Below, piece after piece: positions 1 to 64,000 of a stretch of 64,000 nt of DNA. Source of the DNA: Mizuhopecten yessoensis (taxonomy: Eukaryota); contig NW_018407247.1 in assembly GCF_002113885.1 (NCBI RefSeq), positions 285,317 through 349,316 of the forward strand. Reading direction: 5' to 3'. The notes under the pieces were generated by a model, which saw nothing but the letters and a program-made list of their open reading frames with translations, was not told where the DNA came from and made no database searches. The position numbers and the translations under genes are program-made. How positions within the stretch are numbered: the first letter of the stretch is position 1; every line of letters begins with the position of its first letter.

Positions 1-133
1 ATTACATTAAACTACGTTATACTAAACTATGTTATACTTAACTATGTTAACTACCATTAATCGAGTAAAATGATAATTTGTTTCACTAAAGCAGGATTGT
101 TTCTTCTGAAGAACGATTGAGAAATGATATCCT

Positions 134-923
134 GACGAGCCAACCTCGAGGACTGATAGTCTACTAGACGAGCCACCCTCGGGGACTGATAGTCTACCAA
201 ACGAGTCGCCCTCGGGGACTGATAGTCTATCAGACAAGCCACTTTCGGGGAATGATATTCTACCAGACAAGCCCCCCTCGTGGACTGATAGTCTTCCAAA
301 CAAGCCACCCTCGGGGACTGATAGTCTATTAGACGAGCCACCCTCGGGGACTGATAGTCTACCAAACGAGCCGCCCTCGGGGACTGATAGTCTACCAAAC
401 AAGCCACCCTCGGGGACTGATAGTCTATTAGACGAGCCACCCTCGGGGACAGATAGTCTACCAAACGAGCCATCCTCGGGGGCTGATATTCTTCAAAACG
501 AGCCACCCTCAAGGACTGATAGTCTACCAGACGAGCCATCCTCGGGGACTGATAGTCTATCAGACGAGCCACCCTTGGGGACTGATAGTCCAACACGAGT
601 CACCCTCGGGGACTGATAGTCTACGAGACGAGCCACCCTCGAGGACTGATAGTCTACCAGACGAGCCACCATCGGGGACTGATAGTCTACCAGACGAGCC
701 ACCCTCGGGGACTAAAAGTCAACAAAACTAGCCACCTTCGGGGACTGATAGTCTACCAGACGAACCATCCTCGGGGACTGATAGTCTACCAGACGAGCCA
801 CCCTCGGGGACTGATAGTCTACGAGACGAGACACTATCGGGGACTGATAGTCTACCAGACGAGCCATCCTCGGGGATTGGTATTCAACCAAACGAACCAC
901 CCTCGGGGACTGATAGTCTACCA
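134..923. repeat. 33-bp minisatellite (~24 copies; GACGAGCCACCCTCGGGGACTGATAGTCTACCA)
   Basis: Tandem units are directly visible. Minus-strand ORFs show an 11-aa period (RLVDYQSPRVA / GRLSVPEGGSS). Confidence 0.95.
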
Positions 924-1149
924 GAAGAGTTGTACACGTTACTTAATAAAATTGACACCAGAAATACCAAAAAATAAAGTACTGATTTGAAACTTTCGTT
1001 TGTGGTGGAAGAAAGCACAACAAAACATTTATAATTGTAGCTATACATATCCATTCGTTTAATATTTATATCGTCTTTAAAAGAAAAAAATCAAAACAAA
1101 CAATGTCTATCGACGCAGCCTATGTTTCTGCAATTGCAAAATGTGTTAA

Positions 1150-1760
1150 AGGAGCTACGTAAGTTCAGCGCTTTCAATAGGTTCCTTTAAAGTTGTCTCA
1201 CTGAATGGAATAATGCCTTAACCGGAAAACTCTGTTTCGATTATGTCTGGCGTGACTTTGATATCTTGTACGTTTAAATTTAAATGAGATTGTTTAAATT
1301 CGGAGCGTGCGCTCGACACTGTAGTCTGCTAAATGGAGATTTTTCTGACGTATTTGCGGCCTGGATTACTTTTAATATCCCTTGCTATAAGCAGCAGAAT
1401 AAAATAATCATTTAAATCAAAGTAATTTATATAAGTAAAAAGATACTGGCTGCGACACAATACAATAGTTAATATCATAAGTATGTGACCAAGTAAAAAC
1501 ATGATATACAATTCACAAGAAATATAGCACGTATGTTGGCACATTCTGAAACAAGTAATAAATAGTCGACTAATGTTTGTTACTGGGATTTATTATGCAA
1601 ATTTCCAGTCGGTAAACTATCAACAAAAATGTGCCAAGATAGGACTGCTTTAAGCCTGGAAATAAATCAAATAAAACTGCAAAGTTAAACATGTTCCAAT
1701 TCCGTTTTGCATTTGTATAAAATGTCAGCTCCACGCATATATCAATAGGGATCAACACAT
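1150..1760 (-). mobile_element. Highly decayed CR1/L2-group LINE ORF2 5' fragment (leader + 2A-like + APE start)
   Basis: The minus strand gives ILLLIARDIKSNPGR (motif RDIKSNPGR at 1356-1382), then SHLNLNVQDIKVTPDIIETEFSG*GIIPFSETTL. This aligns with FVHLNVQSLKQKLDILYTELSNITILSFTETWL of the 9.3-10.7 kb element. Confidence 0.75.
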
Positions 1761-3999
1761 TTCATTGTGCATCAGTCTGAACATATATGTGTAGAACGGA
1801 CATATTTGCAATATTTGACAGCTCCATTTACTAATTACCGTTTAAGAACGGAATATAAATCAGGGTGCAGAATATATACATTTAGGCAAGGCCTTAACTC
1901 GGGTTCATATTAGTCACAACAACCGATCATAAAGTGAGACGTAGCAGGTCAATCATGTCCCCGCTCCTACAGTTATGATACAACAGGACGCAAGTTCATG
2001 TTCCCGGACAAAGCGTACCTATTTATGCTTCCTAAATCACTATATATTTCATCATATTGTTGTATGTATTATTGATAAGCTGGATAAATAGGATATCATA
2101 TTTCAAACGTTTTTGCATCAAATAGCGTAGGAAATTCAAGGAAACATAAATGATGTTATCGCATTTCCAGCAGTTTGTCATAAACAAGCAATATAAATGG
2201 CGAGGGCGACTCATTAGAGACCATTCTGGAACAGTTATCAAATCATGTTTACAAAAACGCGATCTCGTTACACGGCGTACCATTTATAAAAAAAACCACA
2301 TTAAAAACATTGATACGTGTATATTAAAAACGAACTTGTGACGTATTTGTAACATTATTACTGGAACATGGTTCGTAAAACCCATCACTAAAATATAAAT
2401 CCGGTGATGTTTTGCCCAGTATAACGGCTGTGCATGGTGCCTTGTTATACCCTATAAAGGACAAGATGATTTTGTTACGATGTCTCTCTCCATCAGAGAG
2501 AGATAAAGTACCATCGATATACACGTCAGATAATGGCACCGTAGAAAGGCACGCGCATGCATGGTTTCCCAATTGCGTCAGGAAATGAGCGCTTACATTG
2601 TATATTACATGGAACAGACTCATTGCAGGCAGCAAGTGAATCGGATTGCATTTGAAGAAATAATCAAACAGGGTCAAAATGAAAAGCGCGATTCGTAAAA
2701 TTGGAATTAATTTTGAGTGCAGTCGAAATTGCAATTATTATTCTAGAAATAACATTTCTATTTAAAATATCCAAGGCATCAAAAAGCAGGCTTTTATCTA
2801 GATTTTTTTTTGATATGTATTTATTTATGTTCTAGGAAAGTCAGATAACATTTGTAATACGCTATTTTCACCAGCTAGATTTCCAATTTATTTGTGACAC
2901 ATGAAGTATCGTATTTATTAATACTATAAGTTTCTCCATACAAATCATGTCACATTGAATAACGATTTCCATACAAATAATGGCGCTTTTATTAACGACC
3001 TAACGTTAATCGTACAGATCAGGTCGCGTTCATTAATGCCACAAATCTCCCTAACACGTCATGTATATAAACGATTTCAAGCTCGTCATTTAAATCGCTT
3101 TAGATTAGTTACTCATTATGACAAACTATGTCGAGTTAATTAATTATTTAAGATCCTCATACACATTATATCACGTATATCCTCGATTTAAAATCTCTTA
3201 ATATAAATTCTTTTGTGCTTTTTAGCCCATTTAACTCTCCTCTCACATACGATATTACGTTTATTGACGATTTTCGACTCCTCATACAAATCCTGTCGGG
3301 CTTAATTACTCTCTTAACTTCCTCATACAAATTCCATTTGTATTTATTGACGATGTACTATTTCTCATATTAATCATAATGCATATATTTACGCTTTACA
3401 ACGTTCGTTATTCAAATTATGTTATTTTTTATTGATGATGTCGCAGCACATATTTATCGTCATTAACATACGTATCTAATATGTTTTTTTATATTGATGA
3501 AACTGATAGGCAGACATCAAATAACTCGATTTGCGGAAGTGTTAAATTTCAATCGCATGATATCAAGTTTTAGTTGTCAATATTGTTATAGACGCCTACA
3601 CATGTAACACATGTTCTAGTGAATCGTCACGTGCTTCAAATACATATCGGTCTGGTAATGTCGAACGTATCACCTTGGTAACTACCCATGACGTCATCTA
3701 CATCCAGTCTTTTCTCTAAGGTACATCTACTAGTTCTTCTTAGTAACCGTTCAGTACTCTCTGCTCATGCTACAGTCAATTTATTTTTATGTCTTTTATC
3801 TCTCAAGGCAGTTCTTGTTGACAAAAAAAAAATCCTTCTATCGATCAAGGTGAAAGTTTAAAGAATAGAGCTCAGGGGAAGAGTTTCCAGACAAGGGTAG
3901 GAAATCGTTGAATTGACTTAAAGTGTGAACTTTCAGACTTGTGCCGTAGCCGGTTTGTGGATACCGTCGTCATATGACCTAGCTGATTTGTGGATTAAT

Positions 4000-4160
4000 A
4001 GAATCTTCCCCTACCTTGAGGGTGTAACAGAGAAATCTTCAACTGTCGGGGTGATTTGTTTGGTTGTCTTATCCTCGGCAGAGCCTCGAGTTAGACAACC
4101 AAAAAACATCATCCTTCGGGTTGGAGATTTCTCTGTTACAACCTCAAGGCAGGAAATTAT
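4000..4160. mobile_element. Long hairpin of a non-autonomous DNA element (Crypton-like end architecture)
   Basis: Inverted arms CCTACCTTGAGGGTGTAACAGAGAAATCTTCAAC ... GTTGGAGATTTCTCTGTTACAACCTCAAGGCAGG, plus inner arms TTTGGTTGTCT/AGACAACCAAA. Confidence 0.6.
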
Positions 4161-5609
4161 TATTTTTCTCCCATCCTATTATTTGTGTCACAGCTCTACC
4201 ATCAGTAGTCAGCCATGTTTGTAAGCAAAAACACATGTGGGGTATGCATGTCGTCATTCGTTTTTAATGACGTCACAATGTTACCGATGACGTTTTAATG
4301 ACGTACAATTGAACAAGTGATAATCGGCACGAGGCTATCTCCCCCTAGGGGTGACAAGCTTTTCTCGCACCTCAGACAGAGACATCCCACGTCATACCCC
4401 ATCCTAGATTTTTCTATCTCGTCCGATCTGTCTTGTATCTTTACCTGACATTTCGCGGAATTTTTACACTGCGATGTATTCATCCGCGCGTTAACTGATT
4501 GAAATTGACAATTTGCATTATAAATGTTCTGTTTTGTCGTTATATGTATAGTTTTGATGTAGTTAGATATTTGATGTTGTCCATAAAATATAATCTACAA
4601 TGTAAAATACGTTGTAATCTATTTAAGGACGGACTACATTTTTACCCAGAAGCATTCAAATGTAGCTTTAGTAGTGAAGAGATCGTTATCATTTGAGGCC
4701 CAAGGCGGGATACTTGTAGTTTTTAGCAAAATTGAATAGTTCTTTTCGAACTAAAATGTGCGAGAAAAAAAATCAATTACCTGTAACTGAGCGAGATCGG
4801 GTTATCTCAGTCTCGGGCTAAGATTATTCCGCGAAAATAAGTGGAAATTAAAAATAAAGTGCAAACTTGTAATACAAAGGGGTACTTATTAGCAATGTTC
4901 ATGGTTAAAATCCAAACTACAGCTAGAATTATAAAAAAAACAACACTTTTTTGCCGTAGTTTGCTATAAAAGTTTTATTTATATATTTGGAGATATTTTT
5001 TATATCAAACAATATGAAAATTTATGATTTCGTTTTGGTACAGTTAATAGTTCTCTTGACTTAAAAGCACTTGATATAGCACAGGAAAGCCAATAACCTA
5101 CACATGGCTTGTACATGCTATGATAAGCGTTAAGATCATAGAATATATAGAAATATGAGCACGTCAGATGCAATGAAACAGACATCTATTTACATTAAAC
5201 GTTTGGGCGAACAGCATGTATTTTTGTTGTCCTGCTGATAACCTGTGTTTGGGATAGATAGGTAAATGTACCTTGTACATATCGCTATGTTTCAAACAAT
5301 AAAATGCCGGTGCCAATATGGAATGTACTCGGCACCATGGCTACCACAAAGATAATACGTCAACAGCATTGTTTCGTACCATGGCAACAGCATTTGCGTT
5401 TTGTTAACGGTGGCGTGTTTAGTCTTGCTGTTCCTACTTGTATTGGACTCGTACAAAAATAGACAACATACATAGATACTGAACTGTATCAACAAATATC
5501 AAAATGCCTCCCTACTTCAGCTATGAACTGTAAACAGTAAAGACGAATAATGGCTGAAAACAGTTAAACATTAGTTAAGACGATTTGTATCATTGAACTG
5601 TTAACGAAA

Positions 5610-5792
5610 GGATAACCTGTCACGTGACTATAAACTAATCAAGACAAGATAACCTGACACGTGACTATAAACTGATCAAGACAAGATTACCTGACACGTG
5701 ACTATAAGCTGATCAAGACAAGATAACCTGACACGTGACTATAAACTGATCAAGCAGGATAACCTGACACGTGACTATAAACTAATAAAGAC
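5610..5792. repeat. ~37-bp tandem repeat x5 (GATAACCTGACACGTGACTATAAACTGATCAAGACAA)
   Basis: Tandem copies are directly visible, each with a CACGTG palindrome. Confidence 0.9.
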
Positions 5793-6187
5793 AGTTTAAA
5801 GTGAATTTCGGTCTATGATATAATAATTATCCGTTATGCCGACTTATGAATATGAAATTGTAAAAAACAATTACGCTGTTACGTGTTGGCATTGAACTGT
5901 TTAAAATGGGAACAAGTGCGAAAGGAATATGTATCACGATATTAATCGTATGCTTTTTTAAACGACATTCAGAGAGTTTAGAGAAATAGTATGGTATGGA
6001 CATTGGGATAGTTAGTTGGTCAATATCATAGACTTATACATATATATTTATATAGACTATAACGAATTTATGATAACATATATTCTTAAATGTTTTTATA
6101 TATGCAACTAACACTCCTAATATTAAAATAAATAAAATAAATAAAATAAAGGGTTTTACTGTTACTTACAGTTGTTTAGACCCCTAG

Positions 6188-6270
6188 CGTCATCGATGAG
6201 TCCAGGAATGAAGAAACAGCTATGCTGTGCAGCGAAGTACATTGGTGGCGTATTGTAACTATTACTACAC
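6188..6270 (+). ncRNA. Decayed minimal type I hammerhead ribozyme motif (Penelope/retrozyme-type repeat)
   Basis: CGTCA-TCGATGA-GTCC-AGGAA-TGAA-GAAAC-AGCT. Homologous over ~80 bp to the copy at 39040-39122. Confidence 0.45.
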
Positions 6271-6910
6271 CAAATTTTAAAGATGCAAATTACCTGTGTG
6301 TTCAAATTATAATCTCTTTGCTATGAAAAGCATAAGGAAACATAAAAAAAAGTAGGTCACAGAATGATAGTTAGAACTATTCACATTATTGAGAATAAAA
6401 CATCGCTAGAAATACATCTTCTTTTGATCTTTTGATTTTTCAATACGTTCATGTTTAGTTCATAAAACAACTAAATTTGATTATACAGCTATCGTTAGTG
6501 TTATTTATTTGTAGTAAAGTGTATGTTAGAAAGAGGTTTTCTTTATGGCATATGACATTCTCGAAAGGAATGCAGTCCATCCCTAAATTTGCTGTTTGTT
6601 CAGCAATTCGTAATACAAATCTAGCCATCGCTTTCAGTGATATGTCTTTGTTTGGTTGTTCTAAATCTAAACATAATTGTATGCCTTTCTTTATTTCTTA
6701 ACTGGTCCAAGTGATCCTCACTATTGCATGTTTTTAAAAAAATCATACATTTTTATGAATTGTACATGTATTAGCATTTTACCTATTTTGAAGGATAAAG
6801 AATTAGTTTCAAAACACAGTAGCGATACCATCTACAGTGATGTGTATAGTTATCATTATCAACTGTATATTTGAATTAAAAATGGATTATATTATTATTC
6901 TGCAGCTTAC

Positions 6911-6964
6911 CTTCATTAAGTAGTATTCGTCCATAATTGTTGTTTGCAATTGACATCTATTGTT
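6911..6964 (-). CDS. Candidate isolated 54-nt exon (NNRCQLQTTIMDEYYLMK, or start exon MSIANNNYGRILLNE)
   Basis: Acceptor TTTTTTCATTGCTAG and donor AAG|GTAAGC are both near consensus. No homology recognised. Confidence 0.3.
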
Positions 6965-7255
6965 CTAGCAATGAAAAAATATAATAACCATCACACTTTA
7001 GAGGGAATTCTACAATGTGATTCTTTAAAAATATGCTTATGACCAGTCACATTAATAGTATGACTTAATGTAACACCTATTTCAAGATTGAGACAGTCGA
7101 ATTAAGAAAAGTTAATCTTGGGAGCAAATTAATCCTAAATAACTGCTGTTTACAAAACATATTTGATATCTGATGATGTAACATTATTTATTTTACAATA
7201 ATTATGAAGCAAGTTATTTCAGTTTAAATAAATCATTCTTGGTAGCCCGGATGTT

Positions 7256-7412
7256 AGTGCGCAGGGGTCCAAATGTGGAAGGAAACCGGAATTCCCGGAG
7301 AAAACCCACGTGGTCGGGCAGGTGACCCATACAATTTCACGTCCAATCGGGGAATCGAACCCCAGTCGCCTTGGTGAAAGGCAAGTGCGCTATCCACTGC
7401 GCCAACCGACCA
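7256..7412 (-). mobile_element. tRNA-derived V-domain SINE
   Basis: A box TGGCGCAGTGG and B box GGTTCGATTCC, followed by the V core GTGGGTTTTCTCCGGGAATTCCGGTTTCCTTCCAC. Confidence 0.85.
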
Positions 7413-8196
7413 CCAAGGTATCTGATAATGATTGATGGATATATAGTTCGAAAGATGAGTGTACAGCTGATTCAACATATTCATCTTATAGATTATCACA
7501 CAAAACGGTTCCATAGTTTGAGGTAGAATTTATGCTGGGTCACTTTCTAATGACTTTGAATAACTATTGTCGATATTTCCCTGAAGCTAAATCCATTATA
7601 CACGACCAGTACTGGTTACGGTGTTAATTTAGTAACACCATGTTTCAGCATTAGTTTACAACTCGTTTAGTACCAGGAGCTAGTTACAACAATACAAACT
7701 AAACATGCATTTTTGCGCCCGTACAATAAACGATAGGAACAGTAACAACACATACATGTTTATCATCTACACACTTACTGAGAAACGCTGCAAAAAAATC
7801 GTGTTTTAAATCCTATTAACAGCGATGGTCATTTAAGGACGTGCCTGGTTTTGATGGTTAATATAAACTTTATTTCATTCCAAGTTAACACGTTTACGAA
7901 TTAATCTCCTTATTTCGTTTGATAGCCAAGGGGGTTCATTAGATCTGATGGTTATTTTTTTATTCGGAATACAAGATTTAGCAATAGTAAGTAAAATATC
8001 TAAGAACTTTTTGACAGCATCATTAATATCATCAAAATCACTCAATAAATTCCAGTTAACTGAGCTGAGTTTTTCCCTAAATAAATCGTAATTTCCTAGG
8101 TCAAAAAGCCAAACGTTTCGCTTAAACACCTGCTGCACTGGCTTTGAAATATTAAAAGAACAATAAATTGGACAATGGTATCTAACCGGTTGGTCA

Positions 8197-9169
8197 CATC
8201 CTACATACAAAACTAAGAGACCGTTCTAGCACTTTGAAAAACGATCTATTCCGAGTTAACCTGGTTGATGACCAACGTTGTATGTGTGGTTACCCTATTG
8301 AAGACACCTTTCATTTCTTTTTTAACTGTGATAATTATGTTGAACAGAGAATTAAACTTTATCGTGAACTGAATGCATACATCCCCCTTACATTGAATCT
8401 ACTTCTTTTTGGAGATATAACAATTTCGGAGCAAGAAAACAAAATTATCTTCATGAATACTCAGCAATATATACAAGAATCAAACAGATTTTAACACCCT
8501 TCACCCCTCAAAATCGACATCTTTATTAATATATTTATCTTATTAATAATAATAGATTAACAACACGAGTTGCAACACACAAATATACGTATATATATAT
8601 ATATATAAACATAATGAAGTCGTGTGTTTGGTCTTTCTCTGTGCGGACGGACTAGTTGAAACGGAAATACCAGCAAGAACGGAGTGAACAGGAGGAAGTT
8701 ATAATAGCACGGGATGTGATGAACATTGATCAGAAGAAAGTTGTGAACAGCGAATAGTATAACTAGTCCGTTCGCATGGAGAAGGAACAACCACGTGGTC
8801 TGATATAAATTTTCTTAAATTTACAGTCTTGTTGCAGTACTTATCTAGTAATCTCAAAACATCGGGCCCTCTAACCCCTTCTTCCCTCTCCTCCCCTCTC
8901 ACCATCCCCCTATCTCTCTCTCTTCCTTTATCTACATGTGCATGTTTATATTTGTGCGCATGTGTGTGGTTCGGTGCGTGAATGTGTGGGAGTATGTATG
9001 TCACTGATTAATTAATTTATAATACATAGCTTATTTACGTAGTTCTGCCATCATGAAATTTTGTTAAAAAATATTATTGTACAGGGAAAGGGCTTGATAT
9101 AAGTTGTAAAACTTGTGCCCAATTCCATTGCTATGTAAAAAAAGGCAATAAAATATGTTTAAAACAAAA
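8197..9169 (+). mobile_element. 5'-truncated CR1/L2-group LINE (ORF2 C-terminal Cys/His region + 3' UTR), nested antisense in the host LINE
   Basis: Encodes ILHTKLRDRSSTLKNDLFRVNL...CMCGYPIEDTFHFFFNC and ends in stem-loop + CAATAAAATATGTTTAAA. Flanked by TSD AACCGGTTGGTCA (8184-8196 and 9170-9182). Confidence 0.92.
8620..8796. mobile_element. Small MITE-like inverted repeat inside the LINE 3' UTR
   Basis: Imperfect inverted arms TTCTCTGTGCGGACGGACTAGTT ... AACTAGTCCGTTCGCATGGAGAA. Confidence 0.55.
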
Positions 9170-9280
9170 AACCGGTTGGTCAAGGAAGCTTTCTCCAACA
9201 TAACAGTTATTAATAAGGTTATTACATGTACTACATGTACTAGTACAGACTATATCTAACAATGACTCCGAGGCTTCTGT

Positions 9281-10429
9281 TTAAAAAGTTGGTGATTCAA
9301 CAAGCTGAGTTAGATTAAAGGAAGCAAGTATATCGCGTAAGTGGGAAGAATGGTGGTCTACTAGGGCATTTGCATTGAAGTCTCCGGTTATCACAATATG
9401 AGAGATGCCTGTATTATACGCTTTTTCTATAGAATGCGAGATATGAGACCATATGATGATAGGAGAGTGTGGAGGCCGATAAAAAATACCATATAATATT
9501 TTCTCTGAACCAAGTACAATTTCTAACCAGACACATTCAATGGTAGCTATCTCTATATCTGATCTTCTTTTTGCAGGAATTTTATATTTTACATAAACCG
9601 ATATACCGCCGCCCATTCGATCAGGTCTACAGTAGCAGAATGGGTCAGAATATCCAGGCAGGTTTAGGTCAGATGAGATATCATTTAAATTTAACCATGT
9701 CTCAGTAAAGGATAAAATTGTTATATTACTTAACTCGGTGTAAAGAATATCAAGTTTTTGTTTGAGACTTTGAACATTAAGATGGACAAATGAAAAATTA
9801 CTGACCGCATCGAGCTGGCCAGTAATATTCGAAAAAATAGATGAGGAAGATGAGGAAGATGAGCTAGAACACATGGGACCAGGATTCAGTTCTATATCTC
9901 CAGATAACAACAGATGCCAATAGTCCAAAGCACGACGTAGAGATATAGATAATTTATCAGAAGCGGACATGATAGAAGAGGAGATGAATTTAGCACTTAT
10001 GTAATGAATATCAGGGTTATATTTGAAACTTTTGACGCTAAGATGGACGAAAGAATACCTATCGTTACAGAACTGGATACTTGAAGAGGAAGTAGAAGCA
10101 ATTGATTGAATGGTAGAAGTAGAAAAGTGCTGTGAATTTAACTCAATGTCACCTGACAAATACCAGCTGATCAATGCATAATGTATTGATATAAAAGTAA
10201 GAAATTCTGCTAAAAAGGACGCGAAGTGGTAACATGAACTGCTACGGAACGACTCTCTGAGTGATGAACTAATATTATGTAAATAAGACGTAAAAACATA
10301 TAACAAAAGTAAGAGTAATGCCATACATAACATGTCGGGAACGGTCACGTAATGAGCGAAAATTGCGGACTGTATAAAATTGCTGAAGACACCAATTCGA
10401 ACACGATAGAGAGAAACATCAATAGGCAT
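9281..10429 (-). pseudogene. LINE ORF2 fragment: leader-2A-APE endonuclease
   Basis: Open frame from MPIDVSLYRVRIGVF (ATG at 10429) through LLLSGDIELNPGP (9875-9913) into the APE domain. Stops at 9281. Confidence 0.85.
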
Positions 10430-11599
10430 TATGTAATGCCAGACTGGGCAAGGAGGTAAGTGAGTGCTCGAGAAGGTGTCGTGATCATGATAATAGAAGT
10501 AGTCAGAGGCACACTGGGCAATAGGGGAGGGGGTAGGGCAGAAGAGGAAACGGATATAAAAAAAATGACTATGAAGAGTTGAAATACGTTCATCAGAACC
10601 AAATTTGAAGAGAGGGGGAAAAGACCAGGTAATTGTTAATATTTTGTGACCGGTACTGGAACTGAAAATACAAATAGTAATGTGCACACACACACACACA
10701 CACGTTCATACATGCTCGCGTTAGCAATCATAAATTAACTTACACAATGATAAGGCTCAAATCAAAATAACGTGGACATTATCACTAGGCCTCATTATCT
10801 AGTGGAGTAATTCCACTGGTATCTGCCACAACCAAATAGTGTACAAAAATATGTACAAAATAGACTCATAGTGGTGAGAATGTTAGTTACTCACTTTGAG
10901 AGAAAACATGGGTACATACAAGATTCTATTAACCGGATCCGGTATACAACTTAGGTATAGGTTTGCAGTATAGCAATATATAGCAAATGTATAGCACGGA
11001 GAATTTATGTAATATCATTTTTTTTTTAAATAAGTAGTAGATCTAATAATAATACAAGTAATAGTAGTGTTCATGATAATAAAAAAAATCGACTCAAGGG
11101 GGAAAAAAACAAATAGGTACTACTACATTCAGGATTCTATGATGCTGGATTAGCCGATAACACCCAACTTACAGGTTTTGGTACAGACATAAACAATGTA
11201 ACAGTACATAGCATGATATAAAGCAATTCAACATGTAAGAATATCATAACCAAATTTAAATATTATGTTAGGAGAGTAGTTCACTATCTGTTATGGCCAT
11301 TAGTGTATAATACGGACAAAAAATCATAAGACACAAATTGATTTTTGTTACACTAACGTGTACATTTTACACTGTTTATGGAATCTCTATTGAAATAATG
11401 ATAATAGACAGATAAATTAATCGACGCCGCTAAAATGGGTACTACTACATACAGGAATCTATATACCAGAGTCCTGAGGAGCTGATAACAGCTTACGTAC
11501 AAGTTATAAGAATTTATATTCTAGCTTGCGTATAGGTCTGATATATATAAATAAATAGTGTACCAATACAGATATGAAAATCAAATCAAGGTAACGTAT

Positions 11600-11752
11600 A
11601 TGAGTTGATGGTTGAGGAAAGACAGGTTCCCAGAGAAAAAACACCGACCTACAGCCAGTACCTGGCGGCTGCCTACCGTAGGTCTCGAACCCGCGACCCT
11701 ATGGTTGAGGGCTCATGGTAGCAAAAGGTCAGACGCCTTAACCACTTGGCCG
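11600..11752 (-). mobile_element. V-domain SINE (family also at 23680 and 50540)
   Basis: On the minus strand: tRNA head GGCCAAGTGGTTAAGGCGTC ... GGGTTCGAGACC, then a degenerate V core. Confidence 0.75.
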
Positions 11753-13849
11753 CAAACATATTGGAAAACTGCTCCAGATGAATAATATCTATCTGTTTAT
11801 GTATAGGTCACAACAGTCAGAATGTCCTCGTTTGAAATAATTCAAAATCGTGTTGGAAGCATGATACCTCAGGGGAAACCACATGTTCACACTTGCATGC
11901 TGAGCTGAGTGGTAAAATCATTTGTGGTTCACTTTACAGCTGTTTGTGTATTTGGATTGAAAAGTCATTGAATTTTTTAGATACGGTTGCTTTACTTTCC
12001 CAATAAGTTAACAGGTTGCATTTAATGATGAAACAACATCTTTTAAACATTTATTAAGTTATACAACACGGTACCTTTCACAGATATCCCGTGATATGCG
12101 GTATAGCATCTTGGAGATATTATTCGAAATGATCTGTATTTCATACCCTCATGAATGCTGTATCAAGGTGCAAGGCAATCCTAACACGTAAAGCCTTTTA
12201 CAATCAAATCGACGAAGAAAAATTATGCAAACTATTTTCCAAAAAGCAGAACAGAAAATTTCGCGGGAAAATAATCCTGTTGTTTATGGTTAACAATTTC
12301 GTCTGGTGACAAAATTTGATAAGAAACCAATTGGGATTTTCACATAATTCAAAGTTTAGGGTTACGTCAGGATCTGTTCAGATTACTCTCCTCACAGAAG
12401 TACCCTAATTGTTTCCGACTGAAAAATATGTTCACGTGAAATAGTCCTTGCCGGTATTGGATTACAACACTTTTGGATGGTACATATAAGTTCTAAGGTC
12501 TGTGAAACGGAATGTAAATATTCTTGCATTAATGATTTAATTGTAAGCTTCAAATCAACTTAATTTTTTAATGTTTACCTCATTACCAATGCATTCTTTA
12601 AAAGGTAGCTACTCTAGACACAAATGGAATTTTGAATTTTAAGTAGAAAACTGTTTATTTGTGGGAGAATCGGCATATTTCGGCCTTGTAGCCTCGAGCA
12701 GTTCATTCTCTAACAGAATGGATGATATTTGGTCTAGCTCCAGTCCATAAAATATTTGTTTAACAAGATGTATCAATCGAAAAGTGTAAATATGTTTATC
12801 GAGTTGTCTCGGTGTAGGCTTCCTATTTTAATTATTTACCAAACGTATAAGTCCTGCAGGTTTTAACGTATTAGAATTTGCACTGTACAAAACAGGGACG
12901 GTTTACTATTAAGCTGTAAGGTAAATGTGACGATTCGAATTTTTTTCTGATCGTGAAGTTTCTCTTTCTTGATAGTATTTTTTTCTGCTTCCCAATTTAT
13001 AGTGTAAACTTGTCTGGGTTGATTCAATACTCACGGGATTGCTCCGAACAGCATTATTCCCTTGATAAAGACTTCGGGCAAGTTTTATTGTAGCCAGCAT
13101 GACCTTATCAGGAAATGTTACGTCGAAATGACAGAATTTGACATTACTAGGATTTAATCTTGACACTGTATAGATATTTTCTTCTTTCGTGATTTTTTCT
13201 TAGTTACATCGATTGTGAGTTCGAAATTCGTTTTTATTTATACTTCGGTATTCGTTTGCGTTTTGTTTACTCCCTTGCGTTCTTGACTCAAAATCAATAT
13301 TTGAGAGCTGTTTAATTTGTTATTGTCTTTCTCTGCTTGTTTTAACAGCTAAACATATATGCATATATTGCGAAATATGAATGACTTACATTGAACAAAT
13401 GATTTACATTGATGGGATAATTCAGGTTAAGTAGGAAACCATTGTCAAGTAACAAAACGAAATACAAAATAAATAAATGAATGAAATAGATAAATAAATA
13501 GAGTAAGATAGAAAAAGGGGAAGTGAACAAGTGTTTCTATGGAAACCCACAGTTTAAACACCAGTATTCAACGCATTTCAATATATATATATCGTAATGG
13601 AGTTTTGAACAGTGAAAATGTAGGTTAGTTATAACCGGTATGACAAAGAATGACCGCTCTATTCATATTTATATTAGTTAACTAGTTTAAACGAGACATG
13701 ACGGGGAAAATATAATGGGGGAAGGGAATGGGTATAAGTATTTGTAAAAGCATGTTAGGAAGACTAAGATTCTATATTTAAAGAATTTCAGGTTAACTAT
13801 TAAGCCTCTAAGTTACATACAAGTACGCATGAAAGAGTTAACTGGAAAC

Positions 13850-16285
13850 AATGTTAACATACAAACAGGGAGGGATAGCTCTCACCCAGTGTTAACCTAC
13901 AAACAGGGAGGAATAGCTCTCATGCAGTGTTAACATACAAACAGGGTTGACAAGCTCTCACCCAGTGTTAACATATAAACAGGAAGGAACAGCTCTCACT
14001 CAGTGCTAACATACAAACAGGGAGGAAAAGCTCTCACTCAGTGTTAACATACCAACAGGGAGTAACAGCTCTCACTCAGTGTTAACACAACAACAGGGAG
14101 GAACAGCTATCACTCAGTGTTTACATATAAACAGGGAGGAAAAGCTCTCACTCAGTGTTGACATACAAACAGGAAGGAACAGCCCACACCCAGTGTTAAC
14201 ATACAAACCGGGAGGAATAGCTCTCACTCAGTGTTAAGATACAAACAAGGAGGAACAGCTCTCACCCAGTGTTAAATTACAAACAGGGAGGAACAGCTCT
14301 CCCTCAGTGTTAACATACAAACAAGGAGGAACAGCTCTCACTCAGTGCTAACATACAAACAGGGAGGAACAGCTCTCAATCAGTGTTAACATACAAACAG
14401 TAAGGAACAGCTCTCACTCAGTGTTATCAAGCAAACAGGGAGGAACAGCTCTCCCTCAGTGTTAACATACAAACAAGGAGGAACAGCTCTCACTCAGTGC
14501 TAACATACAAACAGGGAGGAAAAGCTCTCACTCAGTGTTGACATACAAACAGGAAGGAACAGCCCACACCCAGTGTTAACATACAACCAGGAAGGAATAG
14601 CTCTCATCCAGTGTTAACATACAAACAGTAAGGAACAGCTCTCACTCAGTGCTAACATACAAACAGGGAGGAAAAGCTCTCACTCAGTGTTGACATACAA
14701 ACAGGAAGGAACAGCTCACACCCAGGGTTAACATACAAACAAGGAGGAACAGCTCTCACCCAGTGATAACATACAGACAGGGAGGAACAGCTCTCACACA
14801 GTGTTAACTTACAAACAGGGAAGAACAGCTCTCACTCAGTGTTATCAAACAAACAGGGAGGAACAGCCCTCCCTCAGAGTTAACACACAAACAGGAAGGA
14901 ATAGCTCTCAACCAGTGTTAACATACAAACAGAGATGAATAGCTCTCACCCAGTGTTAACATATAAACAGGAAGGAACAGCTCTCACTCAGTGTTATCAA
15001 GCAAACAGGGAGGAACAGCTCTCACTCATTGTTAACTTACAAACAGGGAGTAACAGCTCTCACTCAGTGTTAACTCACAAACAGGGAGGAACAGCTATCC
15101 CTCAGTGTTAACATACAAACAGAGAGGAACAGCTCTCACCCAGTGATAACATACAGACAGGGAGGAACAGCTCTCACACAGTGTTAACTTACAAACAGGG
15201 AGTAACAGCTCTCACTCAGTGTTATCAAACAAACAGGGAGGAACAGCTCACACCCAGTGTTAACATACAAACAGAGAGGAACAGCTCTCACCCAGTGTTA
15301 AATTACAAACAGGGAGGAACAGCTCACACCCAGTGTTAACATACAAAAAGGGAGGAACAGCTCTCACCCAGTGATAACATACAGACAGGGAGGAACAGCT
15401 CTCACCCAGTGATAACATACAGACAGGGAGGAACAGCTCTCACACAGTGTTAACTTACAAACAGGGCGGAACAGCTCTCACTCAGTGTTATCAAGCAAAC
15501 AGGGAGGAACAGCCCTCCCTCAGGGTTAACACACAAACAGGAAGGAATAGCTCTCATCAAGTGTTAACATACAAACAGGGTTGACAAGCTCTCGCCCAGT
15601 GTTAGCATACAAACATGGAGGAACAGCTCTCACTCAGTGTTAACATACCAACAGGGAGTAACAGCTCTCACTCAGTGTTATCAAGCAAACAGGGAGGAAC
15701 AGCTCTCCCTCAGTGTTAACATACAAACAAGTAGGAACAGCTCTCACCCAGTGTTAAATTACAAACAGGGAGGAACAGCTATCCCTCAGTGTTAACATAC
15801 AAACAGAGAGGAACAGCTCTCACCCAGTGATAACATACAGACAGGGAGGAACAGCTCTCACCCAGTGATAACATACAGACAGGGAGGAACAGCTCTCACA
15901 CAGTGTTAACTTACAAACAGGGCGGAACAGCTCTCACTCAGTGTTATCAAGCAAACAGGGAGGAACAGCCCTCCCTCAGGGTTAACACACAAACAGGAAG
16001 GAATAGCTCTCAACCAGTGTTAACATACAAACAGGAAGGAACAGCCCACACCCAGTGTTAACATACAACCAGGAAGGAATAGCTCTCATCAAGTGTTAAC
16101 ATACAAACAGGGAGGAAAAGCTCTCACTCAGTGTTAGCATACAAACAGGAAGGAACAGCTCACACCCAGTGTTAACATACAAACAGGGAGGAACAGCTCT
16201 CACTCAGTGTTAACATACAAACAGGGAGGAATAGCTCTCACTCAGTGTTAACATACAAACAGGGAGGAACAGCTCTCACTTAATG
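13850..16285. repeat. 38-bp satellite (~64 copies; CAGTGTTAACATACAAACAGGGAGGAACAGCTCTCACT)
   Basis: Tandem array is directly visible. Period of 38 checked at 16205/16243. Confidence 0.98.
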
Positions 16286-16312
16286 TTCTTGACCTTTCGT
16301 CTGTGTTATAGA

Positions 16313-16700
16313 TACTGGAGGACAACCGATATGGTTTCATTTTCTGAGAGCGGGAGGCTACCAACGTTTACTGAGACAAAATGTCTAATCTAGAGATTTT
16401 AACGCCAGTTCTAGTTAGGAAAACGCAGGGGAAACTGTTAGGTTGATTTGTTCTCTTCGCCGCAATCACAGAAGGGACTCCAAATTACAGTTTTACTGAA
16501 AAAANAACTGGAGGACATACGATATGGTTTCATTTTCTGAGAGCGGGAGGCTACCAACGTTTACTGGGACAAAATGTCTAATCTAGAGATTTTAACGCCA
16601 GTTCTAGTTAGGAAAACGCAGGGGAAACTGTTAGGTTGATTTGTTCTCTTCGCCGCAATCACAGAAGGGACTCCAAATTACAGTTTTACTGAAAAAAAAA
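16313..16700. other. ~190-bp direct duplication across a single N (probable assembly overlap artefact)
   Basis: Near-identical copies on either side of the N at 16505. Confidence 0.8.
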
Positions 16701-17894
16701 TGAGCTTTTAATTTCATTCACAATCTGGAGTGATGTATTTGTCCTTGGCTGTTACCCTATTGGTACCAATTAGGGATTTTGTCCGTTCGACTGTCTAAAT
16801 ACTTCATAAGCTTTAATGCATAACACCGGACCGAAGCTGTTTGCACCAGCACAATTAGTCAGTTAGATTAAATACCTTTCAGATACTCACTGTCTTTTGT
16901 AGTCATTCAATAGTATTGACCGAATAAAGATGATATTTGTAGCTTCATTTTCATTTTGAACTTAGTCGACAGGGCGAAATAAACAATACGGCAAACATTG
17001 TAAAAAGGACGGGGGTTAAAACCTGCATGGCAGCGAATAATGCAATCATGATATATTTGGGAAGTTTCAAAACCATTAGCGGACGAATTTAAAACGGAAC
17101 GAATTTATCATATAAGGCTGAAGAGTGACATTTGAAGCAGCGAATTGAACGCCCTGTAACAATCGCTAGTCTTATCTCAACTGTTAGTGTAACACGGTCA
17201 ACTCCATGTTCTAGTAACAACATGTAGCTTTACCGGAACCGGAAGTGTTGTGTAACAAACATTCTTATTCCAACAACTATTTGTTTTCAGTCAATAACCA
17301 TAGACTAAGAAGACATCATGAACTTTATATTGCACTTATATATATGTGTGTGACTATAATATCCATTTTCCATTTACTAAAACTTAACCTTGTGCTTCTA
17401 TCAACTACGTACCAGCAAACCTTGTTATTCCGGGCTCCCTATAGCAATCACTGTCATTAAACTAATGAGACTAAGCATATACATTTGGATATGCAATGGC
17501 GATCAAAGAGCTCAGACCTATACAGGTCAGAGAGTGGGCATGAATAGGCGTAGCCAACTAGATATGATTCTTTATCGTGACTTCTGCAAAATCAAATTTA
17601 AATAAAACTTCTTAATGGTTGTTTTAAGTTAAAACATTGCAATCAAGTTTTTATCATGTTGAAGCAGTGACCTACTAGACCATCTTACAAAAATGAATCG
17701 TGCCTGTTGTAACTTTATGAATATCAATGAAAGTTGTTTAAATATAGAGTCACTTAACTCATTGAACCCTGAAATTTCATAATGAACTGTTCCATCCTTT
17801 GTATTGGAATGGTTCAAATGTGTCTTCAGGTGTAAATTCGCAGAAGCTGCCTTATCAGGCGCTAACTACTAGTCCTATGTCACCTGGCTAAGAT

Positions 17895-18185
17895 CTCCCT
17901 ATGTGTGTATGCCTGCGTGCGTGCTGGAGATGTAATGTGTTCTGTTTGTAGTGGGACCGCGCTTCCAACGTCGTCATTAATAGTGTCACCTTACTTGAAT
18001 GCTACAGCACAGATACCGCAACATTCACCTCAGACCAATTTATACTCCAACTGGGTTGTTGGAGCTGTGTTGGCAGGAGAAAAAAACTTTCTCTGAATAT
18101 CCATGCGGATGACGACTTCGGGGATCGAACCTCGGCCGCCTGCGTGGAAGGCCGGAGTAGTGTTAACCACTCGACCAATCCGCCC
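17895..18185 (-). mobile_element. tRNA-derived SINE with Deu/Nin-like central domain
   Basis: Minus strand: TGGTCGAGTGGTTAA ... GGTTCGATCCC boxes. Downstream AGTATAAATTGGTCTGAGGTG...CATTCAAGTAAGGTGACACTATTAA resembles the domain at 49095-49170. Confidence 0.65.
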
Positions 18186-21084
18186 ATATATAGCCGCATT
18201 TTAGTTCATGAATATAGTGGTTAATTTCATTAGGAATGGCTGGAAAATAACGACATTGTAAATGTATATAGCTTCATCAGTTATCCATACATACCTGTAC
18301 TCATCACCTGTTGAGGTTCAACGCCTAATGACACTCCATTTAATGACAAGAAACATAATCCCCAATAAGGTTTTGATAAATGATCACAAGATTGTCGAAT
18401 AATACGACACGATCCTTGAAATTCTCCCGGATCAATCATTGCCGTTCAAGAGTAGAATAATATACGTACAGATCATATTCCAACGATTCGCCGACGACTG
18501 TTTCATTAAAGCAGTGACTATGATAATGAACACCAGCCTAGCCTTACACGTACCACACAGAGTCACAACGGTCAGACAGCCTCGCAACACTAATGGCTGA
18601 CACGTCTGATCAGCTTAAGCTAAGTTGACCGGATGTGGATTTTGGCCGGATGTGGAAAACATGTGAAAATGATGATGAGTGGTTGTTGTCATCTAAAGTG
18701 ATGGCATTGAATTAAAATGTAGAAAAAATATGTAATAACCTACAATTGTTTATGAGATACAAATAACATTTTGCTAGACAGTAATATCACTTGAAACCTT
18801 TTTGGAACTTCATATGTTACTGTCAACGGTAGTATTAAAATATTGAAATTAAAAAAAAACACAACGAAATTAAAACAGTCATCATTTATTGTTGGTACAT
18901 TTTAACAATTCCACGTTCACATATTATCAATAAACAAGACGAAAATAATATAAAATGTTCGTAAATTTACATTTCATCAGCTGTAAGCCTAAGGTCGTCA
19001 TTGTTAAAATGGCTGCCGGTAATTTACACATTCCAGTGGAGTTGAATGTATCGGCAGCAATAACTAAAAATTTCCTCCGTACCAACTGACATACACTGAC
19101 ATTCTGTTCACGCAATATCTATTCCCGAAGCCGACAACAAAATTAAATGGCGTATTGTTTGAGACTCTAAACTGCCTCACGGATCGAATTCCGGACTTAT
19201 TGCTGTAAACTGATTGTATGTGTTAGGGTTGGTGATATAGCTAACGAAATAAGATATCTAATGATTGATGGAAAGTCTACATCGTCGGGAACTCAGGTTA
19301 TATTGGTGGGCGAGGAAAAGCGCCAAGTCGATTGCATATTACATAATTCGCTAGATTATATTCTGTAATTATTTACATGATCAACTGCAGTACACATTCC
19401 ATTGGAAGTATTTATAGTATCCGGACTAGCTCCAGCTTCACTTAGTTCTATTAGCAGAGTACCTTGGCTGTCGTATCAATATTAAGAGGTCGTCACGTAA
19501 TCGTGAAGATTTTTTTCTGCATTGGTCATTGATCCTATACCTTCTACGCAGCAGATATAATGTAACAATCCAAAAAGCAACGTAATCATGTTAATAATTT
19601 TAAAAGAACGACGAAAGAATATTAATCATATTCATTAAATGGATGTCTTGATAATTATGCAACCGTTAATTGAAATTTTTGATGAAACAATACTTAAAAA
19701 CGTCGGATACATGTATGTATGATGTTACTCACTACCCCAATAGTTAATCCCTTTACCAGCGAAATAGAAATAAAGGATGACATAAAGGCAACTTATCTTC
19801 TGTTTGATATCCTCTTTAGAACTGAATTAAATACAGCATAACGAGTTATAAACACGGGCTTAAGTATTCGCGATCTTGACCGAAAATTAAAACAATAGGA
19901 TTTACACGGGTTACAATTTCGCTATCAAGACACGTGAAGGATCTAAATTTTCCCGGTTTTTTAACACATAGACGGGACACTCGGCACAAAAAATGTCAAA
20001 TAATCAAATGAATAGGCTTAATGACAGAAAATAGAGCAGCACCAAGATAGTATATTTCGTTAAACAAATCATCAACAAAACAATTCTATCAACGTTTGAT
20101 GTAATCGATCCTCAATCAACATTACTCGGCATGTATGTGTATCGTCACGACCACATGCGCGCTATTCCATGACGACATGACGGTAATTAAGTTTAAGCTT
20201 GTCGTATTATTCTGCGGATCATATTTTCGCGATTACGTAATTGACCCGCGAAAAACGCGAAAATATCTTCCTCGCGGAAATATTCGGTTTTGCTACAAAG
20301 CCTTAGTTTACACAAAGGAAAACACTCATTAGTAATGTATGTTTCCTATATATGCTTCTTTCAGTTGGCATCCATGGGCATTCATATTGCCTATGAGTGC
20401 CAACTGAAAGCAGATCCATGACTATATTGCCAAGGGGGGCGTCAGTAGTTTCCAACGTAACAATTATGACGTCAACAAACGGTCCGTGGCGTTCATAGCC
20501 TATATGAATGCCAACTGAATTTGTTAGGGTTATAATTATAGTGACAATGCCATACGATGGTAAATATTGTAGTATAGAACTGCTGGTAATGGTTTTGAAA
20601 AGTTAGTCACTGAATATCTTAACATTTATTTAATAAATGTTGGTTTCATTATTGCATACTTCATTGTAAACATAATCTCGACTAAAGTCTTGTTACAAAC
20701 ATAGTATTTATTATTGTAATATCTTATATATTGTTTAAAACTTATCTTTTTCTGGTTGCATCCATGGTATCAATGTAGGCCGGAGATTTAACCATAAAAG
20801 ACTTAGCCAGACAATAGGCAAAACTATATCATGCTGAATTTAACACACTTCCTGGTTTTGTTAAATCTTGCAGGTCTATCATCTTGTTGTGTACACTTAA
20901 CGTCAGCCTGTATTTTGACGCTGATGCCCAAACTACTTTCAACGTCTATGTTGAAAGTAATTGGTTGCATCGACAGACAAAGCATCTAATAGCTTAACCC
21001 CTGTCTGAAAACACTTTTACATATACAGCTTGCAAAATCAACAAGACTTGCTTGCATATGAGATTACATTTATTTGAGAGCCTA

Positions 21085-21430
21085 CCAGGACAGGTAAAAG
21101 GTGAGATTTTATTTAAAATTGTTTATTGAATCAATCAGTTTTAATGAAAATCGGGCAACGACCGAAGCCTATACAATTCTTCTCCTTAAATGTACACACA
21201 TTTAAACATTAGCATTGGTTTGGAGCATAATGTATAAACATGGGAGTATATTCAAACAATTATATAAGAACCAGGTAAAGCTGAAACAGGCAACTTTTTT
21301 GATTCCAACAGAATTCCACTTTATGTATGTAGGTATGAATTCTTATAACTGGTTAGTTAAGCATAGTACAATCACAGTGAATTTAATTTGATATTACTAT
21401 CAGTGAACAGTATATATATAGTCTTAAATC
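21085..21430 (-). mobile_element. Decayed LINE 3' end
   Basis: GGAGAAG...TATAGGCTT...TTGCCCGA...TCAATAAAC resembles the terminal stem-loop/AATAAA of the CR1-group elements in this window. Confidence 0.4.
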
Positions 21431-22189
21431 ATTATCTCGTGTGTTCAGAAATTCATATACATAATCTTATTAATTCAATGTATTGTTTATTTTTTTTATA
21501 TTGATGACGTGATACCATGTCGATCAGATCAGTTCCCACTGAACTTGAATTCAAGGACAATACGAGCTCCTCTACATTAGCCGATTTCCTCAATCGTTAC
21601 TTACAACATGACTAAGGTTGAACAAGCTGTAGTCACCTAAATCTTCATCCCCGCTGATAAAGTCGGAACTTATAAATGTAATTTGAGTAAATTGAACTTG
21701 TACATTTGCTATTAAAAAACATGCATAGCCAGATTAACGTAGTTGAAAATAAGACATTTATGCTGATGTCTTCATACAAATAACTCATCAGACTTATAAC
21801 ATGTCAATCTCTTTAGCGACCTAACTGAATGCTACATATGTAAGAAATTTCTCTTTTACTAGCTGTTGAGAGGAATTCTGACCTCAAATAAGGATAGATG
21901 GTGCCACTTGATTTACGATATTGTTTACAATTCGGTATTTTTTTTTTAAGATTTTTTTTTCTCTGTATTATGTTTATGCCGTACGCAATGTTGTAAGTAT
22001 AGCGTCACTATAACGACGGGTGTGTTCAATATAGTATAATCATATAGACACATTTGTTAAATATAGCGTCAGGATATGTGCACCTGAAACGTCACTATTC
22101 AGACGCCTGTGTTAGCTTAAACATCACTCTATGGACAATTGTGGTCAGGCATTCGATATATCATTTAAGTCAAAGTCACAATCCGATCC

Positions 22190-22370
22190 GACTCGAAATG
22201 GTATGGGAGCATCTGCCTGACTGTGTTGGTTTTCTCCGGGTACTCCGGTTTCCTCTTACATAAAGTCCGCCTCCAGCACGCTAACATCCGGGCCAACAAA
22301 AGTGATTATAATAAGTTGAAACAACTTGTTTAATAATTGTTTTAAAAGACATAAAGTTTATATTTTAGTT
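22190..22370 (+). mobile_element. V-domain SINE (5'-truncated) with LINE-like 3' tail
   Basis: V core GGTTTTCTCCGGGTACTCCGGTTTCCTC. Tail hairpin ATAAGTTGAAACAACTTG. Confidence 0.8.
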
Positions 22371-23654
22371 TAAAATGAGGAATGACGCAAAAGAGTCATT
22401 ATGCAAGAGCTGTAAATTTGCTTTTAGTAGAAAATGTGCTCATGGAAACGTGGATATTATTTCGAAGAATATTATCTTTCATTTTTATGAAGATATCATT
22501 GTGATTCGCATATGCCAGCAGCGTGAGCCAGTTATGGCTACTGACGTCATCATCAAGAGAATTGCAATGATCTATTTCCCCTCAAAAAAAATATTTTTGA
22601 TTCTTATGTTAGCTATAAACTCAATTACCAATAATTCCATACTTCCGTCTGGTGATTTAAGCTCAAACAGCTATATTTAGTAATTGATAATATCCATATG
22701 TGACGTGCAAGGCCGGTTGCGCTGTTTCTCATCATGGATTGCACCGCTGCTCCTCTGTCCTCTTAATCATGGCGGGAATTTACTGTTTTGTCAAGTGACA
22801 ATCAATAACGTTTTATCATCGCGGATCTTTGCCATAAGAACACTATATCCGTCAAACTCCCAGCATCACATGATTGATTGGTATTGCGAAACCACACTGA
22901 CTTGTCAATATTGCTTCGGTAGCCGACTGGGCGCGCCGTCATATGTAACTTATGATGGTATCACCGGGTTATCATTTTGATAAGTTGAAAGGATTTTTTC
23001 GCGGTCACTTGATTTTGCAGTTTTGCTAAAATGCTCCATTTTGTAAGTTTCATGATGTCTACTAGCCATAATACGAAGTGCTACGGTATGTTTGATTTGA
23101 TTTGAAATAAACTTTGCAGAAAATTAAAAAAAAAAAGGGAGGGAGGGGGGCTACTATAAATATCGCGAAAATGAATTCCCAGAGATAAACACAAAACCTA
23201 AGTAAAATATATGTCGACTTAACGACATAACATATTGCCTGTTGTCAACATAAAGCTATTATCATTACGACATAATGTAAAAGATAATCACATGCGAAGA
23301 ACAATGACTCATCTTGTCGACATAATATAGATATTTTTTTGATGAACCACTTAAACGTCACATTTTTTAGTTTTCTCGATTTATTTTTCATGATATTACG
23401 TTATATATAGTAGCGACCACAACGCTGTAACGGTTGGATAGTACGAGCTCCATGCTGACAATAAAAATGAGCAGCAAGAAAGACTGACCCATAACAAGCA
23501 GAACCTTAACGTAACCTTCGGCACATACCCATACACACTTACACATATACATGTATATGTATCGTCTCTGTAATATTAAGCGCCCTAATGCAATGTTTAT
23601 AAGTTCGGATGGAGCGTTGGACAAATGTCGTTTATTTATTTGTGTTTTACGTCG

Positions 23655-23765
23655 TTTTAACATCTACAGATGTATGTTCGTTTAAGGACGTGCAAGATTT
23701 TGGTGGTGAATGACAGCCGGAGTCCCCGAAGAAACGCAACCGAACTGTGGTCAGTACTCGGCGAT
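23655..23765 (-). mobile_element. V-domain SINE fragment
   Basis: Reverse complement of TGCACGTCCTTAAA tail plus a degenerate V core. Matches the 50540-50740 family. Confidence 0.7.
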
Positions 23766-24242
23766 TTACAATCGTCGTTCATTTCTAGATCAGACATAAT
23801 CACCAATGATGGCTAGTCATTGACTTTAGACTGATGAGTATTGTTTTCTTTAATTAAATAAATATTGTAGTTTTACGCAGTATGTGCTACTGTGTAAATA
23901 AAATGTCGGTTGGTAATAAATGCATATCTTGAAATGTACCGTTTCGTCTTGGACAACTTGCGATCAAGACAGATAATATAAGCCTAATATTTTCTGCATA
24001 AAATCTATGAGACACCTGAGGTGAGTCTAATTAGTTTAGCAACTAGTGACTGATCAATAATTGTCGCCATTACGATGTACAGTAAGTGGAGCAGGCCTTT
24101 TCTGTAGAAAATATACCACAGGATCGTGCAAGCATCGGACGGGACGTATACGACATGTACAGTGTTTCGTATTATAGCAAATAATGATTATGTAAGGCAC
24201 AATAACAGTTCTAAATTTCATGTACATATTTCAACTGAAACT

Positions 24243-24561
24243 CATCCTCGATATCCAGGGATTACACTCACTTTCGCTCTCTGCACCCCTGGAATTTGTC
24301 ATAGCAAAATAGAAGGCTCTATGTGCAGCATTGAAGTACATCAAAAGAATCTCGCCGTCGTGTAACGGTGAAACTTACTGGCTTTGAAGTCGGGTGTCGC
24401 TCCTCTGTAATCTTCAAAGTTCAGGTATCAGTCTAGTGATTGGTCAGGTATTTTTCACCTGACACCAATCAAACAGCTATCTTCGTGCCTTCAGTTTTGC
24501 TATGACATATCCCAGGGGTGCAGAGAGCGAAAGTAAGCGTAATCCCTGGATATCGAGGATG
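24243..24561. mobile_element. MITE with ~75-bp TIRs and 9-bp TSD (Mutator-like)
   Basis: TIR CATCCTCGATATCCAGGGATTAC... at both ends. TSD ACTGAAACT at 24234-24242 and 24562-24570. Confidence 0.9.
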
Positions 24562-26832
24562 ACTGAAACTAGGCTTTAATCTGACATATCACAGGGACAT
24601 AGAGTGTGCCCATTAAACGCCTTTTTGATGTAGGTGCTCCATTTCATTAGCTATTTAACTGTTCCTATAATTATATCAGTCGTATTAGACAGAATCGTAT
24701 TCCTGACTTTCACATTTAAAATATCTTTATCCACAAAATGTTACGATTATTACGCATTTGCAATGTCCGAATTTTATCCAACTTGATTAAGTTTTCACAG
24801 AAAGTGCAAAAACTGTAACAGATACAAACTATCAAGACTTTACATATCATGTTTATAATGTACTTTATTGTATGACCTTGTTGTAATACATTTACATTAA
24901 TTGTCATGTCAAAAGTTTGTTTGTATTGTGTAGGGAAACATGAAACAGATAAGCATTCTTGGCAGTAGACTGGGCTGATGTCTCAGGAAGGTGTTTCGCG
25001 AGGCAAACGGTATTTTGTAATCATTGTTTTGATTGGTCAAATCAGCAAAAATGATGTTTCACGAGTGAAAAACAACATTTCTATATTTTTCACTGAGTGA
25101 AAATATCGCAATAGAAGAGCCTCAATGACCTTATAAAATAAAAAAGATAAAATAAAAAAATAATAAACTATACGGCGGTATTGTGTATAATCTTCATCTA
25201 CCAGTGCTTACTCGTGATTTTGAACCACACCCTTATTGAAGTAGCATATATGACATTTCCAATATTTTGATTGACAGTATCTTTTTTCAGAAATAAAGTG
25301 TCTGATAGAGATATTTCTACGACACAAATATTGAATAACTATGTCTTAACGGTATGGATATCCAATACCTCCACAACTCACGTGTACGGCTATACGAGCT
25401 TACTGGAGTAAGGGCTATTGCTACCATGATATACATATAGATTTAATGTATGTACTGTGTTATGTTGCAGTTCATTTAAATCCCAAATACGACAAACGAC
25501 GGAACCCTCCTCTTGCTCATCCTCCAGGGCGAATTCCACTCCTTAAAGAACACGACAGATGTCAGTGGGGTTTTTGCAGCTACCATACAAAGCTGATAAA
25601 CATGACTATGATTCGTTTTTCGTTCGGGCAATTCCAAAATATGTGCATAATAGAAATTACCAAAATGTCAAACGTACCACTATCAGCGTTAAACTGTTTC
25701 TGAATGATTTCCGGTATTATATAATAGTACGTGACGAAGTACGTTTAATTAACATACATGTACCATTCAAACTGCCGACGATCAACTGACAGTAAAGTAG
25801 CTTAAAACTTTACGTCAAAGGCTCTGTAATTGTAACTGACTTATTGTTTCTGAGCCATTTCAATTACGCATCAATACCTACAACGTACCTGTAAATAGAC
25901 TACAGACATGTATCCTATTTCACAAAAGTTATTTCAAAACAGGGCTCCTTGTAAGACTGTTCAGCTAGGCACGGGTTTATTTCTAAAATATCACATTTTT
26001 CGTTTCTTATTTTAATGCCTGGCACATGAAAACGTGTACTTGTTAAGCAAAATATCAATAATTTTAATAAACTTCCCGTTCGTCTTTCATTATTGTTCTC
26101 AGTGGCGTTTATTACTTGGAAAATGCACAATGGTGTTGCCAAGGAAACAATGCATCCCGCGTGCCGTGTACCATAGCAACATTAATTAGTGTTAATGCGA
26201 TGCGAAACTCGCGAGAACGAAAGATGATGTTCTTTAACGTCTAACACCTAATTAACGTTGACATCATCCACTATGTCTAGGACACTCTGCATCAAAAGTG
26301 AAAGGAAGCAATACCCTTCACGCTCCTTGCCTCCTTAGACAGGAAATAGCATGTGCTACAAACGTGTAATTAGGCATAAGTGAACTCCGACCTTAACCTA
26401 TCCAACACAGATATTTATATTCGTTTAATAGCAGATTTTGTGTGCTAGTATGGAAACTTTTATTGTAAGCCGTATAAATGTTTATTGTTAGAGATACCTC
26501 TTTACATTTAAAGACGGATTAAAGCATTTGATCATGTTTTTAACAACTGAAGACCGATATCAGTACATTATTACAATTCTACTATTAACCAAATCGTTGA
26601 ACTTTTCCATCTGATCATATCGATACGTGAAAAGCAATATACCTCTCACGTGAATATGTATGTACGTTTTACCTCTGTCGTATTTTGCGATTTCATCGAC
26701 GGCGTTTCGCACAAATTATTGCTTTTAAAACTAAAAAAATCTTAAATTCAGGATAATCTGTCAGATTGAATGCAGGATCGTTTTTGCAAATGGAAATACA
26801 ATACAGGTTTAAGAAATATGAAATCCTCTGAC

Positions 26833-27090
26833 GTTTGTTCCAGATTGGGTTTTTACACCACTAGAGTTCCGTATATACAGAAATATTAAAAAAAAATGGA
26901 ATTGCGGGGACTTAACAGATTTGTCGTTATTTACCTTAAAGTCGATATATTTGGTTATATACCTTCTATACGATAAAATCGCACATAACAGAATGTTTAT
27001 AAGTTCATAGAACACATTTTTAAAGTCAGCATGTGGAAAAAATGATCGAACCACCATGAGCATATAACACAAGTTTTACAATGATCTCTG
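26833..27090. repeat. Dispersed repeat, copy 1 (near-identical to 30881-31135)
   Basis: The two copies give nearly identical spurious ORFs (MCYMLMVVRSFF...) and matching DNA. Confidence 0.9.
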
Positions 27091-27300
27091 CGACAATCAC
27101 TCAAGTCGTGTTCAGAGCAAATAAGCAGTAATGGTACTAAAACACTGCCTTGAGGTACACCAAAATAAATATTATACATGTTGCCAAGTAAGTCTGCATG
27201 AGTTCTATCAGAAAAGATGAACTGCACAAGCCAACGTTCATACGATATAGTTAAAGATATATGTATTTCATGATCAACGATGTCAGATCCATTGTTTGAA
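27090..27300 (-). mobile_element. Decayed LINE reverse transcriptase fragment
   Basis: GVPQGSVLVPLLLICSEHDLSDC corresponds to the RT motif GVPQGSVLGPLLFxxYxNDL. Confidence 0.65.
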
Positions 27301-27499
27301 ATAAGCAAAACCGTTCCAGGATCGTGTGCAAGCATGCGTTTTTTTATGAAGTAAATTAAATGGATTAGAACTGTCGGATAACATGTACTGAAACTACACT
27401 AGTATTTATGTAACAAATGTTGATTTGAATAAATATCTACCGAATATAACATGAACATCTTTCTGAAGAATATTTGACACTTAACTCAGAATACTTGCC

Positions 27500-27594
27500 A
27501 ATCTGATTAAAACCAGAATTTTGATTCCACTCCCGATACTCTACGTTCCTAAGAGTATCGGGAGTGGAATCAAATATCTGGTTTTAACAAGATT
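27500..27594. mobile_element. Foldback/mini-MITE palindrome
   Basis: TTAAAACCAGA..TTTGATTCCACTCCCGATACTCT [loop] AGAGTATCGGGAGTGGAATCAAA..TCTGGTTTTAA. Confidence 0.75.
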
Positions 27595-28353
27595 AAAGTC
27601 TATAATTACTTACTTGATTTCCAGAGTTTCGTCTCGAGATAACCTGGAAGATGTTCCTGTCACAGATGGCCTTGAAGAAGAACTCGTCTAGGATGAATCT
27701 AGAATTTCACGTCTTGATTGAACCTCGAGGAATTTCGATGTCATCATCTTTTTTTAGTCACGCCATTAATTACAAGGCGCAGGCTAACACGACAACTTTA
27801 CATCTGATTTCTTCGCACGTAAAATCATCGTAATTATTGCCTATTTATATGAAAACATTTGTGCATAGTCAAAGCTGTTCCAAGGAGATAGCCGACATCA
27901 TTTATAATTCATAATCCTCTGAATAGTATCCCAAAATTAGGTATTTGCAATGTAACTCTTTGAAAAGCTGTTCAGATTTCTCAATTTTGTTTAAGCGGAA
28001 AAAAATAATTTTGCAGAGTATACAATCCTTTAGTTTGTAATCTAACATTGTTTCAATATATAATTTCCAATCTTCTTAAAGTCAAAGCTACAGACAAGTT
28101 AACCAACATTATTCCTATTGTTACTATGGTAGAATATTTATTTAAGTCCTTTTTAAAAGTATTCAATTAAAAGCAGATATTGGGATGAATTTTACAGAAT
28201 TTTTGTTATTTGAAATTTAAAAACCATGTATAGAAACACCGCCGAAATCGAAAGCAGTACCTTTACATTACCAAGTCAACACTTTACCAACGTCTCCTAC
28301 CAGGAACTATAAATGAAAAACAGCTAAACGTGAGTACAATTTATGGGCTACAA

Positions 28354-28678
28354 CATCTTTGATACTCGTGGAGTTACGCTTTCTGCACCCCTGGAATATG
28401 TCATAGCAAAATTGAAGGCACGGATATAGCTGTTTGATTGGTATCAGGTGAAAAACTCCTGACCAATTACTTGGCTGATACCTGTCCTTTGAGGATTACA
28501 GAGGAGCGACATCCGACTTCAAAGACAGTCAAATGTTACCGTTGCGCGACCGCTCGATTCTTTTGATGTACATCAAAGGATCGACAAGGTGGGGCACACG
28601 AAGCCTTCAATTTTTCTATGACATTTTCAAGGGGTGCATAGAGCGTAAGTCAGCACAACCCCTGACGTATCGAGGATG
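28354..28678. mobile_element. Second copy of the same MITE in opposite orientation, 9-bp TSD
   Basis: Same TIRs, with the internal sequence reverse-complemented. TSD GGGCTACAA at 28345-28353 and 28679-28687. Confidence 0.88.
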
Positions 28679-30880
28679 GGGCTACAAAGCTTGTGAAACA
28701 ATTAACATTGAAATAGATAACATGACAGGGGAAATAACTCTAAGTCAGAAAAAAATATTTTTTTGCTGATGATGTGAGAATAGTTTTCCGTCACAAATGT
28801 ACCCCAGATGAAGTTATCTGATATGGACAGATGATGTATGGGGACTTTGTCGGAATTATAATGTATTTCAGCTAGATTTGTATTAGAGGTGTGATGATTT
28901 GAGGAGGTTATTCCGGTACGCGTTGTCGTTATTTTTGATGTTATGTACATTGTGTTTGTCTTTCCCTGTTCAACTCATCAATGATGATGTAAAATGTTTG
29001 ATAATGCATAAAATCAAATTATTGGTTCATTTGTGTTTGATTTGGCTATTGCTGTTGTTGTAATTTGAAATCAGATGCACTCTGGAGAGTTCGTTGCTAA
29101 GTTGTGAAAACTGCTGTCCAATCCATTTGAATGATATGCATTAAAATCGATCGCCTTTCGGACAACGTTGTATCATCCATACAAATGCCTGCTGATCTTG
29201 TGAAATATCTCAAAAATATATCTTTCAAGTATCTAATTTTCAAATTCTCCACAAATGCTTCCAGTTTACGAAACGTCCAAAGAAAAAGTCCTGCAATAAT
29301 GAGAAATAAATAATTTGACTTCGTTTTGATCCATTATATTTTGGAAATGTTTAGTTGTGCACTACCACCGGCCATGCTATATAGTCGTGTCATTCATTTA
29401 TGGATGTAGGGATTGACTATGTGTACGTTAATGCAAGGTAAAAGCTAATGACAACTAGATTTGAGAGAATATTTCTCCTGGTGCTGTGGTCTTATAATTC
29501 AATATGTCCATTCGCAATGATGGCAACTTTGTTGTAAAGAAGGTTGTGTAATTTCAATCAGATATTGCGTCATAACATCACACTGTTTGTTAGACATATC
29601 CTGTTTTAATCCGACACACCAGGAAATGCACGTCACTAATGAGTAAAAAGTACTGAAAATCAGCGGGAACGTGTAGGAAAAATAAGGTCAGACGGAGGAC
29701 AATCATCGTTAAACAATGACTAGAAAAGATGGAAATAGACAAGTACACACGAACCATGCTTTACTACCTAGAGTGAAGCAGTTTTATCTAGTATCACATT
29801 TGTACTGATACGTCCACAGGGAGAAGACACTGTTTCAAGATTGTTCCCCCTTTTATCGTGAAAGGTCGAGATTCAGTACCTCCTTGCACATCTACTGTAA
29901 AGGATCATGCTTACCCCTAAAGTATGACGACCTTCTAAGGGGTACTTTACAGAGATGTATCGATACTACCCGAGGTAATGTTGTCAGTTCCTACATCACC
30001 ACGCGAAGCAGGAGGAACGGGGGCGTTAATACATTTACCCTGCTCTGTCCCATTTAATGACCCCAGGAGCCCCTACTATTGGACTCTACTCAATCAGGGA
30101 GTTTCTGCTGTGGTCTTGGCGGGCACACGAACCAAAAGTAATCTAATGCCCGTGTTTTAACAACTAAGAGTGTTCTATTTACATTTCTGTCAACCTATTC
30201 TTTCTCTTTGAGAATTATATAGGCTGGGGGAATCTTTATCTGGTTAGCCTAATGCCAGGCTAGGCTACTACGTGTGGTGTTATGCAACAATCTCCAATTG
30301 GTATGGCATTTCTATTGGATGGCCTTTGAGTGGTCACATAGTCTGTGAATACTGTCTTAATATGACCTTAGATGTTGCAATAACGCAATAACTGAATCAG
30401 CAATCAATCAATCAATGTGCATCGGCAGGAAATTCGAGAGATTGGATTTTTTTTTTTAATAAAACATCCCTCGGTACACACAACAACATAATCAGCTAGG
30501 TAATTTCGAAATTCGGGATTGATTCTATTTGATATGCTGTGTGAATGAGTTATTATCACGGTAATTTCACACAGGGCTATTTCTAGTGGATGGGCAAATG
30601 ATCGTTCCACACTGGGAATGCAAAGATGAAAAAAAAAAGAGAAAAAAAGCTAGAGGTCACATGGCCGAGTTATAGTTGCACGTGCTACGTGCAAGTGCTG
30701 CACCGCAGTATAATCTATATTTTAGAGTATAACCATACCACAATCTAAATGTTCTTTTCATTCTGCGTGCGGCGTCCATGTTTGAAGATATGAACACAGA
30801 CCTTGTGGCAATACATATGGAATATCTCCCATGAATGTTTTCCCCTCATCAACAGTATTTTGAGGTGATGTTCAGAAGAG

Positions 30881-31135
30881 TTTTGTTCCAGATTGGGCTT
30901 TTACACCACAACGGTTCCGTATATATAGAAATATTAAAAAATGGAATTGCGGGGACTTAACATATTTGTCGTTATTTACCTTAAAGTTGATATATTTGGT
31001 TATATACCTTCTATACGATAAGGTCGCACATAAAAGAATGTTTATAAGTTCATAGAACACATTTTTAAAGTCAGCATGTGAAAAAAATGATCGAACCACC
31101 ATGAGCATATAACACAAGTTTTACAATGCTCTCTG
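30881..31135. repeat. Dispersed repeat, copy 2
   Basis: Matches 26833-27090 in the same orientation. Confidence 0.9.
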
Positions 31136-31261
31136 TTTTTCTCATGTCCCCTCAACAAGAACAGTAGGGTTGTCGAGTGGATTACATGTTAATGGTCTGA
31201 TATTAATTTATAAGACAAATAGAGGTGAACCCAGGCTGATTAACGGTCCTAAGGGATCAGA

Positions 31262-31540
31262 TGTAAGCGGCCACCAAGGTCTTTTTGCGGCACCGTCAGT
31301 TTATGCCAGCTAATTGAAGCTGGTCGATGGACACACAGATGATTGTAGCGGGGAGTATAACAAAGCTTTCCAGCTCGATAATTAGCCGACAACAACAAGA
31401 GAACACTCCGGGAGATACACTGGTTTTAGAGTTGTTGTTTAGGTATGATGAGACGAAGCTGCGCGAGACATACAAGCCTACCTGTATTCTGACCCGTGAA
31501 TGAAGTATCAACAGCCGCACGTGTTCATCCTGAGGTTACA
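31262..31540 (+). mobile_element. Candidate LTR (TGTAAG...GTTACA)
   Basis: A 279-bp GC-richer block with TGTAA/TTACA inverted termini, preceded by a purine-rich stretch (TAAGGGATCAGA). No TSD seen. Confidence 0.4.
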
Positions 31541-32317
31541 AGTTAAGACATATTTTATAAAATCTCAATAACTAAGTGAGCACAGTCACGTGACGTTGGT
31601 TGATTGTTTCAAGTTCCCTCTCAAAAGCGAAAATGTATTACACGATCTCTTACGGAAATTATGCACATATGAGGGGAACTATTGGAAGGTCGAACAAACA
31701 CACAACACAACACAAAGGGATTTATCGCGAATTCTCAGATATAATTTCTTGTTATAAAGAAAACCAAAGGAAAATATATAGGCTCTTCCAATGCATTTTA
31801 AACATTCAATGCAATGTGTCTTCAGGAGTGCGGCGGAAATACATTTTTAAACGCAAGAAGGGAGGCATTTGATTACAATTTCATAGTGATTGCTGATGCG
31901 TATTATATGTAAACAAATGTGTAGTTGCACTTTTGACACCGTCCCCGCGCATGATTTTATAATAGTTGACATTTCGTGTTCCCTCCCACTGCGTATACTC
32001 GTGATTTTATGTTTGTTCATGACAGGATATTACAATAATGTCAAGCAATGCTATACCTCAAAACATGAGCTACCGTGATCACCAGATATACAGGTAGATT
32101 TAAAGCAAGACAAATAAAATTCCATAATCAAACTCAGATCCCAAAGTATTACAAATATCTTTCAATGAAATTGAGATATTTGTATATATGATAAATGACA
32201 AATTTTCAAACGAAACATTGATAGATTTATATGAACAAAATTATATTTAAACCTGTTAGAGACATCTCATTTAACTTGGAAATGTATTTCATATGGAATA
32301 TATATATATATAAGTCA

Positions 32318-35300
32318 TAGTTTTATTAGTTTAGTTTAAACATATTTTATTGACAACATATTGACAAAGGGATTAGTTGGTAAGTTTTTCAAACTTATCA
32401 ATTGACTTCTCCCGTAATACAGACAAATACAATAATACAAAATTGTCACATGATGGTAAGAAAATAAATATGTTATTAATGAATGAGAGAGAGAGAGAGG
32501 GGTTGGGGTTGGGGTACGGTAAGATAAGAACCAGGAGACAGGACTGGGGTTGGAGGTTGGATAGAGAGGAGTGGGGTTTGTAGTTAGTCAAATCTACCCG
32601 ATCTTCCCAGGAAAAAATGTGCAGCCTTGGCTAGTTTCATATTACCATTTGGTGAGACGTTGGGGTCACCTTTACAAAGAATATCTACGTTTATGTCGCC
32701 TTCGTACCATTCTAATTCGGTAATGAGTGTTCTTCGTAAATTATAATACAAAGGACAAATAAGGGAAAAATGATAACAATCTTCACAGGGATGCCCACAC
32801 CTGCAATCAGCTAAACCGACTAGATTTGCTCTGAAAAGATCATAATATAATGAGTTAGCTCGATTTCTAAGACGACAAAGGAGCATATTTAATTTTCTCG
32901 GTCCATAGTTTACGAAATGCTTGCTAAACAAATTATTTACTATCATAGGCTTTTTTACATTAGACTTGAAAGAATTTAGTGAGGGTGAGTTTCTTACAGT
33001 GTTGTTCAAGAATTTTAATGTGGAAGAAAAGAAAGAATTTTTTGATAGTTGTAAACGGAAGCGTGTTCCCGCAGTAAATGTGCATTTCGCAAATTATACG
33101 GAGCTATATTTCAAATATACATTGGGTAATAAGTCAGTAAGAAATTTAGGTGCCATGTTATTTACTATAGAATAAGACAAGGAAAGTTTCCGAGCATCTC
33201 TTCTTTTCGAAAGGGGTAACCATCCGGTTTCTTGATATAAGAAATCTTTTTTAGTGAATGTGGTTAGCCCTGTGACTATACTTGCAGCTTCTAGATGGAT
33301 TTTTTCTAGTGACAGGGCGGCGATTGTTTCACCGCAGTTGTCCCATACTTCACATGCATATTTCAGTAGTGGTCGAACATAAGTAAGATATAGTTTTTCT
33401 AATGTATTTCTTTTTAAAATAAGTTTTAGTTTACGAAGGGTTGCTATATATTTGGTTACTTTACTGACAATATATTTAACATAAACATTCCATTTACAGT
33501 CGTTAGTAAGAATAACACCTAAGTGCTTATGTTGGTTAGTTATTAGAATGGGGGTATTATTAAATGTGAATGAAGGGATGAATGGGATATGCCGATTTGA
33601 GATGACTAGGGCCTCAGTTTTGGTAGGGTTAAAAGACATCAGCCATTCTTTGGACCAAACTTCAAGTTTTCTCAGATCAGATTTTGCTTTGGATGAAATT
33701 GTGTTTAAGTCTTGGGACGAATAAGACAGAGTGGTATCATCAGCAAAAAGTCTAGAGAGAGAGGAAAGATCACAGGAAATATCATTTATGTATATAAGGA
33801 AGAAAAGAGGACCAAGAACAGAACCTTGAGGAACACCAGCTTTTATGGCCTTAAAGGAAGAAAGAGAATCATTGATAGAAACCGCCTGTTGTCTGTTTGA
33901 AAGATAACTAGTAATCTACTGAAGAAGAGGGCCAGAAATGCCATAATTATTCAATTTATGTATTAGACCTCTGTGCCAGACGCGGTGAAAAGCTTTTGAA
34001 AAATCACAAAACATTAATAGAGAATGTTCGTTATTGTCTAAAGAGGTAACTATTGAATGGTATAGCTCAATAAGTTGATGTGTCGTGGAATGGTTAGGTA
34101 AAAATCCTGACGAATATTTGTAAAAAAGGTCATTTTCAATCAAAAAGTTATCTGTATGTTTATAAACCAAACGCTCAAACAGTTTTCCGATACAGCTTAT
34201 CAATGAAATCGGTCTGTAATTGGAGGTAATACTTACATCATTCGCTTTATAGATAGGCATGACATGAACGATTTTCCAGTTATAAGAATATGTACAAGAA
34301 TACAGAGAATAATTAAAAATAATGGATAGCGGTACAGAAATCTCGCTAGATAATAATTTGAGCATTTTATGGCTAATACCGTCAGGACCTGATGCCTTAT
34401 TTACATCTAGAATTTTTATAATATCTTCAACTTCACTGGGATTTCTATTTATTTCTGATAAGATGCAGTCAGTCCTCCTCTCAAAAAAAGGCAATCCTTT
34501 GTCTGTATCAATTTCTGATAACGAACACACAAAACTAAAGTAGTTATTTAAGAGTTCACATTTTCTATCGTTGTCATAAATTATTTTATTTGTAGTACCG
34601 TCTAATAACGGGGATATTTCGGTGTGTTTTTTTTAGCTTTAAGAAGATTTCGGAGCAGTTTCCAATAAATCTTAGGATTGTTGCTACTTTTATCAATTAC
34701 TGTATTTATGCTATCATAAAATATTTCTTTAGCTCTCTTAATCATATTATTTACTTTATTTCTCATGTATTTGTACTTGTTTTTGTTGCACTCACTGTTA
34801 TTGTTAAACATTATTTTTTTAAGTCTATCTCTTTTCCTAATATTACGTCTGAACAATCCATTCATCCACGGTTTATCACTATCGCGTACTAATACTACTT
34901 TTGATGGTATACATTTGACAACGGCATCAACAAATTTCTCGGTAAAGAAATTGCACATTTCATTAACATTTAATAAGTTAGCAAGATTGGCTAACCAAGG
35001 GATACTATTTATCGTGTCTTTAAGTTTGNCAACAATAATAGGGTAAAGAAGTGTTGAGGAGGTATCGGTTTGTCTAGTTGGTTCAGTTATTATATTGGTC
35101 AAATTATAGTTAGACATAATATTAGATAGATCGCCTCTAACAGTTTTTAGAAAATCAACATTTAAATCACCTGTGATTATTATATTGGTCGTTTCTTCAA
35201 ATGCAATATCAAGCGAGTGTCTCAGATGCTGCCATAAACTATCATTATTATAAGAGGGGGTTTATATAGGTTACAAATTCGATATAATGTATTTTGAAAT

Positions 35301-36300
35301 TTAATTTGGGACCATATAGTTTCATCGCTACCAATTTCAAGATCGTTTCTCCGCTTGGCTACGAGTGATTCAGAAAAATACATAGCAACCCCACCACCAA
35401 ACATGTTTCTATCCTTACGAAGTGGTTCAGGGAAACCATCAATTTTAAGTTCAGAATATGGAACAGAGTTATCAAGATGGGTTTCAGTAAAGCATAACAT
35501 ATTAATATCATCTATTAAGGAACAAATATAGTTTACGTTGTTACGCAGACTGCGAATGTTTAAATGAAACAAACTAAGGACATTGGGAGCCGAGCTACTA
35601 TTAGAATTGGGCCCCGGGTTAGGGTGGATATCACCAGCTATCAGTAAGATAATTAAGGCTGAATTGAATGGATTGCGGATGGAGTTGGACAACTGCAGTA
35701 GCAACAAATAGATCCGATGGAGACAGTTAAGATTGGAGATTAATGTTTTAAACCTTTTGAAGTAATTGTTTTTAAAAACAAGGGTGACTGGTAAACATGC
35801 TAACTTACAATAGAAACATCCTATAGCAGCCCTCCAAGCGCATAAGTCATAACCCGTCATGCAGGGACAAAATTAAAAATCACTAAAAATTGATGGAGGT
35901 CTACCAACAGTGACTGGGATGAACAAGCATATCCTAGGGAGGAGGGGGTAGTGGAGTCAAGAAGAGGAAAGAAATAGATCAAGGAAGAAGAATAAGACAC
36001 ACGAAGAAAAAACAGGAAAAGAACACAAGGATCGAAAAGGCATAGAAAAAAACCTATATACATTACTGATATGAAGCCAACAATTGGCATCAGCGATGAT
36101 CGACTTTATAACTGAGTCGACCATGGTGAGGTGGGTGACAATACATTGACAGGGAAAATGGCATAATCATGGTAATTTGAGAGGAAAAAATATAATAATA
36201 AAAAATTAATAAAAAAAAGAATACATATATATTCGTGTGTGTAATTTATATAAAAAAAAGAAATCATCTCGGAGATTTGCAGTAAGCATACATTGAAATT
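32318..36300 (-). mobile_element. Near-complete ORF2 CR1/L2-group LINE (leader-2A-APE-RT-C-terminal Cys/His), frameshifted
   Basis: Motifs GDIHPNPGP, HLNIRSL, CFTETHL, KASGPDGI, NYRPISL, DFSKAF, GVPQGSVLGP, LFADD, KHLGV and CRCGHPCEDCYH. 3' stem-loop, CAATAAAATATGTTTAAA and (AAACT)n tail. N gap at 35029. The 5' limit is approximate. Confidence 0.96.
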
Positions 36301-36389
36301 TAACAAGTAATAATATAATGTTTCATGGTATTGCGGGTCACGAGAGGGGACAGATCCAACACAGACGGCGTCAGTTATACACGGTTCTA

Positions 36390-36898
36390 CTATTCACTAT
36401 ATGCACTCAACTTGTCAAATGTCTGTGACATCCCGTCCCGTAAATCTTCCTCCTGGTCATCCATTTCTTCCTTGAAATACATTCCACTGCGCCGTCTATG
36501 CTGGAAAAGGCCGCCCACATGATTTTTTTTTAAATATGCAACGTATCGTATTATGTATATGGCACATATGCTATGTCTCCTAATTATGTAATTAAATGCA
36601 TGCATCCGACTAAATAAAAAAACGAGATTGGATATTCATTAAAAAAATAAAAAATAAAAACGTGTAACAGCTCTCTCCTGATTTTTTTTTTTTTTAAACT
36701 TGAATTAACCATTTTGGTACTGATGTTTGGATGAAAACCTCAGACATGGACACATTATTTGCTGTTGTACATCTGGTGGCTGCGGAAATGTAATTATACA
36801 TCCCATCAAGAAACGGCGTATACTCACCATGGCGAGCAGATCTAGAGCCAGCCATTCTTCACCACATGAAAGGCAGTATTTACAATCAAGGAATGCAT
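36390..36898 (-). CDS. Candidate last two exons of an unidentified gene (36828-36898 and 36390-36500)
   Basis: CCAG|..AFLDCKYCLSCGEEWLALDLLAM|GTGAGT, then CTTTTCCAG|HRRRSGMYFKEEMDDQEEDLRDGMSQTFDKLSAYSE*. The phase-0 junction is consistent and both blocks are GC-richer than their flanks. Confidence 0.4.
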
Positions 36899-37067
36899 CT
36901 GGCAATTTAAGTCGGAATGCATGTATTAACTCAAATTTTGATGAGATAGAGATAGATTTTAATTGAAATATCGTTATGTCTTCCAAATTGTTTTATATAG
37001 ATCTTTCATGGTCACACAAAGTCTATGTACAATAATTTTGATCACTTTTGTAAGCAATTGTATATTG

Positions 37068-38110
37068 ATACACTTTTAAGAGGTACAAATACACTTTTAG
37101 CGGTACATATACACTTTTAGCGGTACATACACACTTTTAGCGGCACACATACACTTTTAGCGGTACATATACACTTTTAGCGGTACATATACACTTTTAA
37201 GTGCTCCATATACACTTTTAGCGGTACATAAACACTTTTAAGAGGTACATATACACTTTAAGCGTTACATATACACTTTTAGCGGTACACATACACTTTT
37301 AGCGGTACATATACACTTTTAAGTGCTACATATACACTTTTAGCGGTACATAAACACTTTTAAGAGGTACATATACACTTTAAGCGTTACATATACACTT
37401 TTAGCGGTACATATACACTTTTAGCGGTACATATACACTTTTAAGAGGTCGTATAAACTTTAAGCGTTACATATACACTTTTAGTGGTACACATACACTT
37501 TTAGCGGTACACATACACTTTTAAGCGGTACATATACACTTCTAGCGGTACATATACACTTTTAGCGGTACATATACACTTTTAGCGGTACATATACACT
37601 TTTAGCGGTACATATACACTTTTAGCGGTACATATACACTTTTAGCGATACATTTACACTTTTAACGGTACATATACACTTTTAGCGGTACATATACACT
37701 TTTAGCGGTACATATACACTTTTAGCGTTACATATACACTTTTAGCGGTACATATACACTTTTAGCGGTACATATACACTTTTAGCGGTACATATACACT
37801 TTTAGCGGTACATATACACTTTTAGCGGTACATATACACTTTTAGCGGTACATATACACTTTTAGCGGTACATATACACTTTTAGCGGTACATATACACT
37901 TTTAGCGGTACATATACACTTTTAGCGGTACATATACACTTTTAGCGTTACATATACACTTTTAGCGGTACATATACACTTTTAGCGGTACATATACACT
38001 TTTAGCGGTACATATACACTTTTAGCGGTACATATACACTTTTAGCGTTACATATACACTTTTAGCGGTACATATACACTTTTAGCGGTACATATACACT
38101 TTTAGCGTTA
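37068..38110. repeat. 20-bp satellite (TACACTTTTAGCGGTACATA), resumes at 38672-38731
   Basis: Tandem array is directly visible. Confidence 0.98.
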
Positions 38111-38111
38111 T

Positions 38112-38673
38112 ATATTATACAATTATGGACTTTTGTGCTGGTGAATATGATGTGATATGACATCATATCACATCATATTCACCAGCACAAAAGCCCATAA
38201 CTGTTTTATTATATGCTTCAACAATACAATAAAACAAAACAACACTAAAGGTTCTGATTTTTGTACGCGAGCCTCCGTGTAAAATGTAGCCAGGTTTGAA
38301 TACAACAGTTCATCATTGTAACTTTCAAAGGCATCGTCTATATTATTTTTCTTAAGATAAGCATGGAGGACATGCACTGCGTGTCCAATGGCCTTTTAAC
38401 GTTAGCAGCACCTTTATCCTCAAATAGTTTTGGTAATTTTCTGATGTAACGGAGGAGAAACGTTCGCCAGCAGCCATCTTCGAATGTCGTCTGACAGATC
38501 GCGTTCCAGTCTAACTGCGCATGCGCTACGACAGGTTCCGGGGAATTTCCATTCAGGCTATATTTAGAAATCGATATTCACCGGATAACCAGTCTACATG
38601 ACTTTTTGAGGACTGGTCACGTGTATAGGATCCGACCAATGTGATTGCGAGAAATGTTCATGCATATAATAAA
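38112..38673 (-). mobile_element. Internally deleted Crypton-type (tyrosine recombinase) DNA transposon with terminal hairpin
   Basis: Minus 38477-38250 (frameshifted) reads MAAGERFSSVTSE/KLPKLFEDKGAAN/KKAIGHAVHVLHAYLKKNNIDDAFESYNDELLYSNLATFYTEARVQK, resembling a Crypton/ZMYM-QRICH1-type recombinase N-terminus. Perfect 31-bp hairpin at 38130-38193. Confidence 0.75.
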
Positions 38674-39078
38674 CACTTTTAGCGGTACAAATACACTACA
38701 TATACACTTTTAGCGGTACATATACACTTTTGAACATATAACAAGCCAAATATGTAATTTTATAAAATGCGTTGTCGACTTAAATAAGTATTAAGACAAA
38801 GTTGCTTTGATTTCGTATTCAATTTCTCTTTATGAAATCTGATATGGCGGGTTTTTTCCTTTTTTTTCTTTCTCGAAATTTTGCGATAAAGTTTCATTAA
38901 AATTATCAGAAAAAAAACCATCAGAAAAATAAACTTATTTGACAGATCATATTTTCTTCTTTTGTCAGGCAAAACGTTTTTAGATTAATTGAAACCTTCT
39001 TCTTTGGAAGGTGAACGTGAGAGATTTGTTTGTACATTATATGTATAAGTCACAATATGCCGAAAATGAACTAAACTG

Positions 39079-39120
39079 CACCATACATCTGTTTCGTCCT
39101 TCTAGGACTTATTGGTGATG
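39079..39120 (-). ncRNA. Minimal type I hammerhead ribozyme motif with mutated core
   Basis: CATCA-CCAATAA-GTCC-TAGAA-GGAC-GAAAC-AGAT-GTA-TGGTG. Helix I, helix II, GAAA and the NUH triplet are present; the CUGAUGA box has decayed. Confidence 0.55.
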
Positions 39121-39906
39121 TCATGAGCCAAAAAAGTGGACACAGTATTTCGACGAAATCAAATGACCATCGATAGAATTACTTTAAGCTGAATTTAACA
39201 AATCACAGATTTTGCAGACACGAGACCTATGTTCAGTAACTATACAAACAAAATCATGTTAGTTATAATCTATTCATACAAATAAGTTAATCATAAGTAT
39301 TCTCTTTATCGAATTATTCAACCTCAAGCGTATTGGCATAAAAAGGTTATGCCATGTTCCAGTACAATGGTCGTTCAATTTAACAGGTGGCAAACTTGTT
39401 ATTTTTTTTGTGTAACGTTGAAAATCGATGTAGTGCATTATATATCCAGTCCATCCATTGATCTGTTGATATATGATTTTATTGATACATTATTGTACCA
39501 ATGTTACCGCGAAGTGTGGTATACGTCTTTACTATGGAACACGTCACCATTACAAGAAAATATGACAAAAAAACTCTCTCTTCTCAATTATGTCATCTAC
39601 AATATGACAGACAGAATGTATTGTGTCGGTATGGTCTATAAATCATGCTTGTAAATACTGATTTCGGTGATGAAGATGGTTTTATAATATTATCTAGTAA
39701 ATGTCATTAAAGGTAAGTTTTCCATCAATGGATATTATTACGTTCAACCCAGATGTTATTAAATACTTTTTTTTCCTTATCCCCCCCCCNNNNNNNNNNN
39801 NNNNNNNNNNNNNNNNNNNNNNNNNNNNNNNNNNNNNNNNNNNNNNNNNNNNNNNNNNNNNNNNNNNNNNNNNNNNNNNNNNNNNNNNNNNNNNNNNNNN
39901 NNNNNN

Positions 39907-42030
39907 TCCTCTAAGGTAGGTTTGAATGTAGTAATGTGTAGTTAGTAGATAATGTGGTCCTCTAAGGTAGATTTGACTGTAGTAATGTGTAGTCAGTAGA
40001 TAATGCGTTCCTCTAAGGTAGCTTTGACTGTGGTAATGTGTAGTTAGTAGATAATGTGGTCCTCTAAGGTAGCTTTGACTGTGGTGATGTGTAGTCAGTA
40101 GATAATGTGGTCCTCTAAGGTAGGTTTGACTGTAGTAATGTGAAGTTAGTAGATAATGTGGTCTTCTAAGGTAGGTTTGACTGTAGTAATGTGAAGTTAG
40201 TAGATAATGTGGTCCTCTAAGGTAGATTTGACTGTAGTAATGTGTAGTTAGTAGATAATGCGGTTATCTAAGGTAGGTTTGACTGTGGTAATGTGTAGTT
40301 AGTAGATAATGCGGTCCTCTAAGGTAGGTTTGGCTGTAGTAATGTGTATTTAGTAGATAATGCAGTCCTCTAAGGTAGGTTTGACTGTAGTGACGTGTAG
40401 TTAGTAGATAATGTGGTCCTCTAAGGTATGCTTGACTGTAGTCATGTGTAGTTAGTAGATAATGTGGTCTTCTAAGGTAGATTTGACTGTAGTGATGTGT
40501 CGTTAGTAGATAATGTGGTCCTCTAAGGTATGCTTGACTGTAGTCATGTGTAGTTAGTAGATAATGTGGTCTTCTATGGTAGATTTGATTGTAGTAATGT
40601 GTAGTTAGTAGATAATGCGGTCCTCTAAGGTAGGTTTGACTGTAGTAATGTGTATTTAGTAGATAATGCAGTCCTCTAAGGTAGGTTTGACTGTAGTGAT
40701 GTGTAGTTAGTAGATAACGTGGTCCTCTAAGGTAGGTTTGACTGTAGTGATGTGTAGTTGGTAGATAATGTGGTCCTCTAAGGTAGGTTTGACTATAGTA
40801 ATGTGTAGTTAGTAGATAATGTGGTCTTCTAAGGTAGATTTGACTGTAGTAATGTGTAGTTAGTAGATAATGTGATCCTCTAAGGTAGGTTTGACTGTAG
40901 TAATGTGTAGTTATTAGATAATGTGTTCTTCTAAGGTAGGTTTGACTGTAGTAATGTGTAGTTAGTAGATAATGCGGTTATCTAAGGTAGGTTTGACTGT
41001 AGTAATGTGTAGTTATTAGATAATGTGGTCTTCTAAGGTAGGTTTGACTGTAGTAATGTGAAGTTAGTAGATAATGTGGTCCTCTAAGGTAGATTTGTCT
41101 GTAGTAATGTGTAGTTAGTAGATAATGCGGTCCTCTCAGGTAGATTTGACTGTAGTAATGTGTAGTTAGTATATAATGTGATCCTCTAAGGTAGGTTTGA
41201 CTGTAGTAATGTGTAGTTAGTAGATAATGCGGTTATCTAAGGTAGGTTTGACTGTAGTAATGTGTAGTCAGTAGATAATGCGGTTATCTAAGGTAGGTTT
41301 GACTGTAGTAATGTGTAGTCAGTAGATAATTAGATAATGTGGTCCTCTAAGGTAGATTTGACTGTAGTTATGTGTAGTCAGTAGATAATGCGGTTATCTA
41401 AGGTAGGTTTGACTGTAGTAATGTGTAGTTAGTAGATAATGCGGTTATCTAAGGTAGGTTTGACTGTGGTAATGTGTAGTTAGTAGATAAGGCGGTCCTC
41501 TAAGGTAGGTTTGACTGTAGTAATGTGTAGTCAGTAGATAATTAGATAATGTGGTCCTCTAAGGTAGATTTGACTGTAGTTATGTGTAGTCAGTAGATAA
41601 TGCGGTTATCTAAGGTAGGTTTGACTGTGGTAATGTGTAGTTAGTAGATAAGGCGGTCCTCTAAGGTAGGTTTGACTGTAGTAATGTGAAGTTAGTAGAT
41701 AATGTGGTCCTCTAAGGTAGATTTGACTGTAGTTATGTGTAGTCAGTAGATAATGCGGTTATCTAAGGTAGGTTTGACTGTGGTAATGTGTAGTTAGTAG
41801 ATAAGGCGGTCCTCTAAGGTAGGTTTGACTGTAGTAATGTGAAGTTAGTAGATAATGTGGTCCTCTAAGGTAGATTTGACTGTAGTAATGTGTAGTTAGT
41901 AGATAATGCGGTCCTCTAAGGTAGATTTGACTGTAGTAATGTGTAGTCAGTAGATAATGCGGTTATCTAAGGTTGGTTTAACTGTAGTAATGTGTATTTA
42001 GTAGAACATGTAGCTATACGGTAGATTTGC
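39907..42030. repeat. 51-bp satellite (~41 copies) adjoining a gap
   Basis: Unit GGTCCTCTAAGGTAGGTTTGACTGTAGTAATGTGTAGTTAGTAGATAATGT. Confidence 0.98.
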
Positions 42031-42297
42031 CTGTAGTTTTATAAAGGTATGTCTTGCATCAGTTAGCTGTATTTGCTTTTCTTAGGCAGGTTTGAATTTA
42101 GTCATAGGCACATTGTAGCTACATGTGGTCTTCTTAGGCAAGGATTGAGCACAATCACGATTCACAATTTTGTTTCAATCTTAGTGTAACGTTTTTATTA
42201 TTGGTTAAAACAGTTGAACCACATTGCCGTTCATCACTTCACGATAGCCCAACTATTAATTAGATATTGCTCTGCCTTGTTATATCAACGTTGCAAT

Positions 42298-43200
42298 TAA
42301 CAAGATACGTGAACAAGATACATGATACATGAACAAGATACATGAACAAGATACATGAACATGATACATGAACAAGATGCATGAACAAGATACATGAACA
42401 AGATACAAGATACATGAACAAGATACATGAACAAGATACATAACATGAACAAGGTACATGATACATGATACATGAACAAGATACATGATACATGAACAAG
42501 ATACATGAACAAGATACATGAACAAGATACATGATACATGCTACATGATACATAAACAAGATACAAGATACATGAACAAGATACATGATACATGAACATG
42601 ATACATGCTACATGAACAAGATACCTGAACATGATACATGAACAAGATACATGATACATGAACAAGATAATGAACAAGATACATGATACATGAACAAGAT
42701 ACATGATACATGAACAAGATACATGAACATGATACATGAACAAGATACATGATACATGAACAAGGTACATGAACAAGATACATGATACATAAACAAGATA
42801 CAAGATACATGAACATGATACATGCTACATGAACAAGATACATGAACATGATACATGAACAAGATACATGATACATGATGCATGAACAAGATACAAGATA
42901 CATGAACAAGATAAAGATACATGAACAAGATACATGAACAAGATACATGAACAAGATACATGGACAAGATACAAGATACATGAAAAAGATACATGAACAA
43001 GATACATGAACATGATACATGAACAAGATACATGAACAAGATACATGAACAAGATACATGACCAAGATACATGAACAAGATACATGAACAAGATACATGA
43101 ACAAGATACATGATACATGAACAAGATACATGAACAAGATGCATGAACAAGATGCATGAACAAGATACATGATACATGAACAAGATACATGAACAAGATG
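42298..43200. repeat. Compound 13-bp/7-bp simple repeat (GATACAT / GAACAA modules)
   Basis: Irregular concatenation of GATACATGAACAA and GATACAT. Confidence 0.97.
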
Positions 43201-46200
43201 CAACACACAAGAAACTTCATTTAAAGTCGCATACATGTACACATGCTCTTGAGATCTATTATTGCGACAGACATATGTATAGGAATAAAGTCGGTAGAGC
43301 GATGACAATTTTTGTATTCTAAAAAACGACTAAATATTTACGAATTTCTTAAATATAACATTTACTTCAGTGATGGAGAGCAGCTTAGGTTTAAAAGAGG
43401 ATTTTGAGTCAAAATCAATATCTGTAGACATTCTTTCCATTGGATGTTGAGCGAACTTCAGACTGTTTGGTAAATCCAAATGTTGTTGCCCTTATTTGTC
43501 ATTGGTTTATGTCGTAAATTAGCCGGTATCTCTGACAAGCCACGTCTTAGGAGCCATGTTTTGTGGACGAATAAATCTAACACTCGGCAATACCTTCATT
43601 CACAAACCCGACGATGATCAACACAAACCTCATTTGCATGTAAAATTCACCCACGTGTTTCTATAGACAGCCAGGCGCCCTGTGGAGATAACATTTAGTC
43701 AGCACCTAAGTATGATTAAGCCTCTATAATTACTCTTCCGATTTTAGTTTAAGTGTTTAGTGAAGATCTATTTAGTGCGGCTCAGTTTTCGGTTGAAAAT
43801 AGCATTGCTGTTTGCTTGACCTTTGTTTTAAAATATAAAAATTAAAACTTTTGGATTTTGAAGAAAAGAAATTGCCAAATATTGTAGCTTTGCAGGCTTG
43901 AATGGTTTAATTCCTCGCCGATCATCAAACATAACTAATCAATACAGGTCTTCATCAGTATCGACTTATTCAAGTCCGGTATAGCTGTTCGTTTGGTGGC
44001 ATTCTGTTTTGCGTTCTTTTAGAAGTTCAGGTCGCGCGGTATCCACAGATGATAGTCCGGTAAAAAGGGACTTGAAAAGTGTAATCTCGGTCCAATTTTA
44101 TAACTTGGATATTGTGCAGTGGTATATAGCACTTGATTGGCTAGCCAAATGTACTCAAGGAAAAAAGACAGCGATCCCAGCGTCCATTTACAGCAGCAGT
44201 CGGATGCTTAATTGTTTGATGGCAAGGACGCTAAGGAAACTTTAGATTCTTGAAGAGCCTCTAACGTGAGATTGGATATTGCAGATCTTTTATATTCTAA
44301 AAAAAAGTATTTGATTATTTCCCGGGAGAGAAGTGAGATTAAACCATTTATTTAAGACATTTGCATAAATATACTGAATATTCTTTATGATTCGAAATAA
44401 ACAGACTAGTATGATGAAAGTTAATCGTTTATAAATCTCAAAACAATAATTTCACGATACTTTACTACCATATATATTAGCAAGAGGTATGATGTAAACA
44501 AGAAAGAATGATAATATGAGAATATGTCCTGCGCAAAATAAGAGTATTTTCCCAAGAACAAACTTGTGCTCCTTCCCTGGCCGACTTCTTTTTATATGAG
44601 TGTGCTATATTGGTGATCTCTTGCTGTTATCAGTTTTTAAATAGCAAGAAACTTCATGGCCACATTGATCTACATTACTCCCTTAACTGTCTCCTTAACA
44701 GGCGAATGCACCGTAAGCTTTACCACATCAGCCGCTTAGCTGGATCTTTACTTAACATGACCAACATGGACATTCTGGTCATTGTCTTTACCTTTCCTGA
44801 TAGTAGCGTCTTTGACCCTCCACCCCCACCTTCGGTAACTGTAGTGAATGGAGCAGGTAGATATCGTGTCCAGGAGAAGTTGAATATTTCATTCCCAGAT
44901 CCTAGGACGGTCTACACAAGTGTTTTACACCATAAAACACGAAACTGGTTATTTATGTGCCGAGTGCAAGAAAGTAACACAATTATTTTCTTGGAGGAGT
45001 ATCCACCACCCAACCTCAATTCACAGTATAAGGGAACGTTTATTGGATCAAATCACTCAACTTTAGCAAAACTGGACGACACTGAAACACGTTTCGGGAA
45101 CATTCAATCAACAGTGTGCATATAACACCTTATAATAGTTGATAGACAAAAACAAACACAAACACAAACATAATTAATCAGTCTTATGTGTCGACTACAA
45201 AATAGGAGATTTGTTAGATAAATTTGACAATTTGACATAAAAGCAGACACATATCCAATCATGAAATATAAGTGATAATTATAATATTACCTATTTTGAG
45301 GAACAACAGGACAAATACTGTGAAATGACGCCATTGGAATTCCTCATAAAAGGTCTTCAACTCATTTATTATAATGATCATAATATAATGATGTACACTT
45401 AACCAAACTGCACTCAATATAAAACACATTTCCAGAACAAACCTGTATAATAATAGCAAAGTTTGTAAAATTCAAGAACAAAGACATTGGGTGAGGTAAA
45501 ATATTCATAGTTCTGCAGAGAAGGTAAACTTTTCACAGTTCTGCAGAAAATGTAAAATATTCACAGTTTCTGCAGAAAAGTTGAAATATTCTTAGTTCTG
45601 TAGAGAAACTGAACAATTTTCGAAGGAAATTCATGGCCGAATAAATATATATTTTTTCACATCTTAAAGCGGATAAACAGAGTTATGTCTCAACAAATAC
45701 AGATTTATCTATTTATGACGAGCAATATACACACAGCCAATCACGGAGCTGTATCAGCACGCGAGTTCAATCCGGGACATGGAGATCACAGTCAAGGACG
45801 TGAGATAATAGTCAAGGTCGAAGTAAGCAAGTTCAAGGTCGCGAAAGAATACACTAAGAACACTTCAACTGCTGTCCGCTGTTGGCCCCCTAGACTTATT
45901 AATGATTCTCTATATAGGTCTGTACCAGAAACTGTTCTGTTAAATACTCTCCATAAATGCGTGCGGAGTATTGTTTCAAAACACGATATTTTTTGTTTCA
46001 ATTAAAACATTTGTTTTGAGGTATGCTGTATTATACATGTTAAAGATCACACTCACTGTCCAATTTCATATCATGTAGAATTCATTTTGTTTAACTTATG
46101 AACATCTGCTTTCAAATATGTATTATGTTTTAAAGTTAAGAAGGGACATGTGCTTTGCATTCTTTGACATTGTAAATGCATCCCTAGAGGGTACACTTTG

Positions 46201-47904
46201 TATGTTAATGAATAAAGGCTGAGCTAAACTCTGGGAATAGCAAAATCTGTCTCATTCGTGATAGTAACTCTACAGTAAGAAAAAAATATGAAACAAAATC
46301 ATTGATAAAAATGTAAAATTTCATTTAAGGAAAATGGATTTCATGGATATCATCAAGATGAATTGACAGATGCTTTTGATCTGCTAGGTTACTCAATGAA
46401 TAGAAGAGATAATTGTTATGTAGGTAGGATTCATTTCGAAAATAAAATGACAAAGTTTTGTATAATTAATGGTGTGTGGTAAATAGCGGGGTTAAACGAG
46501 GTAAGTATACGACAACAACAACAAAGCTGGTTGATTATTTTATTTCTGATACTGGTGCAATATGGATAATATGGAAGCTGTGCTTCATAAGATAGTTCCG
46601 TCAAAGATAGAACTAAGCATTAGTATGAAAAAAATCATCAGTTGAACAAGGTTTTAACAGATCAATAAGAGGGCATGAGGTGTTATCAATATCAAGGAGG
46701 CTAAATCCTTAATATAAATACAATGTAGGTACATGGATAAGAAATCATCATAAAAGAGATAAGTGTATATCTCTTATAGAAATCACCCAAATGAGATAAT
46801 TAATTTCGAATTTTTGAAAAAGAGGAATTCAAGTTGCTGTGTGTAGTAAAGTAAATAAATATTATACCAAAAGCGATTTGTCGGTTATCAAGCGTAAAAC
46901 CAAACGTGGGTAGTACGGTGACTAAATGGTACAAACAATCTGGTACTGAGATAAGGTAAGACATGATGTCTTTATTTGCTAACAGAGCTCATACTATCCA
47001 ACCTCTAACCCCATCGATTTTTGACTGTCATTTATGGATCTCTATAAAAGATTTGATGTCGAAACAATTTATTTTATTTCCTTGCCCAAGGAGATACAAA
47101 CAAAGTCATTAATTTCAAGTGATTCTTTAAACCTCTTGAAACAATTGATGAATTGACATCCGGTACAGATTCGTTTCTCTACACACGCCGACCATAAGTC
47201 AAGTCCGGATCTTTCAAACGTTTGATCTGTTTTTGAGTTTCGTATTTAAACACCGCTAAAAAGTAATGTCTCAATCGTGCAAACGCTTGATTGATAGTCA
47301 TAAATCTCCGTGTATTGAAACATTCCTCAAGTGTTTGACCTCAAACAGTTTCGTTTTATACTACGAATTGAAATTGGCCGAAGTAGGGATGGAAAATAGT
47401 AATTACTGCGACGTTTATTCGAGCGAACATGGTGGAAAGTGTCACCGTATTCTTGTGTCCCCGCTTGATAGATGTGACATCCTAATTTGCCAGCCGGCAG
47501 TGTAGAGACTGTCAGCGGGGGACTGAAGCAAGAAAAAGTAAATTGGCGGTCGATCCTACCTCTTGATTGAAGCATTGTTGATGTAATCAGTTCGATTTAG
47601 TATGAGTACTAAGCTACACTCGCCTATGATTAATCAGGGGATTTCTATCTTCGGTTATTCTCACTGCGCGGTCACATTGCCACAATCGTATCGTACTTAA
47701 CACAGACTGCTTAAGGAGTTTTTAACGTGTAACAGAAAATTAGATGAGAGATTTGTCATCAATTTAGACTTAACCTACGTCAAAAATAAAATGGTGTCAG
47801 ACTATCTACGTTTTCCAAGATTCCAATTTGTTTTCTGTCTAAAAGCAAGTTTCAGGAAATCGGTCGTCTGCTTACATCCTACGTGGTGATATACACCAGC
47901 AAAT

Positions 47905-48101
47905 TTTACATGGCACGGACCACAAATTTTACATGACACGGGACACGAAATTACATGACACGGGACACAAACTTTACATGACACGGGACACAAACTTTAC
48001 ATGACACGGGACACAAACTTTACATGGCACGGGACACAAACTTTACATGGCACGGGACACAAACTTTACATGACACGGGACACACACTTTACATGGCACG
48101 G
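47905..48101. repeat. 23-bp tandem repeat x~8 (ACATGACACGGGACACAAACTTT)
   Basis: Tandem copies are directly visible. Confidence 0.95.
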
Positions 48102-48934
48102 GCTTATTACACTTGTTACAAATGGGTATGGCGCTTACTTTAAAGATCATACTGCAGTCAAGTACATCGCGGTATCGGATGATTCCCTGCTAATTATTTA
48201 GTTGTAATATGCGTCAAGTATATGTAGAGAAGTTTCTACCCGAATTCCCTGTGTGTCAAAACACTTTTAATGTGGGGAAAACCCATATGTTTAACTGTGA
48301 TTCCATATTGTTCAAAGTAGCTACTTTGACGGCATGCAAAAAAATGATGTACGGCTTTTCTTTCGGATAAGGATATACTAGATCCCGGATGGATATCTAA
48401 ATTTGCCGAAATAGATTTATTTTTATTTTATTTACTTTACTGTTTGTTACATTTAGGCCGAAACAAGGACAAGTGTGCTATACCGCTTCTTCATGATAGC
48501 CGGTATCTACACCGACTTCACATGGTATGTTATATCGAGGAATAAACCTACTGTACGGATTAGTGGAATGTGTAGTAGCTTGCGAATTTTAGAAAAAAAA
48601 AAACTGCTCGGGGGGAAAGACAGACAATCAGAATTCAATGGCATTCTGTATAACTGTCCAATATGTGATGTTCAATAACTGTTACATATTATATCGACAC
48701 CAACTTTACTACGTCAGACTCTAGTTTAAAAGACATACAGTGCAAGTACAATCCGCCAAACGAAATTGGAAAACGGTCACAGAAAAATAAGCTTAAAATG
48801 TACATGCCCATGACCTCATAAGGCATAAATCTGCTACACCCATTGCAATTGTTTCAATCTTTTTATTTCTTCCTACTTTTAACTACTTTTAACTACCTTT
48901 TATTTCCTATCGCCTTGCCTGGCAACTCCACACT

Positions 48935-49330
48935 GTTGGCTTTAATGTTGAGCTTTCGCCCAGGTGAGGAAGGCAATAGGTTCTGACCCCTGGCCAGGTC
49001 ATACATGTACCCAAAGTCCTAAAAAATGGTAGTTGTTATTTCCTGCTTCACGTTCAGCTTTAAGGATATTGGCAACAACTGGTTCACCCCTTGTCAGTAT
49101 AATGTGACATGATTGAATGCTGTGCTGGGTGCCTTCGGCATGATATTCAGTGAGATAGCACTATAAAGTCGGCATCATATCCGAGCTATCACCAGGAGGC
49201 AAAAACAACAAAATACTCTGTCTCCGTCACACATGCACGCAAGCGCGCATATACAACACACATGGAGGCACGTCCTTAAATGGCCTTAGTTGTCGATCCG
49301 ACGTTAAACAAACAATGCCAAACCAAACAA
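48935..49330 (+). mobile_element. SINE with Meta- and Deu/Nin-like domains
   Basis: Degenerate tRNA head, then AAAAATGGTAGTTG..CCTGCTT..CGTTCAGC, then TGTCAGTATAATGTGAC...GGCATGATATTCAGTGAGATAGCACTATAAAGT, then tail CACGTCCTTAAATGGCC...GACGTTAAAC. Confidence 0.75.
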
Positions 49331-49677
49331 AACCGATCAGCTTACAACTTAATGAGATAAATAAGAAGTGACCACCTACGGGAAGTAGAATATATTAGTT
49401 ATTCGTTGTTGAGATCAGAAATAAAGATGAATTGCACGTTTACCACAAGTGACAGTAAATAACGAAACGTTTATTCCATTTCGCTACGGCCGCTCATATG
49501 GTGTGTAAATAAATGTTTCCCCGTTCATACTTGCATGAACACCGGAAAAATCCAGATTCAATCCCTATATGGTCAATGCCTACGCGTGTCCTCTTACAGA
49601 AAGGTATTGAAATGATATAAGTTTTTGACAGATATGTCATCGAAACATTTATTACCAAGTGTTCTTTCTACAAACTA

Positions 49678-49794
49678 AACGTGTCGCAACGTTTCAAGAC
49701 CGACTGGTCACGTGTCGCAACATTTCAAAACAGATTGGTCCCTGGCTGGTCGTTGACAAAAGGACCAGGCGGTCTTGAAACGTTGCAACACGTT
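49678..49794. mobile_element. Mini-MITE with ~32-bp TIRs and an internal duplicate of the left TIR
   Basis: AACGTGTCGCAACGTTTCAAGACCG / CGGTCTTGAAACGTTGCAACACGTT. Confidence 0.75.
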
Positions 49795-50030
49795 CAAGAC
49801 GTATAGTGTTCGTATATTAAGTAAAACGATTCATCATCTATAATACAAACGCATGTCTATACAATGGCAACACTCTGAGGTAGAATGATGGATTTGATCA
49901 TTTCTACGCCATTACAAAGCAAAGTAATTATATGTACATGCGTTACGGTAGCAGTGTATCATCCATGTAGCATAAAAGCTGCGTCTCAGAAAAAAATTCC
50001 CAACATGTTGCATGCTGCACGAAACAAACA

Positions 50031-50275
50031 CCAGGGCCCAGTTGTTCAAAAGATGATTAGCTTAATCACTGTTTAACGACATTTTTCAACCTTTGATAAT
50101 TTCGTCAATATACAAGGTAAAAACTCGTAATTTTACACGTACATTTGCTCTACTAAATACTGGATATCTGGACAGTTTTAACTCGGTCAATGGTTGTGTT
50201 TCAAAGATACACATACATTGAAATTTGCGGTAATCACTGATGAAGCTAATCGCCCTTTGAACAACTGGGCCCTGG
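50031..50275. mobile_element. MITE, possibly PIF/Harbinger-derived
   Basis: TIR CCAGGGCCCAGTTGTTCAAA..GATTAGCTT / AAGCTAATC..TTTGAACAACTGGGCCCTGG, with CWG at both junctions. Confidence 0.85.
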
Positions 50276-50539
50276 ACTGGGACAAACTTGAATGCACTAT
50301 TGATATACGATCATTCTGTAGAAAAGTTGAGATTGATGTGACATGGGTTGGGGGAAACAATTTCCTCTCTGTCAAAGGTTGTATAGTGCAAATTAAAAGT
50401 GCTACTGATGGCTGTGGAAAATAATCTACGGATGATGAAATTGAATTTTGTTTTCAATAATGTAAGGTTAGGACAAAAGAACACTTGAAACACTTGTTCA
50501 GATATATCTTTGCTGTATGTAACAGTTGTTTCTTATAAA

Positions 50540-50740
50540 AGTGGTTAAGGCGTCTAACATTCTGCTACCACAAGCCCTCTACCATTGGGTAGCGGGTTCA
50601 ATGTTTACGTGGGGCAGTCGCCAAGCACTGGCCTTAGGTCGGTGGTTTTCTCCGGGAACTCCGGCTTTCCTCCACCACCAAAACCTTGCACGTCCTTAAA
50701 TAACCATAGTTGTCAATAGGATGTAAAACACAAACAAAAC
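50540..50740 (+). mobile_element. V-domain SINE, near full length
   Basis: GTGGTTAAGGCGTC...GGGTTCAAT head, V core GGTTTTCTCCGGGAACTCCGGCTTTCCTCCACC, tail GCACGTCCTTAAAT...(CAAA)n. Confidence 0.88.
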
Positions 50741-51567
50741 TTTATAAACGTGAATATCGAGTACTTTTCTGCTTTAGTTGAAAATATTGGTACAGTTATG
50801 ATGTATCGCCATTTATCTTCATTTAGATTTGTGTGACAGTGATGACAATAAAACTACTCTTAAGTTACGAAAACAGTGACATCTAGTCTTCTATACGTCA
50901 GAGTTCTACACCATGACACCTTAATCTTTTACAAATTATAAAAAAAAAAAGATATATATATATATGTTATGATATATTGATGATAGATTCAGCTTCATAT
51001 TGCATATAACATATATCCGGTCAGCATGCATCTCGGTATTTTAAAAAGAATAAGGAATATCTAATTTCTTACATCGAAGGTTCCTACATTGTCAGTGCAT
51101 ACGTTACCTACAGAACAATATTTTCCAATAAATGATGACATTAAGTCGGCCTTATGAGATTTCAAATAGCATTAACGTCTGACCACTAAATACAGAATGA
51201 CCAGACAATCGAATATAGAAAGGTCCCACGTGAAAACCGCGCGCATTGATTGGGTGCATACCCAGTGATAATCATAATAGATTTACGCATTTCAGAAACG
51301 AAATAATACGACAGTGTACGGGGTAACGCTCATCTTTAGACTTTGTATTGAATTTACTAAGACAGTCTCATCAAATCATCTATTACTTTGTTGTTCCATC
51401 TTCATAAAAGCTTATACTTCATATTGCTATAAATAAAACATAAAATACGGGATCACATACACGCTGTTTATGATTCTAAATCACGTGTCACGAACTTTAC
51501 AGACGCTTTCCCTGATTTTTTTTTTATATCTGATTAGATGCATCACAATGATAGTTTCTGCTATATA

Positions 51568-51870
51568 GGAGCCTCAGTTGTCTAGTGGTAGGACGCCGGG
51601 CTCGTGACCGAGGGGTTGCGGGGTCGAGTCACGGCACAGCACTGTGTTGTATCTTTGAGCAAGATACTTTACTCCACTTGTTCAAGTCTACTCAGCTGTA
51701 AATGAGTACGTGGTTGGGTAGTGCTAGAATTGTTGAATGCTAGCTAAGAGCGCCGAAATGGCAGCACCGGCTGTACATGTATGCTCCCAAGGGAGTTGAG
51801 AAAGATGTTGGCTGGTTGCAAGGGCCCTATAACCACGGGTAATAATTTGTGAACCGCTATGACACGACCT
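51568..51870 (+). mobile_element. CORE-domain SINE
   Basis: tRNA head (GTCTAGTGG, GGGTCGAGTC), then CORE-like GTGTTGTATCTTTGAGCAAGATACTTTAC...CAGCTGTAAATGAGTAC. Confidence 0.82.
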
Positions 51871-51904
51871 ACTAACCTCGAATTATTGTTTATATATATT
51901 TATA

Positions 51905-52470
51905 ATGAAATAGAGGATATTTAGTGGTTTCCCTCTGAATATCATAAAATATTGGACGGTTATGGCTGAATATTGATATTTTTCACGAGTGTTAAGATCG
52001 GGTACATTCTGCAATACGAGATAAAGATATATGGTATTTATCGGGAAAACCATAACATTTCCTGTGTATTACATTTCTGTGTATTACGTTTCTGTGTATT
52101 ACGTTTCTGTGTATTACATTTCCTGTGTATTACATTTCTGTGTATTACATTTCTGTGTATTACATTTCTGTGTATTACGTTTCTGTGTATTACATTTCTA
52201 AAATCAAAAGTGATGCAGTTCTAATGACGTCATGCTTGCCGACAAGGTTGTGCGCCATTTTGAAAAAAGCTACTCGACTCAATTCAAGTGTTTTTCTGCT
52301 ATTTTCTGGTAGATGTCGCTTTCAAAAGTGTTATCAATTACGTAGGTACGTTTGTACCTTAGTGTATGTACCAAAATCAAAAGTCAATTTAAAATGGACC
52401 TTATATTATCACGTGAAGCTATACCATTTCTAATATCTTCACTGCAGTGAAGACATCAACTGTAATTCAT
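51905..52470. mobile_element. Hairpin-ended non-autonomous element containing a 15-bp tandem repeat (52064-52198)
   Basis: Imperfect hairpin GAGGATATTTAGTGGTTTCCC / GGGAAAACCATAACATTTCCT, followed by (GTGTATTACATTTCT)x9. Confidence 0.55.
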
Positions 52471-53436
52471 AAAATTTGTGACACGCCACATTGTCACTTT
52501 TCCTGCTATTTTCATTTGACATACGTATTCATTATTGACTATATAAAGAGGTTTCAAGTAAAAGGAGGGGAATGTTTGCTGGCGATGTCTCTAATCATGG
52601 AGACAAGGTACCGGTCATCCTCTTGCCTGTCACGGACACGTCCCGGCCCTCAGGTTGTTTCCGGTACGGAAGCAATCCGACGCGACCTGTCGCGAACGAT
52701 CTTGACCACACTTGTCAATCTGTTGGTAAGGACGGGAAATGTTTCACGTAAATACGTCGGTTCTTTGAATACTCGTGGTCTTATGAGGAGCAGTGAGGCT
52801 CTCCACAAGGAAGTCTCGCTAGAAATACTAGAAAATACTACATGCACTACCACTGAGTAGCGATGGACTATTTGTATAGGATCAATATTTATATACATAT
52901 CAATCTGCTTATTGTCAAAATCACTTAATTTACTGAGATTTTGTATCGTTTCTTTGCGTCAAAGTAACCACAGATTCAACATTTTTGACATTAAGGTTAT
53001 TCCGGAATATTCTGTAAATGGGTATGAGGTAAGTACTTTCATTGTCATGCTTCATGTAGCTATATGTTATACATTTTACACGAATGCGAATGACTGACTT
53101 TAAACTATTGCTTATATTTTGAACTCAGCAAACCCCTGTGTAACCATATTCATTTTGAATTAATTTTATAACAGCTGTTTTTCCTATTTTGTACTATAAG
53201 TGATAATTATGAATAATACAGTACCATTGTACAAAACGCAATATTATATTCAGTTCAATTATGTCCTCATGGTACATATACGTCATAGTTCACGGAAATT
53301 GATCTCTTTAGGAAAAAGGAACATTTTCATTGTAACATCAGAATCGCATAACCCATATCAGTCCCCCTGCTTTCTCCCCATCACTTAACTCTCACACACC
53401 CCTCTCTATAGTAACACAGCAACTGATATTTAGTAG

Positions 53437-54065
53437 TTATGGAACTTTGTTGAGGTGAACGTTTGGTTATATGGACCTGAGAAAGTGATATTAACCATCC
53501 ATATTCACCGAAATAAAAGTCCATAAGTGTTATATTAGGTGCTTAATAATGTTTTATCAATAAAAAGACCGCGGCCGAACGTTTGATCATGAAAATCGAA
53601 GGAGGAAAGTGCTGCATATGACAGACCACATTGTAACGTCACAATTGAAATGACATTACTGCTATTTCTAAAAAATAAAAATAAAACGGAGTAACTATTA
53701 TAAAGTACTAACCTTCACGTGGTAATGATAAATCTCATGAGGATGTAGGATTGTACCTGGATTTATCGACCCGAGAAAAGATATATCAACCGAGGACGCA
53801 GTCTAAGGATAAATCCAGGTATCGACTGAAGTTCAAGGCTACAATTGTTTTATCATTTTCAAAACAGTAATGTGAGTAATCTGACAAAAACACAACAAAA
53901 ATGCTACGGAAGCGAGACGGTGCGTTCGTTTGGAGACACGTCATAATTCTATTTTTAGAAACACACAGTCCTTTAACAAAAATCAAGCGCTCCAAGTCAA
54001 TATCGGTTTTTATCGGTGGACACGTGATGCACTTCTGGCCAATCGTTTGTCGGGAATAATATGAA
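53437..54065. mobile_element. Two hairpin-ended non-autonomous elements (hairpins 53437-53526 and 53752-53822)
   Basis: TTATGGA..GGTGAA / TTCACC..TCCATAA and TACCTGGATTTATC / GATAAATCCAGGTA. Distal CACGTG...CCAATC motif as in the Crypton element. Confidence 0.5.
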
Positions 54066-55496
54066 AAAATAATAGTCCCTCTACTACCTCATCCCCTACC
54101 CTCCCGTCCCCTACTCCAACCCAACCCTATTTAAAGAAACACAGTTATTGACATAATCATTTAATATTCCGCTTTGATAAACTAACGTCCTATTTTAGTT
54201 ACACAAGTATTGTAATATTAGCATTGAATATCCTACCCGTATATCTGAACGAGCCATCTTTAGTAACACCGTAACAGAAATCATCATTGAAATCATATTT
54301 AATTCCCTTAAAGCTCCAAATTTAGCAAGGCAAGTCGGTTATTGGAATCAACATTTAACATTCAACTCTTATCCCCTTAATGCGCCGCGCCATCTTATGT
54401 AACACTGTTACAGAAACCATCATCGATATCCCACTTAAATCCCTAAATATTGGAATCAACATTTTACATTCCACTGTTAACGCGCCATTTTCAGTAACGC
54501 CGTTACAGAAAGCAGTTACAGGAATCAACTTTTACCATTCCACTATTATCCTGTTAACGCGTCATCGTTAGTGACACAGCGACTGGAATTTGCCCTTACA
54601 ATTCAGCTCTAGTCACCTTAACGCGCCATCTTATTGACGCATTTATTGGAATAAACATTGAACATATCCACTCTAATTATAGTTGAAAGCCCAATATATG
54701 CTAGCACAGCTATTTGAACCAGCATTGTTTATCCCACTCTTATCCCCCGTATGTCCCATCGGTAGCCCCTCCTTTAACTAGCCTCAAAGTGACAAATGCA
54801 TGTAGTATACGTTTCTTGGCCGTAATTGTGTCCGCAGACCGTTACCATAACAACGCTGCCCTAATCTTAGAAAGGAAAAGGTTACAAGTGCGACAGAATT
54901 TCATATTGAAATGGGAATAACCAATTTAGGTCCTTGTTTATGTCTGCTATAGTAGGGGCTAAGTACCGTTGTTTTTTTATAATCTGATGAAACATCTAAG
55001 TAAAAAAAGTATAACGGCTTTTTATGAGAGTTTTAATGAAACAATTATTGAAGAACCTTAAGTCATTTAATACTAACGACAATCCCCAATCGCTTCCGTC
55101 GTGTCCTGCTCGCCTTTGCGTGATCACGTCGCCCTTGTGTCAACAGTATATGATATAAAAAGCTGGAAATGACATAACGACATTCACCCCATCATTCGAT
55201 TTGATTTGTATAATAAAGTAATTATTACAGTCAGAGACGTATATGTAATATATACATCTCTGCTACAGTGTATCGGCATCAAGACGTAGCAGTACCTAAT
55301 GAAACACCGAGTCATGGATATGCGATTGAAAGTTGGGAAAATCTAATTATCTCTCCTCCTGCACATGTGTTGTCGTTCGTTTTCATTTAAGGATCAGTCG
55401 TACTGCACTGTAGGTTTTCTATATATGGTAACCTGTCCTTAATTACGTTTTGGATAAAACTGTAGCACAACTGGGCCAGGATACTTTTGTGTGCAA

Positions 55497-55566
55497 GGTA
55501 GCTCAGTCAGTCAGGGTGATAGATAGTATATCAATTTAAAGTCCTAGGTTCGATTCCCGGTGCAGC
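55497..55566 (+). pseudogene. Degenerate tRNA-like sequence (SINE head or tRNA pseudogene)
   Basis: GTAGCTCAGTC A box and GGTTCGATTCCC B box. The anticodon arm does not pair. Confidence 0.55.
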
Positions 55567-55793
55567 ATCGCTGAATTTTTATACTCGGAACATTGTTCAT
55601 GTTTAATTACTGTTTATTCTCTCTCTTTTTCTTGGTCCCGCAATGTTTTCTCAAATGGCTTGTCAACGCTATAGATATGCTGGAAACACAGTTTCCACTT
55701 CGTACCGTTTTTGACAGTGGTAAGGGATGTGAAATTATATATACTTTAATGTTATATACTCCCCATGTTTGTTTTGTTTAATAAGCACGTTAA

Positions 55794-56717
55794 GGATGTA
55801 CACCTCTGAGAAGTAAAATCATGTATCAAACTTTTTTTCTTATATGGATTTTTAGAAATAGGAGTTTATGGCATAGTAGAAAATTAAAAAATAATGTATG
55901 TCCGTGTGTTCGTTTTTGTGCTATGATCGGTCAAAGATACCAATTTAATACAATATGTGATTTAAGGTGATTTGTTTGGTTTTGACCATTTGCAGAACAA
56001 ATTCATACAATTTCTTCCAAGTGTTTCTTTTAAATTATGGAGGTAAAAATTCTTATTTTTATTCTTTTAACTCAGAAAGGCGATTTAAGTTACCCCTACT
56101 CCTTATCTGTTAATGAAAAAACGATATTTTTTTCACCATATTTTGCAGACTAAACGCTTGAGATAAAAAAGTTCTGTTATCAAACCTTTTTTTAATATTT
56201 ATTGAATAAAAAGAAAATTTGTTTCTCTTTCTAAACCAGCCACAAAAATGGGGGGTCCGTGTGCTTGTAATTTTGTCCTATTATTATTTGTGTTATTCTT
56301 CACCTTTTTCGGGGTCAAAAATCTAAAGTGCTTCAGTTACATTAAATACGTAAAACAAATTACCAATAATGTATAATTTTCCACTTTGTTGCATGTTATT
56401 TTTATCATATTGAACATTACAAATATGTACAGCAAAATTGAACCTACTACAATTAAAAATGGAGACATAATGACAATTTAATTGAGAAGCGCAAGAAATA
56501 CACATATTTTAAAAATGGCCGCCGAATCCGAATCGGTTATTTTTTTAAAATCTTGTGAAAAATGTTCTACAAACAACATATATCTATTTTTTTTACATAT
56601 TTTCCAGATGTGTGTTTGGTATTAAACTTGATCATAATTTGTTAAATATTACAAAAACCCGTTACACCACATCAAAACGAGACTTGAACGTGATTTAAAC
56701 CTCAGAAGAGTACGTCC
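55794..56717. mobile_element. Non-autonomous Kolobok-like DNA transposon
   Basis: TTAA TSD on both sides. Termini GGATGTACACCTCTGAG / CTCAGAAGAGTACGTCC (14/17 inverted). Starts with a purine pair. Confidence 0.8.
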
Positions 56718-57989
56718 TTAATACTTGTTACATGAAACTAAGACAAAGAATTTGTGGAAGAACTACAGGTATTCAGAAGGACCCAATAAACCTATGACAT
56801 GTAGGATGTTTTGAAGAAAGGGGGAAAACTACTTTTCAACGGCTTACTGAAAAAAAACCCAAAAAAAACAGACAAACAAATTCATTGTACATTGTGTTGT
56901 TCGGAATAATGATTTCTTATTTATGGTATGTTGAGCTCAGATTTCAGATTTTGGTATGATGATTTCAGACATTTTGTGTGATGATTTCAGATTTCAGCAT
57001 GCTATTCCAGCAGTTGGCTAGAAACCATGCTTATAATATCTTCAATAAGATTCATTAGTTTGGAAATATATGATATGAAGGCTTTACTTTTTACACAAAC
57101 AATGTAAGTATTAAACAGAGGTCGTGGAGAAAACGCTCATAAAAAATGGTTTGCATTTTTAATATTCAAAGTTTCCATGTCCTTGCAAACAGCATTTATA
57201 TTATGTCCAGAAAAATGACGATTAATATCAGCCACGTACATAAACCTCAGTCTATATAACACAGTCGTTTTTTGAACTGTTTCTCTACCTATACCATGCT
57301 CATCTCAACATATATTTCTTTTTGTAAAATTACTTTAAAAAAAAGTATCAGTTATGTGATAACCACGCTGTTACTTTTAACTGTGTCAGACGGTCATACC
57401 ATACATATGGTAATACACACGTGTAATAAAACTAAAGGCTCTGCAATTGATCAAAACCGTCGGAACATATTCCTACGCTGTTAGACAATTGTGAATTTTA
57501 TCAACTGCTGTTTTTATATTGTACTGTTCTTGCTATTTTACTATTAAATGAATTTGAAATATATATTTTGTTATTATCATTTTCATTGCATTTAAAACTG
57601 CTCATGATCAAAAACACAAATCTGGAACTACTTAATTTGCACTGCGGTGCGACAATACTTTTACCGGATGATCGGAGTACTTTGGTTTAGACGTTTCATA
57701 GAGTCAGCTGCTGATAACACATTGTGTTTGAAGTTCTATTTTGCAAATTAGGAATGTTGTTTGGTAAAAAAGAATCTTACATTCTTGTCAATGTTATATT
57801 GAATGTATTAATACTCAATAATATGGTATGGTACTTGCCTAAGGGCTCCTACCATATCAAATTATTGAACTCGGTTTATTAATTCAACATGACACGGTCA
57901 TTCTTTGAAAATCCTCTATTTCATATTAAAAATGTGTTGTTCATCTCTGATGAAAGGACCTACATACATGTAACTTGAAAATACTGTAT

Positions 57990-58300
57990 TAGCCAGCCCT
58001 ATTGCATCGTGTTAGTTTATAACTACAGTGTAGCAATCGTACATTGACAAATGGAATCTAAAACATAGAATGGTGAAGATTTTCACAATAGAATATATCC
58101 TCATTATACATGTACCCAAAATATAGGTGAAGAATTTCGTCATTTGTTGCATTGTCCGTTTTTCAAAAGTGAACGAGAACGAAGATCGCGTTTAGAAAAA
58201 AAACCTAAATATATTGAAATCATTAATCTATGCAAAATGTTTTCTTTTTCTTTAAAACAATGTCTCAGGTTTTGTACGATTTGTACGCCGTAACTATTTC
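57990..58300 (+). mobile_element. Decayed LINE ORF2 C-terminal fragment
   Basis: IGEEFRHLLHCPFFKSERE resembles the IGDEFHYLLxCP Cys/His motif of CR1-group ORF2. Confidence 0.6.
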
Positions 58301-59405
58301 TCAATTGGTTGTAGATTTGTATACACATTTCCCAAAAACATTTGCTATCTTGTAGTAAAAATATTAAGTTCGAAAAACAATAAATAAAGCATAGCCAAGT
58401 ATGTTTTATAAAAGATAACAAAAGCTAAAAGATTTAGTGTTTGGAAACCTGAGGTGAAACCACAATGCAAACAGGTCTGCCCGGCAATTTTAACTCTTTT
58501 AATTCAACACATTTTCTCACTCGTTTAAATGAGAAACGATTACAAAAGTGCAGCAAAATAAGCTTGGAATACCACGAAAAGGGTGTAGTTAAACACAACA
58601 TCAATGATTACCGAAAATAAATTGCCATCAGAGGTAAAATAAGCAATTGGATTGTCAGAGCGAATCTAACCAAACTGTTTTCTCATTAATAAATGCGTAT
58701 ATTTACCTGCGTCACCAATCAGGTTTAGGAAAACACATCAGGCCGAGGTTGCTGAACTGAAGTTGATGGTAAACACGATGAATTTAATATGCAGCATGGA
58801 CGGAAATTGGAGCACGTATTGACCCTAATATACCACTGTGCGCTGGCTTTCATGAGCAGTCCGAGCTTGTTGCTAGATTAGACCCAGGAAACATCTACTA
58901 CGACACTGTGCTCTTTATTACTGGTGTTTCTCTTAGAACGTCTATCAGCGACCGTCCATGTAAAGCTGTAGTGGTAAATGGAATATTGTTTGTACAAACA
59001 CAGTCGAATTATATACATAGTCTGACTTTTTGTTGGCCAGGCCTAATATGGTTGTAGGGTCGATTGTTAGTTATTAAATATTTCTTATTATCCATTCCTG
59101 ACATCTAAATACGGACTGCCCGAAGAAGGTATTAGTTAGATTAATTACTAAGAGCACCGTCGTGTGTGGGTTGACATCAATTCTATAAAAAGTGTTTTTT
59201 TTATCTTTCTTGCCATTTTATTTAACTTTGCAGAACACGATCGGGATGGTATTTTGTATATTAAAGGACTCGCACATACATACACTATTTCATAGTGCTG
59301 TCTTACTGAAATACATAACTTAATATCATAACTCAATATCATAATTGAATTCACTTATTCTAATCAACCACCGCATTATTCCCCACCTTATAACCGCTGT
59401 AAACA

Positions 59406-59676
59406 TTACATTGGCTCCGAAGTAGGGACCCGGAGGATTTGACAAAAATACTCAGCGATACTTGCAAAGGAATCGGTATGACCCCTGGGAAACTCGGGAC
59501 GAGTTCTTTCCTAAAGTGGAGTTATATCACCCTAGTAAAATACTAGCTGTTTCCTACCGGCTCGTCTAGGGAGATTTTTCCTCTTTAGCTCATTCGGTAG
59601 AGCGTAAGACTAGTAAGCCAGAGGTCCCGGGTTCGCCTCCTGGCGGAGGCATGAAAAAATAATGACCTCTGTTACA
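59406..59676 (+). mobile_element. TRIM-like unit: PBS-like + short internal region + tRNA-containing terminal repeat ending TGTTACA
   Basis: TTACA|T-TGGCTCCGAAGTAGGGAC, then CTCGGGACGAG..TAAAGTGGAG (PPT-like), then tRNA-like 59580-59651 (TAGCTCATTCGGTAGAGC...GGTTCG). Ends TGTTACA. Confidence 0.55.
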
Positions 59677-60019
59677 CTCGATAATGGCGTTTGTTAATGT
59701 TGATTGATTGACCATATGATGCAATTTCTGTCAAACGTTACATTTTAAATGTTTCCGTTTGATTTCCAATATAGACATTTCACTGCTCCATTTTCATTAG
59801 TAAGGAAGAAATATACACACATTATAAAGAGTAGAGATTATTTGCTTTGAGTTGTAGTTATTGTACACAAACAAACGTCTATATAAGACGAAATTATGAT
59901 TTGTTGTTTGATAAGCCATTGTTATGACACGCTTCACACAATTATTAAGTTTAATTAAAAATGTAAAATAAAACACAATTTGCCAAGTGTGTCGTCTCAC
60001 GCTCCTAATATTAACGTTG

Positions 60020-60215
60020 AGGTTGGTCGGGTGTCGAAGTGGATATCGTACTTGCCTTTCACCAAGAATTCCGCGGTCGGACGTGAAAAGGTATTTGGTC
60101 ACCTGCCCGACCACGTGGGTTTTCTCCGGGTTCTCATGTTTCCTCCCACATTAAAACCCCCGCGCGCTAAAATCCGGGTCAACAAAAACAATTATTATAA
60201 GTTAATCATTGTTCG
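60020..60215 (+). mobile_element. V-domain SINE (same family as 7256 and 22190)
   Basis: GGTCACCTGCCCGACCACGTGGGTTTTCTCCGGGTTCTCATGTTTCCTCCCAC. Confidence 0.85.
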
Positions 60216-60649
60216 TTGTTACCTGTTCCATAATAGATATATTTTATATATGATATTAATGTCTGATAACAACACTCGGGGTTAAGTGAAGGACACACTG
60301 ATATAGACATTGCTTTAAGTAAATGTTTACTGTATCGATTGTGTGGTCTATTCAAATCAATGTAAATCAGGTTGTAAAAAAACAGAATAATTGAAAAACA
60401 TGTCGGGATTGACTGTTATCCATACGGTGATAAAAAACGTCTTTAATATTATGCTGGTCAGACATATCACGTGCAGACTTATACACGATGTGGATCCTGT
60501 AAATTGCTATAAGTTTGTCAAATACATATTTTAGTGATTGTGCGTTATGAACAAAGAAAGTGGTAAATGGTTATCCCTGGTTAGTTATGCCTGCCTACAA
60601 AATTGCAAGAAATCAGAATTTATTTCACACGCACTCGAGATTCCCTGGA

Positions 60650-60766
60650 TATATTTCCCTTATTCGGAGTATCTCTAGGAAAATGGACAAGGTCACCCAC
60701 AATCGAGTTCCGATTGATTGAAACAGACAGCATTTTCATAGAGATGCTCCGAATAAGGGAAATATA
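60650..60766. mobile_element. Mini-MITE with 36-bp TIRs
   Basis: TATATTTCCCTTATTCGGAGTATCTCTAGGAAAATG / CATTTTCATAGAGATGCTCCGAATAAGGGAAATATA. Confidence 0.8.
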
Positions 60767-60774
60767 ACGATTTA

Positions 60775-61407
60775 ATAATATATGCCTTTTTCCTTATAAC
60801 ACCCAGTATTAACCCGAGACTGCAATATCAGCCCGAGGGCTGATATTGGTCAAGGGTTGATACTGGGTGTGATATGGAAAAGGCGCGCTTTATTCTGTTT
60901 ATTACATACTTACTGTACTAATAAAAGCTACTTTCTTATGATCTATTCTTCTTTTGAAATATTGAAAAACGAAAAAAATCCAAAAGGGATGGGATACGAG
61001 TGATACGGGTTTTGTGGTGTGATACGACGAGTGCTGATATGGGTTAGAGCAATTGTGTCGTATCGCATATACAAAAAATCCGTATTTATTAGTTAGTATG
61101 TAATAAAACGTAGTATCAAACTTGTGTTTCCGAAATATTCCCATAGATATATCCTATATCTCGCCGTTTTTATAACATCAATAATTTGATACGGTTTGCA
61201 ATGGTTGTTTTGGTCTTTGTTTTAAACCAGGTAGACAGTCGATTGAATGATATCTGCGTTTCTCCCACAACCACTGAAGGTTAACTCACTTCTGACTCAT
61301 TGGTAAATCTGCTAGGTGTTGGTAAACATTTCTGGTTACCCACTAGTGGGCAACACCCTGGACGTGATTTCATTGGTCAAATTTTGATTTATGACGTCAT
61401 GTAATAA
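60775..61407. mobile_element. Hairpin-ended Crypton-like non-autonomous element
   Basis: Hairpin at 60784-60884. TTATTACAT (60899-60907) is inverted to terminal ATGTAATAA (61399-61407). Subterminal ATTGGTC..TGACGTCAT. Confidence 0.6.
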
Positions 61408-61812
61408 TGCTTTTCCATCTCATTTTTCATTGTGACGTCATGCTCAATGGTAATTGTTTTCCCCATCGGAACGCACAAGATGTATTTATTTTTTATCTAA
61501 CTCTCGTTAGTTAATTTTCAAATTGTGAAGATTAACTACTTCTAGTTAGATTAACAAGGTAACCAACCATTACTCGTTTGGGAACCTCTATATATCTGTT
61601 TGCCTCGCTCAAAATGATTGTGACCAGTTATCAAGATATCATTGATCCGCTACGACGGGGGATACAGTTTGTCTTCCTACGTGTAAATAAGTCTTACCAT
61701 TACTATACGCCCGTAGGGTAGTTCACTGGACAGATGCCATGTGGTTTATTAATCAAATAAACATAATCAACTCACATTGGCGTCATACTAAAAAAATATG
61801 TATGCATAAGTT

Positions 61813-61853
61813 ATCGCCTGAAGATGGCCACAAGGCTTGAACACGCTAGCGAT
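61813..61853 (+). ncRNA. Penelope-type minimal hammerhead-like motif
   Basis: ATCGC-CTGAAGA-TGGCC-ACAA-GGCTT-GAACAC-GCTA-GCGAT. Helix I is ATCGC/GCGAT; there is one extra base in the GAAA box. Confidence 0.45.
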
Positions 61854-63843
61854 GGTCTACTATATTCGACTCGTTGATAGTGTTTTGGTCTGCATTTAGA
61901 CATCCTAAATATCTTTCCCGAATATCAACTTCACAAATGGCACCATGATCTGACCAATCGGGCATGAAGTCCTGCTGTGATGGTATTTTGAAGAAGGTAC
62001 NNNNNNNNNNNNNNNNNNNNNNNNNNNNNNNNNNNNNNNNNNNNNNNNNNNNNNNNNNNNNNNNNNNNNNNNNNNNNNNNNNNNNNNNNNNNNNNNNNNN
62101 NNNNNNNNNNNNNNNNNNNNNNNNNNNNNNNNNNNNNNNNNNNNNNNNNNNNNNNNNNNNNNNNNNNNNNNNNNNNNNNNNNNNNNNNNNNNNNNNNNNN
62201 NNNNNNNNNNNNNNNNNNNNNNNNNNNNNNNNNNNNNNNNNNNNNNNNNNNNNNNNNNNNNNNNNNNNNNNNNNNNNNNNNNNNNNNNNNNNNNNNNNNN
62301 NNNNNNNNNNTGACAAATTAGCTTAAGTGCAGAACAGTGCATAAAGTAGATTGTAACTTCAAACAATCACAAAGAAAAACATTCCAGAGATACCGAAATG
62401 TGACCAAACAACGTGATTCGAACACAAAATCGATTAAAAAAGGGCCAAAGATGACCAAAGCAAAGACCAGTACGGCAACAAGGGCAAATGGGTTCAGATC
62501 AGTGGAAGAATTAGCATATCCAGAACCATTAACATCGATGAAAGTGCAATATAATTTTTATAACGGCAATTAACCTGTTGTATAGCATCGTTTGACCTAT
62601 GGTATTACTTCACTTAGCCTGTAATGTAACCTGATTTAACCTGTTTGGACTTCACTTTACCTGTTGTGTAATATCACCTTACCTATTGTATAACCTTACT
62701 TTATCTGTCGTATTACTCCACTCAACCTGTAATGTAACCTTACATAACCCGTTATGAACCTCTCTTAACCTACTATATAACCATACTTAACATTGTTTTG
62801 TATAACCTAACCTTACCTGTTGTGAAGCCTAAGTTGTTACCGCTAATTGCGGATGCAATCTTTAATTGTTCTGGTACGTTTTAAAAAGGAAAACCCCATT
62901 AAAGTGGACAAAGTAGTGGCCCTCAATAATTTGTTTCACACAGAGAGGTGTTAAATTATCGCCATTAGGCTATGGCCTGACTAATGATGAAAATTTCACC
63001 ACTCTTTCTTGAAAACAAATTATTGGGAGACACTCTCATACAATGTAGCAGACTAGGTCGGATGAAATGACGTCATCAGAGGATAACGAAAGAGGTTTGA
63101 CGACAATTGATCGTTGCAGTCATCTTGAAATCTTTTGATACAGGGTCATTCCGCCTGGTTGGCGAGAGGCCAGATATTAGCATAACTCACTTTGGAGTTT
63201 CATCAGGGCGTTTGTTCGACAATTCGTGGATTTTCTCGCATTTTCCACATCATTTAGGATTATGTTTGAGTATTTCTATCATGTTTGTAACTTAATTGTT
63301 TTTGTTTTGCATATTTCCTGTTAGGTGTTATGGTTAAATGTAAAGTGTACCTCTATGTCAGACTTTGTGTCGATTTCATTGAATTATTTCCTGTTTTCTG
63401 CCAAATCAAATATTGTTACTTGTTTGGTTTGCTATTTCGGCATCATCAGAAATGTTTGTGAAATAACATGACACTCATATAAACACATATAGGTTGACTT
63501 GTTTGTTGTGTAATGAAATCACACTTACATATCACATACTGTGACTAAGTGTCAATATGTACAAAACAATCATCTTATCTCATATGTTTGGCTTATAATA
63601 ATTTAACATCATCTTTTATTTTATCCATGAACATCTCACGTTACCTCACACGTCGTAATGCAACGAGAATGTACATGAGGACATGACATGACTGGAAAAA
63701 ATGGACATATGAATTAGGACCTATAGTCACGCTAGTGTTAACAATTCTACACATGAATGTAAATTACACTTCATATACGTCTGGTCAACACTTCGTGTAC
63801 ATGTTATAAACATTACACCCATATGTGATAAATAATACACGTG

Positions 63844-63950
63844 CATTCTATCAAAACTACAAGTACATTTAAGCCGCTCAACACTTACATTCTATCAAAA
63901 CTACAAGTACATTTAAGCCGCTCTACACTTACATTCTATCAAAACTACAC
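63844..63950. repeat. 44-bp tandem repeat x2.5
   Basis: CATTCTATCAAAACTACAAGTACATTTAAGCCGCTC repeated. Confidence 0.85.
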
Positions 63951-64000
63951 GTTCTTGCAACAAAAAATACAAGTGCATCTTATCAACTCTACGTTTACAT

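Follow-up and report, generated by a model that had tools for sequence, protein, structure and literature searches.

A tandem, in-frame repeat of a 2A core and first endonuclease strand in ORF2 of a multi-copy LINE family

On the minus strand of the window, by which we mean the whole 64,000-nucleotide stretch of DNA that was analysed, the listing of open reading frames gives a frame of 382 amino acids that runs from an ATG at 10429 to a stop at 9283–9281 and carries an N-terminal APE endonuclease domain (PF03372, 35 bits against a cutoff of 24.5, E 1.6e-8). Two 2A cores lie in this frame 84 codons apart, SGDIELNSQH at 10156–10127 and SGDIELNPGP at 9904–9875, and each is followed by a Ser-rich linker and then by a copy of the first APE strand. 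The downstream core fits the pattern D(V/I)ExNPGP preceded by Gly, that is, a class A 2A/StopGo core; the upstream core is without the NPGP ending, in the window as well as in the high-depth contigs described below. The features of the element are given here in relation to P0001, the best full-length protein match (1169 aa, with APE, an intact RT and a single 2A module, and labelled "invertebrate metagenome" by its source), and to contigs from four sequencing runs, X1, X4, X8 and X15.

10430..11300, minus strand: putative 5′ UTR, over which contig depth is 7–10 times that of the flank in X4 and about 14 times in X8, up to the end of the compared stretch
10157..10429, minus strand: ORF2 leader, residues 1–91, identical to the P0001 leader at 42 of 91 positions and with the same start Met
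10127..10156, minus strand: upstream 2A core SGDIELN-SQH, PGP lost, as read from the sequence, with identical letters in the high-depth contigs
10058..10126, minus strand: Ser-rich linker, copy 1, 26 residues when counted from the residue after Asn, as in P0001, with 7 of 20 aligned positions identical
10001..10057, minus strand: decayed copy of the first APE strand, with the catalytic-motif Asn changed to Ser; 11 of 19 residues identical to P0001, against 17 of 19 in copy 2
9947..10000, minus strand: junction between the units, 18 codons, highly diverged, with an in-frame Met at 9970, on the same register as a 6-nt word that occurs in both the leader (10219) and APE (9712)
9905..9961, minus strand: second copy of the pre-2A helix, now polar (hydropathy 0.07), with a His codon (9916–9914) at a conserved Leu position
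9875..9904, minus strand: downstream 2A core SGDIELNPG/P, matching GD(V/I)ExNPGP, with the skip predicted between Gly184 and Pro185
9284..9796, minus strand: APE endonuclease domain (PF03372, E 1.6e-8), 113 of 152 residues identical to P0001 beyond strand 1
9281..9283, minus strand: stop codon absent from the majority form of the family; the covering contig in 4 of 4 runs has another letter at 9281, which makes a sense codon
9226..9237, strand not given: 12-nt local duplication absent from the majority form, omitted by the main covering contig in 4 of 4 runs
8184..9169, plus strand: nested 3′ end of a LINE in opposite orientation (ORF2 C-terminus and 3′ UTR); a joint 8183–9170 skips these 986 nt in 4 of 4 runs
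7890..8183, minus strand: continuation of ORF2 into the APE-RT linker (67% to P0001 residues 328–429), then a break, with RT absent

No ORF1 was seen upstream, the only stop-to-stop frames of at least 90 aa within 10401–20000 being of 90, 96 and 101 aa, the last of which is this ORF's own 5′ end. The leader contains hydrophobic segments at about residues 26–44 and 73–91 (Kyte-Doolittle 19-mer means of 1.7 and 1.3), and its sole Pfam match, DUF2208, lies below the cutoff and is taken as hydrophobic noise. The nested LINE piece matches P0001 residues 1070–1168 at 38% and is bounded by a 13-nt target-site duplication read from the sequence (8184–8196 and 9170–9182). P0001 residues 430–1069 find no match in the window copy, which is to say that its RT part is missing; the RT domain is present in the closest relatives, P0001 and P0004, and absent from this truncated copy. 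A contig from X15 extends 307 letters past 7890 and is unlike the window there. With a stop at 9281, a nested LINE insertion and its 3′ part missing, the window copy is itself dead.

The repeated unit comprises 84 codons, tandem and in frame, and consists of a pre-2A helix, the 2A core, the Ser-rich linker and the first APE strand. At the protein level, the two modules align with a score of 99, the best of 2000 shuffles reaching 61, and BLASTP finds 30 identities in 69 positions (E 6e-9); at the nucleotide level, the APE-strand copies are 79% identical over 56 nt (10000–10055 versus 9739–9794, E 1.3e-5 in blastn against the whole window). The first-pass annotation had placed two homologous modules in one open frame, with motifs at 10130–10153 and 9875–9913, and had proposed that the 2A and first APE strand were duplicated, that the upstream copy then lost NPGP while the frame stayed open, and that the leader was thereby lengthened from about 100 to about 184 aa; it had counted a failure of the modules to align significantly as evidence against this. 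The coordinates are correct, both the shuffles and BLASTP give a significant alignment, the leader measures 100 aa up to the first motif and 184 aa up to Gly184, and the proposed course of events is supported, with the addition that about 20 residues of helix before the 2A core, overlooked there along with the downstream breakage of this copy, also belong to the repeated unit. Its summary of the pair as one dead and one canonical motif is well supported for the dead member; "canonical" applies to the core octamer of the other, which follows a polar helix with His at a Leu position. Translation likely begins at 10429 and a start at the internal Met at 9970 is disfavoured, as the intervening 153 codons are uninterrupted by a stop and align with P0001 from its first residue onward.

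P0001 and the window family have the same leader, 2A, linker and APE, with 76% identity in APE over 165 columns, and P0001 differs in having one module, a 102-residue leader and Leu-Leu at 2A positions 6–7. Named matches come from Dreissena and Mytilus, and on the strength of these bivalve relatives the element is likely a bivalve-type, CR1-like LINE; CR1-Zenon has been described as bivalve-rich (PMC10294476). A 2A at the ORF2 N-terminus of APE LINEs is already known (PMC3708506 and PMC3894237; these papers, like the others cited here, are drawn on in part). The elements of Odon et al. 2013, CR1-1_CGi and CR1-1_LG (PMC3708506), resemble ours in placing GD(V/I)ExNPGP just before APE near the ORF2 N-terminus, in that no ORF1 was seen upstream, and in that inactive variants also occur. 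In the part of that paper drawn on, each is described with one 2A, about 40–80 residues from the start, whereas the tandem unit of the window family, 84 codons long and inclusive of the first APE strand, gives it two cores, with the intact one at residue 184.

Among 20 sequencing runs listed, 17 contain the stretch or part of it (7 studies), and four of them from four studies (X1, X4, X8 and X15) were compared over 7500–11300 at 80% likeness. Contigs from all four cover both modules without a gap, the broken SGDIELNSQH included, and a single X1 contig spans 9429–10648 with 16 other letters and no gap. The duplicated unit is skipped by 0 of 15 joints (the best 15 of 17). In X8, records 27 and 28 span 9639–10321 with 8 differing letters, all of them known and none within 9962–10201, so that the majority sequence includes the PGP-less motif, the junction and the His that precedes the second core. 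Neither the stop nor the 12-nt duplication nor the nested insertion occurs in the main covering contigs of any of the four runs, and the majority frame is thus open for at least 514 codons. Within the ORF, at least 15 differences between the window copy and the contigs are listed, one of which (10377) varies among runs; 12 are replacements, the stop being one, and 3 are silent, and since silent sites make up 22%, this is the neutral ratio and the window copy has decayed neutrally. The duplication might have been private to the window copy, and this is rejected by the high-depth contigs of all four runs, which carry both modules. The doubled module is the majority form of a likely young, multi-copy LINE family and not a lesion of one copy.

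Depth was controlled by one flank contig per run (7500–7840), found in X4 at 16.8 and in X8 at 5.24 and absent in X1 and X15. Contigs over both modules reach depths of 265–311 in X4 and 96–108 in X8, or 15–20 times the flank, where depth is a summed value rather than a copy number and rare variants are dropped from contigs. Because of this last property, a minority of single-module copies may exist in the family. From the 3′ side to the 5′ side of the element, depth declines from 26–27 times to 7–14 times the flank in X4 and X8, 5′ truncation being read here indirectly from contig depth. Thinning toward the 5′ end is the pattern expected of 5′-truncated retrotransposition. We read this as some 10–30 copies about 1% away from the master (16 in 1220 letters), so that the family is likely young and may be active at present. 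It is very improbable, in our estimation, that the high depth instead reflects segmental duplication or the passive carriage of a dead LINE piece: such an origin could be accommodated by the summed depth, which gives no copy number, and by the RT not having been seen, but the majority form has none of the window copy's lesions and is open for 514 codons, and depth drops toward the 5′ end while the flank stands at single-locus depth. The check put forward in the first-pass annotation, namely whether the duplication is in the family consensus, is answered in the affirmative by the contigs, and its suggestion that the duplication was fixed in an active lineage stands as regards the majority form; the window copy itself is dead, and the family's activity and intact RT are what we infer. 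The RNA run X15 covers the modules and not the flank, which could have been taken for transcription, and this was dismissed because the DNA-type run X1 gives the same pattern.

A second case of the duplication is found in P0004, an intact 1333-aa ORF2 with APE and RT in which the module is repeated over residues 106–261 with a period of 146 residues and with both 2A cores intact. P0004 resembles the window family in that the same unit is duplicated, here in an intact APE-RT frame, in that the upstream APE strand is decayed and in that the second helix is less hydrophobic (0.82 versus 2.43); it differs in its two intact cores, its period and its separate origin. In a tree of APE sequences with 19 rows (12 of 12 longer matches, 6 of 13 near matches and the window, with the long row P0012 kept in), the window pairs with single-module P0001 at 98/95. 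Common ancestry of the window and P0004 duplications, as one clade in this tree, is rejected (p-AU 0.003), and the duplication has therefore arisen at least twice.

How often such duplications occur can be estimated roughly. A module profile search yielded 1778 cluster representatives, 150 of which are among the matches listed. Among 170 proteins with a first APE strand, an intact NPGP or HPGP is found in 162 and a version off by one residue in 8, and two cores that are both intact occur in 2 of the 170 (P0004 and P0120). Because the upstream copy in the window itself escaped a strand-1 sub-profile at 8 bits, decayed modules were counted by self-alignment instead, in 115 other sequences that extend far enough upstream (89 of 171 proteins and 26 of 80 loci). 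The resulting z values were 11.3 for P0004, 10.2 for the window and 7.5 for P0019, with the next at 2.2. Of 80 metagenome loci, 36 contain APE, 33 of these have a 2A before it, and none has two. The duplication rate of about 1–3% is rough, most representatives being fragments and only 69 of 162 having at least 84 upstream residues. The broken module of the window family was found in none of the longer, near and shorter protein relatives (12, 13 and 1 matches) by a word-based search that is weak for absence; a GTDB scan gave 36 candidates and 0 confirmed relatives, and an ESM Atlas search with residues 1–184 gave matches of 0.76 only, below chance level.

Several sequences met in these searches have other multiple-2A arrangements. 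P0120, a 114-aa fragment of a LINE protein, has two intact cores 42 residues apart within residues 9–59. P0019, of 314 aa, is built of 2A-like repeats, five or six in number and spaced by about 45 residues, some of which are degenerate, and it is without an APE strand. At L056 1420–1570, two 2A cores lie at a distance of 39 residues in a long frame that lacks APE and that, by impression only, resembles a viral capsid polyprotein.

Judged by their sequences, the two copies in the window family have undergone reciprocal decay, in which the upstream copy keeps a hydrophobic helix and LSGDIELN and loses PGP, and the downstream copy keeps NPGP and the APE strand and has a polar helix. The upstream strand is the one further from P0001 (11 versus 17 of 19 identical) and has lost the first-motif Asn, and the two strand copies differ from each other by 9 replacement and 4 silent changes. 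Across LSGDIELN, the copies differ by 8 silent and 0 replacement changes, and PGP is separated from SQH by at least 4 replacements when counted by hand from the nearest PGP codons, or by 4.5 against the present second copy. In replacement changes, the core differs from PGP at a Fisher p of 0.002 and from the APE strand at a p of 0.05, on counts that are small and post hoc. The 19 residues before the core have a mean hydropathy of 1.34 upstream and 0.07 downstream, compared with 1.93 in P0001 and 2.43 and 0.82 in P0004; values of 0.07 or less occur in 1 of 143 proteins and 3 of 33 loci, the protein set being biased to hydrophobic helices by the profile. At the conserved Leu position before the downstream core, where the window family has His, relatives have Leu in 113 of 153 cases and His in 2 of 153; Leu7 is present. 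Helix identity to P0001 hardly differs between the copies (11 of 25 upstream, where two codons just before SGD are lost, and 9 of 25 downstream), and the helix asymmetry accordingly rests on hydropathy.

The silent changes do not fit a single duplication date. They affect 7 of the 8 core codons and 4 of the 19 codons of the APE strand (a Fisher p of 0.002 on small, post hoc counts), and silent divergence is saturated in the core, with 8 changes at about 5 sites, as opposed to 0.38–0.44 in the APE-strand copies and the helix. The simplest reading would be a period with two selected 2As, as P0004 has today, followed by loss of the upstream PGP. This reading does not account for the lesser silent divergence of the APE-strand copies, which may be due to later conversion, a chimera or chance. 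Had template switching instead united modules of two related LINE subfamilies, with no duplication inside one element, the core's silent saturation would be divergence between those subfamilies. We hold this to be distinctly improbable, because silent divergence in strand and helix is only 0.38–0.44 and because both copies have Leu at the core x position and Ile in strand 1 where P0001 has Ser and Val. The 6-nt word common to the leader (10219) and APE (9712) keeps to the 84-codon period (P about 0.015 at this single offset), which is a weak hint of an origin by slippage at microhomology.

It is reasonably probable, in our view, that the in-frame 84-codon repeat is the majority form of a young, retrotransposing family in which the first 2A is read through and the second skips at least partly. 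The duplication would have occurred in a master element once its lineage had parted from that of P0001, perhaps via reverse-transcriptase slippage at the 6-nt microhomology. Both 2As were probably retained for a time, after which redundancy may have let each copy shed one part, so that the upstream copy would have lost PGP and the APE strand and kept the leader's hydrophobic helix, and the downstream copy would have lost helix hydrophobicity and kept NPGP and the enzyme. The upstream module is probably kept mainly because a ribosome that starts at the ATG has to translate it on the way to APE-RT. A skip at the downstream core, at least a partial one, would likely free a 184-residue leader and let APE-RT begin at Pro185. 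The second hydrophobic helix of the leader, which in single-module relatives would be in the exit tunnel at the moment of skipping, should now leave the ribosome about 84 residues before the skip. Hydrophobic, Leu-rich helices before eukaryotic 2As lower protein abundance, in 59% of ORF2 cases tested (PMC13405545), and by extension ORF2 output would be held down less by the polar second helix than it was by the ancestral one.

The upstream motif is predicted to be read through because saturation scans of P2A and F2A found skipping below 0.2 for substitutions in NPGP (10.64898/2026.09.24.754024). The downstream 2A is a probable skipper, although its efficiency cannot be assumed given the His at the position of P2A/F2A Leu6; Leu6 substitutions reduced activity to below 0.2 in the scan of the same preprint, where tolerance was context-dependent. 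It also carries an LLLSG-like hexapeptide that resembles a known upstream class, the LLLLSG-like class named in PMC12846837. Among CR1 2As tested, both from molluscs were active, and several lancelet ones with a largely conserved motif were inactive (PMC3708506). An alternative that we find rather doubtful is that neither 2A skips efficiently, so that the main product is a leader-ORF2 fusion and the family is drifting away from StopGo. The loss of the upstream PGP, the polar downstream helix with its His at Leu6, the inactivity of several CR1 2As (PMC3708506) and a screen in which 43 of 580 retroelement 2As were highly active (10.64898/2026.09.24.754024) are all consistent with this. Yet the downstream core still reads GDIELNPGP without a flaw although 7 of 8 core codons have changed silently, a sign of selection. 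The likeness of LLLSG to the known upstream class (PMC12846837) and the activity of both mollusc CR1 2As (PMC3708506) also count against this alternative.

The conservation of the upstream core could mean more than residual redundancy. In a division of labour, the upstream helix and GDIELN would be selected for a job independent of PGP, and the downstream copy would only cut; we entertain this tentatively and think it unlikely. There are 0 replacements at about 19 sites of LSGDIELN, versus at least 4 at about 7 in PGP and 9 at 46 in the strand, the helix asymmetry recurs in P0004, and hydrophobic or poly-Leu helices before eukaryotic 2A cores lower abundance (PMC13405545). On the other hand, this concerns eight codons only, picked after viewing the alignment, the upstream helix has lost two codons before SGD and is less hydrophobic than that of P0001 (1.34 versus 1.93), and a long double-2A phase followed by PGP loss explains part of the pattern without a present function. 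Candidate jobs, which are conjectural to the same degree, would be ribosome pausing, lowered ORF2 output or membrane targeting of the translating RNA. A more general proposal, to which we likewise give little weight, is that LINE 2As do two separable jobs that were split here by duplication, with P0004 at an earlier stage of the same recurrent path.

The duplication is real, family-wide and recurrent, and represents a variant of the known 2A-LINE design rather than a new system. Surprise at it should be moderate, since a skip site makes the part upstream of it dispensable to the enzyme and redundancy predicts the loss of one motif. Several 2As in one frame are also known from picornaviruses with multiple 2A(NPGP) (PMC11512398), among them parechovirus E, in which the first is inactive and the second active, and from a back-to-back viral tandem 2A (10.64898/2026.09.24.754024); these are viral polyproteins without a duplicated enzyme strand and, unlike the window family, not retrotransposons. 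Some eukaryotic genes hold up to three 2As and are left unnamed in the text of PMC12338488. Within the literature searched, which excluded most subscription journals, we found no report of a tandem LINE unit of helix, 2A and APE strand, and the multi-2A genes of PMC12338488, a source drawn on in part, may include LINE ORF2s.

Proposals for the role of the LINE 2A and its hydrophobic leader include down-regulation of ORF2, replacement of ORF1 and simple separation (PMC3708506, PMC3894237, PMC13405545). One small clade now offers three natural states, with one module (P0001), two intact modules (P0004) and a broken module plus a polar helix (the window family), which separate the helix from the skip core without engineering and make the role of the LINE 2A, including which part sets ORF2 output, directly testable. 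The ORF2 N-terminus also tolerates an 84-residue insertion that contains a decoy piece of its own endonuclease, as would be expected if the 2A frees APE-RT from whatever precedes it.

The window contains further repeats. On the minus strand at about 35700–32587 lies another broken APE-RT LINE, which belongs to the same broad group (33–39% to P0001/P0002) and whose one 2A-like motif, at 35635, reads GDIHPNPGP; the HP variant seen in this motif is the commonest among the relatives tallied (His 83, Glu 66). Further short relics of LINE ORF2 were found by tblastn at 16610–16819, 27075–27236 and 1182–1496, all on the minus strand. Adjoining the broken 3′ end of the element is a very high-copy short repeat at 7801–7858, with a bin depth of 168,230 in X4, and a tRNA-derived, SINE-like repeat lies at 7246–7412 (tRNA at 7340–7411, the sole Rfam match), with similar sequences at 22183–22358 and 60024–60178 and another tRNA-like head seen by eye near 11750 (11620–11760). 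Upstream of the ORF, a direct repeat (11111–11177 and 11433–11505) has a spacing of 322–328 nt and reaches 90% over 30 nt, and a third, weaker match lies near 10913. The repeat may be a part of the 5′ UTR or derive from the tails of older LINEs.

Follow-up and report, generated by a model that had tools for sequence, protein, structure and literature searches.

A conserved N-terminal motif ahead of the 2A-like site in ORF2 of probable CR1-group LINE copies from Mizuhopecten yessoensis

Two LINE copies in a 64,000-nucleotide stretch of Mizuhopecten yessoensis DNA (contig NW_018407247.1, hereafter the window) begin ORF2 with a leader that carries a conserved motif at its start, M-[GP]-x5-6-[WYHF]-R-x2-[IV]-G-x-[FY]. 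Behind the motif come a variable stretch that is predicted to be helical, then a 2A-like site, then the endonuclease. The architecture itself is already known, while the apparently undescribed part is a testable detail, namely that across distant families the first 16 codons are under roughly the same constraint as the endonuclease. Judged from their sequence, the two copies (elements 1 and 2) are probable CR1-clade LINEs of the two-gene type that have been truncated at the 5' end. We favor, with a probability of about 0.5, a reading in which the leader is the start of ORF2 and would act in cis as a throttle on the synthesis of the ORF2 protein. Earlier work on the question of what LINEs use their 2A sites for assayed no more than the final 20-30 residues; the part before the 2A contains a separate conserved motif, which offers two invariant residues and a spacing as targets for mutation.

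The start of ORF2 in the window copies

Both elements lie on the reverse strand. In element 1 the sequence MTGYDLCAWRAAIGCF runs from the ATG at 35860 in frame with GDIHPNPGP at 35635-35609 and then the APE endonuclease. The start codon and N-terminal motif, MTGYDLCAWRAAIGCFY, occupy 35810-35860, with a helix predicted at residues 6-21. The middle of the leader (35675-35809) is variable, predicted to be helical, under weaker constraint and lacking a clear membrane segment. It is followed by the 2A-like site (35609-35674), a leucine-rich arm plus GDIHPNPG/P, with 83 amino acids from the start to the G/P site. The arm (ALIILLIAG, at about -19 to -10) coincides with a predicted helix at 64-74, and a leucine-rich helix is a criterion for class A 2A/StopGo sequences defined in PMC13405545. 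The remainder of ORF2, covering the APE endonuclease, reverse transcriptase (RT) and C-terminal part, is interrupted by stops and frameshifts to about 32587 (32587-35608), with the RT still present; its identity to CR1-1_CGi, 68 of 120 residues or 57% by hand count, points to the CR1 group. The 3' terminal sequence at 32334-32351 (-) recurs at the ends of the loci L095, L096 and L121, and a second window copy of it lies at 9147-9164 (+).

In element 2 the sequence MPIDVSLYRVRIGVF begins at the ATG at 10429, and its start codon and motif, MPIDVSLYRVRIGVFS, are of a second subtype (10382-10429). The canonical 2A core, GDIELNPG/P, lies at 9901-9875, 184 amino acids from the start, with the class A core D[VI]ExNPGP at 9898-9875, and is followed by the APE endonuclease (9284-9874; Pfam PF03372, E 1.6e-8). 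The leader owes this length to an in-frame duplication in the family (L055-L063) that spans about 85 residues and repeats the 2A together with the beginning of the endonuclease. The first core, at 10136-10153, is degenerate and reads GDIELN then SQ, without PGP. The initial annotation had put the released leader at 83-100 residues, which describes element 1; in element 2 the site near 100 residues is this GDIELNSQ.

A third LINE had also been credited with the leader and a 2A-like site. Element 3 retains a decayed 2A, RDIKSNPGR (1382-1356, -), in which the class A core is degenerate, and a weak endonuclease start (1164-1382; tblastn E 0.01 within the window). The upstream leader motif is absent, the best site in 1400-1900 scoring -7.1 (rank 170) in the matrix scan described below, and a search for a second DNA copy of this element found none. 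The shared leader and intact 2A-like site are thus confined to elements 1 and 2.

Odon et al. (2013) described CR1, L2, Crack, Rex1 and Ingi elements with a 2A-like site some 40-80 residues into ORF2, and in CR1-1_CGi, CR1-1_LG and CR1-17/26/36/46_BF the site likewise stands directly before the APE domain (PMC3708506). The core of element 1, an E-to-H variant of D[VI]ExNPGP, is identical to that of CR1-36_BF and CR1-46_BF, that of element 2 is shared with CR1-1_LG, and the DIHPNPGP core is recorded in several amphioxus CR1s (PMC12338488). The arrangement was initially considered a candidate for a little-described system, a view that these reports of N-terminal 2As and DIHPNPGP variants in CR1-group LINEs overtake. 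The accessible parts of PMC3708506 mention no conserved start motif before the 2A, unlike the elements described here, and the duplicated, half-degenerate 2A of element 2's family also differs from the elements in that paper.

The window holds further short fragments of LINE ORF2 at 7878-8240 (-), 8186-8494 (+), 19572-19670 (+) and 26997-27398 (-). Tandem repeat arrays at 22-990, 37060-38110, 39907-40977 and 42260-43220 give rise to long spurious reading frames.

Recurrence of the leader motif

To locate the motif we used a scoring matrix built on 16 leaders from other loci and applied it to 126,668 six-frame windows. Elements 1 and 2 scored 39.6 and 31.3 bits, and the next best window scored 7.7. 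In an alignment of 13 leaders conservation is limited to the start and the 2A, and NPGP is retained in all 12 families of the first subtype. In a second set of 20 loci, picked by a match to the 2A and endonuclease and grouping into seven families, the variant MPIxxxx[YHF]xxR[IV]GxF was present in six of the seven. The motif recurs across lineages that are distant on the RT tree, which was built without reference rows and on which element 2's family forms a long branch. The distance from start to 2A is not strict: L181 has 75 residues, the second subtype 105-117 and element 2 184.

A leader profile that omitted the 2A was searched against 1.84 billion proteins. It matched 63 proteins, or 62 once P0003, a chance match to a repeat, was dropped, and in 53 of them the motif lies at residue 8-9. 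A downstream DxxxNPG was present in 26 of the 47 proteins long enough to reveal one, in 22 of these 26 at 80-91 residues from the start. Nearly all of the matches are unnamed proteins. A word-seeded homolog search with one leader (L095, region 1-95) gave no matches, and profile searches were needed. A description of the N-terminal motif was not found in the accessible literature; Repbase entries, theses and subscription papers may contain one.

Most families have an ATG at the motif, often directly after an in-frame stop. In a young family of 12 loci (L033-L040, L084-L087), several with open frames of 1,149 codons, the motif is kept and the ATG is replaced by TTA GTA (L084:4167-4200). The first in-frame Met in this family lies 18 residues ahead of the 2A end, making it a candidate for AUG-independent initiation.

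ORF1, spacers and truncation

The initial annotation had reported that no ORF1 was visible and that only non-coding DNA preceded the better-preserved leaders. The second statement is accurate for the window, where the truncated copies gave no ORF1 match, and is explained by 5' truncation at 36566 in element 1 and near 11603 in element 2, beyond which siblings continue. The first does not hold for the relatives, which were drawn from the 988-Mb genome and several of which have open frames of more than 1,100 residues; a normal ORF1 in full-length copies was among the outcomes that the initial annotation had itself named as refuting. Full-length relatives are ordered as a short 5' UTR, an L1-type ORF1, a spacer of 1-3 kb, the leader, the 2A-like site, the endonuclease and the RT. 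ORF1 was matched in 16 of 40 long loci, six of which are the query sources or their near-copies, and lies upstream on the same strand in three of 20 further loci.

L095 shares its 5' end with L096 in an alignment of 7.06 kb at 99.8% identity, is flanked by a 13-bp target-site repeat and has an empty site spanned by a separate contig. For these reasons we take L095 to be a full-length element, with ORF1 beginning about 85 bases from the 5' end. In a profile search with ORF1, human L1 ORF1p ranked first (E 0.011), and the modeled ORF1 structure matched human L1 ORF1p in Foldseek at E 2.4e-7. The ORF1s of the relatives fell below detection in Pfam, which found RVT_1 and Exo_endo_phos on both the window pieces and the intact relatives. 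The coiled coil, single RRM and C-terminal domain are those of the Type II (L1-like, transposase 22) ORF1 of CR1/L2 elements (Metcalfe and Casane 2014, PMC4120745); compared with the accessible account of that type, the ORF1 here is below Pfam detection, and the spacer between it and ORF2 is unusually long.

The spacer remnant of element 1 covers 35861-36566 (-), and four siblings extend upstream of its end in common sequence. ORF1 of this family is seen only in a decayed sibling, L123, by way of shared spacer pieces. The remnant of element 2 covers 10430-11603 (-), and ORF1 is found farther upstream in the family member L101. Nine ORF1-ORF2 spacers (L084, L089, L093, L095, L097, L101, L132, L133 and L137) are 1.1-3.0 kb long and contain 30-94 ATGs, the bounds of L093 and L101 being approximate. 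The last 300 bases of these nine are pyrimidine-rich. Because the spacer is 1-3 kb long, truncated copies appear to be without ORF1, and on sequence grounds we ascribe the absence in the window to truncation inside it. Most families with copies of sufficient length yielded an ORF1. The approximately 4 kb examined contained none in L090/L091/L135, L094, L176, L179, L181 or L193; truncation or N-masking can explain its absence in these six families, although it does not prove it.

Elements with a 2A were mostly reported to be without ORF1, with CR1-1_LG as an exception (PMC3708506), which differs from the families here, in which ORF1 sits 1-3 kb before ORF2 and truncation removes it. Luke et al. 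(2013), who proposed down-regulation of ORF2, cautioned that truncation may affect the ORF1 count (PMC3894237). The published link between gain of a 2A and loss of ORF1 is weakened for this lineage.

A 155-base segment of the element 1 spacer (36354-36507, -) is 78% identical to L113/L116:1501-1654, from a family that is distant on the RT tree, and ORF1 of L123 has 69% DNA identity to the ORF1 of the same family. Together these similarities suggest that a 5' module consisting of ORF1 plus spacer has been exchanged between families. The conserved segment is a possible cis-element. It matched nothing in Rfam, and we claim no RNA structure for it, as a z score of -2.8 for one sequence was accompanied by a different consensus for five sequences and almost no covariation. 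The RNA reads, few in number, unstranded and derived mainly from diverged copies, reveal neither the transcript nor its start; on L095 they showed no joint across the spacer at a depth near 1, which excludes nothing.

Other rearrangements were seen among the relatives. L084:661-7951 is inserted in a LINE of another family (L093 type), the host sequence continuing on both sides, and the L123 spacer holds a nested LINE. In two relatives of element 1, L120 and L123, a deletion has removed ORF2 from around its start codon through to the 3' end, spacer and tail being what remains, and we class both by this structure as non-autonomous derivatives.

Constraint and possible roles of the leader

Across eight non-overlapping family pairs pN/pS was 0.42 (0.29-0.59) in the first 16 codons, 0.56 in the middle, 0.29 in the 2A and 0.38 in the endonuclease, values obtained with synonymous sites close to saturation, with a protein-guided alignment that pushes the figure for the variable middle downward and with a motif window picked after the motif had been seen. 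Bootstrap intervals were below 1 in every part, and 14 overlapping pairs were concordant. The recurrence of the motif in the protein profile search and in the second set of loci does not depend on these choices. These ratios mark the leader as coding sequence conserved as protein in its first 16 codons and 2A. In element 1 the leader ATG is also the sole Met ahead of the first endonuclease motif, and the expectation that the leader would be translated and constrained, with ORF2 starting at its ATG, was borne out. A leader free of constraint that was merely propagated in recent copies, or a likeness due to chance, would fit the decay of the window copies themselves and the tendency of T-rich DNA to encode hydrophobic residues. 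With intervals that exclude 1 in all parts, and with motif and downstream 2A recurring together in proteins found by a profile that lacked the 2A, we give this explanation hardly any credence.

Alternatively, the conserved codons could serve as an RNA signal by which ORF2 is initiated internally, possibly without an AUG, the peptide motif being a by-product. Consistent with this, pS drops from 0.65 in the endonuclease to 0.52 (0.40-0.64) in the first 16 codons, GGT encodes the Gly next to Met in 11 of 12 families compared with a background of 43% (a post hoc comparison of families that are not independent), one family retains the motif without its ATG, the spacers are rich in AUGs, and translation of human L1 ORF2 is AUG-independent (review, PMC11485995). 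The motif has a pN well under its pS, however, its invariant Gly is encoded by GGA, GGC and GGT and its invariant Arg by AGA, AGG, CGG and CGT, and it survives between lineages distant on the RT tree, making the RNA signal quite improbable as the main cause of conservation.

The initial annotation had described a hydrophobic stretch in the leader and proposed that skipping would release a membrane- or signal-like microprotein. To assess the first point the best 19-residue stretch outside the 2A leucine arm was compared with composition-shuffled controls. Hydrophobicity exceeded the controls in only two of 13 leaders and in two of five further leaders of the second subtype, with no excess in element 1 (P 0.15) or element 2 (P 0.27), so that the hydrophobic stretch is not a general property and the membrane or signal role is weakly supported. 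AlphaFold predicted helices at residues 6-21, 33-62 and 64-74 with a mean pLDDT of 78 and a pTM of 0.35; given this pTM, no compact fold is predicted. For the 84-residue leader Pfam gave no family and an Atlas search gave only unnamed clusters at 0.83-0.84, below 0.9, while its model gave no match in Foldseek and only generic long helices, with Z at most 5.0, in VIA-align. N-myristoylation was dropped as a candidate on inspection of residue 2, where element 1 has Thr, element 2 has Pro and several homologs have Ala.

A released microprotein with its own function, possibly membrane-associated, would agree with a leader that is open and under purifying selection over its entire length, with the confident helices, with the membrane-like segments of the second subtype and with sea-urchin NLR N-terminal 2As, which double as signal sequences (Roulston et al. 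2016, PMC4981915). In those proteins too an N-terminal hydrophobic stretch ends in a 2A core and the product is split into two forms; there, as far as the accessible text describes, the 2A itself is the N-terminal signal, whereas here about 60 motif-bearing residues precede it and the arm is not N-terminal. The microprotein reading is unlikely in view of the lack of a predicted compact fold, a middle part that is only 36-40% identical and variable in length, and hydrophobicity that rarely exceeds composition. Since ORF1 is present, the leader would also not be an ORF1 substitute.

The activity of the 2A bears on whether the leader is released at all. Two molluscan CR1 2As skip in vitro, and the E-to-H variant Crack-15_BF has very low activity (PMC3708506). 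Snell and Matreyek traced both skipping and a drop in abundance to leucine-rich arms, with 59% of the tested ORF2p 2As lowering protein abundance (PMC13405545). Of 14 H variants looked up in that dataset five fall in skipping classes and five are plain non-skippers, and 19 LSGDIELNPGP peptides include seven in skipping classes and four plain non-skippers. A 2026 preprint reports E14H as the sole tolerated change at that position in P2A, and as not tolerated in F2A (10.64898/2026.09.24.754024). The suggestion that the E-to-H change tunes skipping is plausible, with an effect that depends on context in the published assays.

If H-type sites rarely skip, the leader would stay on ORF2p as an N-terminal extension, its first helix binding the endonuclease, RT or ORF1p in the mature particle. 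The non-skipping H variants fit such an extension, as do the variation at the Glu position (E in 15, H in five, A in three, Q in two and S in one of the 26 database proteins) and a motif conserved like the enzyme domains. It is harder to see why a mere linker would be the most constrained part measured, with NPGP kept throughout the first subtype, and the related molluscan sites do skip. We consider an uncleaved extension unlikely.

In the throttle that we prefer, ribosomes would enter internally near the leader AUG, because scanning past the 30-94 AUGs of the spacer is implausible. They would pause at the leucine helix and DxHxNPG/P, and fall-off, skipping or read-through after the pause would keep ORF2p scarce. 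The published proposal of ORF2 down-regulation, the share of ORF2p 2As that lower abundance and the tolerance of E14H in P2A speak for this reading. The ribosome exit tunnel holds about 35-40 residues, and at the pause the N-terminal helix would probably lie outside it. In the weakest step, the exposed helix might dock on ORF1p, on the RNP of the element itself, on a ribosome-associated factor or on some similar partner, and the pause would in this way be linked to the assembly of the particle. That the motif conserves small residues and keeps Arg and Gly invariant points to a docking helix exposed during the pause. XBP1u, in which the nascent chain pauses while an earlier N-terminal segment is exposed to a partner, offers an analogy in the way it works only, its sequence being unrelated to the LINE leader. 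Counting against the throttle are the mixed behavior of the published H variants, the variable spacing of 75-184 residues, the missing motif ATG in the young family, and the fact that a throttle by itself needs no conserved motif 65 residues upstream.

In a further reading the 16-residue helix would be an undescribed, portable peptide module, displayed to ORF1p or a host factor by a ribosome paused at the 2A about 85 codons downstream, so that ORF2p would be loaded on its own RNA or the particle routed in the cell. This proposal is unlikely; if true, LINE 2A sites would serve cis-preference as well as dosage. The module may have spread beyond ORF2, as the database protein P0072 has the motif and a 2A followed by a CxxC-rich stretch in place of the endonuclease. 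Another of the matched proteins, P0008, carries the motif twice ahead of a single 2A, followed by sequence that is not an endonuclease.

Follow-up and report, generated by a model that had tools for sequence, protein, structure and literature searches.

A hairpin-bearing element within a satellite array

The window, by which we mean the whole 64-kb stretch of DNA that was analysed, has a GC content of about 35% and contains many satellites and LINE-like reading frames, features that point to eukaryotic DNA, probably that of an invertebrate. Two regions on the minus strand (9281–10705 and 32584–35872) hold what we take, by their motifs, to be broken LINE-like frames with endonuclease and reverse transcriptase. 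On the plus strand, a 20-bp host satellite runs through 52 copies (37068–38115), is interrupted by a 557-bp non-autonomous element of Crypton type (38116–38672, no strand assigned) and resumes for ~2.7 units (38673–38732, plus strand), with an arm-like TTA from flank position 7. The original prediction had correctly placed the satellite directly beyond the right end of the element, but had given this end as 38673, a base that belongs to the satellite; the ends are best placed at 38116 and 38672.

In silico excision of 38116–38672 leaves one satellite unit with one substitution and no extra bases. Shifting the cut by 1–4 nt to the left results in two substitutions in the restored unit, and the boundaries were set at 38116 and 38672 because excision there restores the unit with the fewest substitutions. 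The last unit before the element, which carries one C-to-T change, forms the left half of the target. The empty site has the length of a unit without added bases, so that a TSD is absent, and the termini of the element are not complementary and form no TIR. Conventional TIR and TSD ends, which the original prediction had named as evidence against itself, are thus both missing, and the reading of 38116–38672 as a TIR/DDE MITE was rejected on these grounds. Direct repeats of 4–6 bp at both termini, the hallmark of CryptonF and CryptonS, were not found at 38116–38672 either: the termini share only ATA, one base inside the best cut, and the flanks merely resemble the right end.

Part of the window is contained in 17 public runs from six studies, four of which, all of them contig sets, were compared at 80% likeness. 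Four further runs with the same species label contained almost none of the sampled words. Summed contig depth in one of the compared runs (X1) was 13 in the unique right flank and 3,800–41,000 within the element, and a step in depth from flank to element was also present in the other three. Since summed depth does not give a copy number, it tells us no more than that the family is very abundant; the family is interspersed and has sharp ends. Loose contig ends with diverse flanks (agreement 0.41–0.48) cluster at 38112/38113/38116 and at 38672/38673 among the best 24 of 880 loose ends, in agreement with the expectation that the family boundaries coincide with the split arm of the palindrome described below. 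The piles at 38112–38113 probably reflect a target preference for sequence resembling the right end. No empty site was present among the best 15 of 128 joints. The copy at 38116–38672 is a dead, shortened relic of this abundant animal transposon.

Near its left end, the element carries a long hairpin with a left arm at 38123–38160 and a right arm at 38163–38200 (both plus strand). Within it, 38130–38160 and 38163–38193 are exactly complementary around a 2-nt loop, forming the longest perfect hairpin of the window; the next-best perfect hairpin has 23-bp arms. In place, the left arm runs on imperfectly through 38116–38129 to ~38114. The perfect 31-bp hairpin with its 2-nt loop had been predicted as a feature of the element, which holds for the window copy and fails as a trait of the family. 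In all four runs, many contigs cease to follow the window sequence at positions 38160 and 38163 and contain ~55 extra hairpin nucleotides with a GAA-loop motif, and most family contigs have a T at position 38180, where the window has a C. Depth in X1 is ~50–60 over the 2-nt loop as opposed to 23,000 at 38180. The loop (38161–38162, no strand assigned) is therefore the scar of a deleted, longer hairpin tip. Several single contigs have a different short loop here, and the deletion that leaves such a short palindrome is apparently recurrent.

To the right of the hairpin, 38249–38477 on the minus strand encodes the putative N-terminal piece of a DUF3504/CryptonA tyrosine recombinase (~78 codons with two frameshifts), which lacks the catalytic domain; the R-H-R-Y residues of such a domain were found nowhere in the 64-kb window. 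For comparison, a 43-sequence Crypton N-terminal profile was built from homologues (50 matches) of a protein of the assembly G001 (L014) that has DUF3504, Phage_integrase and QRICH1 domains. When 38477 to 38249 was read with an X in place of each break, the piece scored 17.2 bits against this profile, compared with a maximum of 8.4 among 2000 shuffles. The single-frame piece alone ranked first of 2931 window pieces, but its E value of 0.18 is not significant. As we had chosen the break positions ourselves, we scanned both strands of the whole window with a frameshift-aware search. The element came first at three penalties (26.0, 23.4 and 22.1; next 18.7), while the maxima of the reversed window and 10 shuffled windows, at the first penalty, were 17.2–21.2. 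At the level of sequence, the profile score and the scan lend moderate support to a Crypton recombinase homology of 38249–38477, in line with the Crypton-type N-terminal fragment that had been predicted here.

Other searches did not recover this homology. Using the 49-aa single-frame piece, a Pfam search found no relatives, a word-indexed search returned one candidate and no relatives, and phmmer against 1.84 billion representatives gave two matches in repetitive proteins, which we judged to be chance. Recognition in the ESM Atlas was under threshold, and a search of the assembly G001, described below, produced two matches at E 0.18 in unrelated frames. An initial 9-sequence profile missed the single-frame piece and gave just 6.2 bits for the form read with X, and tblastn of 50 Crypton proteins against the window gave no match. 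An autonomous partner of the family was not found.

Pairing of the joined ends and spacer geometry

The right terminus of the element (38662–38672, plus strand) is complementary at 11 of 11 positions to 38206–38216, and each of these 11-mers occurs once in the 64 kb. This check bore out the predicted continuation of the hairpin through 38194–38216 and its complement at the far end. When the two ends are joined in a script, the right terminus becomes the first arm of an att-like site, followed by a 7-nt spacer provided by the left terminus (38116–38122, plus strand) and by a second arm that starts at 38123 and consists of the first 11 nt of the left hairpin arm. The two arms are inverted at their inner 4 nt. 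An inverted copy of the junction lies inside the element at 38190–38216 (minus strand); it comprises both arms, separated by a 5-nt spacer (38201–38205).

The joined fold has 52 Watson–Crick pairs out to 38216, with two mismatches and two unpaired T (38116 and 38118), and five further pairs extend it to 38223 (57 in total). The predicted size of the palindrome after joining, ~55 bp per arm, was thus a fair estimate, though just 11–18 bp of it come from the far end. The folding energy of the 145-nt sequence is −47.0 kcal/mol when joined and −40.4 kcal/mol in place. In the tip-deleted copy, the fold of the minus strand is slightly more stable than that of the plus strand (−50.2 vs −47.0), and hence no plus-strand bias is seen in the window copy. 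The junction sequence that had been proposed for inverse PCR proved to be, letter for letter, the reverse complement of 38193–38216, the real junction being 2 nt longer. Such a probe represents the other strand of the internal copy, is therefore uninformative on circles and was discarded.

A scan with the hairpin-tip motif led to G001, a 16-Mb assembly filed as a bacterial bin, which contains animal-like repeats (seen in L001, L003 and L006) and 34 DUF3504 matches; its animal-like DNA is probable host contamination. The motif had 130 matches in G001, compared with one for the control. Four of the seven genome-contig loci from the scan were dropped as chance or bacterial repeats, and DNA patterns found nothing in viral contigs or metagenome contigs. 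Repeats of Gilvibacter that lie 59–101 bp apart also carry the tip motif and are REP-like (L004:4001–4082 and L007:3245–3368).

Thirty motif loci were fetched from G001, and 29 of them fell into six unrelated families, the exception being L058. Like the window element, all six of these multi-copy families have two paired arms around an asymmetric centre, the spacer being 7 nt long at the left end and 5 nt long in the internal copy; in families B, E and F the boundary was drawn from two to three copies. For families A, C and D, 30 more loci each were added, and rows in which no right end could be recognised (2, 2 and 14 of 30, respectively) and duplicate flanks were dropped, which gave 24, 27 and 16 distinct right flanks and 19, 24 and 12 distinct left flanks. 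In these three families, conservation ends right after the right arm and begins at the 7-nt spacer, and the host flanks are variable from their first base.

Copies that bear a recombinase gene were considered as well, with the far end examined in 10 of 16 long loci (L089–L094 were left out). The 7/5 arrangement was present in three of the ten (L081, L083 and L084), two were ambiguous and five had no matching far end. L083 encodes an intact 548-aa DUF3504/Phage_integrase/QRICH1 protein, and its gene and hairpin are oriented as in the window element. Across the recombinase-bearing loci of G001, the hairpin is located either before or after the gene.

The flanks of family A contain an arm-like triplet after 6 nt, scoring 1.88 of 3 as opposed to 0.67–1.04 at other offsets (n=24). 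In the pooled flanks, 22 of 67 have the triplet at the 6-nt offset, compared with 2–12 at other offsets. A 6-nt target centre was not seen in family C (1.07; highest value 1.19 at offset 5) or in family D, which peaks at 7. The triplet also lies 6 nt into the flank at the window insertion, as well as in seven of the eight flank consensus lines listed for the family of the window element, which come from the same species and hence are not independent. At another site in G001 (C15, ~213150–213160; L074/L075), two family A copies meet tail to tail, their right arms separated by 6 nt, an arrangement that would arise had one end been used as a target by the other. Elsewhere, different elements (L003:3924–4640 and L083:2788–4790) occupy what is apparently the same G001 tandem repeat; like the window element, others may commonly insert into tandem arrays.

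The end-to-end joining that had been predicted has a counterpart in the contigs of all four runs, although head-to-tail tandems give an identical joint. The joint 38672→38116 occurs in one contig per run (among the best 15 of 128 joints), at depths of 72, 5.6, 204 and 29 next to flank depths of ~13, 12, 61 and 6. Its intervening letters are undefined and its short side spans 25–44 nt, under 30 nt in three of the four. A second joint, 38672→38118, was present in two of the four runs, with two letters in between in X4, where a third variant was also found. Both joints with known letters have 7 nt from the right end to 38123. Because the joints are at or above the single-copy level in three of the four runs, chromosomal tandems fit better than rare circles, and head-to-tail tandems in the G001 chromosome show the junction directly (L073/L074 and L167/L170). 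The joints in the runs may thus be chromosomal tandems rather than circles. Starships, which are likewise eukaryotic tyrosine-recombinase elements with end-to-end junction reads, differ in this respect: in the available text of the preprint, junction reads are rare (36 vs 6,959 terminal reads) and recombination takes place in flanking microhomology (bioRxiv 10.64898/2026.09.21.753150), whereas the joint contigs of the window family are near or above single-copy depth.

A candidate folded attachment site and its alternatives

The joined ends and the internal mirror copy would fold into one hairpin that is likely to be a recombinase attachment site, in a family likely to be of CryptonA type; we give this reading a probability of roughly 0.6. 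It appears best understood as a folded-strand site akin to the attP(+) of phage CTXphi and to integron attC, which would act through a single strand exchange. A recombinase supplied by an intact relative would join the ends into a circle (or tandem). One strand would then fold, whether it is single-stranded DNA or belongs to a cruciform arm, so as to place the 7-nt and 5-nt spacers opposite each other and between paired arms. In this form, the site would attack a double-stranded, arm-like and AT-rich target, often with a 6-nt centre. A single strand exchange would occur at the spacer edge, and replication or repair would complete the insertion. Such a model would explain the constant opening at the spacer edge, the retention of the element's own spacer and the lack of a target duplication; it would also explain why no opening is seen at the internal copy. 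That animal CryptonA in general integrate via a folded single-strand site which exists only after end joining, with the 7- and 5-nt spacers together taking the place of the target's 6-bp centre, is a more tentative proposal, whose chances we place somewhat short of even.

The attC site of an integron cassette is rebuilt on circularisation. As described, attC is a folded strand whose boxes are paired, whose central spacer is left unpaired and whose tip varies, all of which resembles the fold described here (PMC6393395). The window element differs from integrons in that it has no IntI, attI or cassette array. The CTXphi attP(+) of Vibrio cholerae consists of two inverted sites separated by ~90 bp. 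As duplexes, the two have incompatible centres, and they fold into one site, which meets the double-stranded dif target with its 6-bp centre; replication completes the process (PMC4246890). CTXphi is a phage that employs the host enzymes XerC and XerD and a fixed dif site, whereas the window element would depend on the enzyme of its own family, has loose targets and would form one site only after end joining. With two inverted sites and spacers of 7 and 5 nt, the resemblance to hairpin attachment sites is closer than the original prediction had claimed.

The main rival to the folded-strand model remains a classical double-stranded circle, in which the joined ends form a duplex arm–spacer–arm site and the hairpin and internal copy are otherwise employed: as extra binding sites, as a replication or transcription signal, or for end alignment only. 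By itself, the junction does resemble a canonical site, with inverted arms around 7 nt and, in L083, 9 of 11 arm matches. Ordinary duplex exchange requires matching spacers, however, and the 7-nt spacer stays with the element on one side, while the host flanks vary from the first base. A duplex circle also leaves the constant 2-nt offset and the pairing exactly to the terminal base unexplained. We therefore regard this alternative as unlikely, although it is the standing model for Cryptons (PMC3212892; PMC13565253) and, in the available preprint text, has been shown for Starships (bioRxiv 10.64898/2026.09.21.753150). For Cryptons, a 2026 review treats the circular intermediate as proposed and undemonstrated, and states that their mechanism of movement still lacks experimental demonstration (PMC13565253).

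Another possibility is that the internal copy just aligns linear single-stranded ends for ligation, as in DIRS1-like elements, and that the resulting double-stranded circle integrates via its junction. DIRS1-like elements have a tyrosine recombinase, lack a TSD and contain, close to one end, an internal region whose sequence complements both termini and is proposed to align them (PMC3266345). The window element shares this trait: 38190–38223 pairs with both ends, and the circular fold pairs both ends on 38195–38223. It lacks the gag, RT, RNase H and ITRs of DIRS1-like elements. An alignment function would lead one to expect a gapless match to the junction, but in all resolved families the internal copy lacks 2 nt relative to the junction, and, unlike in DIRS1-like elements, it forms the foot of a long hairpin. 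There is no reverse transcriptase in the 557-bp element, and the similarly built 2.0-kb L083 has one recombinase gene and room for that gene alone. Taken together, these features make an alignment-only role quite improbable.

It is more improbable still that a small TIR element (38206–38672) came to lie beside an unrelated hairpin by accident and that the palindrome is a by-product of its TIR. The body does have inverted ends, 11 bp perfect and 18–19 nt imperfect, but this composite is largely refuted by the lack of a loose-end pile near 38205 among the best 24 of 880, by the lack of a target duplication and by the recurrence of the same fixed-spacing layout in unrelated families and around intact recombinase genes. 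Least probable is a Flp-like inversion, for which a circle would hold two inverted arm–spacer–arm sites that recombine mutually or act as alternative integration points; it was rejected because the spacers are unlike in length and sequence and the order is the same in all 11 family A copies that were aligned.

Relation to described Cryptons and further copies

CryptonA, as described in the available text of Kojima and Jurka (2011; PMC3212892), shares with the window family a putative DUF3504-type N-terminus, high-copy non-autonomous derivatives, the lack of TIR and TSD and a proposed circle; no terminal repeats were found in animal Cryptons. The terminal hairpin, the internal copy of the junction and the 7/5 spacers are the points of difference, being undescribed in the accessible parts of that paper and of a 2026 paper on CryptonA (PMC13465315), where the words 'hairpin' and 'circular' have no matches. 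Two further sources (PMC5753468 and PMC4157794) add nothing on Crypton end structure in their available parts. No paper on this end design was found in the Crypton literature searched; subscription papers, Repbase and supplements lay outside this scope, and the latter two may already mention these hairpins. This is apparently an undescribed, testable end design of a known kind of transposon.

The interest lies in a design that is common to many families and not in the dead window copy. It predicts a folded-DNA recombination route, none of which was found for eukaryotes in the literature searched. If it proves true, eukaryotes would have an equivalent of CTXphi and integron recombination, in which a single strand is exchanged and replication completes the process; the enzymes involved would belong to the family from which the ZMYM, QRICH1 and KCTD1 genes arose. 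The arm and spacer rule offers a way to call the ends of animal Cryptons and defines an exact substrate for an intact enzyme such as P0004 of L083.

Several other hairpins and partial copies were observed. A decayed relative at 53428–53545 of the window has a similar left end, a tip-deleted hairpin and an internal copy with a 5-nt spacer; a convincing right end was not found for it. An unrelated hairpin at 27506–27601 (23-bp perfect core at 27520–27574) carries, at its foot, arm-like TTAA motifs that flank 5 nt and is possibly another family of the same design, although its far end was not found. A further hairpin (53754–53821) has 14-bp arms and a degenerate tip motif, and 26 nt on the minus strand (63615–63640) are 85% like the right end of the element (E 0.03). 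In G001, a hairpin-only copy (L006:3921–4110, the same as L051) has the terminal spacer on both sides and 11–12 bp of host flank inverted around the hairpin, and possibly arose from a template switch.
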